Below are positions 1 through 64,000 of a stretch of 64,000 bases of DNA, in pieces (positions within the stretch are counted from its first letter, which is position 1; every line of letters starts with the position of its first letter). Origin of the DNA: Candidatus Woesebacteria bacterium RIFCSPLOWO2_01_FULL_44_24b (GTDB taxonomy: Bacteria > Patescibacteriota > Microgenomatia > UBA8517); the NCBI GenBank assembly GCA_001793235.1, contig MGHM01000016.1, forward strand, positions 746 to 64,745, given 5' to 3'. Below the pieces are notes generated by a model, which did not search any database, was not told the origin of the DNA, and saw only the letters and a list, made by a program, of their open reading frames with translations. A program made the position numbers and the translations under genes.

Positions 1-1080
1 TTTGCCGCAACTACATCGGAGCTTATCTTCGATAATTGGGGCTATTTAGTTGCTATTTTGCCTTTTTTTGCAATGCTTATTTTTTGGCTCAGGCAAGGGC
101 GAGATATTCGCTATGTGGGGGATAATGTTTATTTTACGCCGGACGATAAAGCCACAGAGACAACACCGGTTTTTAATAAACGGGAATTTCTGCCTATGGT
201 TTATAGCCCGATTGCAGGGCTTACCCCTTCGGAAGTTGGCACCTTGGTGGATGAGAAAGTGGACATTCATGATGTGGTGGCTGAGATTATGGAGCTTGGG
301 AGACTCGGGTTTTTGAAGATTGAGAAGCTCGATAAAAAATGGGCTAAAGATGATTATTTGATTAAGAAGCTTAAGGGAGACACGTCAAAGCTTCGCGAAT
401 ATCAAAAATATCTTTACGATTCGTTGTTTTCTTTTGGCGAGGTCAAGGATTTGGTTAAGCTGTCGGAACTGAAGAAAAAATTTTACACCAAGCTCGAGAA
501 GTTCCGCGATAAACTTTATGTTCATACTAAGGATGCGGGCTATTTTGGCGCAAGACCGGACCATATCCGGGCTCTTTGGCTCGTAGTCGTAGGGGTTGCC
601 GAGGGCTTGGCTTTCTTTTTACTCATTCAGTACTTTGAAAGTACCGGCACTTTCTGGCCGTTTGTGATTTTTGCGGCTAGCGCGATTCCTTCTTTTATCC
701 TGGCTTACCAAATGCCACGGCGCACTCCTAAAGGCTATGCGCTTTTCAGGCAAACCAAAGGTTTGGCATTTTATCTAAGTAAGGGCAAGTGGCGCGAAGA
801 AATCAAAGAAAAGCATTTGTTTTTGGATGAGATTTTGCCGCTTGCGATTTCTTTGGGCGTGGTTCGGGAGTTGGCGCGGGATATGCAAGAGTTGGGAGTT
901 AAACCACCTTCTTATTTTGATGCTCATGGTGCGGTTTGGGCGGCATCAATTGGGAATTTCAGCTCAAGCGCATCTTCCAGTTTTGGTGCAGGCACTTCGG
1001 GAAGTTCATGGTCCGGCGGTTCGGGATTTTCAGGCGGCGGCGGCGGGGGCTTCGGCGGCGGCGGCGGTGGAAGCTGGTGA
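1..1080 (+). CDS. DUF2207-like predicted membrane protein, C-terminal part (5' partial; frame open to window edge)
   Basis: Frame 1 has no stop from nt 1. TM helices are followed by an MPRRTPKG motif and a glycine-rich C-terminal tail (SGGSGFSGGGGGGFGGGGGGSW) typical of DUF2207 proteins. Confidence 0.5.
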   Translation, partial: FAATTSELIFDNWGYLVAILPFFAMLIFWLRQGRDIRYVGDNVYFTPDDKATETTPVFNKREFLPMVYSPIAGLTPSEVGTLVDEKVDIHDVVAEIMELGRLGFLKIEKLDKKWAKDDYLIKKLKGDTSKLREYQKYLYDSLFSFGEVKDLVKLSELKKKFYTKLEKFRDKLYVHTKDAGYFGARPDHIRALWLVVVGVAEGLAFFLLIQYFESTGTFWPFVIFAASAIPSFILAYQMPRRTPKGYALFRQTKGLAFYLSKGKWREEIKEKHLFLDEILPLAISLGVVRELARDMQELGVKPPSYFDAHGAVWAASIGNFSSSASSSFGAGTSGSSWSGGSGFSGGGGGGFGGGGGGSW

Positions 1081-1092
1081 TATAATATACAT

Positions 1093-1389
1093 ATGAGAAT
1101 CAAAGGACTTTATCAGGCTCTGGGAGTTACCGCATATATCTCGTTGATTGGTTTTTTTATGATCAATGGAGAAAAAATATTTGGGAATGCCCCAAATTAT
1201 ATTGGCCCGGTAGTGGGACTTCTTCTTTTCAGCGTCTCGGTACTAATTTGCGGACTGATTGTTTTTTATCAGCCTTATAACTTATTTTTTATTGCGAACA
1301 AGAAAAAGGAAGCAATTGACTTGGTAGTTCAGACCACAGCCTGGCTCTTTGGGTTTTTCATAGTCGCCCTTCTTTTGGCTGCATTATGA
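1093..1389 (+). CDS. small integral membrane protein (3 predicted TM)
   Basis: 98-aa ORF with hydrophobic helices, tightly packed between neighbouring genes. Confidence 0.4.
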   Translation: MRIKGLYQALGVTAYISLIGFFMINGEKIFGNAPNYIGPVVGLLLFSVSVLICGLIVFYQPYNLFFIANKKKEAIDLVVQTTAWLFGFFIVALLLAAL

Positions 1390-1850
1390 AAGTGAAAGTA
1401 AGGCGAGCTAATGAGAGTGAGCTACATATAATTCAAGAATTAAATCATGAGCTTTTTGAATCTGATGGCAAGCGCGATAAATATTTAAACCACAACTGGC
1501 CATATGAAGATGGAGAAAAATACTTTGTTAAAAGAATTTCCAAACCGGATTGCATTTGCTTGGTTGCGGAAGTAGATAATCAAGTTGTCGGCTATTTGGC
1601 CGGAGCCCTTATGGAAACAGATAACTGGCGACCAGTGAAACGAACTGAGCTTGAGAACATGTTTGTGAAGGAAAAATTTAGAGGTAAAGGAGTGGGAAAG
1701 AAATTGGTTGAGGAGTTTTTGAAATGGAGTGAAGGCAAGAAAGTAAAAAAGGTTATGGTTTCGGCTTATACCACGAACGAAAAAGCGATAAAGTTTTATA
1801 AACGCGAAGGGTTAATACCTCAGTCTTTGAGTTTGGAAATAGAATTTTAA
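1386..1850 (+). CDS. GNAT family N-acetyltransferase
   Basis: Acetyl-CoA binding motif (VVGYLAG ... RGKGVGKKLVEEFLKW) and a 154-aa size typical of GNAT proteins. Confidence 0.75.
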   Translation: MKVKVRRANESELHIIQELNHELFESDGKRDKYLNHNWPYEDGEKYFVKRISKPDCICLVAEVDNQVVGYLAGALMETDNWRPVKRTELENMFVKEKFRGKGVGKKLVEEFLKWSEGKKVKKVMVSAYTTNEKAIKFYKREGLIPQSLSLEIEF

Positions 1851-1870
1851 TTTCTGCTAAAATATTACAA

Positions 1871-2517
1871 ATGCCCTCTTTGAAAACTTATGCCTTTATT
1901 GATGCCTCTAACTTGTTTTATGGCGGGCAGAAAAGTTTGGGGTGGAGTATTGATTACCAAAAATTAGCTAAATATTTGAAGCGAAAATATCAAGTTTCAA
2001 AAATATTTTATTTTGGAGGTATTGATTTATACGGGTATAAATATGATTATTTGAAGAACCATAGTATCCACTTGATGATGTGGTTAGTCATATTAATAGA
2101 TATTTGAGCGAGAGGAAGCTCAAAAGATCCGAGAGTGAAGTTTTAAAGAAGTATTTGGCGAGAATTAGTTTTTATAAAAAGATTGAAAGTTTTGGCTACG
2201 AACTTTTTCTCAAGCCAGTAAAGATTTACAGACAACACGGTTCGGTTCAAAAGAAAGCTAATTGTGACGTAGAAATGGCGTTCTACTTAATGAGGGAAAT
2301 TAGAGAATACAAGAATGTGGTCGTGCTTTCTGGAGATGGTGATTTCTTGCCTGTTTTGAAGTACCTTCGTGAAAAAAACAAGAAAGTAATAATTTTAGCT
2401 CGTGGCCCAAGGACTGCGAGGGAAATAAGGCTTTTCGCGGGAGCAGATTTTCGTGACTTTGAATATCTTAAATATCAAATCGGGATGGGGACAAAAAAAA
2501 GAAGCGGACTCATATAG
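1871..2517 (+). pseudogene. NYN/LabA-like domain protein split by a frameshift into two ORFs (1871..2107 and 2080..2517)
   Basis: ORF1 carries the N-terminal NYN motif (YAFIDASNLFYGG). ORF2 carries the central and C-terminal motifs (ANCDVEMAF, VVLSGDGDFLPVLKYLREKNKKVIILA). The two frames overlap at 2065..2107, consistent with a single-base frameshift. Confidence 0.5.
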
Positions 2518-2608
2518 AATCCGCTTCATGTTTAGTAGCCCTATTTTAACAGGCGTTTGTTAAAAAATCAATAGGGTGTAAAAGGCGGTAAGCCTGATAC
2601 CTTGAGTA

Positions 2609-3073
2609 TTATTCAGGATACAAATTTACGATTATCTCTTGAAAGTCTTCAAGCGTTTGCGTCTTAAGTTCGTATCTAAACTCAATATGCTGGAATCCAA
2701 GGATCTCGATAAACGGTTGTTCCCGAGGCTCAATAATGTTAATTGATGGTCGATCTGCTTCTTTCACTGGCTGGACTTTTCGATTTAGGGTATATTTTAT
2801 TTTATCTTCCGGAGTTTGGTCGTACTGACTCATTTCAGGATAAAACTTTATTTTGTAAATCTCTTTTAATTCCTCCCATGCCGGTTTGCTAAAAAATGCC
2901 CGGTAGCCCCAGAAAATAAACCGCGGTCCATCCTTAAAATACCAACCGGTTATGAGAACGTTTGGCTCGTCGCGCTGAAGGCGCTTAACATCTTCCTTTG
3001 TTATTTGTTGGCCGTGGTTAACTCCAAAGTTTACCCCGTGCAGTTGTAAGTTATGCTCGGCTGTCATGCGCAA
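2609..3073 (-). CDS. hypothetical protein (weak Mth938-like resemblance at the N-terminus)
   Basis: 154-aa ORF with good coding periodicity, convergent with the NYN gene. No confident family assignment. Confidence 0.4.
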   Translation of the reverse strand: MRMTAEHNLQLHGVNFGVNHGQQITKEDVKRLQRDEPNVLITGWYFKDGPRFIFWGYRAFFSKPAWEELKEIYKIKFYPEMSQYDQTPEDKIKYTLNRKVQPVKEADRPSINIIEPREQPFIEILGFQHIEFRYELKTQTLEDFQEIIVNLYPE

Positions 3074-3155
3074 GAATTATAGCAGAGTTGTTGCGGAAGT
3101 TAAGAGAGGCCAATGGCACATTTGTTACTATAGGGTGAAATTGGTATAATACCTG

Positions 3156-3854
3156 ATGTCTGAGAGCGAACCAAAACGGGTGTTTGGGAAAATTGTCCGC
3201 GGTGTTTCAGTGGGTGCAATGGCTGCCTCTTTAGCTTTCGGGCAAGGAGAAGTTTTACGTGCCCAGGATAACCGCCTTTCTGAAGACCAAATTAACACGC
3301 TCGCAAGATATGGGAAGATTAGAATATTTAATGGACCAAATTCTGAAGGCTATTCTGTGGTAGGGTATGGAGGCTTTATTTGGGACGACTCTAATGGAAC
3401 CTATAAATTCTGCTCTATAAGCCATATAACGAGATTTGATGGCCCAATGCAGGGCATGTTTGAAGATAGCGGGGTTGGGAGAGACCCGGCAACTTGTCAT
3501 GTAACTCACCCGACCGAGCTGGGCCGTGAGAATGCTGCTGGCGCGCCGATCATGTCCACGGAAGGTGTTCAGGAAGGTGAAACCATGTTCATAACTGACC
3601 GTGAAGGTGGAGTGGGGTACTTCACCGTTTCAGAGGCGACTGAAAATATGGCCAAGCTTGAAGCGTTAAACCCGGGAAGCGATGGCCTTCCGGAAAATGG
3701 AGACTCAGGTACATTAGTATATAAGCAAAATGCATCGGGGGATATTCTGGCGGTTGGTGCATATAGTGGCCGGGATATTCTTCCCAATCAGGAAGACCCG
3801 GACCATCCATTAGTGTTTTACAATGTAGCCCTATTTAGTGAGAGTGAAAGTTAA
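3156..3854 (+). CDS. putative atypical trypsin-like (S1) serine peptidase
   Basis: His (ATCHVTH), Asp (ITDREGG) and GDSG (ENGDSGTLVY) appear in chymotrypsin-fold order. Weakly hydrophobic N-terminus. Call is tentative. Confidence 0.35.
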   Translation: MSESEPKRVFGKIVRGVSVGAMAASLAFGQGEVLRAQDNRLSEDQINTLARYGKIRIFNGPNSEGYSVVGYGGFIWDDSNGTYKFCSISHITRFDGPMQGMFEDSGVGRDPATCHVTHPTELGRENAAGAPIMSTEGVQEGETMFITDREGGVGYFTVSEATENMAKLEALNPGSDGLPENGDSGTLVYKQNASGDILAVGAYSGRDILPNQEDPDHPLVFYNVALFSESES

Positions 3855-4240
3855 GGCTTCAGTACTTCGGGAATTTTTTGCCCCTTGGGAATAAATTTTA
3901 TAGATAAAGAGTTTACACAATGGCGAGTGTCTTTTTCAGTCATCTTTTCGCCTTCAAAAACATGGCCTAAATGTGCTCCACAGTTGGCACACTGAATTTC
4001 AGTCCTTTGGCCATCCACATCAGGAAGCCATTTAACGGCGCCCTTAAAGTGCGCATCAAAAGCCGGCCAGCCACAAGCCGCGTCAAATTTTGCCTTACTT
4101 TCAAACAGGGGATTGTTACACCGGCGGCAAATATAAATTCCTTCTTTGTAAAAATCATCATACTCACCGGTATACGGGCGCTCGGTGCCTTTGTTCTCAA
4201 TGACGTGTTTTTCCTCGGAAGTTAGCTTGTTGAAGGCCAT
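3851..4240 (-). CDS. msrB: peptide-methionine (R)-S-oxide reductase MsrB
   Basis: CGWPAF motif, two CxxC zinc knuckles, and the catalytic RTEIQCANCGAHLGHVF signature. Confidence 0.9.
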   Translation of the reverse strand: MAFNKLTSEEKHVIENKGTERPYTGEYDDFYKEGIYICRRCNNPLFESKAKFDAACGWPAFDAHFKGAVKWLPDVDGQRTEIQCANCGAHLGHVFEGEKMTEKDTRHCVNSLSIKFIPKGQKIPEVLKP

Positions 4241-4246
4241 GGATTA

Positions 4247-4471
4247 TTGTACTACAATACAGACATGAAAAAGCTTTACAGAAGCAAAAGCGATAAAAAA
4301 CTAACAGGCCTTTTGGGCGGAGTCGGGGAGTATATGAAAGTGGACCCGACGGTCTTGAGGCTTTTGTTTTTAGTTCTGGCCGTCTTCACCGGCTTTTTCC
4401 CGGGAGTGTTTTTCTACATCCTTGGAGCCCTGGTCGTCCCCGAAGAACCAAAGAGTGCCAAGAAGTCTTAA
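4247..4471 (+). CDS. PspC domain-containing membrane protein
   Basis: LYRSKSDKKLTGLLGGVGEYMKVDPTVLRLLFLVL matches the PspC domain consensus. Single TM. Confidence 0.75.
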   Translation: MYYNTDMKKLYRSKSDKKLTGLLGGVGEYMKVDPTVLRLLFLVLAVFTGFFPGVFFYILGALVVPEEPKSAKKS

Positions 4472-4478
4472 CATAGAG

Positions 4479-4748
4479 ATGAGACTCGAAAATGAAGCAG
4501 ATATTGCCTTTTCCCAAGTGTTTTCGGGATTATGGCGAGCCGCGACCGGCGAGCAAGCAAGATCTTGCGTTGACAGCAGGTTTTACGAGACATATATGAA
4601 GGGTCTAAAGGCCGATACTGATGAGCAAATACGCAAGGGAAAGATAAACTCAGCAAGTCTGGAACTAAGAAATCAAATTTATATGGGTTTGCGTGAATTC
4701 CCCAATTTCCCACATGAGCCGTCCCCAGAGGTGGTTAAAAAAAATTAG
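4479..4748 (+). CDS. hypothetical protein
   Basis: ORF downstream of the PspC gene. The internal Met at 4479 avoids the overlap. No recognisable motifs. Confidence 0.3.
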   Translation: MRLENEADIAFSQVFSGLWRAATGEQARSCVDSRFYETYMKGLKADTDEQIRKGKINSASLELRNQIYMGLREFPNFPHEPSPEVVKKN

Positions 4749-4809
4749 AGTAGATTTTATTCAAAAGTGAAGATTGAAACAATTTCTTTCAGGAGTAATT
4801 TCTTGTCTA

Positions 4810-4838
4810 TTGACAGGTAACTTCTGATGTTTTATTCT
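4810..4838 (+). promoter_or_regulatory. sigma70-like promoter (TTGACA, 17-nt spacer, TATTCT) driving the S-box leader
   Basis: TTGACA at about 4810-4815 and TATTCT at about 4833-4838 with a 17-nt spacer, directly upstream of the riboswitch. Confidence 0.4.
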
Positions 4839-4845
4839 GTCTTTA

Positions 4846-4987
4846 CAGTTTATAAATCAAGAGAGACGGGTACAGAACTCGCTGGTTGATCCGTCCGGCA
4901 ACCCCGCGCTTATTTGCGGAAGTAGTCAAAAGTGACGAAGGGTGCCAAAACGAGCCCAAAAGGGGATGATTGGCCACAAATTAGTAT
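4846..4987 (+). promoter_or_regulatory. SAM-I (S-box) riboswitch aptamer
   Basis: Hallmark S-box elements AUCAAGAGAG (P1/P2 kink-turn side), GGCAACC (P3 5' arm), GGUGCC (P3 3' arm / pseudoknot partner) and GAUGA (P1 3' side). P3 is extended by inserted hairpins. Lies upstream of metK. Confidence 0.65.
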
Positions 4988-5013
4988 GCTCTCCTTTTTA
5001 GGAGAGTTTTTTT
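4988..5013 (+). terminator. intrinsic terminator / riboswitch expression platform
   Basis: GCUCUCC-UUUUU-GGAGAG stem-loop followed by a run of 7 U. The 3' arm GGAGAG is identical to the aptamer 5' AAGAGAG segment, allowing an antiterminator alternative. Confidence 0.7.
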
Positions 5014-5042
5014 GTGACCATGGTATCCGGAGTGAGATAACC

Positions 5043-5240
5043 ATGAGTCGGAACTTTTTCGATGCAGGGCATAACTGCCCGAAAACGGGGTATTTTGTAG
5101 AATTTCGGATTTGGATAGGAAATCCGATAGTCTGTCCTAAGTGCGGGAACGCTTTGGAGGTTGTGCCTTTAAGGTATGAAGGCGAGCAAACAGTTGAGCG
5201 CGACCAAAAAGTTATTAACTTAGGCAAAGAAAGAAAATAG
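5043..5240 (+). CDS. small zinc-ribbon protein (66 aa)
   Basis: RBS ggagtgag is followed by ATG. H-x-C ... CPKCG metal-binding pattern. The longer 4932 start from the ORF track would run through the riboswitch and is rejected. Confidence 0.5.
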   Translation: MSRNFFDAGHNCPKTGYFVEFRIWIGNPIVCPKCGNALEVVPLRYEGEQTVERDQKVINLGKERK

Positions 5241-5242
5241 AA

Positions 5243-6349
5243 ATGAAGACGTATTTTACATCTGAATCAGTAGCCGCCGGGCACCCGGATAAGCTTTGCG
5301 ACCAGATTTCTGACAGCATAGTCGATGCGGCACTTGCGGCTTATGCTGGCTCAAGGGTGGCTGTGGAAACCCTGGTTACCGAAAATAGAATTGTTTTGGC
5401 AGGGGAGGTAAGCTGCCCCAAAAGTCTTCCTTATGCCAAAATAGCTCGCCAAAAGATAAAAGCGTTAGGATACACCGGCGAGCTTTATAATTTTTCCTAT
5501 AAATCCCCCGTCTCCGTATATATCCACCAGCAATCTCCTGATATCGCCGTCGGAGTTGATAACGGCGGCGCGGGGGACCAGGGGATGATGTTTGGCTATG
5601 CATCCAACGAAACCCCGGAGTTAATGCCGCTTCCTATCGCTTTGGCTCATAAGCTGGTTGCAAAAATGGACGAAGTACGAGACAAAAAGATCTTACCTTT
5701 TTTGCGCCCTGATGGCAAAAGCGAGGTGAAAGTGAGATATAAAAACGGCAAACCGGAAAGCGTGGAAATGATTATTCTGGCTGTTCCTCATGACCCCAAA
5801 GTCAGCCCCAAAGAAGTCAAAGCCAAACTTATTGCCAAAGTTATTAAACCGGTACTGGCCGGCTACAAGCTGCATATTCCCGAAGCCAAAAATATTGTTA
5901 TTAACGGCACCGGCAAATGGGAGATTGGCGGGCCGGCAAGTGACACTGGAGTGACCGGCAGGAAAATTATTGTTGATACATATGGCGGGATGGCGCGCCA
6001 CGGAGGTGGCTGCTTTTCCGGTAAAGATCCGTCCAAAGTTGACCGAAGTGGCGCTTATGCGTGCCGATTTTTAGCCAAGAATATTGTCGCGGCCAAGCTG
6101 GCCGAGCGCTGTGAGATGCGAATTGCCTATGTGATTGGCAAAAGAGAACCAGTGGATATCGGTATTGAGTGTTTTGGCACCCAGAAAAAATCGCTACCTT
6201 TTATCCGTAATTTTGCGAAGACATTATTAGACTTGTCTGTAGCCGGTATTATAGATGGTCTCAAACTTAGGCAACCAATCTATGCCAGGACTGCGGTGTA
6301 CGGGCATTTTGGTAGAGAAGAATTTCCCTGGGAAAAGGTGGTTGTATAA
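5243..6349 (+). CDS. metK: S-adenosylmethionine synthetase (methionine adenosyltransferase)
   Basis: FTSESVAAGHPDKLCDQISD, GGGCFSGKDPSKVDRSGAYACRFLAKN and YGHFGR signatures of bacterial MetK. Confidence 0.95.
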   Translation: MKTYFTSESVAAGHPDKLCDQISDSIVDAALAAYAGSRVAVETLVTENRIVLAGEVSCPKSLPYAKIARQKIKALGYTGELYNFSYKSPVSVYIHQQSPDIAVGVDNGGAGDQGMMFGYASNETPELMPLPIALAHKLVAKMDEVRDKKILPFLRPDGKSEVKVRYKNGKPESVEMIILAVPHDPKVSPKEVKAKLIAKVIKPVLAGYKLHIPEAKNIVINGTGKWEIGGPASDTGVTGRKIIVDTYGGMARHGGGCFSGKDPSKVDRSGAYACRFLAKNIVAAKLAERCEMRIAYVIGKREPVDIGIECFGTQKKSLPFIRNFAKTLLDLSVAGIIDGLKLRQPIYARTAVYGHFGREEFPWEKVVV

Positions 6350-6366
6350 TTTATTGAGCAAAACTA

Positions 6367-6627
6367 ATGCCAAAGGTAAAAATAATTGATGTCTATTGCA
6401 AAAACGGCCATCTTCTGTTTGGCAGATACATTAAAGAAAAGCCGGGATTCCTCATGAAGTGCTATATAGACATGATTGGCAAGGACAAGGTGGGAGTCGC
6501 GGGACTCCCAAATGAAACAGATGTTTTCTGCCCTGAATGCAAAATAAGAATCGGCCGCATAGGCATAGTCCACGGCAGGCCTTCAGTGATTATTAATCAT
6601 GGGGGAGTGAAGAGGGTGAGGACATAA
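6367..6627 (+). CDS. small zinc-ribbon-like protein
   Basis: CKNGH ... CPEC pattern. Sits 18 nt downstream of metK, probably in the same operon. Confidence 0.45.
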   Translation: MPKVKIIDVYCKNGHLLFGRYIKEKPGFLMKCYIDMIGKDKVGVAGLPNETDVFCPECKIRIGRIGIVHGRPSVIINHGGVKRVRT

Positions 6628-6875
6628 TATGCTAACATGATTTATTGTGGAAATAAGTCTATCGCCAATATTTGCAAAGTTACTTCTCAGAATTAACCCT
6701 TTTGTACGCTTCAGAGTCATGTGTCAGGGCTACAGCGAGGATTATGAAAATTTTACAGAACTTGTTTGGGAAGACGATAAAAACTTAGATTTTTCTGCCA
6801 CCACATTGATTTGTTCCTTCTGATCTCTCTTAATTCCTTTTGACTTGTCTTAACCTTTTATGATATAAAGTCGCT

Positions 6876-7337
6876 ATGTCTGAATGGCTTACAGAAGAAG
6901 GAGGTCAGGGAGTACCAAGTGAACAACCAGAGTTGGTAATCAGCCAATTTGATAAAGATAAAGCCCTTGAAATCTTAAAGAAAGGTGGAGAAGAAGCACA
7001 AAGGGAGCTTCGTAGCTGGAAGTACGACGATTTATCAGATGATGACCACATTGAGGCGATGGCGGAGTTACTACGATTTGAGTTGGCTGAGATAAGGGGC
7101 GAGGCTATAGATGATATTAGGCCGTATGATTTGCAATCATATAAGCAGACGATGTGGGTTAATCCTGTTCATCAGGCTCTATGGGAGGCAACACGTAATC
7201 GGCTTTATCCAGAGGACGATAGGATGAGTTTCCGTGTAAGGTTTGCGGAATGGACTAACTGGTTCCTCCGTGAGGGACACAAAATTTATTCTTATCCCGA
7301 GTTCGAGGAAAGGACGAAGGAGTTTGGGCTTCTTTAG
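6876..7337 (+). CDS. acidic hypothetical protein, possible partner of the EVE-nuclease gene
   Basis: 153 aa, rich in D/E. Starts after a 250-bp non-coding region and is co-oriented with, and 63 nt upstream of, 7401..8525. Confidence 0.45.
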   Translation: MSEWLTEEGGQGVPSEQPELVISQFDKDKALEILKKGGEEAQRELRSWKYDDLSDDDHIEAMAELLRFELAEIRGEAIDDIRPYDLQSYKQTMWVNPVHQALWEATRNRLYPEDDRMSFRVRFAEWTNWFLREGHKIYSYPEFEERTKEFGLL

Positions 7338-7400
7338 TAAAGCATATTAAAATCTCAATTCTCCTGGAATGATTGGGCTTTTTGAGGTAGAATATGATTA

Positions 7401-8525
7401 ATGTTCACAAAAAGGAAAGTATTTTTAGTAGTTGCCGGAGGCGGTCAAGCCGCTGAGCAACACTTTGAAGATACCATAAGAAGAAAGCGTACCCTCGGCG
7501 AAGTTAGAAACTATTTGCCCTCAGAAGAGATCAAAAAATTAGAAGACATTTATCATAGCGCGGAATTTATTGTCTGGGGAGCAGTTCCTGGACCCCAGAA
7601 TGAGGGTAGATGGGAAAAAATGGATGCTGGGGACATAGTTCTTATTTACAACAAAGGGTATATTAAGTTCATAGGCGAGGTGGCTGCTAAGGTTAGGAAT
7701 CAGGAACTTTCAAGATATTTTTGGCGAGAAAATGAAACAGGAAGCACCTGGGAGCTGATGTATTTTATTGTCAACGAAGAAGAAGTGAATGTGCCAATCG
7801 AGAAATTAAATCCATTCTTGGGCTATCAACTTCATTTTAGACCTCAAGGTTTTCTGATGGTTAATCAGAAAGCTGTTGACAATTTCTCTCGTAGTTATGG
7901 TGATGTTTTAGGAGTACTTAAAACTTTAGAGAAAGGCGAAGAACTGATGCGTGTTCCTTCCAGAGCCGAGCTTTTTAGTTCGGAAATCGACGAACAGCTT
8001 GAAAAAAGACCAACTGAACATGATGAAATACAATGGAGGCTCATAAGGCTAGGGCAATTGGCAAAATGTGACATTTGGATTCCCAGGAATGATCAATCAA
8101 AACAATTTGAGGGAATTAGATTCCGAGATCATGTTTTGTCTCAGATTCACGAAACTTTGGATGTGCCGCCATCGATAAAAAACATAGACGTAGTATGGAA
8201 GTTCGGACCATATTCTATCAAGTCAGCTTTCGAAATTGAAAATAGTACATCGGTTTATTCCGGTATATTGAGGCTTTCGGACCTGCGTGCCGAAAATCCC
8301 AATTCTAACTACCCGCTTTTTATTATTGCTGCCGAGGAAAGAAGGAGAAAAGTTTTTAATGAATTGAAGCGGCCAACTTTTTCAGGTGCTTGCTTGAGGC
8401 TTAATGAGGTTATCAACTTTATTGGATATAAAAAAATCAGAGATATAGACGAGTCATATAAAAACTCCAAGGATTTCGACCCGCAAGTTCTTTTTGCGGC
8501 GGGAGAAAGACCTGAAAACCAGTGA
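7401..8525 (+). CDS. EVE/PUA-like domain + restriction-endonuclease-like domain protein (candidate modification-dependent type IV restriction enzyme)
   Basis: The N-terminus (VFLVVAGG ... FIVWGAVPGP ... RWEKMDAGDIVLIYNKGYIKFIGEVAAKV) matches the EVE/PUA-like beta-barrel pattern. The C-terminal half has the helix + IWIPRND + IDVVWKF + EIE arrangement reminiscent of PD-(D/E)xK-like nucleases. Confidence 0.5.
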   Translation: MFTKRKVFLVVAGGGQAAEQHFEDTIRRKRTLGEVRNYLPSEEIKKLEDIYHSAEFIVWGAVPGPQNEGRWEKMDAGDIVLIYNKGYIKFIGEVAAKVRNQELSRYFWRENETGSTWELMYFIVNEEEVNVPIEKLNPFLGYQLHFRPQGFLMVNQKAVDNFSRSYGDVLGVLKTLEKGEELMRVPSRAELFSSEIDEQLEKRPTEHDEIQWRLIRLGQLAKCDIWIPRNDQSKQFEGIRFRDHVLSQIHETLDVPPSIKNIDVVWKFGPYSIKSAFEIENSTSVYSGILRLSDLRAENPNSNYPLFIIAAEERRRKVFNELKRPTFSGACLRLNEVINFIGYKKIRDIDESYKNSKDFDPQVLFAAGERPENQ

Positions 8526-8629
8526 CCCAGATGAAAAATATATTAATGATAATTCTGGTTTTAGTTGTTTTAGGCGGTGCGATTTTTGCATTCTATTTGC
8601 TTGGCGACTAGAAGCCGGCAAGCCGGCCA

Positions 8630-8992
8630 TTGCTTACAGCTACACCTACTTCTTCTTCAGTTTCTTCTGCAACTCCTGTACCCGCAGCCAGCGAAGAGGA
8701 AGCATTGATAGCTCAGACACAAGAGCAGCTGGTAGCTGAGCATGGGCCGAGTGCTAAAAGCCTTGATGTAACCGTTTCTACAATTTCAGGCAACTTCGCT
8801 CAAGGTGCGGCCAGCGAGGTGGGCTTTGGCGGAGGCATGTGGTTTGCAGCTAAAGTAGACGGCAAGTGGGAATTGGTTTGGGACGGCAACGGAATGATTA
8901 CATGCAATGATTTGATTAACTATCCCGATTTCCCACCAAGCATGATCCCGGCTTGCTATGACATGGGAAGTGAAGAAATGAAGGACCGGTAA
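8630..8992 (+). CDS. hypothetical Ser/Thr-rich secreted protein (body; signal peptide possibly in another frame at 8530..8610)
   Basis: A short ORF MKNILMIILVLVVLGGAIFAFYLLGD stops at about 8610 in a different frame immediately upstream. The body is S/T-rich and then globular. Confidence 0.35.
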   Translation: MLTATPTSSSVSSATPVPAASEEEALIAQTQEQLVAEHGPSAKSLDVTVSTISGNFAQGAASEVGFGGGMWFAAKVDGKWELVWDGNGMITCNDLINYPDFPPSMIPACYDMGSEEMKDR

Positions 8993-9445
8993 TTACAACT
9001 CCAGTTCCCCACAGGAAACATAAACGCTTGCCAGCGTTGTGGACTTGTGAACATTAATAAGAAGTGGCTGCTGTGCCTTCAGCTCGTCAAAGCCTACGGG
9101 TAAGGTCGTTACTGCTTGGCCGTCCGTTGGAAACTCGAGCGGGTAGACCACCGCGCCGGTATTGGCGCAATCACCGGTATGAATGTGCGAAGGCTGGACA
9201 ACTCCTGCAGGAGCGCCCAGCATGTCTACAGTTACTTCGACTTTGCCGTCTTTCTCTACTAAAGTGGCTGTGCCTGATTCACCGGAGTCGTTCAATTCAT
9301 TTAAAACAACTACCACCGAATTTTCTTCAACAGTTGCCTGTGGAGCCTGATTATAGTCTGCGGGCATGCCGCTTTGGGAGAAAAGCAGCAATCCTATCAC
9401 CGCCACCAAGATAACTGCAAGGACAATGAGCAGATTTTTATTCAC
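8993..9445 (-). CDS. secreted/membrane-anchored CHRD domain protein
   Basis: N-terminal TM or signal peptide. PSHIHTGDCANTGAVVYPL and LINVHKSTTLASVYVSCGEL match the two CHRD motifs. Confidence 0.55.
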   Translation of the reverse strand: MNKNLLIVLAVILVAVIGLLLFSQSGMPADYNQAPQATVEENSVVVVLNELNDSGESGTATLVEKDGKVEVTVDMLGAPAGVVQPSHIHTGDCANTGAVVYPLEFPTDGQAVTTLPVGFDELKAQQPLLINVHKSTTLASVYVSCGELEL

Positions 9446-9504
9446 TTTTATATTAGACTAAAAGTTGCCGCGCATTGTCAAGTGGGAGTATACTATAGGG
9501 GTAT

Positions 9505-9711
9505 ATGATAGAATCACTTTGTCTGGATTGCCCATATTTTAGGTCGCTTCCTCTAAAAATACAAGAAGTTGAAACGATTTCTGGGGAAGCAACAGAATCT
9601 GAGCCAACGGTACTCTCCGAGCTTCCCGAGATGTGTGAACGTTGTAAAGCTATACGGGCAATCGATAAAGCGCTGGAGCGCAAGATAAATGACATTATTT
9701 TTAGAAAGTGA
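9505..9711 (+). CDS. hypothetical small Cys-containing protein
   Basis: 68 aa with CLDC ... CERC pairs. Overlaps the next gene start by 4 nt. Confidence 0.3.
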   Translation: MIESLCLDCPYFRSLPLKIQEVETISGEATESEPTVLSELPEMCERCKAIRAIDKALERKINDIIFRK

Positions 9712-10415
9712 CTTCAATTAACCAAATCAAAAGAGAGCTTAGACAAAAGGGGGACCCCGTGCGCGCGGAGCACTCCAGGCGTTTTTTCAAAACCGGCAAA
9801 GGGCAATATGGCGAAGGAGACGTGTTTTTAGGATTATCAGTTCCTGAGATGCGCGAGATTGCCAAAAAATATAAAGACCTGGAACTTAGTGAAATTGAGA
9901 AACTGCTCCGGTCCAAAATTCACGAGGAACGCTTTACTGCAATTGAGATTTTGAATTTTAAGTATAAAGATGCATTGGCACCAGCAAGAAGCAAGATTGT
10001 AAATTTTTATTTAAAGTATAAAGAGTTTGTTAACAACTGGGATTTGGTTGACGATTCGGCTCCGTATATTTTGGGAAACTGGCTTTTAGATAAGGATACT
10101 AAGATTTTGCATAAGCTGGCTGGTTCAAAAAGCCTATGGGACAGGCGCATTGCGATAGTTGCGACTTTCGCTTTTATCAAAAACGATCGTTTTAAAGATA
10201 CCCTTGAGATTTCGGAGAAGCTTCTAGACGACGATGAGGATTTAATTCACAAGGCAGTCGGCTGGATGCTCAGAGAAGTCGGCAAAAAGGATATAAAACT
10301 TCTCGAGAAGTTTCTTGCCAAGCATGCGAGCCACATGCCCAGAACCGCGCTTCGCCACGCCATCGAGCGTTTCCCCGAAAGTAAGCGGGAAAAGTACCTT
10401 AAGATTTCCGGCTAA
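9708..10415 (+). CDS. DNA alkylation repair protein (AlkD/AlkC-like HEAT-repeat glycosylase family)
   Basis: RAEHSRRFFKTG, WDLVDDSAPYILGNWL and WDRRIAIVATF motifs of pfam08713-type proteins. Confidence 0.75.
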   Translation: MTSINQIKRELRQKGDPVRAEHSRRFFKTGKGQYGEGDVFLGLSVPEMREIAKKYKDLELSEIEKLLRSKIHEERFTAIEILNFKYKDALAPARSKIVNFYLKYKEFVNNWDLVDDSAPYILGNWLLDKDTKILHKLAGSKSLWDRRIAIVATFAFIKNDRFKDTLEISEKLLDDDEDLIHKAVGWMLREVGKKDIKLLEKFLAKHASHMPRTALRHAIERFPESKREKYLKISG

Positions 10416-10433
10416 TGATGCTACACTGGATGA

Positions 10434-11678
10434 ATGGCACAGGGTGGCAAAATAAAGAAAAACTGGAAAGCGAAAATTGGTGAGCAAAAAGATGTTGCCA
10501 AGGATACAAAAGAAATTACTTTTGAGATCCACGAGCCGGGTTTTGCTTTTAAGGCTGGTCAGTATGTTTGGATTATAGTTCCCGAACTTCATTATGAGGA
10601 CCCCAGGGGAAATAGAAGGGCGTTTTCAATTTGTTCATCGCCTTCGGAGGATGGCAGGATTTCGGTAGTCTTCAGGAATTACCCGAGCGGCTTTAAAAAG
10701 ACTCTGACCGAGCTTCCGGCGGGTTCCGAGGTATCTGTAGTGGGTCCGTTCGGCTATCTTGATTTTCCCGATAATCCCGAAGCTTCCGTGGTGTTTATTG
10801 CCGGAGGTGTGGGTGTAGCGCCTTTTATGAGCATGGTTAGGAGCGCCGCCGCGAATAAAGACGCAAGAAAAATTACTCTTCTGTATGCCAATTCCACTGA
10901 GACGAAGGCGGTCTATGCCGACGAGCTCTCAAAAATTGCTTCCGAAAATAAAAATATAATTATCAAAGAAAAGAAGGGCACTGTTGACTGGGACTGGATT
11001 TCGGAGTCTGTTTCCGCGCCGGCCAGTGTAATTTGGTATGTAATAGGACCAAAAGATATGGTAAGCGAAGTAGCAAGGCTTTTGTATGACAATGGAGTAG
11101 AAGAAAAGAGTATCAGGTTTGAGGAATTTTATGTCAGCCGCGACTCGCTTAATGTGTCACTTGAAAAAATATGGGACACTGCCGAGGTTTTTAAACTTGC
11201 CGTTGAAAGTTCGTTTAATCATATAATTTTAACCGATATCAACGCAAACATAGTTTTTGCTAATAAAGGTGCCGAGATAATTACCGGTTTTACCAACAAG
11301 GAGATGGTTGGCCAGACGCCAAGGCTTTGGGGCGGGCTCATGGCTAAGGCCTTTTATGAAAAAATGTGGCAAACCATTAAAAATGAGAAAAGACCTTTTG
11401 AAGCTGAAATCAAAAATAGAAGAAAAAGCGGCGAAATTTACCAGACAATTACCCGAATCTCGCCCATTTTTGACAAGACAAATGGTCTTATCGGTTTTAT
11501 GGGGACCGAGGAAGATATAAGCCGCAGGTTAATGCTGGAAGAAGATTTAAAAAATAAAATTGCTGAACTTGAAAAGATAAATAAATTTATGATTGGCCGC
11601 GAGGTTGAAATGCGGGACCTTAAGGAGCGTATCGCGAAACTTCAGCTTGAAATTAAAAAACAAAAAGGGGGTGGTTAA
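10434..11678 (+). CDS. FNR-like FAD/NAD(P)-binding oxidoreductase domain fused to PAS domain and C-terminal coiled coil (output-less sensor)
   Basis: RAFSICSSP (RxYS FAD motif) and GGVGVAPFMSM (NAD-binding motif). A PAS domain (TDINANIVFANKGAEIITGFTNKEMVGQTPR) ends in DIS. C-terminal AELEKINKFMIGREVEMRDLKERIAKLQ. Confidence 0.75.
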   Translation: MAQGGKIKKNWKAKIGEQKDVAKDTKEITFEIHEPGFAFKAGQYVWIIVPELHYEDPRGNRRAFSICSSPSEDGRISVVFRNYPSGFKKTLTELPAGSEVSVVGPFGYLDFPDNPEASVVFIAGGVGVAPFMSMVRSAAANKDARKITLLYANSTETKAVYADELSKIASENKNIIIKEKKGTVDWDWISESVSAPASVIWYVIGPKDMVSEVARLLYDNGVEEKSIRFEEFYVSRDSLNVSLEKIWDTAEVFKLAVESSFNHIILTDINANIVFANKGAEIITGFTNKEMVGQTPRLWGGLMAKAFYEKMWQTIKNEKRPFEAEIKNRRKSGEIYQTITRISPIFDKTNGLIGFMGTEEDISRRLMLEEDLKNKIAELEKINKFMIGREVEMRDLKERIAKLQLEIKKQKGGG

Positions 11679-11679
11679 C

Positions 11680-12252
11680 ATGACTAACAACACCAATGCA
11701 GATGAAATATGGGGAGTTGCCTGGACGTACATCAGAACCGTGGTTGACACACTGCGGGAGCCGTTCTTGGTTCTCAATGGAAAACTGCAAGTTGTCTCTG
11801 CGAACAAAACTTTCTACTCCGTTTTTCAGGTTACACCTGAAGATACGGAAGGGCACCTGGTTTATGAGCTGGGAAACGGTCAATGGAATATTCCAAAGCT
11901 TAAAATCCTTCTGGAAGACATTTTGCCCAAAAATACCTATCTTGAAGATTTTCGAGTTGAACATGATTTTCCCAAAATCGGGCACAAAGTTATGATGCTT
12001 AACGCCCGCGAGGTTCATGGCGTGGAGACCCAAGGTTCTATCATCCTTCTGGCAATGGAGGACATTACAAAACAGATGCAGCTTGAGGATCAATTGCGCG
12101 ATTATGTCAAAAAACTCAACCTTGAGGTGGCTAAAAAAACTGCGGAGCTGGAACTGCGAGTAAAGGAGCTTGAGCGATTGAATGAAATTATGATGGGCAG
12201 GGAAGTGAAAATGTCTCAGTTGAAAGAAGAGATCGGGAAGCTTAAACGGTGA
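11680..12252 (+). CDS. PAS domain protein with C-terminal coiled coil (output-less)
   Basis: Strong RBS aaggggg before the ATG at 11680. PAS fold ending in EDIT. C-terminal ELERLNEIMMGREVKMSQLKEEIGKLK. Confidence 0.7.
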   Translation: MTNNTNADEIWGVAWTYIRTVVDTLREPFLVLNGKLQVVSANKTFYSVFQVTPEDTEGHLVYELGNGQWNIPKLKILLEDILPKNTYLEDFRVEHDFPKIGHKVMMLNAREVHGVETQGSIILLAMEDITKQMQLEDQLRDYVKKLNLEVAKKTAELELRVKELERLNEIMMGREVKMSQLKEEIGKLKR

Positions 12253-12264
12253 CAAGGAAAAGCC

Positions 12265-13800
12265 ATGAATCCGAACCTGTCCAAAACAAAATTATTAAGT
12301 CAAGCAACCGGAACGGGAGTAATCTCGGTTGTTCTTCTGGCTATTGGCCTGTTTGTTACCTTTCTTGCCTGGCGCTACACTCAAAATAGTGTTACACAAA
12401 GCGCACAGGACCAATTTAGTGCTGAAGTTAATCAGATTGAACATACGGTGGCAAGAAGGATTGAAACTTATAATCGTGTGCTTTATTCACTTCAAGGTCT
12501 ATTTGCAGCCTCCGATTCCGTTGATAGAGATGAGTGGAGCCCGTTTACTAAAACTGCAAAAATCTCTGATTACCCCGATATTGAATATATCAGCTATCTT
12601 GAGATAGTAAGGGCTGGCGAGAAAGAAGCATTTGTAGAGAATTTTAGGAGCGATAAAAGTACAAGTCCTGTTGGCTATCCGGGACTTAATATTTACCCTG
12701 AAGCCACAAAGGATGAGTATGCTGTCGTAAAATATATTGAGCCTGAAAATGAAGTTTCTATCAAAGCTTTAGGCTTTGATTTGTATTCAAGTCCTCCCAG
12801 AAAAGCTGCTTTAGACAAGGCGCGCGATACCAACCAACCTGTAGCTAGCGAGATTGTAAAGTTTGTTACGGACGGCTCTTTGGGCTTTTTTATTTCGGTA
12901 CCAGTCTACCAAAATGGCGTGCCGGTGAACACTGTCGATGAAAGAAGAGCGGCATTGGTGGGCTTTGTAAATCTGGCTATCAAAAACACTCACTTGTTTG
13001 TTGACGCTTTTTCACCCGGTAGCCGTACGGGCGTGCAATTTACGATTTCTGATGGGGTGCAAGTAATTTATACAAGTGGAGAAGTTGTGAATACTCCTGG
13101 CACATACTCTCAAACAAGAGTACTTGAAATGGGCGGGCGGACGTGGACTCTGAAGGTTATTAGCGACCCTTTGTTTAGCCAATCATTCTCACAAAAGACC
13201 CTTCCTTTGGTAGTAGCCATAGGCGGAACTTTACTAAGCTTACTTTTGTTTTGGATAATTTATTATTCAGGAAGGTCTGCCAACCGGCTCATCAGGCTTC
13301 AAGGCACGGCTCTCGAAGCCGCTGCCAATAGCATTGTTATTACAGACATCAATGGGATTATTCAGTGGGTGAATCCGGCTTTTACCAAACTTACTGGATA
13401 CCCGGCCGCTGAGGCAGTGGGGCAATCAACACGTATTCTTAACTCGGGCAAACAACGTAAAGAATTTTATGAGAACCTTTGGAAAACTATTTTGGCAGGG
13501 AAAACATGGAAGGGCGAGATGATCAATAAACGCAAGGACGGGACGCTCTATTATGAGGAGCAGACTATCGCCCCGGTCAAGGACAAAAGTGGAAGGCTAA
13601 TAAACTTTATAGCAATTAAGCAAGACGTTACAGCCCGAAATGAGTTTGAGCGCACGCTTGAGGAGACAAAAAATAATCTAGGCCAAAAAGTGGCGGAGCT
13701 GGAAAAACTGAACAGATTCATGGTTGGGCGGGAACTTAAAATGCGCGAGTTGAAACAGCACATCGTCGAGCTTGAGGCAAAGAAGGGAGACAATGGATAG
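12265..13800 (+). CDS. membrane sensor: TM-periplasmic CHASE-like domain-TM-PAS-coiled coil (output-less)
   Basis: Two TM segments flank an extracytoplasmic domain of about 270 aa. Cytoplasmic PAS (ITDINGIIQWVNPAFTKLTGY ... ) ends in IKQDVT. C-terminal AELEKLNRFMVGRELKMRELKQHIVELE. Confidence 0.7.
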   Translation: MNPNLSKTKLLSQATGTGVISVVLLAIGLFVTFLAWRYTQNSVTQSAQDQFSAEVNQIEHTVARRIETYNRVLYSLQGLFAASDSVDRDEWSPFTKTAKISDYPDIEYISYLEIVRAGEKEAFVENFRSDKSTSPVGYPGLNIYPEATKDEYAVVKYIEPENEVSIKALGFDLYSSPPRKAALDKARDTNQPVASEIVKFVTDGSLGFFISVPVYQNGVPVNTVDERRAALVGFVNLAIKNTHLFVDAFSPGSRTGVQFTISDGVQVIYTSGEVVNTPGTYSQTRVLEMGGRTWTLKVISDPLFSQSFSQKTLPLVVAIGGTLLSLLLFWIIYYSGRSANRLIRLQGTALEAAANSIVITDINGIIQWVNPAFTKLTGYPAAEAVGQSTRILNSGKQRKEFYENLWKTILAGKTWKGEMINKRKDGTLYYEEQTIAPVKDKSGRLINFIAIKQDVTARNEFERTLEETKNNLGQKVAELEKLNRFMVGRELKMRELKQHIVELEAKKGDNG

Positions 13801-15412
13801 TTTAGTATCTGAACAGGAAAACTCAATACTGAATTTGCTGCCGGTCGGGGTGGGGATTTCGGATATGCAGGGGAATCTCTTGTTTTATAACACCGCGATG
13901 CTTGCCTCAGGCGGCTATTCGCGGGAGGAGATGCAAAAGATCGACAATGTTGCGGCTTTGTATTATGACCCCGAAGCACGAACTAAAGTTCTGTCTCTTG
14001 CGAAAAGCCAAGGGTATGTGAACGGTTGTGAGGTGGAATTTAAACGCCGGGATGGCTCACCCTATTCTACGTTGCTCTCCCTAAGAATGATTCGTTATAA
14101 AGAGGCTCCCGCGTGGCTGGCGATAGTGGAGGATATTACAAAGAAAAAATCTCTCGAAGTGTCGGAAGAAAAACGCACTGGTGACCTTGAAAACACCAAA
14201 CTTGCCATGATAAACCTTTTGGAGGATCTTGACGCAGAGAAAGCTGTGTTGGAGCAAGAAAGGAAAAAGGACGATGCCCTTTTGGTCAGTATTGGCGATG
14301 GCGTAGTGGTGACGGATGAGCTGGGCCATATAACTTTCGTCAATAAAGCTTTTGAAGATTTAACCGGATGGAGTCTTCTGGAAGTTGCCGGGAAGTTAAT
14401 GGTGGACATATTGCCTAAGTATGATGAAAAAGATGGGTTGATTGAGCACGCCGAGCGTTCAGTAACCAAAGTATTGGAAGGAAAAGTTGCAAGGGGCAGC
14501 ATGAGTACTCTAAATCGTTCGCATTATTACAAAAAAAAGGACGGCTCGAAAATGCCCATTGTCGGTGTTGTTACTCCAATTGTGGTTAATGACGCAATTG
14601 CGGGTGCCGTTCAGGTGTTTAGGGATGTTACCCTCGAAAAGGAAATTGACACAATGAAGGACGAGTTCGTGTCCATTGCGAGTCATGAGCTTCGAACCCC
14701 GTTGACAGCCATTGACGGCTTGGTTTCCATGATCCTTGACGGCGAATATGGGCATGTCGGCGAAAACCTTAGTCAGCCGCTCAAGGACATCAGCACTTCC
14801 AGCGAGAGGCTTATAAGGCTCGTAAATGACCTTCTCAATCTGTCAAGACTCCGAGCAGGAAGACTTCAGTATAATCTTACCGATTTTTCTATTTCGGCTA
14901 TTGTGCATAAAGTTGTAGAGTTGTTAGCTCAAATGTTTGAAGAAAAAGGGTTTTATTTAAAGATTGCGAGCGATCTTGAAGTAAATGTTTTTGCGGACAG
15001 CGATAAGGTAGAGCAGATTCTTAATAATCTGATTGGTAACTCGCTTAAGTTTACGGACAAAGGTGGGGCCGTTGTTAATGTAGAAGAACTTCCGGACTTA
15101 ATTAAAGTTAGTATTGTAGATACTGGAATCGGCATAGAAAAGGACGCTCAAGGACAACTTTTTGGCAGGTTCCAGCAGATCGGTACGTCTGGTAACAGAC
15201 CGCAGGGAACGGGCTTGGGGCTTCATATCAGCCGCGAGATGGTGAGAAGAATGGGCGGGGACCTGGTGCTTGAAAATTCCGAGCCGGGAAAGGGGAGTAC
15301 ATTTACTTTTACTTTACCTAAAGTTGGAGGCCCGCTGGCTGAAAAAATTAGAGAAGAAATCATCCTTGAAGCAAGGATGCATCCCGACCAAAAATCGGAT
15401 ATAATGGGTTGA
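13793..15412 (+). CDS. PAS-PAS sensor histidine kinase (HisKA + HATPase_c)
   Basis: The ATG overlaps the upstream stop (ATGGATAG) and is preceded by an aagggag RBS. H-box FVSIASHELRTPLTAI. N, G1 and G2 boxes (NLIGNSLKFT, DTGIGI, GTGLGLHISREMV). Confidence 0.85.
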   Translation: MDSLVSEQENSILNLLPVGVGISDMQGNLLFYNTAMLASGGYSREEMQKIDNVAALYYDPEARTKVLSLAKSQGYVNGCEVEFKRRDGSPYSTLLSLRMIRYKEAPAWLAIVEDITKKKSLEVSEEKRTGDLENTKLAMINLLEDLDAEKAVLEQERKKDDALLVSIGDGVVVTDELGHITFVNKAFEDLTGWSLLEVAGKLMVDILPKYDEKDGLIEHAERSVTKVLEGKVARGSMSTLNRSHYYKKKDGSKMPIVGVVTPIVVNDAIAGAVQVFRDVTLEKEIDTMKDEFVSIASHELRTPLTAIDGLVSMILDGEYGHVGENLSQPLKDISTSSERLIRLVNDLLNLSRLRAGRLQYNLTDFSISAIVHKVVELLAQMFEEKGFYLKIASDLEVNVFADSDKVEQILNNLIGNSLKFTDKGGAVVNVEELPDLIKVSIVDTGIGIEKDAQGQLFGRFQQIGTSGNRPQGTGLGLHISREMVRRMGGDLVLENSEPGKGSTFTFTLPKVGGPLAEKIREEIILEARMHPDQKSDIMG

Positions 15413-15415
15413 ACT

Positions 15416-15823
15416 ATGGCAGAGCCTAAAAAGATATTAATAGTTGAGGATGACACTGTCTTGGCCGGCATGTATAAAAAGCTTCTCGAAAACCACGGCT
15501 TTCATGTAGTAACCGCAGAAGATGGAGAAGCGGGGCTTTTAACTGCGGTTTCAGAAAAACCAGATTTGGTACTCCTCGATATCCGAATGCCTAAAATGGA
15601 CGGCTTGACCATGATGGACAACTTACGAAAAAATGAGTGGGGCAAAACGGTTCCGATAATAATTTTTACAAATCTGGATACAAACGAGGAAATGCTAGTG
15701 CAGATTGTGAAAGGCATGCCAACTTTTTATTTGGTTAAAAGTAACACTCGTCCGGAAACAGTACTTGAAAAGGTGGACGAGGTATTAAATCCTTTAGGAA
15801 ATGGCAAAGATACTATTAGTTGA
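15416..15823 (+). CDS. single-domain response regulator (receiver only)
   Basis: ILIVEDD ... DLVLLDIRMPKMDG ... YLVKS. CheY-like, no output domain. Confidence 0.85.
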   Translation: MAEPKKILIVEDDTVLAGMYKKLLENHGFHVVTAEDGEAGLLTAVSEKPDLVLLDIRMPKMDGLTMMDNLRKNEWGKTVPIIIFTNLDTNEEMLVQIVKGMPTFYLVKSNTRPETVLEKVDEVLNPLGNGKDTIS

Positions 15824-16202
15824 TGACGATGCGCTTCTGGTAAGAATGTACCAGAAGAAAATGGAGAACGATGGTTTTGTTGTTGAAACCGCCGCTGACG
15901 GTGTTGAAGGCTTAAAAAAAGTCCTCGAGTTTAAGCCCGATTTGATTCTCCTGGATGTGATGATGCCCAAGCTCAACGGCTTTGAGATGCTGGAGCGGCT
16001 CAAGGCTCAGGAGGCAACAAGTAAAATTCCAGTTATAATTTTGAGTAACGTTGGTGCCTCCGAGGAGGACATTGAAAAAGGATTTAGCTTGGGCGCGGTT
16101 TCGTATTTGGTTAAGTCCGGCAACCGCCCCAATATGGTTGTGGCCAAGGTTAAGGAAGTCTTGTTTGGTTATGTGCGCGAAGTCCCCAAAGTAGCAGCCT
16201 AG
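15801..16202 (+). CDS. single-domain response regulator (receiver only)
   Basis: ILLVDDD ... DLILLDVMMPKLNG ... YLVKS. Paralogue of the gene at 15416. Confidence 0.85.
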   Translation: MAKILLVDDDALLVRMYQKKMENDGFVVETAADGVEGLKKVLEFKPDLILLDVMMPKLNGFEMLERLKAQEATSKIPVIILSNVGASEEDIEKGFSLGAVSYLVKSGNRPNMVVAKVKEVLFGYVREVPKVAA

Positions 16203-17755
16203 ACCTCCAGATGCTTTTTGAGAAATCTGGATAAGAAGAAAACCGGAATAACGGATAGGGTTATTAAAATTATGCTTCCAAGAAATGTTAAGTTGATTGA
16301 CGCCTGAGCCGCATCGGTAAGAGTATTTTCGGGCTTTGCTACCGAAATCATCCCGATTGTCTCGCCACCGAACGATGTAAGAGGCGCATAGGCAACGTAG
16401 TATGGCCGGTTATAAATCTGCGATGTACCGATGAAAGTTTCGCCGTTTTCCAATACTTTTTTGATTATTGCCTGATTTGCCTCTTTGGTCCCCACAAATC
16501 TTGACTTGCCATCTTCGGAAACTAAAGTTGTGGCGGCGCGTTTGTCCCGGCCGAAGATGGTGGTGTCAAGGCCGGTTGCGTTTTTTACTCCGTCCACAAA
16601 CGAATTATCAATTCTAACACCAGCCAGAACCATTCCCACAATAGCCGAGTCACTTCCCTTAACAGGCGCTGCAGCTTTTATAAAGGTTTCCGGAGCAATT
16701 ACACCTTCAAGAGATGAGAGTGTTGAGACGCTCTCGCCCTTCAGGGCTGCTTCAAATAATGCGTCCCCTTTTAACGACTCGTTTGTGGCATCGCGGTTTT
16801 CGGCACGGACTACCACGCGCCCCGAGGAGTCAATCAGCGCAAGCGTTGTCAGGCCTTGGGTTGTGAGGTGAGCGCTTGTTAGAGCATATAAAGCATCACT
16901 GTCTCCGGCGGTAAAGGCCTGCAGAACCGAGTTGTCTGCCGCCACCGCTTGAGCGTGGGCAAGTGCTTCGGACTTAAGAGACTCGAGTGAGTACTGCATT
17001 ACGTTAGTATCGGTTTTAAGGTGTGCCAAAGCGTCATTTTGCAAGTTGTTAAGTAGGAGGTACGTAAAAAATAGTGTTGTAGACAAGAAGATAAAAACAG
17101 AAAGCGCAATAGTTATTACAAAAAGCTGAATTTGCAGCCTGAAGCGGATAAAACCCCAAATCCATACTCCAAGTATGACTATTCCTATCCCCATGAAAGC
17201 GCTTTCGATGTTTGCAATCAGACCGAATTTGGCAAGTAACCTTGACCAATGAACTATTGAGGTATCAGACCACGCGAAGCTCACCGAAATTATTTTGGCA
17301 ATGCCCAGAAAAAGGAAAGCCAAAGCTGCAGGTTTGAGCTGCTTTTCATAGCCTTCGGTTGATTTTCGGTAGTAAACCAGAGCAATGAGAAAGTACAGTA
17401 CGGCAGACAGTGGAGTGAGTGCAAATCCTAAGGCCGGGATAAATGCAGCAGCCTTCCTGGTTTTTGGCGGGGAGAGTACCGGTTCGCCGATAAGGCTTGC
17501 GAGAATTAAGATAAGCCCGAAAACTTCGGTAATTTCGAGTACCACCATCAAGGCACTTGAGGCAGGCGAAGCCGCACGAGCTGCCTGTACGGCGGCGAGC
17601 ACAAGAAAACCCATGCTTCTGGTAAATACCGTCTTGCTTTTGATGTTTACCACCCAGGAATCAAAATATAAAAGTGCGGCCGAGAAAAATACAAAGGCAC
17701 TAAGAACAGCCAGCGTAAAGTGGGCGGTGTTGGCGAATAAAAGATACAAGAGCAT
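16199..17755 (-). CDS. polytopic membrane protein with extracytoplasmic Cache-like sensor domain and C-terminal TM (no output domain)
   Basis: About 7 N-terminal TM helices, a 250-aa Ser/Ala/Gly-rich alpha/beta region, and a final TM (LTFLGSIILITLSVIPVFFL). Confidence 0.5.
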   Translation of the reverse strand: MLLYLLFANTAHFTLAVLSAFVFFSAALLYFDSWVVNIKSKTVFTRSMGFLVLAAVQAARAASPASSALMVVLEITEVFGLILILASLIGEPVLSPPKTRKAAAFIPALGFALTPLSAVLYFLIALVYYRKSTEGYEKQLKPAALAFLFLGIAKIISVSFAWSDTSIVHWSRLLAKFGLIANIESAFMGIGIVILGVWIWGFIRFRLQIQLFVITIALSVFIFLSTTLFFTYLLLNNLQNDALAHLKTDTNVMQYSLESLKSEALAHAQAVAADNSVLQAFTAGDSDALYALTSAHLTTQGLTTLALIDSSGRVVVRAENRDATNESLKGDALFEAALKGESVSTLSSLEGVIAPETFIKAAAPVKGSDSAIVGMVLAGVRIDNSFVDGVKNATGLDTTIFGRDKRAATTLVSEDGKSRFVGTKEANQAIIKKVLENGETFIGTSQIYNRPYYVAYAPLTSFGGETIGMISVAKPENTLTDAAQASINLTFLGSIILITLSVIPVFFLSRFLKKHLEV

Positions 17756-17761
17756 ATTTAA

Positions 17762-19963
17762 TTATTGCATATTATTAAGACTATCCACTATTTCGTCTTT
17801 TGTCATAACGCCGAGCTTGACATCAATAATCTTGCCTGCGGTGTTAATAAAGAAACTCTTTGGTAAATAATTGACGTTAAAGCCGGAAGCACTTGTGCCT
17901 ATGCTGTCGTAAACAACCGGGAATTGATATGCCCCCCTCTGCATCAAAACCCGCGTTGAGGCTTCGCTTTGCTGCAGGGAGACCGCAAGAATATTTGAGT
18001 TTTCCGGTAGTTCATCACTCGCGTCGGAGAGTATGGCTGCCTGCTCGAGCGCTTGCGGAAACAAGGGAGAGAAGAAGGTAAGAAGAAGATTTTTACCTCG
18101 CAAATTGGCAAGAGAGATATTTACCCCGCTTGGGTCCGGCAGGCTGAGATCCGGAACCGGCTGACCAAGTAAGCTGTCGGTTTGAGCTTGAACGTCGGAC
18201 TCAAATTCCACATTTACACTCTCCGGGGGAGCAAATAGCTCGGGGATGGTCAGTATGATTTTCCCGATAATGGGCAGGGTAAGAATTAATGTAGGTTTTG
18301 AGCGGAGGGCAAGATCAGCATTAATCGCCGTCGTTTTTGTTAGCGTAAATATCTGGCTTTGAGTTTTGCGATAGCCCTCTGCCTCCGCCTCAATATAATA
18401 CTTTCCCGGGGGAGCCATGAAACTGTAAGTGCCGGTTTCACTTATTTTTTGAGGGTTCTTTTGACCATAGGACCCGGCATCCCAAAGGACCCACGAGCTT
18501 GAGATGGTGTCGAAAAAGAAGAGTTTAACTTCGGCCCCGGCGACTGATGAGCCCTTTTCCTTATCCGTAATTTGCCCCGGTTTTTGAATGAAAAGTGTAC
18601 CAAAAGCGCGCTCGGTGGTATTGTTCGCGCCGTCCGTAGCCGTGATAGTCAGTTGTTTTTCGCCCTCATCATTGAAACCGATTTTTCCGCTCCAAATATC
18701 CGTGCCCGCTTGTTGCTTTAATTCAAATTCAGTGTTGCCGGCAATAATTTTTGCGCTTGTCACGCCGCCTTTCATGCCGACGGCGACGGTAATGTCTGCT
18801 CCGCTTATTGCAGTAATTATGTTATTTTCGGGAATGAGTACCGAAGGCCCGAGGGTTAGTGTGCCCCCGCCGATGACCGGCGCGAAAGTGTCGATTACTA
18901 AGGTTAGAGTTTTCGATATTCCGACATTGCCCGACTCGTCAAAGGCCCGTGCGGCTATTTCGTAGTTTCCGTCTTCCAGGGCCTGCGGTGTGAATGAAAA
19001 TTGCCCTCTGGAATAGGCAGCGTCCAACCAGCTTTTGCCTCCGTCCAAGCTGACGTCGACCGAGGCTACGGAGGAAAACGCGCTTGATGCAGTGCCTGTT
19101 ATGGTCGGCGTCGTATTGCCGGTGGGGTTTTGGGCAAAGTCATTAAGCGTGACTGCCGGTGGAGTTACCGAGAAGCTGACCGATGCGTAGTTTTGGGCTT
19201 GGGTATAAACCTGAGCCAGTGACTTTGCCCGGGCCAGCACTGTGAAGTTCCCGGTAATGAAGGAAATGTTCGGGGTAAAGGTGAAATCTTCTTCCTCTTC
19301 GTCAAATTTGCCGTCACTTGGCGTTGCTCCATTCCAGCTCCCGCCGTTGTCTAAACTATATTCAGCAGTCTCAATTACCCCGTTTTCAATTGAGGAAGTA
19401 CCTTTAAATTCAAGTCCATCTCTTGCGAGAGTTAGTGAAGGATAATAGATAGGCCCTGATGTAGCCGAAGGTGCGCTTGTTGCCCCGGATGTACTAGTTG
19501 GCGCAGGGCTGGCTGTTGCTCCGGGTGACGGAAATGAAGTAGGAGTCGGTGTTGGAGTTGGTGTGGGCGCTGAAACGGTAATGGCATTAGTCATAGTATA
19601 GGTGTTGCTTGCGCCACCACCGCAGGCATTATTTCCCCAGGCAACGAAACTAATACTATATGTCCCCGGCGAGCTGGGGGCAGTCACTGAAATGCTTTCG
19701 TTGAAGGTCCCATTAGAAGTGTAGTTGGTGTGGTCCACACAGTTGGCCCCGCTTATATCCCAAGTTGAGCTCTGCCAGTTGCTTCCGGATGACGTAGTTA
19801 CGTTTATTGCCGCCGTAATGGTTGCCGAAGGGGCGACAGTTACGGTACTGGCGCCATTAAGGGTTACCGAGTTAATAGTGGTTGCTGCCAGTGCAGATGC
19901 CGGGAAAAGCATTAAAAGCACCAGAGCCAACAACAATCCCTGAACAAATTTGGGCAGAGGCAT
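17762..19963 (-). CDS. large secreted cell-surface protein: Ig-like/CARDB-like domains, PT linker, carboxypeptidase-regulatory-like domain, C-terminal redox-inactive TlpA/thioredoxin-like domain
   Basis: Signal peptide MPLPKFVQGLLLALVLLMLFPASALA. (PT)5 linker. C-terminal LRGKNLLLTFFSPLFPQA aligns to the TlpA WCxPC site with both cysteines replaced. Confidence 0.55.
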   Translation of the reverse strand: MPLPKFVQGLLLALVLLMLFPASALAATTINSVTLNGASTVTVAPSATITAAINVTTSSGSNWQSSTWDISGANCVDHTNYTSNGTFNESISVTAPSSPGTYSISFVAWGNNACGGGASNTYTMTNAITVSAPTPTPTPTPTSFPSPGATASPAPTSTSGATSAPSATSGPIYYPSLTLARDGLEFKGTSSIENGVIETAEYSLDNGGSWNGATPSDGKFDEEEEDFTFTPNISFITGNFTVLARAKSLAQVYTQAQNYASVSFSVTPPAVTLNDFAQNPTGNTTPTITGTASSAFSSVASVDVSLDGGKSWLDAAYSRGQFSFTPQALEDGNYEIAARAFDESGNVGISKTLTLVIDTFAPVIGGGTLTLGPSVLIPENNIITAISGADITVAVGMKGGVTSAKIIAGNTEFELKQQAGTDIWSGKIGFNDEGEKQLTITATDGANNTTERAFGTLFIQKPGQITDKEKGSSVAGAEVKLFFFDTISSSWVLWDAGSYGQKNPQKISETGTYSFMAPPGKYYIEAEAEGYRKTQSQIFTLTKTTAINADLALRSKPTLILTLPIIGKIILTIPELFAPPESVNVEFESDVQAQTDSLLGQPVPDLSLPDPSGVNISLANLRGKNLLLTFFSPLFPQALEQAAILSDASDELPENSNILAVSLQQSEASTRVLMQRGAYQFPVVYDSIGTSASGFNVNYLPKSFFINTAGKIIDVKLGVMTKDEIVDSLNNMQ

Positions 19964-19998
19964 AAATTCATGATAAATTATAATTAAGGATCACACAA

Positions 19999-20202
19999 AT
20001 GGATGTAAATAAATATACTTTGCCGGAGGAACCGAAAGTGGATAGCGAAGTCTCTTTTGGGCTTCAGGAATTTGAGGAGAGGGAGAAGTCGGGTTTTTTT
20101 AAAGGCAAAAGAGGAAAACTATGGGCGGGGTGTATAGTACTGCTGTTGCTTTTTGGTCTACTCGGTTCAATTTTTGTCTACATGAGCGTGGCAGGCACTT
20201 GA
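19999..20202 (+). CDS. small membrane protein
   Basis: 67 aa with a single C-terminal TM. Overlaps the 3' end of the convergent antiporter gene. Confidence 0.3.
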   Translation: MDVNKYTLPEEPKVDSEVSFGLQEFEEREKSGFFKGKRGKLWAGCIVLLLLFGLLGSIFVYMSVAGT

Positions 20203-21872
20203 GCCTTAGATAAATGTTTTATATGCCTTTCCCGTTCTTCTGAAAAGCTCTTTGAGTCCAGCCCGTGTTTCCCCACCATGTGCGCCGCGTATTGCGCGCC
20301 AAGGTAAACCGGCATAAAGACATAACTGGCACCCAGTTTATAAAGCTCCAAAGTGTCTGTGATGTGCTCCGAGAGAACCAAACTTATTGCCTTGGGACTT
20401 ACTCTGTGAAGCCTTTCAATCAAGAGCTTGTTTGTCTCAAGCGAGGGGATGGTCGAGATGATTAATTTGGCCTTATCTATGCCTAATTCTTCCAAAAATT
20501 CAATGTCGTCTGCATCACCATAAGCATAAGGCAACCCCTGCTTTTTAAGGCGCCCAATTGCCTCCGGGTTGTAGTCAGCTATGACGTAGCTTTTTTTAAG
20601 TTTTTCGATTGCCTTTACGAAATCCGCACCTGCCCGGTCGTAGCCAAAAAGAATAATTTCGGCAGGCTCATGGGGCGAGAAAGCTTTCTCTCTCGACACC
20701 GTTCTTAGTTCAAGCAATTTTATGAGCTTTTCCAGCCGTTTATAGATGAAGTCGGCGTGAAGAAATGTGTAGCTGGAGCCACCGATGGTAAATAGGCCCA
20801 CAAGTGTAACAAGCGGCAGGACCGAGTCAGATATATGGCCGACGAAGGCTCCAAGGCCCACCAAAATCAGAGAGAACTCGCTGATTTGGGCAACCGTGAG
20901 GCCCACCATAAAACCCGTTTTTCGCTTGTAGCCCAAAAGATTCATAAGAATTATCACAACAATCGGTTTTCCCACGATCACAAAGAGGGAGAGAATAATG
21001 GTAGGTAATAGTAGCTGGGGGAAAGTATCCAATGTAATTTGGGAGCCCAGGAGAATAAAGAAGAGTAGAATAAAAAAGTCGCGCAGAGGTTTCATGCGCG
21101 AGCCGATTTCGGCGGCAAAAGGCGAGGTGGACAGTACCACCCCCGCAGCAAGAGCTCCAATTTCAATAGAGAACCCGAGACCATGAAAGACAGTTGCAAG
21201 TATCATGCCCCAGGCAATGGAAAACAAAAATAAAAGTTCCTGAGTTCCCGCGATGTATTCTAAAATTTTAGGCAAGATTAGTTTACTCAGGAGCACAAGA
21301 ATGACTGACAGCGCAACACTTTTTAGAACCAAAAGCCCCAGAACCGAGGCCAAATCTCCATGGGCAGTCGCAATAGTAGGAACAAGGATGAGAATAATTG
21401 TGGCAACTAAGTCTTGCACAAGTAAAATCCCTATTGATATTTTCCCGTAGAGTGAATCCAAGTCACCTTTGTCGGTAAGAAGTTTATGAATAATAATGGT
21501 GCTACTGAAAGCCAGCGCGATGGCGATATAAACAGCTTCCAAACTGGGGATGCCCAAGAGGCGGCAGATCAGGTACCCAAAAAAAGCAGTAAAAACCACT
21601 TGGCTCAACCCAGCCAGTAATGAGATTTTGCCTACCTCCCGCAAGACCTTCGGGTTTAGCCCAAGGCCAACTATAAAAAGAAGAATTATAATCCCAATTT
21701 TGGATAAAAATTCAATGTTTTCCTTTGACTGCAGAAGGTTAAATGCATAAGGGCCAACCAGTATGCCGGTCAGAATATAGCCCACGACAAAAGGGAGCTT
21801 CAAGAGCTTCATTACCAGGGACACCCCGGTAACCAGAAGAATAACAATGCTTATCTCGCCGAAGATTTCCAT
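20178..21872 (-). CDS. monovalent cation:proton antiporter (CPA2, KefB-like) with C-terminal RCK/TrkA-N domain
   Basis: About 12 TM helices followed by IILFGYDRAGADFVKAIEKL ... a Rossmann NAD-binding-like TrkA-N domain. Confidence 0.8.
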   Translation of the reverse strand: MEIFGEISIVILLVTGVSLVMKLLKLPFVVGYILTGILVGPYAFNLLQSKENIEFLSKIGIIILLFIVGLGLNPKVLREVGKISLLAGLSQVVFTAFFGYLICRLLGIPSLEAVYIAIALAFSSTIIIHKLLTDKGDLDSLYGKISIGILLVQDLVATIILILVPTIATAHGDLASVLGLLVLKSVALSVILVLLSKLILPKILEYIAGTQELLFLFSIAWGMILATVFHGLGFSIEIGALAAGVVLSTSPFAAEIGSRMKPLRDFFILLFFILLGSQITLDTFPQLLLPTIILSLFVIVGKPIVVIILMNLLGYKRKTGFMVGLTVAQISEFSLILVGLGAFVGHISDSVLPLVTLVGLFTIGGSSYTFLHADFIYKRLEKLIKLLELRTVSREKAFSPHEPAEIILFGYDRAGADFVKAIEKLKKSYVIADYNPEAIGRLKKQGLPYAYGDADDIEFLEELGIDKAKLIISTIPSLETNKLLIERLHRVSPKAISLVLSEHITDTLELYKLGASYVFMPVYLGAQYAAHMVGKHGLDSKSFSEERERHIKHLSKAQVPATLM

Positions 21873-21885
21873 ATGATTTTAATAA

Positions 21886-22851
21886 TTGTATACTGATATA
21901 ATGAATGAGCTGACCTTTGACCTTGCAATTTATATTACTTCATTTTTTGTTATCTGGGCAGGGTCAGGTTTAATTGTTTCGGCGGTAAGTAAACTTTCTC
22001 AAAGGCTTCATGTTCCTGCATTTTTGGTTTCATTTGTAGTTCTTGGGATTCTTACTTCGACACCCGAAATGGCGGTCGGCTTGTCGGCGGTTTCCTCGGG
22101 AACGCCCAGCATTTTTGTGGGCAACCTTTTGGGCGGAATACCAGTTATCTTTTTGCTAATAATACCGTTATTGGCAATTCTGGGCCGGGGAATTAAGCTC
22201 AATCATGGCCTTGGCCAAAACAGTATTCTTCTGGCTTTAGCCATAGCCGTAGCCCCCTTTGTTGCGGTTCTCGATCATGAAGTAAATAACCAGGAAGGAG
22301 TAATTCTCATAGGCGCATATTTCGTGGTTGTTTTGTTGCTTCATAGAAATAACGTTGTGACCAAACACAATGTTAATCTGCTTAAGCTTAAAAGCTATAC
22401 CTTTATCGATATCCTTAAAGTGCTGGCCGGTACGGGAATTGTCCTTTTTTCAAGCAACATCATAGTCAGTAAAACTCTTTATTTTTCGGGAGTCTTAAAC
22501 ATTGCACCCTTTTATATCAGCTTAATTGTCTTGTCCTTGGGAACGAATTTGCCCGAGCTCACCATCGCCATTAGAGCCATTATTACGGGCAGGAAAGACA
22601 TAGCCTTTGGAGATTACCTGGGCTCGGCCGCCGCGAATACCGTTTTGTTTGGTGTTTTTACTCTGATGACCAAAGACGCGGTGATTGAGGTGGACAGTTT
22701 CTTGGTCATGTTTGTTTTGGTGGTAACGGGTCTCGCGCTTTTCTATCACTTTTCAAAAACCAAGCACACCATTTCGCCGAAGGAAGGGCTTGGCCTCCTT
22801 GCAATATATATTATTTTTGTCTTACTTGAGCTTTTTGGTAGCACTTCATAG
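21886..22851 (+). CDS. Ca2+/cation antiporter (CaCA, YrbG-like)
   Basis: Two alpha-repeat motifs (GNLLGGIPVIF and GTNLPELTIAIRAIITG ... GSAAANTVLFG). 321 aa. Confidence 0.75.
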   Translation: MYTDIMNELTFDLAIYITSFFVIWAGSGLIVSAVSKLSQRLHVPAFLVSFVVLGILTSTPEMAVGLSAVSSGTPSIFVGNLLGGIPVIFLLIIPLLAILGRGIKLNHGLGQNSILLALAIAVAPFVAVLDHEVNNQEGVILIGAYFVVVLLLHRNNVVTKHNVNLLKLKSYTFIDILKVLAGTGIVLFSSNIIVSKTLYFSGVLNIAPFYISLIVLSLGTNLPELTIAIRAIITGRKDIAFGDYLGSAAANTVLFGVFTLMTKDAVIEVDSFLVMFVLVVTGLALFYHFSKTKHTISPKEGLGLLAIYIIFVLLELFGSTS

Positions 22852-22883
22852 GATGCCCTTTTTTTGCTAATATAGTGGTGAAG

Positions 22884-23246
22884 ATGAAAAAAATTTTAGT
22901 TGTTGAGGATGACAAGTTTTTAGCCAACGCCTACATGGTAAAACTTGCAAAAGAGAACTTTGAAGTTAAGTTGGCACGGAACGGAGAAGAAGCACTTGCG
23001 GTGTTCACTGAGTTTAAGCCGGACTTAATGCTTTTGGACTTGGTTATGCCTAAAAAAGACGGTTTTGAAGTTTTGGAGCAATTGAAAGGCAAAACTCGCG
23101 TACCTATATTAATCGCGAGTAACTTGGGCCAAAAGGAAGACATCGATAGGGGCATGAGTTTGGGCGCGGCCGATTTTGTGGTTAAGAGCGAAATGCCGAT
23201 CAGTAACGTCGTCGAAAAAATCAAAAAATTACTTCACGTCTCATGA
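22884..23246 (+). CDS. single-domain response regulator (receiver only), immediately upstream of pilB
   Basis: ILVVEDD ... DLMLLDLVMPKKDG ... FVVKS. Paralogue of the receivers at 15416 and 15801. Confidence 0.8.
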   Translation: MKKILVVEDDKFLANAYMVKLAKENFEVKLARNGEEALAVFTEFKPDLMLLDLVMPKKDGFEVLEQLKGKTRVPILIASNLGQKEDIDRGMSLGAADFVVKSEMPISNVVEKIKKLLHVS

Positions 23247-24940
23247 GTAAGTTAAAAGTATATAACAGTATTACTGACGAGGGGCTGGAGCGCCTACTGA
23301 CTGAAAATAAGTTTTTGAGTCCTGAGGAGCTTGCCCAAGCAAAAGAGCTTAAAAAGGCTCAAAACATTAGTTTGTATGAAGCAGTAATAAAAAGAGATTT
23401 GCTCTCTGATGAGAATCTGGGTAAGCTCGTGTCTGAGGAGCTTGCGATTCCATTCGTTAATTTGTCCAAGGTGTCGGTGGAACCCCAGATATTAAAAATA
23501 ATTCCGGAGATTGTTGCGTCAAAGCACAAGATCATTGCTTTTGATAAGTCGGAAGAGGGCCTTAAAGTAGCAACTTCAAGACCGGAGCAAAAAGAAATTC
23601 TGAGCTTTATTTCTAAAAAAACCGGGGAGAGAGTAAAAATTTATTTTGCGACTGAAGCCGATATAGCAGAAACCTTAAGATTGTACAAAAAGGACCTGCA
23701 GCAAAGCTTTGACGACCTTCTTAAAGAGCAGATAGTGGTTGCTTCCAAGTCAAAAAATATTGACGCGCCGATACTTAAAATTGTCGATACTCTGATTGAG
23801 TATGCCTATGACAACAAGGCTTCAGACATACACATTGAGCCGGACGAGCATAGTTCAGTAATTCGCTTTCGCATAGACGGAGTTTTGCATGATGTTTTAA
23901 CTCTGCCCAAGGAGGTTCACCCCCAGGTAGTTACAAGAATAAAAGTTTTATCTAAACTCAGGATTGACGAGCACGCCTCTGCGCAGGATGGCAAAATGCA
24001 GGCAACCTTGCCGTCGGAAGAGGTTGATATAAGAGTATCCATTGTGCCAATAGTAAATGGTGAAAAGGCGGTCCTCCGGCTCCTGTCTTCGCGCTCAAGG
24101 CAGTTTTCGCTGGCCGACTTAGGCATGCTTGATAATGAACTTAAAATTATCGAGGAGGGTTTCAAACATCCATATGGCATGGTTCTTTCAACCGGCCCAA
24201 CAGGTTCAGGCAAAACTACAACTATTTATGCGATTTTGAAAATTCTAAATGTCAGGGAGAAAAATATCGCCACAATTGAGGATCCGGTTGAATATGAAAT
24301 TGAAGGCATTAATCAGATACAGGTAAACCCGAAAACAAACTTGACGTTTGCGGAAGGGCTGAAGTCGATTCTTCGGCAGGACCCGAATATTATTTTCGTT
24401 GGCGAAATCCGGGACAACGAGACGGCATCAATTGCCATTAATTCCGCACTCACGGGCCATTTGGTACTCTCGACCTTGCATACCAATCACGCTGCCGCGT
24501 CCCTGCCCCGGCTTGTGGACATGGGAGTGGAGCCATTCCTTATTGCCTCCACCATAAATGTTGTTGTTGCCCAACGATTGGTCAGGAAAATTTGCGAGAA
24601 ATGTAAAGTTTCATACACCGAAAGCGCCAAAAATCTTTCTGACAAAATCTCACCGCCTCTTGTTAAAAAACATTTGGGCAAGTCGGCCAGCGTCCGCATG
24701 TATAAAGGCAAAGGCTGCGCCGTGTGCCATTCAACCGGTTATACTGGAAGAGTTGGACTGTTTGAAGTGCTTCAAGTGAGCTCCGCAATTCAGGAGCTCA
24801 TTACCCAAAAAGGGGACGCCGAGATGATTAAGAAAAAAGCTATACAGGAGGGCATGACCACGATACTCGAAGATGGGCTAGCCAAAGTACAGTCAGGTGT
24901 GACAACCTTAGAAGAAGTTTTAAGAGTTACTGTCGCATGA
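23243..24940 (+). CDS. pilB: type IV pilus assembly ATPase PilB / GspE family
   Basis: T2SSE_N domain. Walker A GPTGSGKTTT. Asp and His boxes. Tetracysteine motif CEKC ... CAVC. Confidence 0.85.
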   Translation: MSKLKVYNSITDEGLERLLTENKFLSPEELAQAKELKKAQNISLYEAVIKRDLLSDENLGKLVSEELAIPFVNLSKVSVEPQILKIIPEIVASKHKIIAFDKSEEGLKVATSRPEQKEILSFISKKTGERVKIYFATEADIAETLRLYKKDLQQSFDDLLKEQIVVASKSKNIDAPILKIVDTLIEYAYDNKASDIHIEPDEHSSVIRFRIDGVLHDVLTLPKEVHPQVVTRIKVLSKLRIDEHASAQDGKMQATLPSEEVDIRVSIVPIVNGEKAVLRLLSSRSRQFSLADLGMLDNELKIIEEGFKHPYGMVLSTGPTGSGKTTTIYAILKILNVREKNIATIEDPVEYEIEGINQIQVNPKTNLTFAEGLKSILRQDPNIIFVGEIRDNETASIAINSALTGHLVLSTLHTNHAAASLPRLVDMGVEPFLIASTINVVVAQRLVRKICEKCKVSYTESAKNLSDKISPPLVKKHLGKSASVRMYKGKGCAVCHSTGYTGRVGLFEVLQVSSAIQELITQKGDAEMIKKKAIQEGMTTILEDGLAKVQSGVTTLEEVLRVTVA

Positions 24941-26013
24941 AGTTAAATAGCCAAGTACAAATTTTCAAACATATTTCTTTTTTGGACAAGGCGCTTTTTA
25001 CCAAGCACCTGGCCGTAATGACCAAAAGCGGCATACCTTTGGCTGAAAGCGTAGATTCGTTGGAAGAGCAGGCTAAAAACCCCACCTTCAAAAAGATTTT
25101 GGCTAAGGTGTCTGCGGATATTCAAAACGGCCAGTCACTTTATAAAAGTATGGCGAGGCACCCGCGCGTGTTTGACACGACTTATCTGAGCTTGGTTCAA
25201 ATTGGCGAGGAGTCCGGGCAACTCGAAAAAAATTTGGAATATTTAGCGGCTAATCTTAAAAAGAGCTATGAGTTTCGCAAAAAAGTGGTCAGCGCCTCGC
25301 TTTACCCGATGATTGTTTTGGTAATGGCCGTAGTTGTGGGCTTTGGAATTAGCTATTTTGTGTTGCCGAAACTTATTGATTTATTCGAGTCTTTGGACGT
25401 TGAGCTTCCCTTGACCACAAAAATTTTGTTGTTTATTGCAAATACCATGAAAGATTATGGAATATTTATTATGGCCGGAGTCTTGTTGTCTATAATTTTA
25501 TTTCGAATTTTCGTAAATTTACCAAAGGTAAAAATCCATTGGCACAGGTTTTTATTAGGGCTTCCTACAATTGGCTCGTTTATGCAAAGTGTGCAGATGA
25601 CCAGTATGTGCAGAAACATCGGGGTGATGCTTCAAAGCGGCCTTGATATAAGCACTACCCTGGAGACTCAGAAGACCGCAACAGATAATTTAGTTTATAA
25701 AGAATATTTGGCAAGTCTTCAGAGGGGCATAGAGAAAGGCAAAAGCCTCAAGGAGCAGTTAGAAAGCTCGAAGTTTCATTTTGTTCCGTCAATTGCCACT
25801 AAGATGATTGCGGTTGGTGAGAAAACCGGGACCTTGGAAAGCGCCTTTTCATATCTCGGGGACTTTTTTGAAGACGAGGTGGATAACGCTTCTAAAAATT
25901 TGTCCAGTACTCTGGAGCCCATACTTTTGATAGGTATATCTTTGATTGTTGGTTTTGTGGCTCTGGCCGTAATTACTCCAATTTATGACTTTACCTCGTC
26001 TATTCATAAATGA
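24937..26013 (+). CDS. pilC: type IV pilus platform protein PilC / GspF family
   Basis: Two T2SSF repeats and three TM helices. 4-nt overlap with pilB. Confidence 0.8.
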   Translation: MKLNSQVQIFKHISFLDKALFTKHLAVMTKSGIPLAESVDSLEEQAKNPTFKKILAKVSADIQNGQSLYKSMARHPRVFDTTYLSLVQIGEESGQLEKNLEYLAANLKKSYEFRKKVVSASLYPMIVLVMAVVVGFGISYFVLPKLIDLFESLDVELPLTTKILLFIANTMKDYGIFIMAGVLLSIILFRIFVNLPKVKIHWHRFLLGLPTIGSFMQSVQMTSMCRNIGVMLQSGLDISTTLETQKTATDNLVYKEYLASLQRGIEKGKSLKEQLESSKFHFVPSIATKMIAVGEKTGTLESAFSYLGDFFEDEVDNASKNLSSTLEPILLIGISLIVGFVALAVITPIYDFTSSIHK

Positions 26014-26441
26014 AATCCAAAGGCTTAACTTATATAGAGCTAATACTGGTAATCGGTATCATGCTTACATTATCAATTTTGACGGCCTCCTTTTATGCAA
26101 GGTTTATAACTCAAAACGCGACCGCTAATACCACAGACCGGATTGTGGGTGCCTTCACCAAAGCCCAGATGTATGCAATGATGGGCAAAAATAACAGTAA
26201 CTGGGGAGTCAACTTCGGAAGCGCCACAGTGACTATGTATCAAGGCAATTCATTTGGAACGCGAAATAGTGCCTTGGACGAATCATTTAGCGTTAATTCC
26301 AATGTGGCCATCAGCGGCTTTAGCGATATAAATTACGCGCGAGCCACGGGCTTGCCGTCTGTGGCCGCAACAATCAGTATTCAGGGTGGAAATAATTCGG
26401 ATACGGTTACGGTTAATTCACAAGGGGTGGCCAGCAAATGA
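26010..26441 (+). CDS. prepilin-type (pseudo)pilin
   Basis: Class III signal KGLTYIELILVIGIM (G-1, E+5) followed by a hydrophobic helix. Confidence 0.65.
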   Translation: MKSKGLTYIELILVIGIMLTLSILTASFYARFITQNATANTTDRIVGAFTKAQMYAMMGKNNSNWGVNFGSATVTMYQGNSFGTRNSALDESFSVNSNVAISGFSDINYARATGLPSVAATISIQGGNNSDTVTVNSQGVASK

Positions 26442-28267
26442 ACAAGGGTTTTTCGGTGCTCGAAGTGATTTTAGCAGCTGCGGTTTTTATAATTATCGCG
26501 TCAGGTGGAGTGATTGTGGTGATACAAAGCTTTAATGCCAACCGCTTGGGCCAGGAAACCACAATCGCAACCCAATTTGCCTCCGAAGGCATTGAAGCAG
26601 TCAAATCGATTAAAAATCAGGCTTACAGTAGCTTAGTCAACACCGCCGGCACAGGTGTAATTCGAAACGGTAGCGGAGTCTGGGCTTTTGGTGGCGCCAA
26701 TAACACATTCGTACATAATGCCGGGGACAATTATATTAGGACAATTAAAGTTGAAAGCGTTAACCGTGACGGCGTGCCTCCACTGGGCAATATCGTGGCC
26801 TCTGGGGGCACGGTAGACCCTGACACGAAAAAAGTCACCTCCACAGTAGCTTGGAATTTCAATAGCGTCAGGCCCGAGTCTGTGGTGCTGACTAGCTATT
26901 TAGCAGACTGGCGAAAGCCAATATCAAGCATCGGCGAAGCTCTGGCGCTTTATGGTGACACGGCTACGCTGGCTGCTCCCAGATTTAGAACGTATAGTAA
27001 TAGCAGTAATGTATTTAGTTCCGAGTCGGCGGCGGGCACCGGCTTTACAGATACGATTGTAGGTAAATCATTTAAAGTAAAAACTTCTCCAACAAAAGTG
27101 GAGGCTGTTGCAGGGTATATAAATAACAGTGGGGACATGAGAATACTATGTTATGACGGCACTTCCTGGGCCAGCGAGTGGACCGTAACTGTTGGGGGAA
27201 ACGGCACAAACTCACAAAGATTTGGTATTGCGTATGAAACCAATTCGGGGGATGTTTTGGTGGTTTATTCCAGAAATGTAGCAGCGACAGATGAGCTGGG
27301 CTATAGGACCAAGCTTGGGACCAGTGGTTGTGGAGCTGCGAACTGGAGCGCCGAAAATTTACTGAACCCTGCGAGAACCTCAGGAGTGGTTCACTGGATA
27401 GATGCGAAAGGTGACCCTCGCTCAAGCGCCAACAACATCGCGATAATTTGGGCTGACTCAAATTCCGACTTGTCGGCTATGCAGTGGGGTGGTTCATCCT
27501 GGTCAATTGTGGAACCTTCTGCAGCTTTGGAAACGGATTTGGAGCGGGCTGCAGCCTCTCAGGATGTCAGCTCTTTTGATTTGGCTTATGAGAGCATAAG
27601 CGGCAATTTGATGGTTGTCTGGAGTCCTAACGGCACAACTTGTACCGCGGGGAGCAATTGCATAAGGTATGCCCGCTACACCACTTCATGGTCGGCTTCT
27701 GCCGCGGTCCCGACGGTTGCCGACCGGGCTACAAATATCGATATTTCAGGTAACCCCAATACTAATGAGCTGGCTTTGGCTGCTATTAGTAATTCAAGTT
27801 CGGATCTGTCCACTGCACATTGGTCGGGGAGCGCTTGGACTGGAAGGGCAAACGTTGATACTTCTGCTGCGGCTGTGGCAGCAGGCACAAAAATTGTTGC
27901 GACCGGCTGGCTCGTGAGTGGTGCGACTACTAGCTACGTCGTGGTTTATAACGATTCGGGTGCAACGAACGTCGGTTGGCGTGTTGGAAACGGTAGTGGC
28001 GCAACAGTTTTGCAAACAGATTTTGTGCCCGTGCCGGTTTTTGCAAGCCCGCAAAGGTGGTATGACATTCAGACGGATCCTAAAAACCCCGACCGGCTGA
28101 TGCTTTCGCTTTCGGACAATAATTCTGACTTTTTCGCAAAAAGGCTTGTTATGACCGCAGTACCAGGATTCACTTGGTCGAATACAGAAGGTGGTTCAGC
28201 ACTCGAGACAGGCTTGGGCCAGGCAACAACAGGGCCTTTTGGCTTTGCTTATTGGCGCAATCCATGA
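26438..28267 (+). CDS. large pilin-like protein: prepilin N-terminus fused to a repeated beta-propeller-like domain (candidate tip adhesin)
   Basis: KGFSVLEVILAAAVF prepilin signal. Several blade-like repeats (SGDVLVVYS, NIAIIWADSNSDLSAMQWGGSSWS, GNLMVVWSPNG, ELALAAISNSSSDLSTAHWSGSAW). Confidence 0.6.
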   Translation: MNKGFSVLEVILAAAVFIIIASGGVIVVIQSFNANRLGQETTIATQFASEGIEAVKSIKNQAYSSLVNTAGTGVIRNGSGVWAFGGANNTFVHNAGDNYIRTIKVESVNRDGVPPLGNIVASGGTVDPDTKKVTSTVAWNFNSVRPESVVLTSYLADWRKPISSIGEALALYGDTATLAAPRFRTYSNSSNVFSSESAAGTGFTDTIVGKSFKVKTSPTKVEAVAGYINNSGDMRILCYDGTSWASEWTVTVGGNGTNSQRFGIAYETNSGDVLVVYSRNVAATDELGYRTKLGTSGCGAANWSAENLLNPARTSGVVHWIDAKGDPRSSANNIAIIWADSNSDLSAMQWGGSSWSIVEPSAALETDLERAAASQDVSSFDLAYESISGNLMVVWSPNGTTCTAGSNCIRYARYTTSWSASAAVPTVADRATNIDISGNPNTNELALAAISNSSSDLSTAHWSGSAWTGRANVDTSAAAVAAGTKIVATGWLVSGATTSYVVVYNDSGATNVGWRVGNGSGATVLQTDFVPVPVFASPQRWYDIQTDPKNPDRLMLSLSDNNSDFFAKRLVMTAVPGFTWSNTEGGSALETGLGQATTGPFGFAYWRNP

Positions 28268-28767
28268 CAAAAAAGCAACAATCAGGATTTACATTCATTG
28301 AGATAATTTTGTATTTTGCGCTCGTCACTATTGTAATGTCCGCCATAATTCCGTTTGCCTGGAATGTGATAGGCGGCTCGGTTAAAAGCAGCATCCAGCA
28401 GGAAGTTTTTGCAAATGCACGCTATGTTTCCGAAATTATAAAATACGAAGTCAGGAATTCAACAGGTATAAATAGCGTCAGTGCAACCTCAATATCCTTG
28501 GCTAAATCAGCAGCAGAGGACAATCCCACCGTGATTAGCCTTGCAAGCGGCAAGCTGACTATAACAAAAGGCGCACAGGCAAGCGTAAATTTGAACTCCA
28601 ACGATACAAGTATCTCAGCATTGACCTTCACTAATTACACCTCGGCGGATAATAAAACAAAGAATATCCAGTTTAATTTTACTATCGGCTCGAACCTTCC
28701 ACAGATGCGCCAGGAGTATCAGCAAAGTATGGCGATTCAGGGAAGCAGTGAGCTCAGAAGTAATTAA
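28264..28767 (+). CDS. prepilin-type minor pilin
   Basis: The ATG overlaps the upstream stop (ATGA). SGFTFIEIILYFALV class III signal. Confidence 0.65.
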   Translation: MTKKQQSGFTFIEIILYFALVTIVMSAIIPFAWNVIGGSVKSSIQQEVFANARYVSEIIKYEVRNSTGINSVSATSISLAKSAAEDNPTVISLASGKLTITKGAQASVNLNSNDTSISALTFTNYTSADNKTKNIQFNFTIGSNLPQMRQEYQQSMAIQGSSELRSN

Positions 28768-29142
28768 ATGAATAAAGGCGTTGTCGCAATTTCTACAGTT
28801 TTAGTTTTAGGGGTGGTGCTCTCGTTTGTTACGCTAACCCTGACATCTTTGTCTATTGGCGAGGCTCAGTCGGCTTTTGGTCTTTTCAGAGGCGAGGACA
28901 CTCTCCAGTTTGTGGAGGGTTGCGCCGAGGATTATATGCTTAAAATCCGGACTCAGGGGTCGGGTTTTACGGCAGGCAACATCACGCGGCCAGAGGGCAC
29001 TTGCTCCATTGTAGTTAATGCCGGTGACCCGAATTGGGACATTACGGTATCAACGACAGGCAGCGCTTACAGGCGCACGGTGAACGTAATTTTCACTCGA
29101 ACCTCAAGTGGCATCAGCTTGACCAGCTGGAAGGAAATTTAG
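28768..29142 (+). CDS. pilus-associated protein (PilX-like, N-terminal TM)
   Basis: MNKGVVAISTVLVLGVVLSFVTL helix with no E+5. Located inside the pilin cluster. Confidence 0.4.
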   Translation: MNKGVVAISTVLVLGVVLSFVTLTLTSLSIGEAQSAFGLFRGEDTLQFVEGCAEDYMLKIRTQGSGFTAGNITRPEGTCSIVVNAGDPNWDITVSTTGSAYRRTVNVIFTRTSSGISLTSWKEI

Positions 29143-29180
29143 CTCTTGACAGCAGAGGAAGCATTGGAATAAGTTTAATT

Positions 29181-29681
29181 ATGAGTAGAAAAAGAGGTTT
29201 TACATTAATTGAGCTTCTGGTTGTTATAACCATTGTGGCGGCGTTGGCTGTTGTGGTATTCGTGGCCCTTAACCCCGCCAAAAGGCTCATAGATGCCAGA
29301 GATGCCAGGCGCACAACCGATGTTGACTCAGTACTGACTGCGATTCATCAGTCAATTGTGGACAATAAAGGCAGCTACCCTTCCAATATGCCGGCAGCGG
29401 GCACTGAGGCACAGCTCGGGACAGGTGCCAGCGGGTGCGCAATTGCAACGGGCGGTTGTGCTGTGACGGCAGCGGCCTGTGTAGACCTGATGACTGGGAC
29501 AAATAATTTAGCAAAGTATCTTAAAAGTCTTCCAATTGATCCCTTGGGGGGTACAGCTTATACAGCTGCCAAAACAGGCTACTCGGTAGTGGTGGACACT
29601 AATGGCATAGTTACAGTCAGGTCTTGCGGAACAGGCACCGGTACCACCGAGGGTACTGTAGATATTTCTTCATCGAGATAG
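29181..29681 (+). CDS. type IV major pilin (PilA-like)
   Basis: MSRKRGFTLIELLVVITIVAALA canonical prepilin leader and N-methylated helix, followed by a Cys-containing C-terminal region. Confidence 0.75.
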   Translation: MSRKRGFTLIELLVVITIVAALAVVVFVALNPAKRLIDARDARRTTDVDSVLTAIHQSIVDNKGSYPSNMPAAGTEAQLGTGASGCAIATGGCAVTAAACVDLMTGTNNLAKYLKSLPIDPLGGTAYTAAKTGYSVVVDTNGIVTVRSCGTGTGTTEGTVDISSSR

Positions 29682-29718
29682 TATTAAAAGCCAGCGCAGT
29701 AGTATAAAATGAAGTAGT

Positions 29719-30699
29719 ATGCGTTTAGGCAGACCCACGCTTAATATTCTTCTTTCGACCCAATCTTTAGAGGTAAAGACGGGCGAGAAAAGCCCCAAGG
29801 CGGTGCTAGCGCTACCACCAGAGGCAGTTCATAATCAGGAAGTCACGAACCCCAAATTACTCGAGAAAATTGTTGCAGAATTTATAGTAAAAAACCGGCT
29901 TAAAGGCAAGAAGGGCGACCTTATTCTGTCTGACGACGTGGTTTACCAGAAAATTGTTCCCATCGCAGACGCAAAAAGCGAAGAATATGAAACTCAAAAG
30001 TTTTTGGATGAAGTTCCGTTTGATAACCCCAACATTACACTTAAAAAAGTCAAGGAAGACACGAATGTGCATATGTATGCCACCAATAAACTACTTTTCT
30101 TTGCATTCAAAAATATCTTTGAGAAGTACGGCATCGAAATAGAAAAAGTTAGTGTATCAACCAAAAGCCCGTTGAATTTTTTGGAAGAAGATAAGGAAAC
30201 GGAGGTTGGTGAGTCTCCTGCAAAGAGTACGAAAGTAATTCTTGCTATATTTGTTTTTATACTTGTCTTGGTAACCGGAGGGCTATTTTTGTATGTCAGG
30301 TTTAAGCCCGGGGAGACCGAACCTTCACCAGAGCCCACCACAACACCGGAGGTGACAGCCGAACCGGAACCGTCTCCCGAAGCAGAGACAGAAGCGGTGG
30401 AAGAGTTGGATTTGAAAAGTTTTTCGGTTCAAATTCTTAACGGCACGGGAGTAGCCGGTACAGCCCAGACGGTTTCGGATTTATTGGTAGCGTTCGGTTT
30501 TGAGACTGTTGAAACCGGCAATGCCGCTAATTATGACTATAAAGATGTTACGGTAATGCTCAAGGACGGTGCCTCCCAGGCTTTAGTTGAAAGCATTCAG
30601 GAAGCGCTGGGCGAAGGCTATAAAGTAACTGGCTCAGAAGAGCTGGTTGACGCGGACGGTGAATTTGATGTCGTTGTTATAGTTGGCAAAAGCGAGTAA
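29719..30699 (+). CDS. membrane protein with C-terminal LytR_C (LytR/CpsA/Psr C-terminal) domain; possible pilus assembly accessory
   Basis: Central TM, PE/PT-rich linker, then VQILNGTGVAGTAQTVSDLLVAFGFETVETGNAANYDYKDVTVM matching the LytR_C consensus. Confidence 0.5.
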   Translation: MRLGRPTLNILLSTQSLEVKTGEKSPKAVLALPPEAVHNQEVTNPKLLEKIVAEFIVKNRLKGKKGDLILSDDVVYQKIVPIADAKSEEYETQKFLDEVPFDNPNITLKKVKEDTNVHMYATNKLLFFAFKNIFEKYGIEIEKVSVSTKSPLNFLEEDKETEVGESPAKSTKVILAIFVFILVLVTGGLFLYVRFKPGETEPSPEPTTTPEVTAEPEPSPEAETEAVEELDLKSFSVQILNGTGVAGTAQTVSDLLVAFGFETVETGNAANYDYKDVTVMLKDGASQALVESIQEALGEGYKVTGSEELVDADGEFDVVVIVGKSE

Positions 30700-30726
30700 T
30701 CTCCTTAATTTTGGTATAATCACCTC

Positions 30727-31698
30727 ATGTCACTTTCAGTAGGAATTGTTGGGCTCCCCAATGTGGGTAAGTCTACGCTTTTTAATGCACTTTTGAAAAA
30801 GCAACTGGCTTATGTTGCCAATTTTCCCTTTGCCACAATTGAGCCGAATGTTGGCGTGGTTCCGGTTCCGGACTCGCGGCTTCTGGAATTGTCTAAAATT
30901 TATAACTCACCAATTGTTCCGGCCACCGTGGAATTTGTTGATATTGCGGGGCTTATTGCCGGAGCTTCCAAAGGCGAAGGTTTGGGGAACAAGTTTCTTC
31001 ACCACATTCGCGAAGTGGATGCAATTTGTCATGTTGTTCGCGCCTTCGGCGATCCCGATATAGTTCGTGAAGGTTCAACTAATCCCAAGGATGACTTTGA
31101 AATTATAAAGACGGAGTTGGAGTTGGCAGATTTGGAAACGGTGGAGAAGCACCAGAAGAAGAAAAACGCTGACGTGGAAGCTCTACAGCTATTGTCAAAA
31201 AAACCGATTTTAGTTGTTTTAAACGTTGATGAAAAAGATTTGAAAGAAGCCTCAGAGTTGGAAGAGAAATATGCAAAAGAGTTTGGTGTAGAGGTCGAGC
31301 AGGCTATTGTGATTTGTGCCAAGACTGAGTCGGAGTTGGCGGGACTCTCAGAAGAAGACCAAGTAGTTTATTTACAAGAACTTGGTCAAAATAAATCCGG
31401 GCTTGAGAGGTTAATTCAAAAAGCTTTCGTGACTCTTGGACTTATGACTTTTCTCACAGCCGGCGAGAAGGAAGTACGTGCCTGGACTATTAAAAACGGC
31501 ACTCGCGCGCAAGATGCGGCGGGCGTGATTCATACTGACTTTGTTAAAAACTTTATTAAAGCTGACGTTGTTGATTTTGATGATTTTATTGAATTAAAAG
31601 GCTGGAAAGTTTGCCGTGAGAATGGTAAGGTGCGAAGCGAGGGGAGAGATTATATGGTCAGAGATGGAGATGTTATTGAGTTTAAAATAGGCCAATGA
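30727..31698 (+). CDS. ychF: ribosome-binding ATPase YchF
   Basis: GIVGLPNVGKSTLFNAL ... NFPFATIEPNVGVVPVPD and a C-terminal TGS domain. Confidence 0.85.
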   Translation: MSLSVGIVGLPNVGKSTLFNALLKKQLAYVANFPFATIEPNVGVVPVPDSRLLELSKIYNSPIVPATVEFVDIAGLIAGASKGEGLGNKFLHHIREVDAICHVVRAFGDPDIVREGSTNPKDDFEIIKTELELADLETVEKHQKKKNADVEALQLLSKKPILVVLNVDEKDLKEASELEEKYAKEFGVEVEQAIVICAKTESELAGLSEEDQVVYLQELGQNKSGLERLIQKAFVTLGLMTFLTAGEKEVRAWTIKNGTRAQDAAGVIHTDFVKNFIKADVVDFDDFIELKGWKVCRENGKVRSEGRDYMVRDGDVIEFKIGQ

Positions 31699-31719
31699 TG
31701 TGTTATACTAGCCCTTGTT

Positions 31720-32040
31720 ATGCAAAACTATGAACTGACAATTGTCCTTCCGGGAAAGGTAACTCCTGCGAAGAAAAAAGATGCCATTGCCCGTGTGGAA
31801 AAGATTGTCAAAGCTGTGGACGGAAAAATAACTTCAAGTGACGACTGGGGAGTGAAGGAGCTTGCCTATACAATTAAGAAAAACACCGCAGGTGCTTATG
31901 TTTATTTTGACTTGGAGCTCCCGACGAGCGCGGTTGCGGGGGTAAGCGAAAAAGTAAAACTTGAGGATGATATAATTAGGTACTTGCTGGTGAGGCACGA
32001 AAGTCCACGTGCGCGGGCAGACAAGAAAGTGAAAAAATAA
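31720..32040 (+). CDS. rpsF: 30S ribosomal protein S6
   Basis: MQNYELTIVLPG ... WGVKELAYTIKK. Canonical rpsF-ssb-rpsR gene order. Confidence 0.9.
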   Translation: MQNYELTIVLPGKVTPAKKKDAIARVEKIVKAVDGKITSSDDWGVKELAYTIKKNTAGAYVYFDLELPTSAVAGVSEKVKLEDDIIRYLLVRHESPRARADKKVKK

Positions 32041-32511
32041 ATGGCTAGAAGTTTAAATAAGGTTACCTTAATTGGAAATTTAACACGCGACCCCGAGCTT
32101 CGCTATACACCTTCCGGAACAGCGGTTACAACTTTTACAATTGCCACAAACAGACAGTGGAAGACCGAGTCCGGGGACTCAAAAGAAGATGCTGAGTTTC
32201 ATAGGGTTGTAGCCTGGGACAAACTAGCCGAAATCTGCGCTCAGTTTTTAAAAAAAGGCAAGCAAGCTTATGTGGAAGGTAGACTTCAGACCAGAAAATG
32301 GCAGACAAAAGAAGGCGAGGACAAATATACAACAGAGGTGGTCATTTCTGAAATGATCCTTTTGGGAAGATTTGATGATGTGCCCACCCAAAGTGTGCAG
32401 GACATTCCGGATGACTTTGATGAAGAACCCAAGGCTAAAAAGGAGCCAAAAAAGCCCGCGAAGAAAGAGACTAAGGAAAAGAATGAAGAGTCGGACGACA
32501 TACCGTTTTGA
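32041..32511 (+). CDS. ssb: single-stranded DNA-binding protein
   Basis: OB-fold core (VTLIGNLTRDPELRYTPSG ... ) and acidic C-terminal tail ending DDIPF. Confidence 0.9.
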   Translation: MARSLNKVTLIGNLTRDPELRYTPSGTAVTTFTIATNRQWKTESGDSKEDAEFHRVVAWDKLAEICAQFLKKGKQAYVEGRLQTRKWQTKEGEDKYTTEVVISEMILLGRFDDVPTQSVQDIPDDFDEEPKAKKEPKKPAKKETKEKNEESDDIPF

Positions 32512-32516
32512 TTAAT

Positions 32517-32753
32517 ATGGCCAAACCAAAACTACGAAAACCACGAGTGATACGGGAGAAAATTACCCCCGAAAAAATTAATTTTGTAATTTCGTATAAA
32601 AATTACGAGAAGCTGGCGCGGCTTATGAACGACCGGGCAAAAATCCTGGGAAGAAAGCGAACGGGAATACCCGCCAAAGCGCAGCGAAAAATTAGCCGCG
32701 AGATTAAGCGCGCCAGGCACTTGGGTCTTCTCCCGTTTAGTTCCAGGGTATAG
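32517..32753 (+). CDS. rpsR: 30S ribosomal protein S18
   Basis: YKNYEKLARLMNDRAKILGRKRTGIPAKAQRKISREIKRARHLGLLPF. Confidence 0.85.
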   Translation: MAKPKLRKPRVIREKITPEKINFVISYKNYEKLARLMNDRAKILGRKRTGIPAKAQRKISREIKRARHLGLLPFSSRV

Positions 32754-32762
32754 AATTGTCCG

Positions 32763-34067
32763 ATGGAGTCACAACAAGAGCCTCTGCCAACACCAACCCC
32801 CAAGGTAGGACTGAATAAGGTAGGACTTAACAAGGCAAGAGTAATAGTTTTAGGGCTTTTGGTGGCAGTTTTTGCCTTTGCAGTGGGCTATGCAGCTGGT
32901 GTTGACGGTTATAAAGCTACAGCTCAGGGCTTTAAGGTAAACATTTCCCGCGAGATTCCGCCCGAACAGAAGGACTTGGACTTCAATCTTTTCTGGCAAG
33001 TGTGGGATACTTTGGAAGAGTCCTATTTTGATCACTCCAAAATCAAAGACGCCAATTTGGTTTTAGGTGCCATTAAGGGGATGGTTGCCGCAGTTGGTGA
33101 CCCCTATACCGCATTTTTAACACCGGACGAGCAGCGCGTGACGCAGGAAGATTTGTCCGGCAATTTTGAAGGGATAGGAATTCAGATTGGCTTTATCGGC
33201 ACACAGTTGGCTGTTGTTGCACCTTTGCCAAATTCACCCGCCGAAGAGGCGGGAATTGTGGCTGGGGATATTATTGTGGGTATCAAAGACGAAGCAAAAG
33301 GAGTTGAGCGGGGGACAGTGGGGATTACACTTCCCGAGGCGGTCCAACTGATTCGCGGGGAAGCAGGCTCAAAGATAACGCTTTCCCTGCTTCGCGAAGG
33401 GGCCGAGGCGCCGGTGGTTGCCGATGTTGTAAGGAAAGAAATTGCAGTTCCCAGTGTGGCTCTTGAGTTTGTAGGCGAGGGCGAGCGCATTGCACACCTT
33501 CGGGTTCTTAAATTCGGGGGCGAGACCTTGGCTGAGTGGAATGAAGCGGTTTTGGAAATTCAAAAGAAGGCGGATTTGACGGGGATTATTGTGGACGTCC
33601 GCAATAACCCCGGCGGCTATTTGCTGGGCGCGGTTGACTTGGGCTCCGAGTTTCTTGAAAACGGGGACACGGTTGTGGTTGAGGAGTATGCCAATGGCGG
33701 TAAGAATGAGTTTTTTGTTGAGAGAGCCGGCAAGCTTACCCGTGACAAAGTAGTGGTTCTGATTAACGGTGGCTCGGCCTCGGCCTCTGAAATATTGGCA
33801 GGAGCCTTGAGGGATATTAAAGAAACGCCTTTGGTCGGTGAGACTTCTTTCGGGAAGGGAACAGTTCAGGATGCCAAAGAGCTTGAGGGTGGTACCGGTC
33901 TTCATATTACTGTTGCCAAGTGGTTAACGCCTTCTGGAGTCTGGGTTAATGAAGGTGCCCTGAAACCGGATTATGAAGTTGAAGACAATCCTGAAACACC
34001 AGAAGACGAGCAACTTACAAAAGCGATTGAAGTCATCAACAATTTCAGCTCGCTCTCAGGAAGATAG
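32763..34067 (+). CDS. ctp: C-terminal processing peptidase (S41, Ctp/Prc family) with PDZ domain
   Basis: N-terminal TM, PDZ (GIGIQIG ... ), catalytic NGGSASASEILAGAL Ser region, and the conserved lysine region. Confidence 0.85.
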   Translation: MESQQEPLPTPTPKVGLNKVGLNKARVIVLGLLVAVFAFAVGYAAGVDGYKATAQGFKVNISREIPPEQKDLDFNLFWQVWDTLEESYFDHSKIKDANLVLGAIKGMVAAVGDPYTAFLTPDEQRVTQEDLSGNFEGIGIQIGFIGTQLAVVAPLPNSPAEEAGIVAGDIIVGIKDEAKGVERGTVGITLPEAVQLIRGEAGSKITLSLLREGAEAPVVADVVRKEIAVPSVALEFVGEGERIAHLRVLKFGGETLAEWNEAVLEIQKKADLTGIIVDVRNNPGGYLLGAVDLGSEFLENGDTVVVEEYANGGKNEFFVERAGKLTRDKVVVLINGGSASASEILAGALRDIKETPLVGETSFGKGTVQDAKELEGGTGLHITVAKWLTPSGVWVNEGALKPDYEVEDNPETPEDEQLTKAIEVINNFSSLSGR

Positions 34068-34092
34068 TGAAAAATAAGTTCTGTCATTCCCT

Positions 34093-35241
34093 ATGAAAGA
34101 TACTGGTTTTATAAAAGGTCTTCTTATCGGTTTTGCCGCACTTGTAGTTATTTTAGTTTCAATGCTTGGCGGAGCTGTAGCCGACAGACTTTTTGTTATA
34201 AAACCACTTGATTCCTTGGTGGATAGGGTAACGCAAACGGGTATCGGCGGCAGCAGACAAATTTTGCGCGAGGAGTCAGCAGTTATTGATGTTGCCGAGC
34301 GAGTTTCTCCATCAGTGGTCACCGTAAGTATTCAAACTCCTCAAAGAAGAGTTCTGCAGTTTGATCCGTTTAACGGCTTTCAGTCGCAAATTCAAGGCGG
34401 AGTGCCTCAGGACATAGGCAGCGGATTTATAGTTAGCGACACGGGACTCATTATTACAAATAAGCATGTGGTTAGCGAAGACACCGAATATAAAATCATA
34501 ACCCAGGATGGCAAGGAGTATGAAGTCAAAGCAATTCACAGGGACCCCGCCAACGACTTGGCAATTTTGGAAACCGCGGCGACGGGTTATAAACCTTTGG
34601 TTTTGGGCAACTCCGAGGAGCTTAAGGTTGGCCAGTTTGTCATTGCCATCGGGACTGCTCTGGGTGAGTTCAGGCATACGGTCACAACCGGTGTGGTCTC
34701 CGGACTCGGGCGCGGTATTACCGCGGGTAGTGCTTACGAGGGCTTCGTTGAGCGGCTTGATAATGTGATTCAGACTGACGCAGCCATAAACCCAGGGAAC
34801 TCGGGTGGGCCACTTCTTAACGCTTCCGGCGAAGTAATAGGAGTAAATGTGGCAGTGGCCTCTGGGGCAGAAAACATTGGTTTTGCGCTTCCCGTCAACC
34901 TTGTGACAGATGGCATTGCCGAGTATCAAAAAAGCGGGACTTTTGCCAGCAAAGCCTTCCTGGGAGTGGAGCATAGTATGATAACCCGCGAGGCTGCGCT
35001 TTTGAATGAAGTTCCTCAGGGAGCTTATGTTTCGGCTGTGGTGCCGGACTCGGCCGCTGAGGTTGCCGGAGTTCAGGAGGGAGACATTATTACTAAAATC
35101 AATGGTGCGTCAGTCACGGACAGCGAGGAAGGGCTCTCGGGCTTAATCAGTGAGCACAAAGTGGGTGATAAAGTGACTCTTGAACTCTGGCGCGACGGCG
35201 AGACTCTTACCCTCGAAGCCACCCTTTCCTCAGGAACGTAG
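34093..35241 (+). CDS. htrA: HtrA/DegP-family serine endoprotease with PDZ domain
   Basis: GSGFIVSDTGLIITNKHVV (His), DLAIL (Asp), GNSGGPLLN (Ser) and a C-terminal PDZ. Confidence 0.85.
   Translation: MKDTGFIKGLLIGFAALVVILVSMLGGAVADRLFVIKPLDSLVDRVTQTGIGGSRQILREESAVIDVAERVSPSVVTVSIQTPQRRVLQFDPFNGFQSQIQGGVPQDIGSGFIVSDTGLIITNKHVVSEDTEYKIITQDGKEYEVKAIHRDPANDLAILETAATGYKPLVLGNSEELKVGQFVIAIGTALGEFRHTVTTGVVSGLGRGITAGSAYEGFVERLDNVIQTDAAINPGNSGGPLLNASGEVIGVNVAVASGAENIGFALPVNLVTDGIAEYQKSGTFASKAFLGVEHSMITREAALLNEVPQGAYVSAVVPDSAAEVAGVQEGDIITKINGASVTDSEEGLSGLISEHKVGDKVTLELWRDGETLTLEATLSSGT
35212..35241 (+). repeat. direct repeat copy 1 (3' end of htrA)
   Basis: ctcGaagccaccctttcctcaggaacGtag. 28 of 30 nt are identical to copy 2 at 35633..35662. 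Confidence 0.8.
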
Positions 35242-35265
35242 CTTTTTATTTGATATAATGAATAT

Positions 35266-35622
35266 ATGGGCGCGACAACAGTTAGCCTAACTGTTAAAAA
35301 TCCAGCGGGTGGCGAGAATGCCTATACTGGGAAATTTTTAGTGGATTCGGGAGCGACTTTTACTGTAGTTCCAGCAACTGAGCTTAAAAAGCTTGGAATA
35401 AAGCCAAAGCGCACAATCATGATTAATCTCGCGGATGGTAGGGTTTTAGAGCGTGAAGTTGGAGATGCGATTTATAAGTACGATGGAATTGAAGCGGCTT
35501 CTCCGGTAATGTTTGGCAAAAAGGGAGATAGTGAGCTACTAGGGATTGTTACTTTGGAATCCTTGGGCCTTTCTCTCGACCCTCTTAGGAGAAAGCTTTA
35601 TCAAGCAACGTTGAGAGGTTGA
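35266..35622 (+). CDS. retropepsin-like (clan AA) aspartic protease
   Basis: FLVDSGATFTVV active-site DSG motif and 118-aa size typical of bacterial single-domain retropepsin-like proteins. Extended -10 TGATATAAT 20 nt upstream. Confidence 0.7.
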   Translation: MGATTVSLTVKNPAGGENAYTGKFLVDSGATFTVVPATELKKLGIKPKRTIMINLADGRVLEREVGDAIYKYDGIEAASPVMFGKKGDSELLGIVTLESLGLSLDPLRRKLYQATLRG

Positions 35623-35632
35623 TTTTTTGTCT

Positions 35633-35662
35633 CTCAAAGCCACCCTTTCCTCAGGAACATAG
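35633..35662 (+). repeat. direct repeat copy 2
   Basis: ctcAaagccaccctttcctcaggaacAtag. Duplicates the htrA 3' end including its stop codon context. Confidence 0.8.
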
Positions 35663-35700
35663 TATTGTAAATCTTCACTGAATAGGATATAAAACAAATT

Positions 35701-36165
35701 ATGAATATTGGGCCAGGAGGAGAGAGGGATTTTGAGTTTGACGCCCCGGCTGAGTTTGAGACTCTCTTTAATGAAACTTTTGGCCCAAAATCAAAATACG
35801 CGCTCGAAGCATTATTGGAATGGTCGAAAAGAGAAAGTGGAAAGTTTGAAGGCCAAGCAGTTTTGGAAATACCCAACCAAAATCTGGATGGAATATCCGT
35901 CTTTTTTGTTATTTCTCCCGGAGAGGAAAGGTTTCAAGTAATTTCTGGAAGATTAACTGAAGACGGTGAGCTATACAGTGATTCTGCAGCGTTTCTCAAA
36001 TCTGACGACTTTAATAATTTTGCTGTCGGAAGAGAGGATGGCGTTGAACACGTAACATTTTATTCAATGGATAGGTCTAAAGCTTTGCGGATTAGGGAAA
36101 CGGGTAGCTTCCAATTTTATGACAGCCTTCCTTCAAAAATAGGTGGAAGGGGAAGAAGGGGTTAA
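35701..36165 (+). CDS. hypothetical protein
   Basis: 154-aa acidic ORF with no recognised motifs. Confidence 0.35.
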   Translation: MNIGPGGERDFEFDAPAEFETLFNETFGPKSKYALEALLEWSKRESGKFEGQAVLEIPNQNLDGISVFFVISPGEERFQVISGRLTEDGELYSDSAAFLKSDDFNNFAVGREDGVEHVTFYSMDRSKALRIRETGSFQFYDSLPSKIGGRGRRG

Positions 36166-36854
36166 TTCAGACTCTGTGTCATCTCAACCACTTTATCCAA
36201 ATTTCCATCAACAATTGCTTCTAAATTTCCAAAACTCTTTCCCAGTCTGTGGTCGGTGACCCTGTCCTGTGGGAAGTTATAAGTTCTTATTTTTTCAGCC
36301 CGCATGCCGCTTCCTATGGCGCTTCGGTAACCTGCAATTTCTTTCATTTTTTTCTGTTCTTCAAGCTCCCAGAGTTTAGCGCGCAGTAAGGCCATGGCAT
36401 TCACACGGTTTTGCTCTTGGAATCTCTCGGTCTGCGCAGTTACCACAATTCCCGTTGGTCTGTGAGTCAGCCTCACGGCTGTGCTGACTTTATTTACATT
36501 TTGGCCACCGTGCCCGCCGGAGCGGTAAAATTGAATGTCAAGATCGCTCGGGTTTACCTTGACTTCACTTTCTGAAATTTCAGGGAGGACCGCGACTGTT
36601 GCAGTTGACGTGTGAACTCGGCCGCGCTTTTCGGTTTCGGGCACGCGCTGGACACGATGCACTCCGGACTCGTATTTTAGTAAATCAAATACACCCGGCC
36701 CCTTTAATTTAAGAGTTTGCTCATCTTGCTGTGCTTTCCATCCTCGTTTAATGGCAAAGCGATAGTACATCCGCAGGAGATCAGAGGCCCAAAGCTTGGC
36801 CTCGTTGCCTCCTGCGGCACCACGGACTTCAATATAGCATGTTTGATTCTCCAT
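36162..36854 (-). CDS. prfA: peptide chain release factor 1 lacking N-terminal domain 1
   Basis: Begins at the RF domain 2 motif (EVRGAAGGNEAKLWASDLLRMY). RF1-type recognition motif region is VQRVPETEKRGRVHTSTATVAVLPE. SGGHGGQNVNKVSTAVRLTHRPTGIVV GGQ loop. C-terminal EKIRTYNFPQDRVTDHR. Only 230 aa. An in-frame TAG lies two codons upstream of the ATG, which is the rpmE stop. Confidence 0.8.
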   Translation of the reverse strand: MENQTCYIEVRGAAGGNEAKLWASDLLRMYYRFAIKRGWKAQQDEQTLKLKGPGVFDLLKYESGVHRVQRVPETEKRGRVHTSTATVAVLPEISESEVKVNPSDLDIQFYRSGGHGGQNVNKVSTAVRLTHRPTGIVVTAQTERFQEQNRVNAMALLRAKLWELEEQKKMKEIAGYRSAIGSGMRAEKIRTYNFPQDRVTDHRLGKSFGNLEAIVDGNLDKVVEMTQSLN

Positions 36855-36860
36855 GAAGAT

Positions 36861-37223
36861 CTAAGACTTTTTACCCTTTTTTGCTTTACGATTGCCGCTT
36901 TTGCGGGTCAAAGATTTTCGAAGTGCCTCCAGGGTCTCCGGTCTATCCAACTGCTCCTGGATTTTTTTCTCGCGCTTAATCTTCCTTCGCTCGACTTTGG
37001 AAAGTACGTTAGCTTTAGCAGCACCTACTCGGGCACGGAAAGCATCAACCCGCCCTGCAGTGTCGACGAATTTCAGCTGCCCAGTATAAAACGGATGGCA
37101 ATTGGAACAAACCTCAACGTTTATTTCGGCAACGGTAGCTCCAACTGTAAATGTGTTGCCACACGCGCACTTGACACGCGCCTCGTACCACTTGGGATGT
37201 ATCTGATATTGCATGAGAAGCAT
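36861..37223 (-). CDS. rpmE: 50S ribosomal protein L31 with about 50-aa lysine-rich C-terminal extension
   Basis: Zn-ribbon CACGNTF ... CSNCHPFYTG core of L31, followed by an unusual K/R-rich tail (KVERRKIKREKK ... KAKKGKKS). Confidence 0.8.
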   Translation of the reverse strand: MLLMQYQIHPKWYEARVKCACGNTFTVGATVAEINVEVCSNCHPFYTGQLKFVDTAGRVDAFRARVGAAKANVLSKVERRKIKREKKIQEQLDRPETLEALRKSLTRKSGNRKAKKGKKS

Positions 37224-37229
37224 ATTATA

Positions 37230-38135
37230 TCAATGTTTCTTTTTTTCGGCAATATAAACGCCTGTGGCGATGATTATGGCTCCCAATATAAAAGAAAGAG
37301 AAAGGCTTTCGCCGAGCCAAAAAACAGCCAGAGGTACGGAAAAAAGAGGGATGAGGTAGTTAAAAAGGACAGCCTCCGAGACCTCGATTGAGCGCTGGCC
37401 GCGCACATACATAAAATAAGCAAGGTTGCCCGAAAGAAGAGCCATATACCAAACTCCGAAGTGATACTTAAGGGGCAGAGTTAAAATGGTAGTGAGTAAG
37501 TTCTCCCAGCCATAGATGAGTATTGTCAGCGGAATTAAACACACGGCTCCCACGATAAACGCCAGGCTCGTCAAGTTTGCAGATTTTGTTTTATTTTTAA
37601 TCGCCTTTTTGGCCAATAGTACTGATCCGCTATCGGCGAGTAGATAAACCAAAAGTAGTAGGTTTCCGGTCAAGCGTATGCCTTGCCCGCCCTGAAAAAT
37701 GGGAAGAAGCGAGTTTAAGATTACCCCCAGAAGGACTATCATAATTCCCAGTTTTTCTCTTTTGGTTATGTGGTCGCGGAAAAAATGCACTGCTCCAAGG
37801 GTGACAATGATAGGGCCGGCTATGGTAATCAGCGTTGAGTCAAGTACCGTTGATTTTTCAAGCCCGAAAAATAGAAGGCTGAGAGCCAAAGGAACTGCTA
37901 AAAAGCCGTAAAGAAGGGCTAACGGAAAGTTGGCCTTCAGATTTCTAAACTTCTTGCCCTGGGCAATTTTCGCTGAAAAGAAGAAAATCGAAAAGACGGC
38001 AGATATGGCGAACCTGTAAGCCAGAAAGGGGAGGGGCTCGATACCCGCGAGGGTGAACTTGATAACTGGCCCGGCAGCTCCCCAAATGACCGCGGTTGTC
38101 AGAAGGAACAAATAAGCCTTGAAGCGGGTACTCAT
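37230..38135 (-). CDS. EamA/DMT-family transporter (10 TM)
   Basis: Two EamA repeats of about 5 TM each. 301 aa. Confidence 0.75.
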   Translation of the reverse strand: MSTRFKAYLFLLTTAVIWGAAGPVIKFTLAGIEPLPFLAYRFAISAVFSIFFFSAKIAQGKKFRNLKANFPLALLYGFLAVPLALSLLFFGLEKSTVLDSTLITIAGPIIVTLGAVHFFRDHITKREKLGIMIVLLGVILNSLLPIFQGGQGIRLTGNLLLLVYLLADSGSVLLAKKAIKNKTKSANLTSLAFIVGAVCLIPLTILIYGWENLLTTILTLPLKYHFGVWYMALLSGNLAYFMYVRGQRSIEVSEAVLFNYLIPLFSVPLAVFWLGESLSLSFILGAIIIATGVYIAEKKKH

Positions 38136-38145
38136 CAGCTTAATA

Positions 38146-39069
38146 TTACAGCAGGATAATGGTGGAGGCCACTAGCTCCTTGTCCTTGAAGGTCCCGATT
38201 ATGACAATAGCCTCTCCCGCTTCAGCTGTGGACAGGCGAGTGGATGAAAGGCCGTCGTTACCTTTAGCAAAAGTGCTAACGGTGCCTGTGGCATCCACTG
38301 AGACTTCTTCCCCCTCGGCAGGGAGGACGATAAACTCCTTTGCCGAGAGCGTATCGACTATTCCGACTACTGCCGTGACCTCGGCTTTCGCGGGCTCAGT
38401 GGTTATGAGAATTCTCCTGATTTCAAATACGCCTTCGCGGTTTTGGGTGCCAAGAGCCGCCACAAAATCCCCGATGGCAAGGTCCGTAAATTTGACCTCC
38501 TTTGTTGCCTCTTCGATTATGGAGCCATAAGTTGTTGCATCTGTAAGCGAGAGCTGAACAATGTCTCCGTCTTTTGTTCTGATTTGTAGGCTGTCTTCGG
38601 CAATATCTGTCACCGTTCCGAGGCTTGCCTGCATAGCGGCTGAGCTGTCATCAATTTTGTCAGTATGGATGAGCGTCAACTCCTCTTTCTCGGGTACTTT
38701 TCCTTTTTCAAAAGACCAGACGACGATGTTGTTGAAACCGGGAGTCAACTCAACCTCAATTGAGAACTCGCCCGTGCCGGTAGCTTCTTTTGTGTAGATT
38801 TTGTTAGCGCTTACCGCGACCGGGGAGTTAGGTCTTGTGAGCCCGGAGACTGTTATTGAGGAACTTACTGCCACCGCGTTATCTGCGGGCGCGACAATTG
38901 ACAATTTGCCGTTGGTTGGTTTAGTTTCGATTTGGTTGTTATTATCTTGAGTCTGGGGAGAAGAAGAATTTTTTTCCTCACTTGCCCGTGAGAGTCGCCA
39001 TATGCCGAAGGCCACGCCAATTCCAATGAAACTTCCCAATATTACTGCGATTACTTGTTCTTTTCGCAT
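38146..39069 (-). CDS. membrane-anchored extracytoplasmic hypothetical protein
   Basis: N-terminal TM (VIAVILGSFIGIGVAFGIW) followed by a Ser/Thr/Val-rich region predicted to be beta-rich. Confidence 0.4.
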   Translation of the reverse strand: MRKEQVIAVILGSFIGIGVAFGIWRLSRASEEKNSSSPQTQDNNNQIETKPTNGKLSIVAPADNAVAVSSSITVSGLTRPNSPVAVSANKIYTKEATGTGEFSIEVELTPGFNNIVVWSFEKGKVPEKEELTLIHTDKIDDSSAAMQASLGTVTDIAEDSLQIRTKDGDIVQLSLTDATTYGSIIEEATKEVKFTDLAIGDFVAALGTQNREGVFEIRRILITTEPAKAEVTAVVGIVDTLSAKEFIVLPAEGEEVSVDATGTVSTFAKGNDGLSSTRLSTAEAGEAIVIIGTFKDKELVASTIILL

Positions 39070-39143
39070 GGAGCGAGCCTAATAGGCACGAACAACTATA
39101 CGTCCGGTAAAGATGCTTGTCAAGGAGTCCCCCGGATGTTACG

Positions 39144-39803
39144 ATGCAATTCATGGACGTAATATTTCTTGGGCATTCAAGTTTTCATATTAAGGGAAAA
39201 GATGCCTCGATAGTTACCGATCCGTTTTCTCCGGAGACCGTGGGGATAAGGTTTCCTAAAGTATCGGCGACAATTGTAACTGTGTCGCACGATCATGATG
39301 ACCACAATGCCGCAAGTCTCGTGGAAGACGCGCGAAAGGTTATAGCCGGCCCGGGAGAGTATGAAATTGACGGCATTTCGATTCTGGGGATTTCCTCCTT
39401 TCATGATGACAAAAAAGGTGCTGAGCGAGGAAAAAATACCATATATGTTTTTGAAATTGACGGCTTTCGGGTGGCTCACTTGGGGGACCTTGGCCACCGC
39501 CTTGCCGACGAAGCCGTAGAGGATATCGGTGATGTTGATATCCTTATGATTCCGGTCGGCGGGGGCTACACTATTGGTCCGAAAGAGGCAGCAGAGGTCG
39601 CCCGTGCAATTGAGCCAAAAGTTATTATCCCCATGCATTATCAAATGCCCGGGTTAAACCCAGTGGTGTTTTCAGCCCTTGTTGACGAAAAACCATTTGT
39701 GGCAGAGGTCGGGCTTAGTGCCCGGATTGAGAAGAAATTGAGCCTCAAGGCTGGCACTCTGTCCGAAGATAGCCAGGAGATTGTAATACTGGATATTTCT
39801 TAA
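39144..39803 (+). CDS. MBL-fold metallo-hydrolase
   Basis: HxHxDH motif VSHDHDDHN and downstream His/Asp ligands (HLGDLGH, PMHY). Confidence 0.7.
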   Translation: MQFMDVIFLGHSSFHIKGKDASIVTDPFSPETVGIRFPKVSATIVTVSHDHDDHNAASLVEDARKVIAGPGEYEIDGISILGISSFHDDKKGAERGKNTIYVFEIDGFRVAHLGDLGHRLADEAVEDIGDVDILMIPVGGGYTIGPKEAAEVARAIEPKVIIPMHYQMPGLNPVVFSALVDEKPFVAEVGLSARIEKKLSLKAGTLSEDSQEIVILDIS

Positions 39804-39804
39804 A

Positions 39805-41130
39805 ATGGCGGACGCAACCACAATGACGGTGAGAATTCCGCCTCACTCAACCGATGCGGAAGTAAGTGTCCTCGGAGCGCTTCTCTTGGACCGCGACGCG
39901 ATAATTGCAGTGGCCGAGTTTTTGCGGCCCGAGCATTTTTATGATGAGCGCAACCGCATGATTTTTGAGTGCATGCTTGAGCTTTATGAGGAGCGCACGC
40001 CAATTGACGTTTTGACAGTTTCCGAGCGCCTGAAGCGAAAAAAAACCTTAAAAGAACTCGGTGGTGTGAGTATGCTTGCTGAGCTGGCTAACAAAGTCCC
40101 CACCGCGGCCCACGTTGAGCACTACGGCAAAATTGTCAAAGACCAGGCGACTAAGCGCTCGCTTATGAGTGCGGCATCAAAATTGGTTGACCTGTCGCTT
40201 GATGAGCGGCTCGGGGCAGATGAGCTTTTAGATAAAGCGGAAAGCGAGGTCTTTTCTATTACTCAGAGGCATTTGGCTAAGAGTTTCACTTCTGTTAAGT
40301 CGGCACTCGCGGACTCGTTTGACAGGTTAGACGAGCTTCATAAGGCTGATTCCGGGCTTCGCGGCGTGCCTACCGGTTTTACAGATCTTGATAATTTACT
40401 TGCCGGCATGCAGCGGTCGAACCTTCTCATTTTGGCTGCGCGGCCGGGAGTGGGGAAAACCACGCTTGCCATGAATATTGCACACAATTTGGCAGTCAGT
40501 CACAAGAAACCGGTTGGAATATTTTCGCTCGAGATGAGCCGGGAGGAGTTGGTGGACAGGCTACTTGTGGCTCAAGCGGATATTGATGCCTGGAGACTAA
40601 AAACCGGGAAATTGAGCGAGGAAGACTTTGCCGCCTTGTCAAACGCCATGGGGGTTTTGGCCGAGGCACCACTATACATTGATGACACCCCGGGAGTCTC
40701 GGTCCTTGAAATGCGGACTAAAGCACGTCGCCTGCAGGTGGAAGTTGGGGTCGAGTTTATTGTGGTTGACTATATCCAGCTGGGCCGTAGCCGGAACCTT
40801 GAAAACCGGGTACAGGAGGTGGCCGAAATTTCCCAGGGCCTAAAAAACCTGGCCCGTGAGTTGAAAATCCCGGTATTGGCGATTTCCCAGCTTTCGCGGG
40901 CGGTAGAGCAGCGGGGGTCAAAGCGACCTGTCTTGTCGGATTTAAGGGAATCAGGGTCAATCGAGCAGGATGCGGACGTGGTGATGTTTTTGTGGCGTGA
41001 AGACGATGATAACCCCGAAAAATTTTATCTGGATATCGCCAAGCACCGAAACGGCCCATTGGGTCAGGTGCAATTTCACTTCCGAGGGGATAGGATCAGG
41101 TTTTATGGGGCAGAGAGCAAGAGAGGATAG
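39805..41130 (+). CDS. dnaB: replicative DNA helicase DnaB (no intein)
   Basis: N-terminal STDAEVSVLGALLLD. Walker A ARPGVGKTT. RecA-like core. 441 aa is normal length. Confidence 0.9.
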   Translation: MADATTMTVRIPPHSTDAEVSVLGALLLDRDAIIAVAEFLRPEHFYDERNRMIFECMLELYEERTPIDVLTVSERLKRKKTLKELGGVSMLAELANKVPTAAHVEHYGKIVKDQATKRSLMSAASKLVDLSLDERLGADELLDKAESEVFSITQRHLAKSFTSVKSALADSFDRLDELHKADSGLRGVPTGFTDLDNLLAGMQRSNLLILAARPGVGKTTLAMNIAHNLAVSHKKPVGIFSLEMSREELVDRLLVAQADIDAWRLKTGKLSEEDFAALSNAMGVLAEAPLYIDDTPGVSVLEMRTKARRLQVEVGVEFIVVDYIQLGRSRNLENRVQEVAEISQGLKNLARELKIPVLAISQLSRAVEQRGSKRPVLSDLRESGSIEQDADVVMFLWREDDDNPEKFYLDIAKHRNGPLGQVQFHFRGDRIRFYGAESKRG

Positions 41131-41164
41131 GTGCAAAGTTTGATTGGCTAAAGGATTTTCTTCT

Positions 41165-41485
41165 TCATACTCTATTTTTTTTAAAATTCTTTCCCAGTAC
41201 TGTTCCCAAGAAGTAAGACAGGAAGGCAGCGGTAAAGGCGATCGAAATCATAGAAACATACGCGATATTAGAAAGGTGAAATAAGCCTGCCTCAGTTATA
41301 AATTTAGTCTTACTGAAATACATTAGTGTAAAAAGTGTGGAAACAATGCTGCCAGCAACTATGTTTTGCCTTCTTTGTGGAGCGGTAAATATATAACCTG
41401 CTATGCAAGACAAAATAAAAGAAAAAAAGGTAATTCGATCCTGAAGAATTAAAAAGGAAATAATTCCTAAAAATATCTCTCCCAT
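41165..41485 (-). CDS. small membrane protein
   Basis: 106 aa with three hydrophobic helices. Confidence 0.35.
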   Translation of the reverse strand: MGEIFLGIISFLILQDRITFFSFILSCIAGYIFTAPQRRQNIVAGSIVSTLFTLMYFSKTKFITEAGLFHLSNIAYVSMISIAFTAAFLSYFLGTVLGKNFKKNRV

Positions 41486-41631
41486 ACCTATTTTTTATAC
41501 TAACACATATCATTACTTCTGCCGTTTACACATTGGTGATTTAGAGACACCAACGACGCCCATTTTGTGCCGGGGGTGGGGGTCCCCGTAAATCCCGCTC
41601 TGCGGGACACGGGGCAGGCGAACTCACTTTG

Positions 41632-41718
41632 TGGCCAGGGGGAGACTCGAACTCCCACGAGGTTTAAGGCCTCACAGGTTTTTGAGACCTGCGTGTCTAC
41701 CGGTTCCACCACCTGGCC
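41632..41718 (-). tRNA. tRNA-Leu (anticodon CAA), class II with long variable arm
   Basis: Reverse complement reads GGCCAGG-UG-GUGGAACCGGUAGACAC-G-CAGGU CUCAAAA ACCUG-UGAGGCCUUAAACCUCG-UGGGAGUUCGAGUCUCCC-CCUGGCC-A. 7-bp acceptor stem, T-loop GTTCGAGTC, 7-nt anticodon loop CU-CAA-AA. No encoded CCA. Confidence 0.8.
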
Positions 41719-41973
41719 AAGTGTTATATTTTACCATTTTGAGTAGCAAAGATGTAGTTGCTAGATTAAATAACTTCAATAAAATGTAGTCAATGTCGTT
41801 AAAAATAATTTGCGATATCTGCAGACAACCAATCCAAAACGATTTTGTGTTAGACTAAATTTTCGCGGCAAAGATATTTATGATATGAGCGATATTTGCA
41901 AAAAATGTTGGTTGAATAAGAATAATTGGTCCAAACTTCACAAAATGCCCAAAAAGTAATATCATATCGAGGC

Positions 41974-42531
41974 ATGATAACTGCAACTGACCTGAAAAAC
42001 GGCACTACTTTTTTGGACTCCGACAAGCCATACAAAGTGGTTAAGTATAACCATATAAAAATGGGCCGTGGGGGAGCCACGGTGAGAGTTATGGCCAGGA
42101 ACCTCGAGACCGGCGACCTTGCCGAGTTGACTTATGATGCAGGAAACAAGATTAATGAAATCTCCACTTCAAAAAAGCGAATGCAATATCTTTATAAAGA
42201 TGGAGATAACGCCTGTTTTATGGACCCTGCCACTTATGAACAAACCGAGATTGATTTGGATGTTTTGGGCGAGCTCATAGCTTTTATTAAGGAAGGGAGC
42301 GAGGTTGATGTGCTTTTTTGGGACGGGGAAGCACTTTCAGTGGACATTGCGCCTAAGGTTGTGCTTGAAGTAGCTGAAACAGACCCCGGCGTTAAGGGCA
42401 ACTCTGCAACGAACATTTATAAACCCGCGAAGCTTGAAAACGGGCTGACCGTAAAAGTTCCTTTGTTTATTAAAGTTGGAGACAAAATTAGAGTAGATAC
42501 TCGAACTTCTGAATATATTGAGCGTGCCTGA
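41974..42531 (+). CDS. efp: elongation factor P
   Basis: KOW-like N-domain with the modification loop NHIKMGRGGATVRV (Arg at the position of E. coli Lys34). Two OB domains. C-terminal VKVPLFIKVGDKIRVDTRTSEYIERA. Confidence 0.85.
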   Translation: MITATDLKNGTTFLDSDKPYKVVKYNHIKMGRGGATVRVMARNLETGDLAELTYDAGNKINEISTSKKRMQYLYKDGDNACFMDPATYEQTEIDLDVLGELIAFIKEGSEVDVLFWDGEALSVDIAPKVVLEVAETDPGVKGNSATNIYKPAKLENGLTVKVPLFIKVGDKIRVDTRTSEYIERA

Positions 42532-42544
42532 CTGCGTAGGCAGG

Positions 42545-43045
42545 CTAGCTAGCTATCCACCAAAAAACCGCGACAACTGTAACAATTTGTGTCGCAAGAC
42601 CGGGAACCATTGTTGTATCCACCTGAATTGACTTCTGAAACATTAACCACTTTTTGACGAACTCATTCTTCCAACTTAAGAAAAAGTATGGCCCCTCTAC
42701 AACATCGGGCAAGACTCCCGCGAATGCCCCCAAAAAGATTGTATTCATGTGTGTTGGGTCTGTCGAGAAATTTAAGGCTATGAAGGAACCCAATGCTAAC
42801 GAAATTAGCACATCCGCCGCAACGATTATTGTTGATCTTTTAGTAACATGGCCGTATTTTTGAAGCTCGGTGTTTAAGTGTGGGTTCCAATGCGGAACCA
42901 TGTCAAGCACAAAATGGCTCGCGAATGCGAGCGGAAGGGATATCAGTGGATTTGGAATTTTCGTGACGATGGCGGCACCTACGAGGGCATGTGGCGTTTC
43001 TAACACGGTAGAGCTATGATATACTGACGAGCCCAAATATGTCAA
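42545..43045 (-). CDS. membrane-bound metal-dependent hydrolase-like protein (DUF457/YdjM-like)
   Basis: THALVGAAI and SHFVLDMVPH motifs. Four TM. Confidence 0.5.
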   Translation of the reverse strand: MTYLGSSVYHSSTVLETPHALVGAAIVTKIPNPLISLPLAFASHFVLDMVPHWNPHLNTELQKYGHVTKRSTIIVAADVLISLALGSFIALNFSTDPTHMNTIFLGAFAGVLPDVVEGPYFFLSWKNEFVKKWLMFQKSIQVDTTMVPGLATQIVTVVAVFWWIAS

Positions 43046-43650
43046 TTTTGACGGCTGTTTTGTCGGGAGTTATCGGAGGAAGCTTGTTTTTGTTTGTATT
43101 CTGGAAGCGCCTGCGGGAGGATTACTCATCTTCTTTGATATTTAGCTCAGGAGCCTATTTTATATTTATGGCCTCAATCTTTTCTTGGCTTTCACAGCTC
43201 CTTTCCCGCTTTGCCGTTGAAAATTCAATTCTTGAGCCGGCCGGCCTTTGGTTTTGGGGCAGTATTTTAGGCTTTATTGTGGCGTTTGCGTTAAGCGTTA
43301 AAAAACTGCGTCTCCGCTGGGTCGAAACTCTTGAAGCGGCTATCTTGGGAGGAGCCTTTTGGCTTCTCGTTGTTTATGGCGCAAATCTTGCGCTCAGCGG
43401 CTTTGCCGTAGTTGCGCTACTTTTGATACTTTTTTATTTCCTTGAGAAAAATTATAAACGCTTCAGCTGGTACAAATCGGGGAGGGTGGGTTTTTCCGGC
43501 CTTCTTGCAGCTAGCGTGTTTTTTACCATTCGGGCGATTGCCTCATTTGTGACAACTGAGTTTTCAACTATTGGCAGGATTGAACTGGTGCCTTCGGCGG
43601 TTGTCGCTTTTTTATTGTTGTTTTCGTTGTATAATTTGTCTGAAGGGTAA
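43039..43650 (+). CDS. polytopic membrane protein
   Basis: 203 aa with about 6 TM helices. No family assigned. Confidence 0.4.
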   Translation: MSILTAVLSGVIGGSLFLFVFWKRLREDYSSSLIFSSGAYFIFMASIFSWLSQLLSRFAVENSILEPAGLWFWGSILGFIVAFALSVKKLRLRWVETLEAAILGGAFWLLVVYGANLALSGFAVVALLLILFYFLEKNYKRFSWYKSGRVGFSGLLAASVFFTIRAIASFVTTEFSTIGRIELVPSAVVAFLLLFSLYNLSEG

Positions 43651-43651
43651 A

Positions 43652-44038
43652 ATGGCAGACAAAAAGCATCCACAAGTGGTTTTTCCGGCAAGTTTAGTGG
43701 CTCCGGTGGCGGGTTTTCTAAAGGGCCAGCTTAAGGAGCTTCGGAGGCGACGAAAAGATATAAGTGGGGAGGACCCCTTTAAAAATCCGGACCGGGTTAT
43801 GGACAATGCTGCACCGGATGCGGATGCTGAGGAGCAGTTCGGGCATGTGCGCACTTCAGCTATTAAGGATGAAATGGATCGCAAAATTATTCAAACGAGG
43901 AAGGCCTTGACGCGCATTAAAATTGGAAAGTATGGAATATGCACTAATTGCGGGCGGATGATTGATACAGACCGCTTAATGATATACCCCGAAGCTACAC
44001 TTTGTGTGAAATGCGAAGCGAAAAAGGAGAAGAAATAA
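43652..44038 (+). CDS. DksA/TraR-family C4-type zinc-finger protein
   Basis: C-terminal CTNCGRMIDTDRLMIYPEATLCVKC four-Cys finger preceded by a coiled-coil region. Confidence 0.75.
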   Translation: MADKKHPQVVFPASLVAPVAGFLKGQLKELRRRRKDISGEDPFKNPDRVMDNAAPDADAEEQFGHVRTSAIKDEMDRKIIQTRKALTRIKIGKYGICTNCGRMIDTDRLMIYPEATLCVKCEAKKEKK

Positions 44039-44742
44039 CCCCCAGGGTGATCCATCAGGACGAAGAGCTTCTCGTCCTTGATAAGCCGTCGGGATGGATA
44101 GTTAACGACTCGTCAACGGCTAAAGAACAGCAAACTATACAAGCATGGATTGCCGCGAATTTCAAATTTAAAATTTCAAATTTAAAATTATATCGGAATG
44201 GAATCGTTCATAGGCTGGACAAAGAAACGAGCGGGATATTGTTGATTGCCAAAAATAAAAGTAGTTTTGAGTTTCTTCAAAGCCAGTTTAAGCAGCGCTT
44301 GGTTAAAAAAAGCTACGTTGCTCTTCTTCATGGCAAGGTTGAGCCGGATGAAGGGACAATAGAAGCCGAAGTTGGCAGGCTCCCTTGGAATAGAAGACGC
44401 TTCGGAGTCTTGCCCGGTGGACGAAGCTCAAAGACCTTATACAAGCTTAGAGAGGTTTATAAGAGTGATAACGAGAAGTTTAGTTTAGTGGATTTTTACC
44501 CGGAAACAGGCCGGACACATCAGATAAGAATCCACGCAAAGCACGTAGAGCACCCGGTTGTTGGGGATACGTTTTATGCCGGCAGAAAGACCTCAAGGAA
44601 AGACAGGCTTTGGTGCCCCAGACTTTTTTTGCATGCAGCCGAAATAAGTTTCACTCATCCGTCTACTAGAGGCGAGGTGAAGTACCAGAGTGATTTGCCA
44701 CCTGAGTTAGAAAGTGCGCTTAATCTCCTTGAAAAGCAGTAG
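44011..44742 (+). CDS. RluA-family pseudouridine synthase (no S4 domain)
   Basis: Catalytic motif HRLDKETSGILLIAKN. 5' overlap with the DksA-like gene. Confidence 0.8.
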   Translation: MRSEKGEEITPRVIHQDEELLVLDKPSGWIVNDSSTAKEQQTIQAWIAANFKFKISNLKLYRNGIVHRLDKETSGILLIAKNKSSFEFLQSQFKQRLVKKSYVALLHGKVEPDEGTIEAEVGRLPWNRRRFGVLPGGRSSKTLYKLREVYKSDNEKFSLVDFYPETGRTHQIRIHAKHVEHPVVGDTFYAGRKTSRKDRLWCPRLFLHAAEISFTHPSTRGEVKYQSDLPPELESALNLLEKQ

Positions 44743-44767
44743 GCTACAAAGTAATCTTTATATACCA

Positions 44768-45589
44768 GTGAAGAGAAGAGTAGTATTTGTATTGGGGGCG
44801 ATGACGGCAGTTCTCCTCGTGTCCCTAATCTTTATTCTTTTCGCGAAAGTACCCCAAGCCTTTTCGGTGGTAGTTCCTACCGAGTCTGAGGATTTGGAGC
44901 TTATTTTTTTTGAATTGAATGAAGGAAAAGTGGTCGTAATTACTATTCCCAAAGATACTCAAATGAATTTAGCTATGAACCGGGGAACCCTTCGGGTCAA
45001 AAGCGTGCGAAGACTTATTGATTCGGAAAAGCTCCCCGGCAGGCTACTATCTGACACGGTAATGAAGACGTTATATTTACCGGTGGACTATTGGGCGGGC
45101 AGGCAGCATTATGGGACTTTCTGGGGCGGGGATATGCCTCTGCCGGTCCGGCTGACCATATTTTTACAAAACATCAGGGGGCTCAAAGAGGAGAGGGTTG
45201 ATTTGGCTGATACTACAGTCCTGACCAAGGAGCGCCTGAAAGACGGTGAAGATGGCTATGTGGTAAGCGGCAGATTACCACTTACTCTAATAAGTTTGTT
45301 TGCCGAGCCGGCAATATCGAGCAGCCAGACTGCAGTAAGGCTTGTTAATGGCACCGGAGAGCCTGAGTATGTACTTACCGATGTTGCTTCAATTCTTGAG
45401 GTATTGGGAGCAAAACCTGTGCCGCCTTTAACTGTGGATGCGGTCGATGTTGACTGCCTTGTCCGCGCCAACGATGAGTATAGCCGAGAGCGCATTGCGA
45501 GCGTTTTTGATTGTTCCGTTTCAAAAGAAACGCCCGAAGCCTTTGATATAGAGCTTTTAGTAGGAAGCCGGTTTGTAGAGAGATTTTGA
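44768..45589 (+). CDS. LytR-CpsA-Psr (LCP)-like protein with LytR_C-like C-terminal domain
   Basis: N-terminal TM. VVITIPKDTQMNL resembles the LCP SIPRD motif. C-terminal VRLVNGTGEPEYVLTDVASILEVLG resembles LytR_C. Start codon is uncertain (GTG 44768). Confidence 0.5.
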   Translation: MKRRVVFVLGAMTAVLLVSLIFILFAKVPQAFSVVVPTESEDLELIFFELNEGKVVVITIPKDTQMNLAMNRGTLRVKSVRRLIDSEKLPGRLLSDTVMKTLYLPVDYWAGRQHYGTFWGGDMPLPVRLTIFLQNIRGLKEERVDLADTTVLTKERLKDGEDGYVVSGRLPLTLISLFAEPAISSSQTAVRLVNGTGEPEYVLTDVASILEVLGAKPVPPLTVDAVDVDCLVRANDEYSRERIASVFDCSVSKETPEAFDIELLVGSRFVERF

Positions 45590-45590
45590 T

Positions 45591-46205
45591 TTATCTTCTG
45601 GTGGGGAATGAAGGAATGTCGTCCAGAGTTTCCGCTCTTTTTGTTTCTTTAATAAAAACCTTGACCTCTGATTCTGCAATTGACTTGATGTATGTTTCAT
45701 ACTCATTGCCGTTTTTAATAAAATAAATAACCCTTGTGGCTAAGTCGTCCGGAAGCCTACCGATATATAACTCGTCATAAGTGGTCACGGCGACCTTTCT
45801 TACTTTGGGGACAAGCTGAACATTGTCACCCGCGTCAAGTCTGGCAAGAATAACGGACTCGCAAATGTTGACCAGGGACACAATTTTGGTCTTGCCGGGT
45901 ATTTCGAGAAATGCATCCGTGGTTTGTGTATTTTTACCTAAAAACACACCGTCCGTGTGGAGCAGGCTACACCTGGCAAGGCACTTGTCCGCTATTGAAT
46001 TTAAGGGATCTTTGGATAAAACTCTTTTTGAAAAAAGAACTGCGTTTTCAAAGTCGCCAAGTTGCAGATATGCGCGAGCGGTGCGGTTTAAGGCATCAAC
46101 ATCCTCGGGGTCCTCAGAAAGAATTGTAAGGTTAACTTGGAGGGCATTTTGCCAGTCCTGAGACAGGGCAGCAAGAATAGCACGGCGGGCAAGGGTATCG
46201 TACAT
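45591..46205 (-). CDS. TPR-repeat hypothetical protein
   Basis: N-terminal TPR-like helices (ALQVNLTILSEDPEDVDALNRTARAYLQLGDFENAVLFSKRVLSKDP) and a beta-rich C-terminus. Confidence 0.4.
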   Translation of the reverse strand: MYDTLARRAILAALSQDWQNALQVNLTILSEDPEDVDALNRTARAYLQLGDFENAVLFSKRVLSKDPLNSIADKCLARCSLLHTDGVFLGKNTQTTDAFLEIPGKTKIVSLVNICESVILARLDAGDNVQLVPKVRKVAVTTYDELYIGRLPDDLATRVIYFIKNGNEYETYIKSIAESEVKVFIKETKRAETLDDIPSFPTRR

Positions 46206-46268
46206 CTGAACTTTATCATTATGAGTATAGAGGTGTGAGTGTCGATGTCAAGTGGTATACTTGGCCTA

Positions 46269-46979
46269 ATGAGTGGGCATTCCAAGTGGTCAACAATTAA
46301 GCGGGCAAAGGCAGTAAACGACAATGCCCGGGGAAAAGTTTTTTCCAAGCTTGTTCGCGGGATTACAATGGCCGTAAAAACCGGTGGGCCCGATCCGGTC
46401 TCAAATTACCGCCTGCGTGTTGCGATTGAGGCGGCGAGGGCCGAAAACATGCCCAAGGAAACAATCGAGCGGGCTATTAGCCGCAGTGAAGAAGGCAGTG
46501 CCCTCGAGGAGATAGTTTATGAAGGTTTCGGGCCAAATGGAGTGGGACTCTTGGTTTATATTACTACGGACAATAGGAATAGAACCGCACAGGAGATTAA
46601 AAACGCTTTCGAGAAGGGTGGCGGCAGTCTAGGTAGCCCCGGCTCGGTTTCCTTTAACTTCGAGTCAAAGGGCTATCTTTTAGTTGAAAAATCGGTAGAT
46701 ATTAGCACCCAAATGCTTTCTCTCATCGACCTTGGAGTAGAAGATATGGAGGAGGCAGGTGAGGGGATAGAGGCGTATACCAATAGCCATGAGCTTTTCA
46801 GTGTTAAAGAGAAAGTGGAGAAAGCGGGCTTCAAAGTGCTTGCTGCTGAGCTTATTCAAAAACCCAAAAGCCAAGTGCCTGTTGATAAAAAAGTTGAAGA
46901 TAAACTCTTGGAGTTGATTTCGTCTCTTGAGTCCCATGATGATGTCCAGAAGGTGTTTGATAATGCTGCCATAAGCTAA
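46269..46979 (+). CDS. YebC/PmpR-family DNA-binding regulatory protein
   Basis: MSGHSKWSTIKRAKAVNDNARGKVFSKL N-terminal signature. Confidence 0.85.
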   Translation: MSGHSKWSTIKRAKAVNDNARGKVFSKLVRGITMAVKTGGPDPVSNYRLRVAIEAARAENMPKETIERAISRSEEGSALEEIVYEGFGPNGVGLLVYITTDNRNRTAQEIKNAFEKGGGSLGSPGSVSFNFESKGYLLVEKSVDISTQMLSLIDLGVEDMEEAGEGIEAYTNSHELFSVKEKVEKAGFKVLAAELIQKPKSQVPVDKKVEDKLLELISSLESHDDVQKVFDNAAIS

Positions 46980-46981
46980 TT

Positions 46982-47752
46982 ATGTCTAAGCGCCACAAGT
47001 TTTTAATTACGTCATTAGTTTTGTCGTTAGGTTTTTTTGGAATTACTTTTTTGGAAAACGAGGACAGGTTAGTGGGGATTGCTGCTTTGTCTTTGGGAAG
47101 TATTATAATGTTTTTCTGGACGTTAAGGGAGGGGATAAAGCGCGATGCCACACTTTTGTGTTTAATTTTGCCACCCCTTTTTACCCTTGGAGTTGGGCTT
47201 TTTTGGTTTTTGTTGCCGTCAACTTTCTATGCAAGACTGCCCATTATTGTCTTATATGGAATAGGGGTATATTCAATAGCGCTTACGGCAAATGTCTTAA
47301 CGGTTTCGGTCCTTAAAAAAATTGCGTTGGCCAGAGCGGCCAAGGGCGTTTCGTTCGTATTGACCCTATTTACGCTGTTTTTATTGTACGACGCAGTGCT
47401 TTCGTTAAAAGCCAGCATTTTTATTGCTTCCTCAGCGGTACTGGTGGCTTCGTTCCCGTTGTTTCTGCAGGGGTTATGGGTAAGCCGAATTACTAAAGAA
47501 GTCGGAAGTGAAATTTTAATATATTCGGGGGTTTTTTCTTATGTGGTCGGTGGAGTGGCGGTACTGATGTATTTTTGGCCTGTGTCGGTGGTTGTGGGGT
47601 CTTTGTTTTTGACTGTTGTGGTATATATTCTTTTGGGGTTGGGACAAGCAAAGATTGAGGCCAGGCTTTTTAGGCAGACGGTAAACGAGTATCTCACAAT
47701 AGGCACAATTGTTTTTTTAATTATGCTTCTGTCGACAAATTGGCACGGATAA
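46982..47752 (+). CDS. polytopic membrane protein
   Basis: 256 aa with about 8 TM helices. Confidence 0.4.
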   Translation: MSKRHKFLITSLVLSLGFFGITFLENEDRLVGIAALSLGSIIMFFWTLREGIKRDATLLCLILPPLFTLGVGLFWFLLPSTFYARLPIIVLYGIGVYSIALTANVLTVSVLKKIALARAAKGVSFVLTLFTLFLLYDAVLSLKASIFIASSAVLVASFPLFLQGLWVSRITKEVGSEILIYSGVFSYVVGGVAVLMYFWPVSVVVGSLFLTVVVYILLGLGQAKIEARLFRQTVNEYLTIGTIVFLIMLLSTNWHG

Positions 47753-48407
47753 CCTCCAAGGGCCTGCCTGCGCAGACAGGGGAGAGGGGTGGCCCGATTA
47801 GCAATATTATAGGCAGGTATTTTCACGCGGGGAGAGGGAGTGTTTTCACGATTCGTTGATAATATTTGATATAGTTGTTAGGTTAACAAAACACACTTGA
47901 AGCGCCCTCCAGAGGAGTAAGGCAGCAGGTTGTTTACTTGCAGCCAGCCTTGCCCGCAATGCTTCGCATAGCGATGCAGGCGGGTCGCTGCGGCTGCTGA
48001 CAGCTTTTTGAGCAGTCATACATAATGTCGTACAATAATACTTTTGCGACGTATATTAATTCAGTGAGGGAAGGGCATTATTTTTTCTTATTATCTGTAT
48101 GCGGCCCACACAGACACCATAAAATCTATTTCTACAGCTAAGACTTCTCTTAATTATGGATCCAGCTACTAAATATCTGTTCCAAATATATAGCGAACAA
48201 ACGAGTTCAAATTTTAAGGATGAAGATACCCGTCTTCGTCGTGAGACAGGCCTTAGAATCGATTTGGTGAAGCCACTTATTAAGTAAATTTTCAGTTTTC
48301 AATTTACAATTATCAATCAATTTCGATGATGAGTAAGCATCGAGTGTGTATAAAAATTGATATATTGATCATTCAATGAAAATTGTTAATTGAGAAATGT
48401 AAATTAT

Positions 48408-48471
48408 ATCAGCCATTGGCTGATGTTTATGTCGCACAATATTGACAAGCTTTATGTCAATAATTAAACTG
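48408..48471 (+). promoter_or_regulatory. palindromic operator-like sites overlapping a putative promoter of the recombinase gene
   Basis: Perfect 18-bp palindrome ATCAGCCAATTGGCTGAT (about 48408-48424). Inverted repeat AATATTGACA-N7-TGTCAATAATT whose left arm contains a TTGACA -35-like hexamer. The ATG at 48477 has no SD, so a leaderless or very short-leader transcript is possible. Confidence 0.3.
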
Positions 48472-48476
48472 ATTTT

Positions 48477-50648
48477 ATGACTACCCCACTTCCTAAACTT
48501 GTGGAGGAATTTTTGGATTACTTGCGTGTTGAGCGAGGCTCCTCTCCCCTAACCCTTAGGAACTACCTCCATTATTTAACCAGGTTCATTGAGTGGCTTG
48601 GTGAGCACAAAATTTCGCAAAATTTAGCCTCAATTTCAGCTGAAAATGTAAGGAAGTACCGCTTGTATTTAAGTAAGCTTGCCTTGTCTCAAAAGACCCA
48701 GGGCTATCATGTAATTGCTCTTCGGTCGTTTTTAAAATGGCTCAATAAAAACGGCTATAAGGCGCTGCCTGCCGAGAACTTGGAACTTCCAAAGATAAAA
48801 GATAGACAAGTATCTTTTTTAAACGGTGAGCAGGTTGACAGGTTGCTTTCGGCTCCTTCTATGAGCTCAATTGTAGGTAAGCGGGACAAGGCGATCTTGG
48901 AAGTTTTGTTTTCAACGGGGCTTAGGGTTTCGGAGTTAACTAAGCTCAACCGCGACAAAATTGACTTGGAACGGCGCGAGTTTGGAGTAGTTGGGAAAGG
49001 GGGGAGAGCAAGGGTAGTATTTCTCTCCTCACGCGCGGCGGAATGGGTGAGCCTTTACTTGGCCGCCCGGCGGGACCACTATTCCCCGCTATTTATTCGC
49101 CACAAGGGCAAAATTGATCCAACAGTGGAGGATGAGAAGATGCGGCTCACTCCTCGCTCGGTCCAGCGGCTTGTAAAAAAATATACAAGAAAAGTAAAAC
49201 TTCCGGTGGATGCTACCCCGCACACGATAAGGCACTGTATTGGTCCAAATACTAGAATTTTCTTAAGTAACTCTATTGACATAGCAAGAGACCTGTATTT
49301 TAGGCAAAACGATATTGAAGCTCGCAGTCTAGGCTTAAATAATTTTTTAGTAAGTAAGAGTAAAGTAATCGGCAAAGAATACCACATAGGCAAAGCGTAT
49401 AGTCTCTGGGCAGATGGGTATGAGCTGGTGTGTTCTAAAAAACACAGAGTTTTTACATTAGCTTTAGAGGATGTTGACGCGGTACAGGTAAATGACTTGA
49501 AAGTTGGGCAATATATTTTGGGCGTGAACAAGGTCTCGTTTAGAGGTACAGCGTTTGTGAAGCCTAAACTGGCACGGCTAATGGGTTATATTTTAGGAGA
49601 CGGCGTTGTCAGTAAGAGCAGGCGCGGAGTTATAATTCATGACAAGGATTTGAGTTTTTTAGAGTTATATCAGAGAATTGTTACAGATGAGTTAAAAACT
49701 CTCTCAAAAATAGAAAAGGCAAAAGGTTCCAACTCATGGATCCTAACTTTTTATTCGGATCAATTTGTTAATTTTCTCCAAAGCGTCGGTATTTTAGGCC
49801 ACGCCAATATAAGGCGTATCCCTGAAAAGCTTATGAATGCTACTGAAGAAGAAATCATAGAGCTACTTGCCGGAATATATGACGCAGAAGGAAATTCCCG
49901 AGGCGACCCAAGATATTTCTCCGCCTCAAAAGAGTTTTTGAAGGATATCCAAATACTTCTTTTGCGATTTGGCATAGATGCTCATTTGCTAGAGCGAAAC
50001 AGAAATGTAAAACTTCCCCAAGGACTTGTTTTTAATCACGACATGTTTACACTTCAAGTTTTGTCCACAAAAGACCAAAAGAACTTTATTAAACTGATTC
50101 CCACTCTAAAGAAAGATGTCCAGGCAAGTGAAGGGTATGGGGAAAAGTTGCCGGTGCAACCACTTCTCCACTCTATTTTTAGGGAAATGCAAAATAAGGA
50201 AAAAGGTCTGGTCCATGCTTTGGAAGTTGAGCTTAATATCAAGTCACTTCGCAATCTAGCGGAAATTGTTCCTGAGAGGAAAACTGTGGGTAAGTTTATT
50301 ACTTTTTTCAAAAATCATGGTTACAAGGGTAAAAAACTGGATTTTCTTAAGAAAATCCATAAAGATAAAAACATAAAGTGGCTTAAGGTCAGAAAAATAA
50401 CCCCAGTTTCCACTTCTGGCCGGTACAGTCTTTTCGACTTTACTCTTTCACCTCATCAGAATTTTATTACAGATGGAATCATAAGCCACAACTCTTACGC
50501 AACGGATTTATTAATAGCAGGGGCGGATTTACGCTCAGTTCAGGAAATGCTTGGCCATAAAAACGTAGCCACTACACAGATTTATACCCATGTCACAAAT
50601 AAACAACTGAAGGCTGTTCATGAACAGTTTCACGGAAGAGGAAAATAG
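48477..50648 (+). CDS. XerC/XerD-family tyrosine recombinase interrupted by a 419-aa intein
   Basis: Exteins: N-terminal core-binding domain ([24 protein letters not shown]), catalytic domain ([15 protein letters not shown], box II PHTIRH | [34 protein letters not shown] with catalytic Tyr). The spliced product is about 304 aa. Confidence 0.85.
49236..50492 (+). mobile_element. intein with LAGLIDADG homing-endonuclease domain
   Basis: Begins with Cys (CIGPNTRIF, block A). Block [12 protein letters not shown]. Two LAGLIDADG motifs ([11 protein letters not shown] and [11 protein letters not shown]). Blocks [27 protein letters not shown] ending in His-Asn. The +1 residue is Ser. Locally AT-rich. 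Confidence 0.85.
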
Positions 50649-50649
50649 T

Positions 50650-53250
50650 TTACTCTTCACTTTTCTCAAGCGCAGTAACTGCTGCCACTTCGTCTCCTCG
50701 GTCGGCAAAGCGCATAAGAATTACGCCCTGGGTGGCCCGGGCCAGCTCCGGAATGTTTCTTATTGGGAGCTTAATGATTTGCCCGTATTTGCTGGTAATT
50801 ACTGCTTGATCCATTCGTTGATTGACCAGAAGCCCGACTTGTAAATCTCCGGTTTTTCCGGTCAAAACCGCGGCTTTGACCCCTTTGCCCGCCCGCTTTT
50901 GGATGGGAAAGCGCTCAATCTGGGTTCTTTTACCTATGCCTTTTTCCGAAATGATAAGAATATCCCGGAATATTTTTTTGCGGCGGTCTGAGGACGCCTC
51001 AATTTTTTTGGAAAAAGTCTCGATGGCGATAACTGTATCATCTTTGGCAACCTTAATGCCGCGGACCCCGGTCGTGGCTCTTCCCATGGCACGCACATCG
51101 CCTTCCGAAAACTTAATGGCCTTGCCCTTTCTGGTGAGCAAGAAAACATGGTCGTCGCCGGAAGTTTTACGGGCTCCAACTAATTTATCGTCCCCGGCGA
51201 GCTTCATCGCAATGAGCCCATTGGAGCGCAAGTTGATAAATTCTTTATATTGGGTCTTTTTAACCACACCGTTTTCGGTTGCGAGAATCAGGTTCGTCGC
51301 TCCGCTTTCGTTGACCGGCACAATCGAGCGCACTTCTTCGCCGGCTTCCAGATTGACAATATTGACTAGCGCCGTCCCTTTGGCCTGCCTTGAACTCTCG
51401 GCCACCTCCCATACTTTGGTTCCAAAAACCCGGCCGTGATTTGTAAAAAACAACAAAGTATCGTGAGTAGAGGCAGTTATCAAGTGCTCAATTTCATCCT
51501 CCTCTTTAGTTGTCATGCCCAAGACCCCCTTCCCTCCTCTTCTTTGGGATTTATAAATGCTATAAGGAACCCTTTTGATGTAGCCGGTTTTTGTAACTGT
51601 AATTATAGTATTGGTTTTCGCTACCAAATCGGCCTCGGAAAACTCCCCGACATTTTGTTTAAATATTTTTGTTTTGCGCTCGTCTCCGTAAATCTCTTTA
51701 AGGTGAGCAAGCTCACTTGCGATAATTTCAAGTACCTTTTTGGGGTTGCGAAGTATGAGGATTAATTTGTCAATCTGCTTTTTAATTTCTTCATACTCTT
51801 TTTCAATTTTCTCGCGCTCGAGTGCCGCCAACCGCCTGAGTTGCATATCAAGAATTGCTGTTGCCTGAATATCTGAGAAACCGAAGCGCTTAATGAGGTT
51901 TGCCTTTGCCACTTCCTGAGTTGCGCTTTTTCTGATGGTGCTAATTACTTCATCCAGGTTATCGAGGGCAATTTTGAGCCCTTCCAAAATGTGGGCACGT
52001 TTCTTGGCGTTTGTAAGCTCATAGAGACTGCGCCTAATGACCACTTTTTGCCTGTGCTTAACGTATTCAGTCAAAATCTGCTTCAGGTTGACTGTATACG
52101 GAGTGCCGTTTACCAATGCGACAAAATTGGCAGGAAAGCTTATCTGAAGTTTTGTGTGCTTATAGAGGTTATTAAGGACCGACTTTGGCCGGCCATCCCG
52201 CTTGAGCTCAATTACAATGCTCATTCCTGCTTTGTCCGACTCGTCCCTCAGGGCTGAAATTCCGTTTAGCTTTTTGTCTCGCACCAGGTCTGCGATGTCG
52301 GTAACCAATTTACTTTTGTTAACTTGATACGGAATTTCTGTGATTTCAATGACCGATTTCCCTTTCTTAGCATCCTTGATTTCGGCAACACCCCGGACGG
52401 TAATCTTGCCACGGCCGGTGGAATATATTTCTTCCATACCTGTTGCGCCGTAAATGGTTCCTGCGGTTGGAAAGTCCGGTCCAGGAATAAGCTCAACCAG
52501 CTCCGAAATTGTGATATCGCTTTCAAAACCGGACTTGATTTGCCCGAGCTCCGTTTCGGTTAACTCTTTTTCGGTTCCTGCTGCAATTAGGTCAATCTTT
52601 TTGATGAAATTTTCCATTTCGGCCTCGAGCACTTGTTGCTCCACCACTGCCCTACCCTTATTGATGGTTGCGACTACACCGTCTACGACTTCGGATAAAT
52701 TGTGCGGAGGGATTTTGGTAGCCATGCCGACAGCGATGCCCTCCGAGCCCATGAGGAGCAGGTTCGGGAGAAGTGCCGGCAGATACACAGGCTCCTTGAG
52801 GGTACTGTCAAAATTATCTAGAAACTCCACCGTGTCTTTATCTATGTCGGCAAGAATGAAGTCGGCAATTTTTGCCAGTTTGACCTCGGTGTAGCGCATG
52901 GCGGCCGCAGGGTCACCGTCAACTGAGCCGAAATTTCCCTGTCCCTTGATGAGTGGGTAGCGCATAGTAAAGTCCTGCGCGAGCCGCACGATTGCGTCAT
53001 AAACCGCAGTATCCGAGTGGGGATGGTACTTACCTAGTACTTCTCCCACAACTTTTGCACTTTTCGAGAACTTGGTGGAGCTTGTGAGCCCCATTATGTG
53101 CATGGCATAAAGGATGCGCCTGTGGACCGGTTTTAGGCCGTCGCGCACGTCCGGAAGGGCTCTCGCCACAATCACGCTCATGGCGTAATCTAAATAACTT
53201 TTTGAAAGCTCAGACGTAATTTCTGTAGGAAGTACCTTACCTAGTTGCAT
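50650..53250 (-). CDS. gyrA: DNA gyrase subunit A (no intein)
   Basis: N-terminal [29 protein letters not shown] with catalytic Tyr region. 866 aa. C-terminal beta-pinwheel repeats. Confidence 0.95.
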
Positions 53251-53305
53251 AAAGGGAGTTGTTTAGACATGTAATTTTATCCTTTTGAGGCAGAAATTAC
53301 AAGGC

Positions 53306-53539
53306 TTAGTGCATATTCTTGTAGATCTCAAATATCACCAGAAAGAATACGGCAAAGGCCAGGGCGCTTGTGAAAGGCAGATAAAGCACGAAGGTGTCAT
53401 TATCTATTAACACGTCTCCTGGGAATGTACGAAATTTAAACCGGCCAAAGAAAGTAACCAGCAACAAGAAGGCTATCAAATAAAGGCCTCCAAACTTCAT
53501 TCCATAACTAGAAATAAATTTCTTTACGTTTATGTTCAT
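53306..53539 (-). CDS. small membrane protein
   Basis: 77 aa with two TM helices. Upstream of gyrA, same strand. Confidence 0.35.
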   Translation of the reverse strand: MNINVKKFISSYGMKFGGLYLIAFLLLVTFFGRFKFRTFPGDVLIDNDTFVLYLPFTSALAFAVFFLVIFEIYKNMH

Positions 53540-53542
53540 TAC

Positions 53543-53725
53543 TCACTTTTCAACTACGTATGGTGTAGGCTCGGGTGTTGGGACTGCTGCAGCTTGACTC
53601 TCTGTTGCCCTGTTTCCATTATTTGCGAGTGAGAACAAGGGAATCATCATGGCAAAAAGGGCAAGTATAGCTAAAGACATAACCGGAGTTAATTTTAAAT
53701 TGTTAGATTTTCTTGCCAAGATCAA
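53543..53725 (-). CDS. small membrane protein
   Basis: 60 aa with one TM and a Pro/Thr-rich tail. Confidence 0.3.
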   Translation of the reverse strand: MILARKSNNLKLTPVMSLAILALFAMMIPLFSLANNGNRATESQAAAVPTPEPTPYVVEK

Positions 53726-53795
53726 TCACCCCCTCCACTTTTTAGTGTATAAATCCATTATATACACACTGCTAGTAAAATGTACAAGTAGTTTT

Positions 53796-54164
53796 TCATT
53801 TGGGGTCTAAAACTGAAGGTACTCTTTTTGCGTCCATTTTGACTATGATTGGTCTAACAAGGTTGGTTCCAATGTTTGCTATTCTTGCCCCGACTGAAAC
53901 TATAAAGCCCATCAAAAATAGATGTGCCAGTGTGTTGGAGGTTGAGTTTAAGACTTCAGCTGGGAAAATTTCAACATCTGGCGCATTAACGGCCGCAAAC
54001 TCTGGGCCTAAAAGAGTGCTAATGGGGATTGATACACCGTCGAAGTTAAAAAGGGCAAATGGCTTTACGGTCCCTGTAAAAACCGAATAAACACTAAAAG
54101 CCGCCAACAAAGTTATCACAAGTCCAGCTATGATAAGGGCATACCCGGTCACTTTTTCACTCAT
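53796..54164 (-). CDS. small membrane protein
   Basis: 122 aa with three TM helices. Confidence 0.35.
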   Translation of the reverse strand: MSEKVTGYALIIAGLVITLLAAFSVYSVFTGTVKPFALFNFDGVSIPISTLLGPEFAAVNAPDVEIFPAEVLNSTSNTLAHLFLMGFIVSVGARIANIGTNLVRPIIVKMDAKRVPSVLDPK

Positions 54165-54194
54165 TCATTTATGATATACCAGTTTTTAGAAAAA

Positions 54195-54223
54195 TTGAAA
54201 TAAGCTAAATTGTATTGTAATAT
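54195..54223 (+). promoter_or_regulatory. putative promoter (TTGAAA, 17-nt spacer, TAATAT) for a structured leader/sRNA
   Basis: Hexamers with ideal spacing in the divergent intergenic region. Confidence 0.3.
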
Positions 54224-54266
54224 CTAAGTATGTTGAGAACCCGAAAAGAGTTTTTCTTTTTCTTTA

Positions 54267-54283
54267 CCTCCTAAACTAGGAGG
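54267..54283 (+). promoter_or_regulatory. SD-like/anti-SD hairpin 1 (CCUCCUA-AAC-UAGGAGG)
   Basis: Perfect 7-bp stem in which an AGGAGG sequence is paired to its complement. Confidence 0.5.
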
Positions 54284-54319
54284 CGGGTTATTGTTGTAAA
54301 AGAACAATTTTTAATTACC

Positions 54320-54346
54320 AACCTCCTAGAGATAGGAGGTTTTTTA
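54320..54346 (+). terminator. SD-like/anti-SD hairpin 2 with U-tract (AACCUCCUA-GAGA-UAGGAGGUU-UUUUU)
   Basis: 9-bp perfect stem, GAGA loop and a 3' run of U, 10-20 nt upstream of the RBS (aaagggggtg) of the gene at 54367. Confidence 0.5.
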
Positions 54347-54366
54347 TTGGAAAGGGGGTGATAAAT

Positions 54367-54669
54367 ATGACTGAATATAGCAAAGATGAACTAAGGCATC
54401 CGGTAGATCTGGAGAAAAAAGCTAAAGTAGATGAAGCTCTCGCTCGTGTGACCAGGAACTTACTAAGCCAAGCCGGAATAGGAAGTCTGTGGGTTAACGA
54501 GAACGCTCAACTCTGTGGCTCTATGAATAGTCAAGCAGGTTATCCTCACACTTTGTACTTGTACGACATTAGATTGAATATAGTTAAGGATGAAAAAAGT
54601 GGTAAGGAGGCAATAGTAATAAACTCAGGTGAGACGCATGTTGTGTACGATGACGGGAAAGTAATCTAA
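54367..54669 (+). CDS. hypothetical protein
   Basis: 100-aa ORF with a strong RBS. No recognised motifs. Confidence 0.4.
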   Translation: MTEYSKDELRHPVDLEKKAKVDEALARVTRNLLSQAGIGSLWVNENAQLCGSMNSQAGYPHTLYLYDIRLNIVKDEKSGKEAIVINSGETHVVYDDGKVI

Positions 54670-54749
54670 GAGCGGTTGTGAGCCATAAAGATGTAGTTGA
54701 CAGGGCTGTTTACCTTATAGTTAAGTAAATAAGGATAGATATAGTTTTT

Positions 54750-55748
54750 ATGAGAGTCAAACTACTTCCAATATTAGTATTATCTACGTTTATATTATCT
54801 GTCTCAGCTCTCTCTAAGATGGCCGATAAAGTCTACTCCGCTCCGGCAACTGATTTAGTTATTTCAGAGGTACAAATAGGGCAAAGCGGCACCGGTAACG
54901 CCGGCAATGATTTTATCGAGCTTTATAATCCGAAGGATACTTCAGTTGACTTAAACGGCTACAGGTTGGTAAAGCGTACCGCAGGAGACATAACGGACGA
55001 CTCTATAAAAGCTTGGGATTCTGAAGCTATGATCCCAGCCCATGGATATTATTTGTGGGCAAATAGTGGGTGGACACCACCGGTTACCCCTGACGCCACA
55101 ACGGCGGCAACTATTGCTGCTGATAACGGGGTAGCTTTGAGACAAGGACCCGCAGACATTGGTACTATTGTCGATAGTGTAGGGTGGGATCAAGCTGCCA
55201 ATGTATTTGTTGAAGGTACAGCTTTCCCTCAAGATCCACCAAATGATAACAGCATTGAGCGTAAGGCTTGTGTCGGCTCGACCACCGGTAATTCCGAAGA
55301 TACCAACAATAATGCAGACGACTTCGTTTTGAAGACTACGCCAGAGCCGCAAAACGCAAGTTCCGGGGCTGAAGTGCCAACTTGCACGTCCGCAACACCC
55401 TCTCCAACACCAACTGTGACTCCCACCGAGGAGCCAACTGATACGCCATCGCCCACACCAACAGCTACCCCAACTGATGAGCCTACAGATACACCGACGC
55501 CTACGGCGACTCCAACCGATGAGCCAACAGAGACAGCCTCTCCGACTCCTGAACCAACGGAAAGCCCAACACCTGAACCGACGGAAACTCCCGAGCCAAC
55601 GGTTGAGCCCACCGATACACCAGTCCCAACCGGCACGCCCTCCTCGGTTTTGGGTTTCAGGCTTGATTGTAGAATAGAGTTTAGAGAGTTTAGAGGCCGC
55701 TTCTTCAGGCTATCTTTTCCTCACTTAGTTTGCAGTATTGTCCGCTAG
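54750..55748 (+). CDS. secreted lamin-tail-domain (LTD) protein with Pro/Thr-rich repeat region and aberrant C-terminus
   Basis: Signal peptide. LVISEVQ ... NDFIELYNP ... [11 protein letters not shown] signature. PT/PE repeats. The last 35 aa ([31 protein letters not shown]) look non-native and overlap the convergent gene. Confidence 0.6.
55383..55645 (+). repeat. imperfect tandem repeats of about 30 bp encoding (T/A)PTDEPTDTP units
   Basis: Repeated actccaaccgatgagccaacaga-like units. The antisense ORF 55229..55636 (GVSVGS repeats) is an artefact of this repeat. Confidence 0.7.
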
Positions 55749-56569
55749 ATAATATAAATATCCTGATTGTATGAGCTTGTACCTACCAGCTCTCCTTTTC
55801 CCTTTACGACTTCTTCGAGCGGCGTGCAGTAGCGGCAGCCTCCGTCGGCACATTTAAAATGGCTGATTTGCCTGGCTAACTTCATTCGCTTGGCCACAGC
55901 CATTACTCGCTCTTGGGACTCTTCGAGGCTCGGTAAACTTACTTCTTTTGGTGCATCGCTTGTTAAGAGGTACCAGTAGCTTGCTTTACTTAAGCGTTTT
56001 GACTGGGTATTTGTGACAAGGAGCTGATAAACCGGTAGCTGAAGTGAGTCCTCCTTTTCCTCCCGTTTGCCGGTCTTGAAATCTATGATGTGCACCGAAT
56101 CAGTCTCGGGCAGGTACTCCAACCAGTCAATTTTTCCGCAAAGGATTATATTTTCGTCTTCACTGAGCCAATAATAGGGTAACTCTTCTTTGATTTTGAT
56201 TGCCTTTTGGGTAATTGGTCCGGGATTCTCCATTACTCGCATAAGCATCTCTCTGCCGCGGTTTTTATATTCTTCTTCCTGAGCGTGGTCTGCAAAGCCG
56301 CCTTTTTTGCCGGTTACTTTCTCCCACTCAGCATCAAATTTTTTGATAAGGGAAATTTTGAGTCTGTCTTCTGCGGGTAGCGTTGATAAACTTTCAACAA
56401 CATCATGTACAACTTGACCCAATGCCAGTGGCGGCTCCATCCGCGTGATTTTGTGCCCCGTTAATGGGTCTTTGTAGACATTTCTAAGGTAATAGAGTCT
56501 CGGGCAGCGCAAAAAATCAGCCATAGAGCTATGAGAAACCCATACAGCGGAATATTTATCAGCAGTCAT
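55745..56569 (-). CDS. PD-(D/E)xK nuclease, Cas4/RecB-like with Fe-S cysteine cluster (orphan, no CRISPR nearby)
   Basis: N-terminal Cys (LRCPRLYY). IDWLEY ... HIIDFKTGK (D/ExK). QLPVYQLL (QxxxY). C-terminal CADGGCRYC (three Cys). Confidence 0.65.
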
Positions 56570-56639
56570 TGGGATAAGTATATACTAAAGGCGAAAAAAG
56601 CACCGCCCACTACGGCGAGTAGAAGAAGTATTAACGCAG

Positions 56640-58694
56640 CTAGAATTCTAAGCTTGATGTTTCCTCCCAAGTCAGTTCGTTAAGTACGACAATTTTGCTG
56701 TCCCCGACAACATACAAGAAGTCATTAATGTAAAGTGCGCGGCGGGCCGATATGCCAGTTACTACTCGCTCCAGGGTTAACCCATTGGTCCAGCTCAGGA
56801 TGTAGCCATTAGCACCGGCGGGCATGAAAAACACGCCGTGGTCGGGGTCTGCCAGAAACGCGTGATGGTTATTTTGGACCTCTGAGTAATATTCATTGAG
56901 CATGTATTTGTCTACTTCCACAGGATTATCCGGGTTTGAGACATCAAAAACGGAAAGCTTAGACTGGCTTCCTGCCTGCGCAGGCAGGCCCTCCTGGCCC
57001 ACGCCCAGGATTCTGTTTTCAGAAAGCGGATGCAGGTAACTTGAAAAGCCCGGGATTTTGAGCTCTCCGGCAACTCTTGGGCTTGAGGGATTCGATAAAT
57101 CAATTACAAAAAATGGATCAATTTGCTTAAATGTAACGAGGTACGCTTTATCTTCTATAAACCTCGCGGAATATATCCGCTCCCCCAAGGCAAGCCCTTG
57201 AATTTGGCCAATTACACGTAGATTAGCATCAAGAACGTAAAGATCGTTGGCGCTTTCTCCCTGGCCAAACATGGTGGAGGCTGAAAGCGTGGTTGTGACT
57301 CTTAAGTTTCCGCTCCATTCATCCAATGAAAACTGGTTTAAGGGGCTCCCGGGAACTTCGCCCGTAGCTGAAACATCAAGTGAGTTTTTATCAATTTTCA
57401 CGAGCGAAGTTACTTGCAGCTCTCGGCCGTGGGACTTTATGTAATCGCTCATTTTGTTGGTAAATTCGGACTCTACCCGAGCCCGCTCATCATTGGTGAG
57501 ACCGGACAAATGCTTTTGAATAATTATGCCGAGCTCATTAATTTTTGATTCATTACTTATGTCAATTGCGCGGAGATTTTCAACTTTGTTTGCGACCTCG
57601 TCGCTAAATAGATCGCGGTTTTCGGCTAGGAAATTTGCCAAAAACTCAAGCGGCGACGGGTAGCTTACAAAACTTGCATAAATTGCATTGGGGCTCATGT
57701 AAATAACACTACCACCGGCGTCCCCGAGGAATGTGACCGAGTCCTCAACGCTCCCGCTTTTGGGATCCAGTTTTACAACAGAATAAACAGTATTGGACGA
57801 GATGGGTCGCATTGGTCTGTAAATGTCCGTACAGGGAATGGTCATTGCGTTTACTCCTTTTAGCAAGGGAACCGGGCACGGCAGTGAATAGTCAGCGTAA
57901 CGGCTTGTTACCAAGTAAACTTTCCCGCCCGTGAGCCTGGCCGTGGCATAGCTGAAGTTTTCATCAAATTCGTGGCTCCAGATTTCTTTAGGGCTTGCGG
58001 GGTTTGCGACGTCAAACGCCGTCACTTTATTGTATGTCATAACCATGAGAACATTTTCAGACAGGAGCAAGTCTCCCGTTGTGTCAATTTTAGACGAGAG
58101 TGCAATACTTTCCGGTGGAAAGGCATTAATTACTTTGGTTGTCGACAAATTTTGCGGAGGATAAATGTCGGGTGCAATTCGCGCACTTGAGTCCTCCATT
58201 ATGAATGGCTCCACAGGCATTGGTCTTCCAACTCCACCGCCGGCCAAATAATAATTTTCAGAGGAAAAGAAAATATTTTTCCCGTCGGTTTTGACAATAT
58301 CCGGCTCATCCAAGCCTATGACTTGTACGTTGGTTTCAGACACCCGTTTAACATTATTTGCCCCCGTGCTTTCAAGAGAACTGAAAGCACTTGGTGCCGA
58401 TAGCGGCATTCCTACCATGTCACGAGAAAGCCCCGCTGAGAAACCTCCGAGTGAAGTGAGACCCGCGCTTTGTGCCTCTGTGAGGTAGTCGCGCAATTGA
58501 CTTTCTGAACTGAATTTTTCAAAACCTGCAGTTGAGGGACTGGTGAATAAATTAGCTCCCTGTTTATTCAAAAATAAGACGCCAAAAACACCAAGAATAA
58601 TAAAAACAACTGCAGAGATCGCCGTAAAAATCAAGGGTGCTTTTATTGGATGCAATTTAGGGCTTGTTGGCACTTGGGGTGCTGCATCGTCCAT
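56640..58694 (-). CDS. membrane-anchored beta-propeller domain protein (Beta_propel/PF09826-like)
   Basis: N-terminal TM. Repeated blade motifs including LSVFDVSNPDNPVEV and VIDLSNPSSPRVAG. 684 aa. Confidence 0.45.
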   Translation of the reverse strand: MDDAAPQVPTSPKLHPIKAPLIFTAISAVVFIILGVFGVLFLNKQGANLFTSPSTAGFEKFSSESQLRDYLTEAQSAGLTSLGGFSAGLSRDMVGMPLSAPSAFSSLESTGANNVKRVSETNVQVIGLDEPDIVKTDGKNIFFSSENYYLAGGGVGRPMPVEPFIMEDSSARIAPDIYPPQNLSTTKVINAFPPESIALSSKIDTTGDLLLSENVLMVMTYNKVTAFDVANPASPKEIWSHEFDENFSYATARLTGGKVYLVTSRYADYSLPCPVPLLKGVNAMTIPCTDIYRPMRPISSNTVYSVVKLDPKSGSVEDSVTFLGDAGGSVIYMSPNAIYASFVSYPSPLEFLANFLAENRDLFSDEVANKVENLRAIDISNESKINELGIIIQKHLSGLTNDERARVESEFTNKMSDYIKSHGRELQVTSLVKIDKNSLDVSATGEVPGSPLNQFSLDEWSGNLRVTTTLSASTMFGQGESANDLYVLDANLRVIGQIQGLALGERIYSARFIEDKAYLVTFKQIDPFFVIDLSNPSSPRVAGELKIPGFSSYLHPLSENRILGVGQEGLPAQAGSQSKLSVFDVSNPDNPVEVDKYMLNEYYSEVQNNHHAFLADPDHGVFFMPAGANGYILSWTNGLTLERVVTGISARRALYINDFLYVVGDSKIVVLNELTWEETSSLEF

Positions 58695-58706
58695 ACTTAA
58701 GTTATA

Positions 58707-60038
58707 CTAAATTTCGACCGTTTCTTCAAGATGCGGTAGAAAGACTTCACCCCTGCTGAATTTTTTAATTTCCCGTCTGAGAGCCTCGCGTGACGTGTTC
58801 TCCCCGTGGACCAGAAATATTTTATTGACTCCTTCAATTTCTTTGAGCCACCTGAGGAGAAGCTTTTTGTCCGCGTGTGCACTCATTGAGTGAATCATGA
58901 TAACTTGAGAGTTGACGGCAACTTCCTGGCCGTAAATTGCGACGCTTTTTGCGCCTTCCTCTATTTGGCGCCCGATGGTGTTTTCTGCCTGGAAGCCCAC
59001 AATAAGAAGGCTTGTGGTTGAAAGTGGCAAATAGTGAATTGCATGCTCGAGAATCCTTCCTCCGGTCATCATCCCGCTTCCGGCAATTATGACTTTGGCG
59101 CCTGCCTCGGTGTGAATTTTCTGACTTTCTTTATAATTGGCAACAATTCTAAGATCGGGAAATGAAAAAGGATCATGGCTTTTTGAGTCAGAAAAGAGCT
59201 CGGCATTGTATAAGCTTGGGAATTTTTTGTAGATTTCGGTGACTGCTTCGCCCATTGGACTGTCTAGGTAAACCGGTATCTCATGACTAATTTTTCCATC
59301 AGCTTTGAAGTGCGCAATTTTGTGAAGCAAGGCCTGTGTGCGCTCCACAGAAAACGAGGGAATCAAAAGCGCGCCTCCTGTGCCCTCAATTTTTTTTATT
59401 TCACCAATTATAACTTCGTTCGGGTCTTCGTCTGGATGATTCCGGTCGCCATAAGTGGACTCCATAATAACCGTGTCAGCCAGTTTGATATATTCGGTTG
59501 GTTTTACCAGCTCCTCCGGAGAGTTTCCTAAGTCTCCACTAAAAGCGAGTGTGTGCTCCCCTAAGTGTATTTCAATACTGGCTGAGCCTAAAATATGCCC
59601 GGCATCTCGGAATAATGCCGTGAACCCCCCCAGATTAATTTCCTCGCCATATGAAACTATTTTGGTGTGGGCGAGGAGACTAAACACGTCCTCCTCAGTG
59701 TATAAAATCGGTTTTTCATGCTCGGTTTGCATTATTTTAGCTGCGTCGAGAAGCGCTACTTCGGCAATTTCGCGAGTGGCGGCAGTCATGTAAACACTTC
59801 CGGCAAAGCCGTGCTTCATAAGGATAGGCATCCGGCCTACATGATCAAGGTGTGCATGAGTTAAAAATACTGTATTAATTTCGTTAGCTGCAAAAGTCAA
59901 TGGCTTCTGGTTTAGCTCTTCCAGCTCCCGGCTCCCCTGAAACATGCCCATGTCAATTAAAATTTTTTGATTATTGTTGGTAAGGAGAAACGAAGAACCG
60001 GTGACTGTCCCAGCTGCACCTAGAAATTGTATTTGCAT
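58707..60038 (-). CDS. beta-CASP family MBL-fold ribonuclease
   Basis: MQIQFLGAAGTVTGS start. HxHxDH (THAHLDHVGRMP). beta-CASP motifs. C-terminal RNA-metabolising MBL domain (HSMSAHAD). Confidence 0.8.
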   Translation of the reverse strand: MQIQFLGAAGTVTGSSFLLTNNNQKILIDMGMFQGSRELEELNQKPLTFAANEINTVFLTHAHLDHVGRMPILMKHGFAGSVYMTAATREIAEVALLDAAKIMQTEHEKPILYTEEDVFSLLAHTKIVSYGEEINLGGFTALFRDAGHILGSASIEIHLGEHTLAFSGDLGNSPEELVKPTEYIKLADTVIMESTYGDRNHPDEDPNEVIIGEIKKIEGTGGALLIPSFSVERTQALLHKIAHFKADGKISHEIPVYLDSPMGEAVTEIYKKFPSLYNAELFSDSKSHDPFSFPDLRIVANYKESQKIHTEAGAKVIIAGSGMMTGGRILEHAIHYLPLSTTSLLIVGFQAENTIGRQIEEGAKSVAIYGQEVAVNSQVIMIHSMSAHADKKLLLRWLKEIEGVNKIFLVHGENTSREALRREIKKFSRGEVFLPHLEETVEI

Positions 60039-60089
60039 AAACTATGCCAGTGTAGCATAGGCATAGCTTGTGACAAACGTTGTTTATCA

Positions 60090-61169
60090 TTAAATTCCAC
60101 TTTGAAAAACCCGCTCGTGGGCCCGTTCCATTTGATACATGGCCACGATAAATAAACTTTCGCTCCAGCCTAAAGGCGTGTTTTCGTTGTATTTTGGTGA
60201 GTTTGAAAAATAAAGCTCGGGAAGCCCGTCCGGCGTGTCTACCCCAATTAAATCTTCGATAAGTTCGTGTGCTTTATTGTGATTGCCAAGCTCTTTATAA
60301 ATAATGGCCAGCCATGCTAGGCCGAAAGTCCACTCGGCTTCCTCGGAGACGCCGTCCGGATTTTTGTTGTAGTAATGATCCCCCTTGTAGCGAATGACTC
60401 CACGGTCTCGTTTCAGGTGATACTCAACGTTGCCCAAAATTTCGTCTCTTTGCTCCTCATTGACTACTGCATATGGCCATATTAAAGAAAGAAGTGAGAG
60501 GTCGACAAATTTGTGCTCGCTCTCGCGGGGCAAAAGCGCATTGAGACTTCTCTGTCCCCGGCGAACGAGCTGATATGGCACTTCCACCCAAGGCAGACGC
60601 ATAACCGAGCGAAGCCCGGCAACACATGCTCCAACTGAGCTGGCGTGGAGTTCCTCGTCTTCCTCCCACATACCGGAGTCCGGGTCATGCCAATATTCAA
60701 TTGACTCCAAATATTTAACAAGTTTGTTAATAATGCGTTCGTGCTCATGTGTCTTGATTATGGCTCGTTTATGGCGAATTTCCAGCTCGCCCAAACGAAA
60801 GAGTATACATCCCACTGCGTCATTTTGCTTGTTGCCCCACTCTTCCCAAAACTCACCAAAAGTATCTGGGTGGAAGCGCGCGTGAATGTATTCATAGCTG
60901 TGGGTGGGTTTGTGTTTTATGGCTGTGTCAATCTTTGCCTCGTGTTTTAAAAAGATGGCTAAAATTGATCTGTAGGTGCGCTCCACGGTGTCCCAGTCGC
61001 CTATTACTTCAAATGCTAGGGTTTCATAAAAATTATCTCTGAGCCAGCTTTTGTCATAACCCGTGGAGACATCTGCTTTTGAGGCTAAGAACAGGCCCCT
61101 TTCAGTCTGAAGGGATTTGAGAATTTGCAAGTGTTTGGCAATGAGCTCCTCGTAAAAAACTCTGGGCAT
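60090..61169 (-). CDS. glycoside hydrolase family 15-like (alpha/alpha)6-barrel protein
   Basis: KSWLRDN, GMWEE and EWTFGLAW motifs shared with glucoamylase/GH15-like proteins. Shorter than canonical enzymes. Confidence 0.45.
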   Translation of the reverse strand: MPRVFYEELIAKHLQILKSLQTERGLFLASKADVSTGYDKSWLRDNFYETLAFEVIGDWDTVERTYRSILAIFLKHEAKIDTAIKHKPTHSYEYIHARFHPDTFGEFWEEWGNKQNDAVGCILFRLGELEIRHKRAIIKTHEHERIINKLVKYLESIEYWHDPDSGMWEEDEELHASSVGACVAGLRSVMRLPWVEVPYQLVRRGQRSLNALLPRESEHKFVDLSLLSLIWPYAVVNEEQRDEILGNVEYHLKRDRGVIRYKGDHYYNKNPDGVSEEAEWTFGLAWLAIIYKELGNHNKAHELIEDLIGVDTPDGLPELYFSNSPKYNENTPLGWSESLFIVAMYQMERAHERVFQSGI

Positions 61170-61191
61170 TACTTTAGATTAGCACGAAAAA

Positions 61192-61866
61192 CTAGTTTAG
61201 TGCCAAGCTGGCAAAAGCTTTCTGGGAGCAGACCGGCCAGGCTCCATAACCATCCCGACCCATTTTAAAGGCCGCTGTTTTTATGGCCTCTTCGAGGTTA
61301 TACATCAAAGCCGGGTCATCGTCCAAGCCCATTTCCCGCCTGTTTGATTGCCAGGTGGAAGTTACGAACTGATATATGCCCTTATAAGCACCCGACGGGC
61401 TTGTGGCGTTGGCCTGAAAGCCGCTTTCACAACGCGCAATTGCAATCATGACGTTGGCATTGGCACCGTACTCGGCCGCATATTTTTGGATTAAACCAAC
61501 AACATCCTGGCTGGCTTGAGCAGATTTTACCTCAACTACCGGTGGGAGGGTGTTATTGATTGTGTCTATAAATATTTCTTCCTTTTTGACCTCAGTTTGG
61601 CTTGCCACTCTTGGCTTTCTAGCCTCAACAGCTGAGGCAAGCTTTACAGGCTCACTGGACTTAGCTTGGGTTTGGTATGAAAAAAGCTCTTTTGAGCTCG
61701 GGTCGGTAACTCTAGTGGAAATCTGAACTTGATTTGACCCGCCCGCCGGCGAGGCAGGGGCTAAACCGAGCTCGGTTTTTTGCACAAGAAGTGAGGCTGT
61801 TGAAACTAATAAAACAGCCAAAAGAACCGGGACTGTGATGAACTTTTGTAACATATTTTCCCGCAA
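61192..61866 (-). CDS. secreted Rpf-like transglycosylase domain protein
   Basis: Signal peptide. C-terminal IARCESGFQANATSPSGAYKGIYQFVTSTWQS matches the transglycosylase-like (Rpf) catalytic motif with Glu. Confidence 0.65.
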   Translation of the reverse strand: MRENMLQKFITVPVLLAVLLVSTASLLVQKTELGLAPASPAGGSNQVQISTRVTDPSSKELFSYQTQAKSSEPVKLASAVEARKPRVASQTEVKKEEIFIDTINNTLPPVVEVKSAQASQDVVGLIQKYAAEYGANANVMIAIARCESGFQANATSPSGAYKGIYQFVTSTWQSNRREMGLDDDPALMYNLEEAIKTAAFKMGRDGYGAWPVCSQKAFASLALN

Positions 61867-61904
61867 ATGCGGGATAATTAAGTTATCGGAAGTAGTATAC
61901 TAAG

Positions 61905-62687
61905 TTATTGGGAAATTGCAAGTTTTTCGCCTCTTAGAAACTCCAATATGCCCTCTGAAATTGCCCGGGCCGGGATCTCGGGAGTGTTTATCAAAAGCTT
62001 TTGATCGCCTCTGTTTGTGAGAAAGCCCGTTTCGGCGATAACCGACGTGGTCATGGGGTGAACAGAGTGCTCGTATCGCCACCACGAGAATGCATAGTAG
62101 CCGCGCATATTGCGGCTGATGTTTTCGTCTTTAGCGAGCCCCGTCGCCTCTTCATAGTGCTTTTCCAATATTGAAACTAAATCTGCTGATTTTTTGGAAT
62201 AATCCCGCCAGGGTCCCGCGAATTTATAACCTGATTTCCCGCGGTCTTCGCTGCCATCGGCGTGGATTGATATAAACACATCTGCCCAATATTTCGGTGG
62301 TATGGTCGTGGGTAACATATCAACTATGATATTCTCCTCTCTTAGTTTTTGCGCGATTGCCGTGGCAATCGCGAAGTTAACCTCCCACTCCCACTTTCCT
62401 CCACCCTCGGCACCGGAGTTGTTTTTGAGGCGTTCAAGTTCCTCAGGGACTTCGTCGTTTTTGTAGTGACCAATTTGAATGCCGACACTGGCCGGGCCAT
62501 CAGGCCGTGTCCAGTTATTAATAATTGAAAAAGGGTCTGTGGCAGGGACTTCCGATTCACCTTCCCCATAAGGGGGAGCTCCACTGGTTCCGTTTATATT
62601 GCCGTTATTGGTGCTTTTTAGACTGAAGATTAGAGCGCTAAAAATAATTAAAGTAACCAGGGCAAGTTTTTTCAACACAACACTCAA
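61905..62687 (-). CDS. N-acetylmuramoyl-L-alanine amidase (Amidase_3 family)
   Basis: N-terminal TM/signal. Zn-ligand motifs ISIHADGS and ETGFLTN. Confidence 0.75.
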   Translation of the reverse strand: MSVVLKKLALVTLIIFSALIFSLKSTNNGNINGTSGAPPYGEGESEVPATDPFSIINNWTRPDGPASVGIQIGHYKNDEVPEELERLKNNSGAEGGGKWEWEVNFAIATAIAQKLREENIIVDMLPTTIPPKYWADVFISIHADGSEDRGKSGYKFAGPWRDYSKKSADLVSILEKHYEEATGLAKDENISRNMRGYYAFSWWRYEHSVHPMTTSVIAETGFLTNRGDQKLLINTPEIPARAISEGILEFLRGEKLAISQ

Positions 62688-62694
62688 TTATACA

Positions 62695-63345
62695 TTAGCA
62701 GCCAAGGGCTTGGCGGCATTGAGTGGAGGCGTCGCCGGGAAGGCTATCGCAGGCCCCGCATTGAATGGCTCTTGTGTCTGAATCCCCCTCAGTTGTGTCA
62801 CCTTCGATCACATTCCCTGCTCCCTGCACCATCGCTCCAAAGTCATTAAATTCTATATTAGGCAAATCAAATACGGAATTATCCACTGCCCATGGGCTGC
62901 ATTCAAAGTCCATTGATTGATCAAGGTCTACGGACTTTTGTCCGTCTTCTCCAAAATCAGTGAACTTTTCTATATCTGCCAGGGAAACTTTAAATCCGTC
63001 TGGCGCTTCGTCAAACCACATGTAAATATTTGCACTATCCGAAACCATGTGTGTACCGGTTTCTATTTCCGATACACTGGTAAAGTCGCCTCTCATTTTG
63101 CCGCCACCTACGTAAATTGTACCAGAGCTATCGTCTTCATCAGAAAAAGTACACATCTGGTTCGCGGTCACTTGCATGAGTTCTCGCAAAGAAGCGGGAG
63201 TATTCTCTTGGGTAAGCTCATCTATCATAGCCCCGGACGGGCTTGGAGGACTTGAGGTTTCCGGCCTATTCATCAGTGCGTAGCCGACCGCTGCCAAAGC
63301 AACTATAATAACTGCAGCCAGCCCGAGAAGAACTCCTTTGTTCAT
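62695..63345 (-). CDS. secreted hypothetical protein with Cys-rich C-terminus
   Basis: Signal/TM MNKGVLLGLAAVIIVALAAV. C-terminal CGACDSLPGDASTQCRQALGC. Start chosen at the internal Met to avoid overlap with the divergent gene. Confidence 0.35.
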   Translation of the reverse strand: MNKGVLLGLAAVIIVALAAVGYALMNRPETSSPPSPSGAMIDELTQENTPASLRELMQVTANQMCTFSDEDDSSGTIYVGGGKMRGDFTSVSEIETGTHMVSDSANIYMWFDEAPDGFKVSLADIEKFTDFGEDGQKSVDLDQSMDFECSPWAVDNSVFDLPNIEFNDFGAMVQGAGNVIEGDTTEGDSDTRAIQCGACDSLPGDASTQCRQALGC

Positions 63346-63373
63346 GGGTTTTATGCTACCATGAAGGAGCCCC

Positions 63374-64000
63374 ATGGACAAGAGCAAAAAAAAGATAAAT
63401 CTGCCTTCGTACAAAATACCTAAAAAACCACTCACGATTGACGAGATTCATGCTGAGAGTTGCAAGCTCCCCGAGCCCGACGGGCGGCTTAACAGAATTA
63501 ATGAGGAGTTTCGCCGTGGCTTGGCATTTGTGAAACAGTATCCCCGCTCGGTCACTTTTTACGGCTCGGCTAGATTTCCCGAGGACCACCCGCTTTATAA
63601 AAAGGCCAGAGAGTTGGCCTATAGGATCTCAAAGGAGCTCGGGTATGCAATAATCACCGGCGGCGGCCCGGGTATTATGGAGGCGGCGAATCGCGGGGCG
63701 TTCGAGGCGGAAGGAGTATCCTTGGGGCTTAATATTGAGCTTCCGAGTGAGCAGAGGACAAACCCGTATGTTAAAGACTCTGTGGAATTTTATTATTTCT
63801 TTTCAAGAAAAGTAGCGTTGAGTTTTTCGGCTAACGCATATGTTTTCTTCCCCGGAGGTTACGGGACAATAGATGAGTTCTCGGAAATTTTAGAATTGGT
63901 TCAAACCAAAAAAATACCGGAAGTACCGATTATGTTGGTTGGTTCTGAGTTTTGGAGGCCACTTGATATGTATTATAAAAATACTCTTTATCAGGAATAT
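63374..64000 (+). CDS. LOG-family (TIGR00730) Rossmann-fold protein, 3' partial at window edge
   Basis: VTFYGSARF ... ITGGGPGIMEAANRGA ... FFPGGYGTIDEFSEILELVQT ... signature. The ORF is open to the end of the window. Confidence 0.75.
   Translation, partial: MDKSKKKINLPSYKIPKKPLTIDEIHAESCKLPEPDGRLNRINEEFRRGLAFVKQYPRSVTFYGSARFPEDHPLYKKARELAYRISKELGYAIITGGGPGIMEAANRGAFEAEGVSLGLNIELPSEQRTNPYVKDSVEFYYFFSRKVALSFSANAYVFFPGGYGTIDEFSEILELVQTKKIPEVPIMLVGSEFWRPLDMYYKNTLYQEY

What the first reader, a model, noticed from the sequence alone, without database searches (positions are those of the whole stretch)
48477..50648. Intein with LAGLIDADG homing endonuclease inserted in the catalytic HxxRH box of a XerC/XerD-type tyrosine recombinase
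The 723-aa ORF splits cleanly into Xer-like exteins of 253 and 51 aa and a 419-aa insert. The insert starts with Cys (CIGPNTRIF), carries two LAGLIDADG motifs ([11 protein letters not shown] and [11 protein letters not shown]) and ends in ISHN followed by Ser. It lies between HTIRH and SYATDLL, in the box II active-site motif of tyrosine recombinases, and removing it restores a canonical 304-aa recombinase. Inteins are classically found in replication, repair and nucleotide-metabolism proteins (DnaB, DnaE, RecA, GyrB, RNR). I do not recall tyrosine recombinases as standard intein hosts, so this may be an undescribed insertion site. DnaB and GyrA in the same window are intein-free. The gene is preceded by an unusually long AT-rich non-coding region and may itself belong to a mobile or site-specific recombination module.
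Basis: partly seen in the sequence, partly recalled or inferred. Interest (0 to 1): 0.85.

Follow-up and report, generated by a model that had tools for sequence, protein, structure and literature searches.

The report
Homing intein inside a Xer recombinase
The single Xer-type DNA recombinase gene of this candidate-phyla-radiation bacterium is interrupted, inside its catalytic motif, by a self-splicing protein element (an intein) that carries its own homing nuclease; the same element sits at the same site in over a hundred related uncultured microbes, so it is a real and recurrent but conventional selfish element in an unusual host gene.

Summary
ORF 48477-50648 (+) encodes 723 aa: a 253-aa N-extein, a 419-aa intein and a 51-aa C-extein. 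The intein has Cys1, a block B SxxH, two LAGLIDADG motifs with intact acidic residues, block F, a terminal His-Asn and a +1 Ser. It sits one residue after catalytic Arg-II (HTIRH|SYATDLL).

Removing it restores one contiguous recombinase domain that aligns end to end with XerD and XerA. The AlphaFold model (pLDDT 91.9) matches the TliVMA, PI-PfuI and PI-SceI inteins.

The same intein at the same site occurs in at least 117 protein clusters and 102 species genomes across the CPR. It also occurs in bins labelled DPANN archaea and in two short recombinases.

Syntenic intein-free orthologues exist at 77-83% extein identity. Presence is patchy (at least 23 changes on the extein tree), and the nuclease is under purifying selection. 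This fits an active homing intein.

It is a new member of a known kind. I found no paper describing it, though automated annotation already labels some copies.

The gene is chromosomal, not on a mobile element. A conserved 28-bp dif-like site lies 450 nt upstream.

The parts
48477..50648 (+). Precursor gene: Xer-type tyrosine recombinase interrupted by an intein (723 aa plus stop)
   Evidence: ORF; Pfam and NCBIfam domains. A 100%-identical cluster, P0001, is called as 711 aa from an internal TTG by JGI. Homologues and XerD align from residue 8-9, which favours the ATG at 48477.
48477..49235 (+). N-extein (aa 1-253): SAM-like core-binding domain plus the first part of the catalytic domain, with R150, K174, H249 and R252 (HTIRH box)
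   Evidence: Phage_int_SAM_1 at residues 9-91 and Phage_integrase at 114-255; alignment to XerD 1a0p; residue positions.
49236..50492 (+). Intein (419 aa), class 1, with an embedded LAGLIDADG homing endonuclease. GC is 0.379, against 0.469 for the N-extein.
   Evidence: Intein_splicing and LAGLIDADG_3 matches; AF2 model pLDDT 91.9; Foldseek to TliVMA intein 7qss at 6e-23 and PI-PfuI 1dq3 at 5e-21; GC values.
49236..49262 (+). Intein block A (CIGPNTRIF). Cys1 is the first splicing nucleophile.
   Evidence: C1 and T6 are invariant in the 22-sequence alignment A1, and C1 is at least 98% conserved in 117 homologues.
49416..49460 (+). Intein block B ([15 protein letters not shown]): SxxH variant of TxxH, with His70 invariant
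   Evidence: Conservation profile of 117 inteins and invariant H70 in A1.
49569..49610 (+). First LAGLIDADG motif ([14 protein letters not shown]), with catalytic Asp122
   Evidence: D122 is invariant; LAGLIDADG_3 match.
49854..49895 (+). Second LAGLIDADG motif ([14 protein letters not shown]), with catalytic Glu218
   Evidence: Y215, D216, A217 and G219 are invariant and E218 is at least 90% conserved. The endonuclease core superposes on I-DmoI with TM 0.65-0.70 normalised by target.
50148..50363 (+). Five-helix subdomain of the intein (about residues 305-376), between the endonuclease core and the C-terminal splicing strands. I infer it to be an extra DNA-binding region.
   Evidence: Helices 308-376 in the AF2 model. 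The function is an inference by analogy with the extra domains of PI-PfuI and PI-SceI (my own knowledge) and was not tested.
50421..50492 (+). Intein blocks F and G (RYSLFDFTL ... [11 protein letters not shown]): Asp401-Phe402, penultimate His418 and terminal Asn419
   Evidence: D401, F402, T412, G414, H418 and N419 are invariant. TIGR01443 intein_Cterm gives a weak match of 14.9 bits against a cut-off of 15.6.
50493..50645 (+). C-extein (aa 673-723): +1 Ser673, then YATDLL, LGH (His694) and the nucleophile Tyr703
   Evidence: The joined exteins align to XerD through HVLRH-AFATHLL ... LGH ... IYTH.
48025..48052 (+). Candidate dif-like core site ATGTCGTACAA-TAATAC-TTTTGCGACGT (11-6-11 imperfect palindrome), 450 nt upstream of xer. 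It is associated with the host gene, not with the intein.
   Evidence: It is a conserved island in otherwise diverged intergenic DNA of syntenic loci. It occurs once in the window. A strict pattern hits 55 of 166 xer loci, 53 of them in the same polarity relative to xer, and none in shuffles. It is present upstream of 41 of 60 intein-free loci and 17 of 61 intein-bearing loci. The function is inferred.
48429..48447 (+). Promoter-proximal copy of one arm of that site (ATGTCGCACAAT) fused to a TTGACA -35-like hexamer, 30-48 nt before the xer ATG
   Evidence: GTCGCACAAT.TTGACA is invariant in the window, L081, L082 and L084. There is a promoter-like match TTGACA-17-TAAACT at 48442-48470. A regulatory role is speculation.

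Best explanation
This is a canonical class-1 intein carrying an intact two-motif LAGLIDADG homing endonuclease. It is inserted in frame between His253 and Ser of the HxxRH|S(F/Y)AT box of the only Xer-type tyrosine recombinase seen in this CPR (Microgenomates/Woesebacteria-like) chromosome segment.

The gene is translated as a 723-aa precursor whose active site is split. R150, K174, H249 and R252 lie on the N-extein, and H694 and the nucleophile Y703 lie on the C-extein.

The intein should excise itself in four steps (inferred): Cys1 N-S acyl shift, transesterification to Ser+1, Asn419 cyclisation, and O-N shift. This would ligate a 304-aa XerA-like recombinase and release a 48-kDa endonuclease.

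At the DNA level the endonuclease is expected to cut intein-less xer alleles at the conserved box-II coding sequence, so that repair copies the intein in (homing; inferred). This would explain its patchy, partly horizontal spread across the CPR and into archaeal-type XerA and short recombinases.

Shown here: the anatomy, fold, site conservation, intein-free syntenic orthologues, purifying selection and patchy distribution. Inferred: splicing activity, nuclease activity and its target.
For: Anatomy and profile matches:
- Junction residues and blocks are present and conserved in 117 homologues.
- Pfam Intein_splicing and LAGLIDADG_3 score above their cut-offs, and NCBIfam gives partial matches to the intein portions of intein-containing DnaB, RNR, IF-2, RFC, RtcB and GyrA models.
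- The AF2 model has pLDDT 91.9 and pTM 0.91. Its best PDB matches are all intein endonucleases: 7qss (6e-23), 1dq3 (5e-21), 2cw7 and PI-SceI. The core also matches I-DmoI.

Host gene:
- The joined exteins give one uninterrupted Phage_integrase hit. They align over their full length with XerD 1a0p (2e-40) and XerA 4a8e (4e-37), with all catalytic residues present.
- The insertion point is identical (RH|C ... (S/T)HN|S/C) in all 117 full-length clusters and in every locus where both junctions could be read. Intein length is 405-430 aa.
- Intein-free orthologues at 77-83% extein identity lie in the same gene neighbourhood.

Mobility and selection:
- At least 23 presence/absence changes occur on an NJ extein tree of 231 sequences.
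- In 213 intein-bearing pairs, intein identity exceeds extein identity by more than 5 points, by up to 22.
- Against the closest relative (L081), synonymous sites are saturated (pS about 0.8). pN is only 0.159 for the intein, 0.141 for the endonuclease core and 0.082 for the exteins.
- Intein GC is 0.379, against 0.469 for the N-extein.
Against: - No experiment exists. Splicing and DNA cleavage are inferred from sequence and a predicted structure.
- Block B has Ser instead of the usual Thr, and the TIGR01443 C-terminal model scores just under its cut-off (14.9 against 15.6 bits).
- No mini-intein or endonuclease-dead copy was seen. The classical homing cycle predicts some should exist, so uniform retention could instead mean selection for another role. 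My searches were biased towards full-length copies.
- Intein and extein distances are correlated (r = 0.71), so much of the inheritance is vertical.
- The tree test used a biased sample, the top 120 hits of each of two searches.
Confidence: 0.85

Rival explanations
1. The intein still splices but its endonuclease no longer drives homing. The element is inherited vertically and simply cannot be lost, because imprecise deletion would destroy the recombinase active site.
For: Intein and extein pairwise identities correlate (r = 0.71). Large monophyletic intein-bearing clades of 15-19 sequences exist on the extein tree. The insertion next to catalytic Arg-II makes anything but precise loss lethal for the enzyme.
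Against: The catalytic Asp122 and Glu218 and both LAGLIDADG motifs are invariant or nearly so over sequences as low as 33% identical. pN in the endonuclease core is 0.141 with saturated synonymous sites. There are at least 23 presence/absence changes, and 213 pairs where inteins are more alike than their exteins. The same intein family also sits in XerA-type and short recombinases.
Confidence: 0.15
2. The intein is domesticated. It is kept because conditional protein splicing (for example redox control through Cys1, or DNA- or partner-dependent splicing) gates the activity of the sole chromosome-dimer resolvase, and the endonuclease domain is retained as a DNA-binding or regulatory module.
For: The full-length architecture is retained uniformly (405-430 aa) in every copy seen, with no mini-inteins. 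There is purifying selection over the whole intein. The position splits the catalytic residues, so the precursor must be inactive. A Cys is conserved in block B (CSxxH) in addition to Cys1. Regulatory splicing has been argued for other recombination proteins, for example the RadA intein paper PMC11409957, listed but not read in detail.
Against: Close relatives do well without the intein, at 77-83% extein identity and in the same locus. Patchy distribution and horizontal signal are what a selfish element predicts. Nothing here tests conditionality.
Confidence: 0.1
3. The insert is a permanent, non-splicing domain insertion (a Hint-like plus LAGLIDADG module fused into a recombinase). It would either create a new composite enzyme or inactivate the gene.
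For: Only that splicing has not been shown experimentally. Block B is SxxH rather than TxxH.
Against: Every residue needed for the four splicing steps is invariant across more than 100 diverged copies: C1, H70, D401, H418, N419 and +1 S/C. The insert separates Arg-II from the Tyr nucleophile by 419 residues. The exteins remain under strong purifying selection, with pN 0.082, which is unexpected for a dead gene.
Confidence: 0.03
4. The ORF is an assembly or binning artefact: a chimeric contig joining a recombinase to an intein from another gene.
For: None found.
Against: The same architecture appears on more than 100 independent contigs from JGI, ENA, NCBI and Logan assemblies, with in-frame junctions at the same codon.
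Confidence: 0.01

Closest known systems
Archaeal LAGLIDADG inteins with solved structures: TliVMA/PhoVMA (7qss, 7qst), PI-PfuI (1dq3), PI-TkoII (2cw7); yeast PI-SceI (1vde, 1lws)
   Same: The overall architecture is the same: a Hint splicing domain split by a two-motif LAGLIDADG endonuclease plus an extra helical region. These are the best structural matches (E 6e-23 to 2e-12, TM 0.50-0.69), and PI-PfuI is the only PDB hit by sequence. The Cys1 ... HN / +1 nucleophile chemistry is also the same.
   Different: Sequence identity is only 9-17%. The host is a tyrosine recombinase rather than a V-ATPase, ribonucleotide reductase or DNA polymerase. Block B is SxxH. The organisms are CPR bacteria rather than Thermococcales or yeast.
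Archaeal RadA/Rad51 intein (representative P0267) and other replication or repair inteins
   Same: This is the nearest relative outside the recombinase-borne family (28% identity, E 4e-28). It too lies in a DNA-recombination protein at a conserved catalytic region, which fits the known bias of inteins towards DNA-metabolism enzymes (PMC4760082).
   Different: The host fold and insertion site differ. The recombinase-borne inteins form a discrete group: 28 clusters at E <= 1e-30, and every one I checked sits in a Phage_integrase host.
XerA of archaea (Pyrococcus abyssi, 4a8e; NCBIfam NF040815) and the single-recombinase systems XerS/difSL and XerH/difH
   Same: The spliced extein aligns over its full length with XerA and XerD, has R-K-H-R-H-Y, and just reaches the XerA_Arch cut-off (220.2 against 220 bits). 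A nearly palindromic 28-bp site lies next to the gene. [quoted passage not shown]
   Different: None of those characterised enzymes carries an intein. The CPR site has a 6-bp central region, whereas difSL has 11, and its function is untested. The XerC and XerD equivalog cut-offs are not met.
Engineered split-intein recombinases (split Cre, split phiC31 integrase)
   Same: The recombinase is inactive until protein splicing joins two halves (PMC6868429 and PMC3973285, listed). This is the same logic as the natural precursor here.
   Different: Those are synthetic trans-splicing designs using DnaE split inteins at engineered positions. This one is a natural cis-splicing intein with a homing endonuclease.

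Membership tests
Intein (class 1, canonical four-step splicing) | Nucleophilic Cys/Ser as first intein residue | tested here: met
   Cys254 (intein Cys1). It is present in all 117 homologous inteins.
Intein (class 1, canonical four-step splicing) | Block B TxxH motif | tested here: met
   S67-K-K-H70. His70 is invariant, and Ser replaces Thr, a conservative variant; the family consensus is CSPxH.
Intein (class 1, canonical four-step splicing) | Block F acidic/aromatic motif, with penultimate His and terminal Asn in block G | tested here: met
   D401, F402, H418 and N419 are invariant. TIGR01443 scores 14.9 bits, just under its 15.6 cut-off.
Intein (class 1, canonical four-step splicing) | Ser/Thr/Cys as first C-extein residue | tested here: met
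   Ser673. Homologues have Ser, or Cys in some Parcubacteria-type copies.
Intein (class 1, canonical four-step splicing) | Hint (horseshoe beta) fold formed by the N- and C-terminal segments | tested here: met
   AF2 pLDDT 91.9, with beta strands at 7-97 and 380-418. The top Foldseek hits are intein structures. Pfam Intein_splicing scores 45.9 bits against a cut-off of 35.8.
Intein (class 1, canonical four-step splicing) | In-frame insertion in a conserved host site; removal restores the host protein; intein-free orthologues exist | tested here: met
   The joined extein matches Phage_integrase positions 2-170 of 172 in one stretch. Intein-free syntenic orthologues L082 and L084 read TPHVLRH|SFATDLL and TPHTIRH|SHATDLL.
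Intein (class 1, canonical four-step splicing) | Protein splicing activity | not testable with these tools
   Needs expression of the precursor and detection of the ligated exteins.
LAGLIDADG homing endonuclease (monomeric, two-motif) | Two LAGLIDADG helices, each ending in a catalytic Asp/Glu | tested here: met
   LMGYILGDG (D122) and [10 protein letters not shown] (E218), both conserved. LAGLIDADG_3 matches twice, at 72 bits.
LAGLIDADG homing endonuclease (monomeric, two-motif) | Pseudo-dimeric alpha-beta-beta-alpha-beta-beta-alpha core fold | tested here: met
   The model has helices and strands at 110-287. It superposes on I-DmoI with TM 0.64-0.71 normalised by target and on I-Tsp061I.
LAGLIDADG homing endonuclease (monomeric, two-motif) | Site-specific cleavage of the intein-less allele | not testable with these tools
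   Only indirect evidence: purifying selection, and patchy and horizontal distribution.
Tyrosine recombinase, Xer group | Catalytic R-K-H-R-H/W-Y residues in a Phage_integrase fold, plus an N-terminal SAM-like core-binding domain | tested here: met
   R150, K174, H249, R252, H694 and Y703 in precursor numbering. PF00589 and PF02899 both match.
XerC or XerD (NCBIfam equivalogs TIGR02224, TIGR02225) | Score at or above the curated equivalog cut-off | tested here: not met
   The spliced extein scores 258.3 against 335.15 (XerC) and 253.6 against 329.6 (XerD). It should not be called XerC or XerD.
XerA-type single recombinase (NCBIfam NF040815) | Score at or above the curated cut-off | tested here: inconclusive
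   220.2 bits against a cut-off of 220, so borderline. Intein-bearing copies from DPANN-labelled bins score 237-269.
Xer/dif chromosome-dimer resolution system | A cognate 28-31 bp dif site (two inverted arms around a 6-11 bp centre), unique in the chromosome and at the replication terminus | tested here: inconclusive
   The candidate 11-6-11 site at 48025-48052 occurs once in the window, is conserved, and keeps a fixed polarity upstream of xer in 53 of 55 hit loci. GC skew falls from +0.05 to +0.21 before about 50 kb to about 0 to -0.06 after it, which is compatible with a terminus. Whole-genome skew and binding or recombination were not testable.

The most novel reading that the evidence does not exclude
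The intein is more than a parasite. Because it splits the active site of the sole dimer-resolving recombinase, and is kept full-length with an intact nuclease in every lineage sampled, splicing (or the nuclease domain's DNA binding) may have been co-opted. It would then be a post-translational switch coupling Xer/dif recombination to cell state in ultra-small CPR and DPANN symbionts. The same allele would also move between bacterial and archaeal hosts that share habitats.
Probability: 0.1. Interest if true: 0.7.

Novelty: new member of a known kind. Interest (0 to 1): 0.45.

Why it matters
- It adds site-specific tyrosine recombinases (Xer/XerA) to the hosts of natural inteins. The insertion is at the most conserved catalytic motif, which fits and extends the rule that inteins target DNA-metabolism enzymes at active sites.
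- It gives a ready-made natural example of a recombinase whose activity depends on protein splicing. Synthetic biologists build this artificially with split inteins.
- It provides a family of more than 100 diverged LAGLIDADG enzymes that presumably recognise the same conserved recombinase-coding sequence.
- The family is spread across the CPR and appears in archaeal-type XerA in DPANN-labelled bins. This makes it a possible marker of gene flow among episymbiotic microbes.
- The xer-linked dif-like site, if real, would define the chromosome-dimer resolution module of a large uncultured bacterial radiation.

Tried and rejected
- **Rfam.** A search of the whole window at gathering thresholds found only one tRNA-Leu. 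A search of 47700-48520 at E <= 1 found nothing. The long upstream spacer therefore matches no known RNA family.
- **RNA folding.** Folding 47753-48024 on both strands gave z-scores of -1.09 and -0.31, so there is no evidence for a structured RNA.
- **Mobile-element idea.** I rejected it for this window because intein-free relatives keep the same housekeeping neighbours.
- **Second recombinase.** phmmer of the spliced extein against all ORFs of at least 60 aa in the window found only the gene itself.
- **Literature.** Nine full-text searches and checks of four candidate papers (Izhevsk phage, phiCbK, the 2016 intein census, the Barzel 2011 homing-endonuclease mining paper) turned up no natural recombinase intein. 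The census supplement is not held.
- **DPANN contigs.** I tried to confirm from neighbouring genes that the DPANN-labelled contigs are archaeal. The neighbours (RadC, HAD hydrolase, rhomboid, zinc ribbons) are not diagnostic.
- **dN/dS.** Proper ratios could not be computed because synonymous sites are saturated even against the closest intein-bearing relative.
- **Parcubacterial palindromes.** The sites near xer in L050, L052 and L072 (ATTGTGCGAC-N8-GTCGCACAAT) have the arms in the opposite polarity. I therefore do not count them as dif-like sites.
Full report
**1. The observation**

The ORF listing returns a single 723-aa ORF at 48477..50648 on the + strand, with the quoted sequence features. 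The parts are:
- N-extein: aa 1-253, nt 48477-49235.
- Insert: aa 254-672, nt 49236-50492, starting CIGPNTRIF and ending GIISHN.
- C-extein: aa 673-723, nt 50493-50645, starting SYATDLL.

Pfam places Phage_int_SAM_1 at residues 9-91. It finds a Phage_integrase domain broken into two stretches, two LAGLIDADG_3 repeats and an Intein_splicing domain spanning 295-672, all above gathering cut-offs. The feature is real and far beyond chance.

**2. What the insert is**

The 419-aa insert alone matches Intein_splicing (6.8e-12) and LAGLIDADG_3 (4.4e-20). It also matches the intein portions of NCBIfam models for intein-containing RNR, DnaB, Tes, IF-2, RFC, RNA polymerase A'', RtcB, V-ATPase A and GyrA.

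I aligned the 117 homologous inteins recovered from the protein database, and made a 22-sequence diverse subset, A1. The invariant or near-invariant positions map onto the intein blocks:

| Block | Residues in this intein |
|---|---|
| A | Cys1, Thr6 |
| B | CSxxH, with His70 invariant; this copy has S67-K-K-H70 |
| C | GYILGDG, Asp122 |
| E | AGxYDAEG, Glu218 |
| F | Asp401-Phe402 |
| G | TDGxxSHN, His418-Asn419 |

The first C-extein residue is Ser, or Cys in some lineages.

An AlphaFold2 model built on A1 is confident (mean pLDDT 91.9, pTM 0.91). It shows N- and C-terminal beta segments, a central alpha/beta core and a five-helix region at 308-376.

The best Foldseek matches in the PDB are all intein endonucleases: TliVMA 7qss (6.3e-23), PI-PfuI 1dq3 (4.9e-21), PhoVMA 7qst, PI-TkoII 2cw7 and PI-SceI. 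The core also matches the free-standing LAGLIDADG enzyme I-DmoI. By sequence, PI-PfuI is the only PDB hit (E 0.005).

**3. What the host is**

Joining the exteins gives a 304-aa protein with one uninterrupted Phage_integrase match, profile positions 2-170 of 172. It aligns over its full length with E. coli XerD 1a0p (2.1e-40) and P. abyssi XerA 4a8e (4.4e-37).

The catalytic residues in precursor numbering are R150, K174, H249 and R252 before the intein, and H694 and Y703 after it. The intein therefore lies one residue after catalytic Arg-II and separates it from the tyrosine nucleophile.

The spliced protein scores below the XerC and XerD equivalog cut-offs (258 against 335 bits, and 254 against 330). 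It sits exactly at the XerA_Arch cut-off (220.2 against 220). It is best described as a single XerA-like Xer recombinase. No second recombinase is encoded in the 64-kb window.

**4. Distribution**

A search with the full precursor returned at least 120 clusters of 690-770 aa with the same domain set, at 41-100% identity. They come from Woesebacteria, Gottesmanbacteria, Nealsonbacteria and unclassified Patescibacteria. JGI labels some of them 'site-specific recombinase XerD/intein/homing endonuclease'.

In all 117 full-length clusters the insert lies at HxxRH|C ... (S/T)HN|S and is 405-424 aa long.

A scan of one genome per GTDB species with the intein alignment confirmed 102 loci. The 80 retained loci span Microgenomates, many Parcubacteria lineages, Saccharimonadales, Kazan and Peregrinibacteria. 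Wherever both junctions could be read, the intein sits in a tyrosine recombinase at the same site.

Several hosts fall outside the main CPR Xer group:
- Six loci come from bins labelled Nanoarchaeota, Woesearchaeota or Pacearchaeota. I scored the spliced exteins of four of them, and they pass the XerA_Arch cut-off at 237-269 bits. I could not confirm from neighbouring genes that these contigs are archaeal.
- Two loci (L065 and L075) have short recombinases of about 200 aa with only a catalytic domain.
- One copy lies on an IMG/VR contig among small unidirectional ORFs, a KaiC-like ATPase and a DnaD/HTH protein.

An exhaustive HMMER search of 1.84 billion representatives gave 28 clusters at E <= 1e-30. 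Every one I checked has a Phage_integrase host. The first different host is an archaeal RadA intein at 28% identity. The recombinase-borne inteins are therefore a discrete family.

**5. Evidence for mobility and function**

The spliced extein finds many intein-free orthologues. The closest (P0121-P0136) are 77-83% identical to the exteins here. That is closer than any intein-bearing homologue except the identical P0001 and P0002, which is 89% identical in the exteins and 74% in the intein.

Two such intein-free genes (L082, L084) lie in the same neighbourhood as the window gene: pseudouridine synthase, Na/H exchanger, a 294-aa ORF, TPR(-), YebC, DUF5656, a long gap, xer and gyrA(-). This is a presence/absence polymorphism at an orthologous chromosomal locus.

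Other evidence:
- On an NJ tree of 231 extein sequences, intein presence needs at least 23 state changes.
- Among 6105 intein-bearing pairs, 213 have inteins more than 5 points more similar than their exteins, by up to 22 points. This indicates horizontal intein movement, although the overall correlation (r = 0.71) shows much vertical descent.
- Against L081, synonymous sites are saturated (pS about 0.8). pN is 0.082 for the exteins, 0.159 for the whole intein and 0.141 for the endonuclease core, so the nuclease is under purifying selection.
- Intein GC (0.379; GC3 0.363) is lower than N-extein GC (0.469; GC3 0.51).

One weak pattern also appeared. The Ser+1 codon is AGY in 15 of 74 intein-free alleles but in only 3 of 73 intein-bearing ones (Fisher p = 0.0045, not corrected for phylogeny). 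This could reflect target-site immunity or co-conversion.

**6. Mechanism**

Shown here: a complete, conserved set of splicing and nuclease residues in a confidently predicted intein fold, inserted so that it splits the recombinase active site.

Inferred:
- The precursor is inactive as a recombinase.
- The intein excises by the standard class-1 route: Cys1 acyl shift, transesterification to Ser+1, Asn419 cyclisation, then O-N shift. This produces a 304-aa Xer and a free endonuclease.
- The endonuclease cuts intein-less alleles in the conserved ...CCNCAY NNN NNN MGN CAY|TCN TTY GCN ACN GAY... region (consensus) and spreads by repair.

Rival readings are listed with their tests in the rival-explanations section: a merely immobile intein, a domesticated conditional switch, and a non-splicing insertion. 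An assembly artefact is excluded by recurrence on more than 100 independent contigs.

**7. The upstream region**

The 724-nt spacer (47753-48476) is conserved in position in intein-free relatives, at 782-889 nt. It matches no Rfam family and shows no significant RNA folding.

Aligning it with L082, L084 and L081 reveals islands of conservation. The strongest is ATGTCGTACAA-TAATAC-TTTTGCGACGT at 48025-48052, an 11-6-11 imperfect palindrome. The evidence for it is:
- It occurs once in the window.
- A strict pattern finds it in 55 of 166 xer loci, 53 of them with the same polarity relative to xer, and never in shuffled sequence.
- It lies 50-1800 nt, occasionally about 2300 nt, upstream of xer in 41 of 60 intein-free loci and 17 of 61 intein-bearing loci that have enough upstream sequence.
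- From my own knowledge of E. coli dif (GGTGCGCATAA-TGTATA-TTATGTTAAAT), its inner arm positions (CGCAxAA / TTxTG) and 6-bp centre resemble that site.

Single-recombinase systems are known to keep dif next to the gene, as with xerS and difSL (PMC5357621).

One arm recurs fused to a TTGACA hexamer 30-48 nt before the xer ATG, and is invariant in four loci.

GC skew is +0.05 to +0.21 up to about 50 kb and about 0 to -0.06 afterwards. Gene orientation flips at the xer/gyrA junction. Both are compatible with a terminus but prove nothing.

I regard this as a candidate dif site of a xer-dif module. It is not established. I found no paper on dif in the CPR.

**8. Comparison and novelty**

The element works like, and passes the sequence and fold tests for, a class-1 LAGLIDADG intein. 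It is closest in structure to the archaeal VMA and PI-PfuI inteins and closest in sequence to an archaeal RadA intein.

What is unusual is the host and the site, box II of a tyrosine recombinase, and the breadth of the family across the CPR. Full-text searches, including the main text of the 2016 intein census, found no description. Automated annotation has already flagged copies, however.

I rate it a new member of a known kind, with moderate interest. It conforms to the known preference of inteins for DNA-metabolism enzymes and catalytic motifs (PMC4760082).

Noticed in passing
window 48025-48052 (+); also L082 5459, L084 5464, and many of L001-L166: A 28-bp 11-6-11 imperfect palindrome, ATGTCGTACAA-TAATAC-TTTTGCGACGT, is conserved upstream of xer whether or not the intein is present. 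It occurs once in the window, keeps a fixed polarity relative to xer (53 of 55 hit loci), and gives no hits in shuffles. It is a candidate dif site of a xer-dif module.
   Followed up: partly
window 48429-48447 (+) and 47383-47392 (-): There are two further exact copies of the arm GTCG(C/T)ACAAT. All three exact matches in the 64-kb window lie within 1.1 kb upstream of xer. One is fused to a TTGACA -35-like hexamer just before the ATG and is invariant in four loci, which suggests possible autoregulation.
   Followed up: partly
L050, L052, L072 (45-126 nt upstream of xer): Parcubacteria-type loci carry perfect or near-perfect palindromes ATTGTGCGAC-N8-GTCGCACAAT. They are built from the same 10-nt arm but in the opposite polarity to the Microgenomates site. 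The meaning is unknown.
   Followed up: no
window 1-64000: GC skew is positive (+0.05 to +0.21) up to about 50 kb and about 0 to -0.06 after it. Genes run mostly on the + strand before 50.65 kb and on the - strand after it, and xer and gyrA converge with 1 nt between their stop codons. This is compatible with a replication terminus at the xer locus.
   Followed up: partly
window 47753-48476; L082 5112-6000; L084 5219-6000: Other conserved islands lie in the long spacer. One is TTTTCACGA(T)ATGTTGATAAT(G/A)TTTGATATAGTTG at about window 47840-47876, preceded by a direct repeat of GT(A/G)TTTTCACG at 47817 and 47840. Another is CTTAGAATCGATTTGGTGAAGCC at about 48253-48275, inside a 43-aa ORF at 48157-48288. 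There is no Rfam match and no significant RNA fold.
   Followed up: partly
L011, L012, L013, L015, L022, L045: The same intein sits at the same site in bins labelled Nanoarchaeota, Woesearchaeota or Pacearchaeota. The four exteins I scored pass the archaeal XerA equivalog cut-off, which suggests possible bacterial-archaeal transfer. The neighbouring genes did not settle the domain of these contigs.
   Followed up: partly
L065, L075; proteins P0260-P0263: The intein family also interrupts short tyrosine recombinases of about 200 aa with only a catalytic domain (C-extein SFAI..., YLQ(F/Y)S). One of them comes from a bin labelled Desulfobacterales.
   Followed up: partly
L085 4266-6425 (IMGVR_UViG_3300025015_000021): An intein-bearing Xer-like gene lies on a 94-kb contig classed as viral. 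It is surrounded by small same-strand ORFs, a KaiC/RecA-like ATPase and a DnaD/HTH protein, so this contig may be a mobile-element vector for the intein. L086 on another viral contig has a related intein (27% identity) in a RecA-like ATPase.
   Followed up: partly
Ser+1 codon, window 50493-50495 and the equivalent position in 147 loci: The Ser+1 codon is AGY in 15 of 74 intein-free alleles but only 3 of 73 intein-bearing alleles (Fisher p = 0.0045, not corrected for phylogeny). Eight intein-bearing alleles have Cys (TGY) at +1.
   Followed up: partly
window 48477 vs 48513: The identical database protein P0001 is called as 711 aa, presumably from the TTG at 48513, which follows a GGAGGA Shine-Dalgarno-like sequence. 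Homology to XerD and to other family members favours the ATG at 48477, which would lie only a few nt after the -10-like hexamer and so may be near-leaderless.
   Followed up: no
L082 7020-8071 and L084 6971-7234, compared with window 50648-50650: Intein-free relatives have one to three small genes, including a PIN-domain protein in L082, between xer and gyrA. The window has none, and L081 has a 272-aa ORF there. This junction is a variable spot.
   Followed up: no
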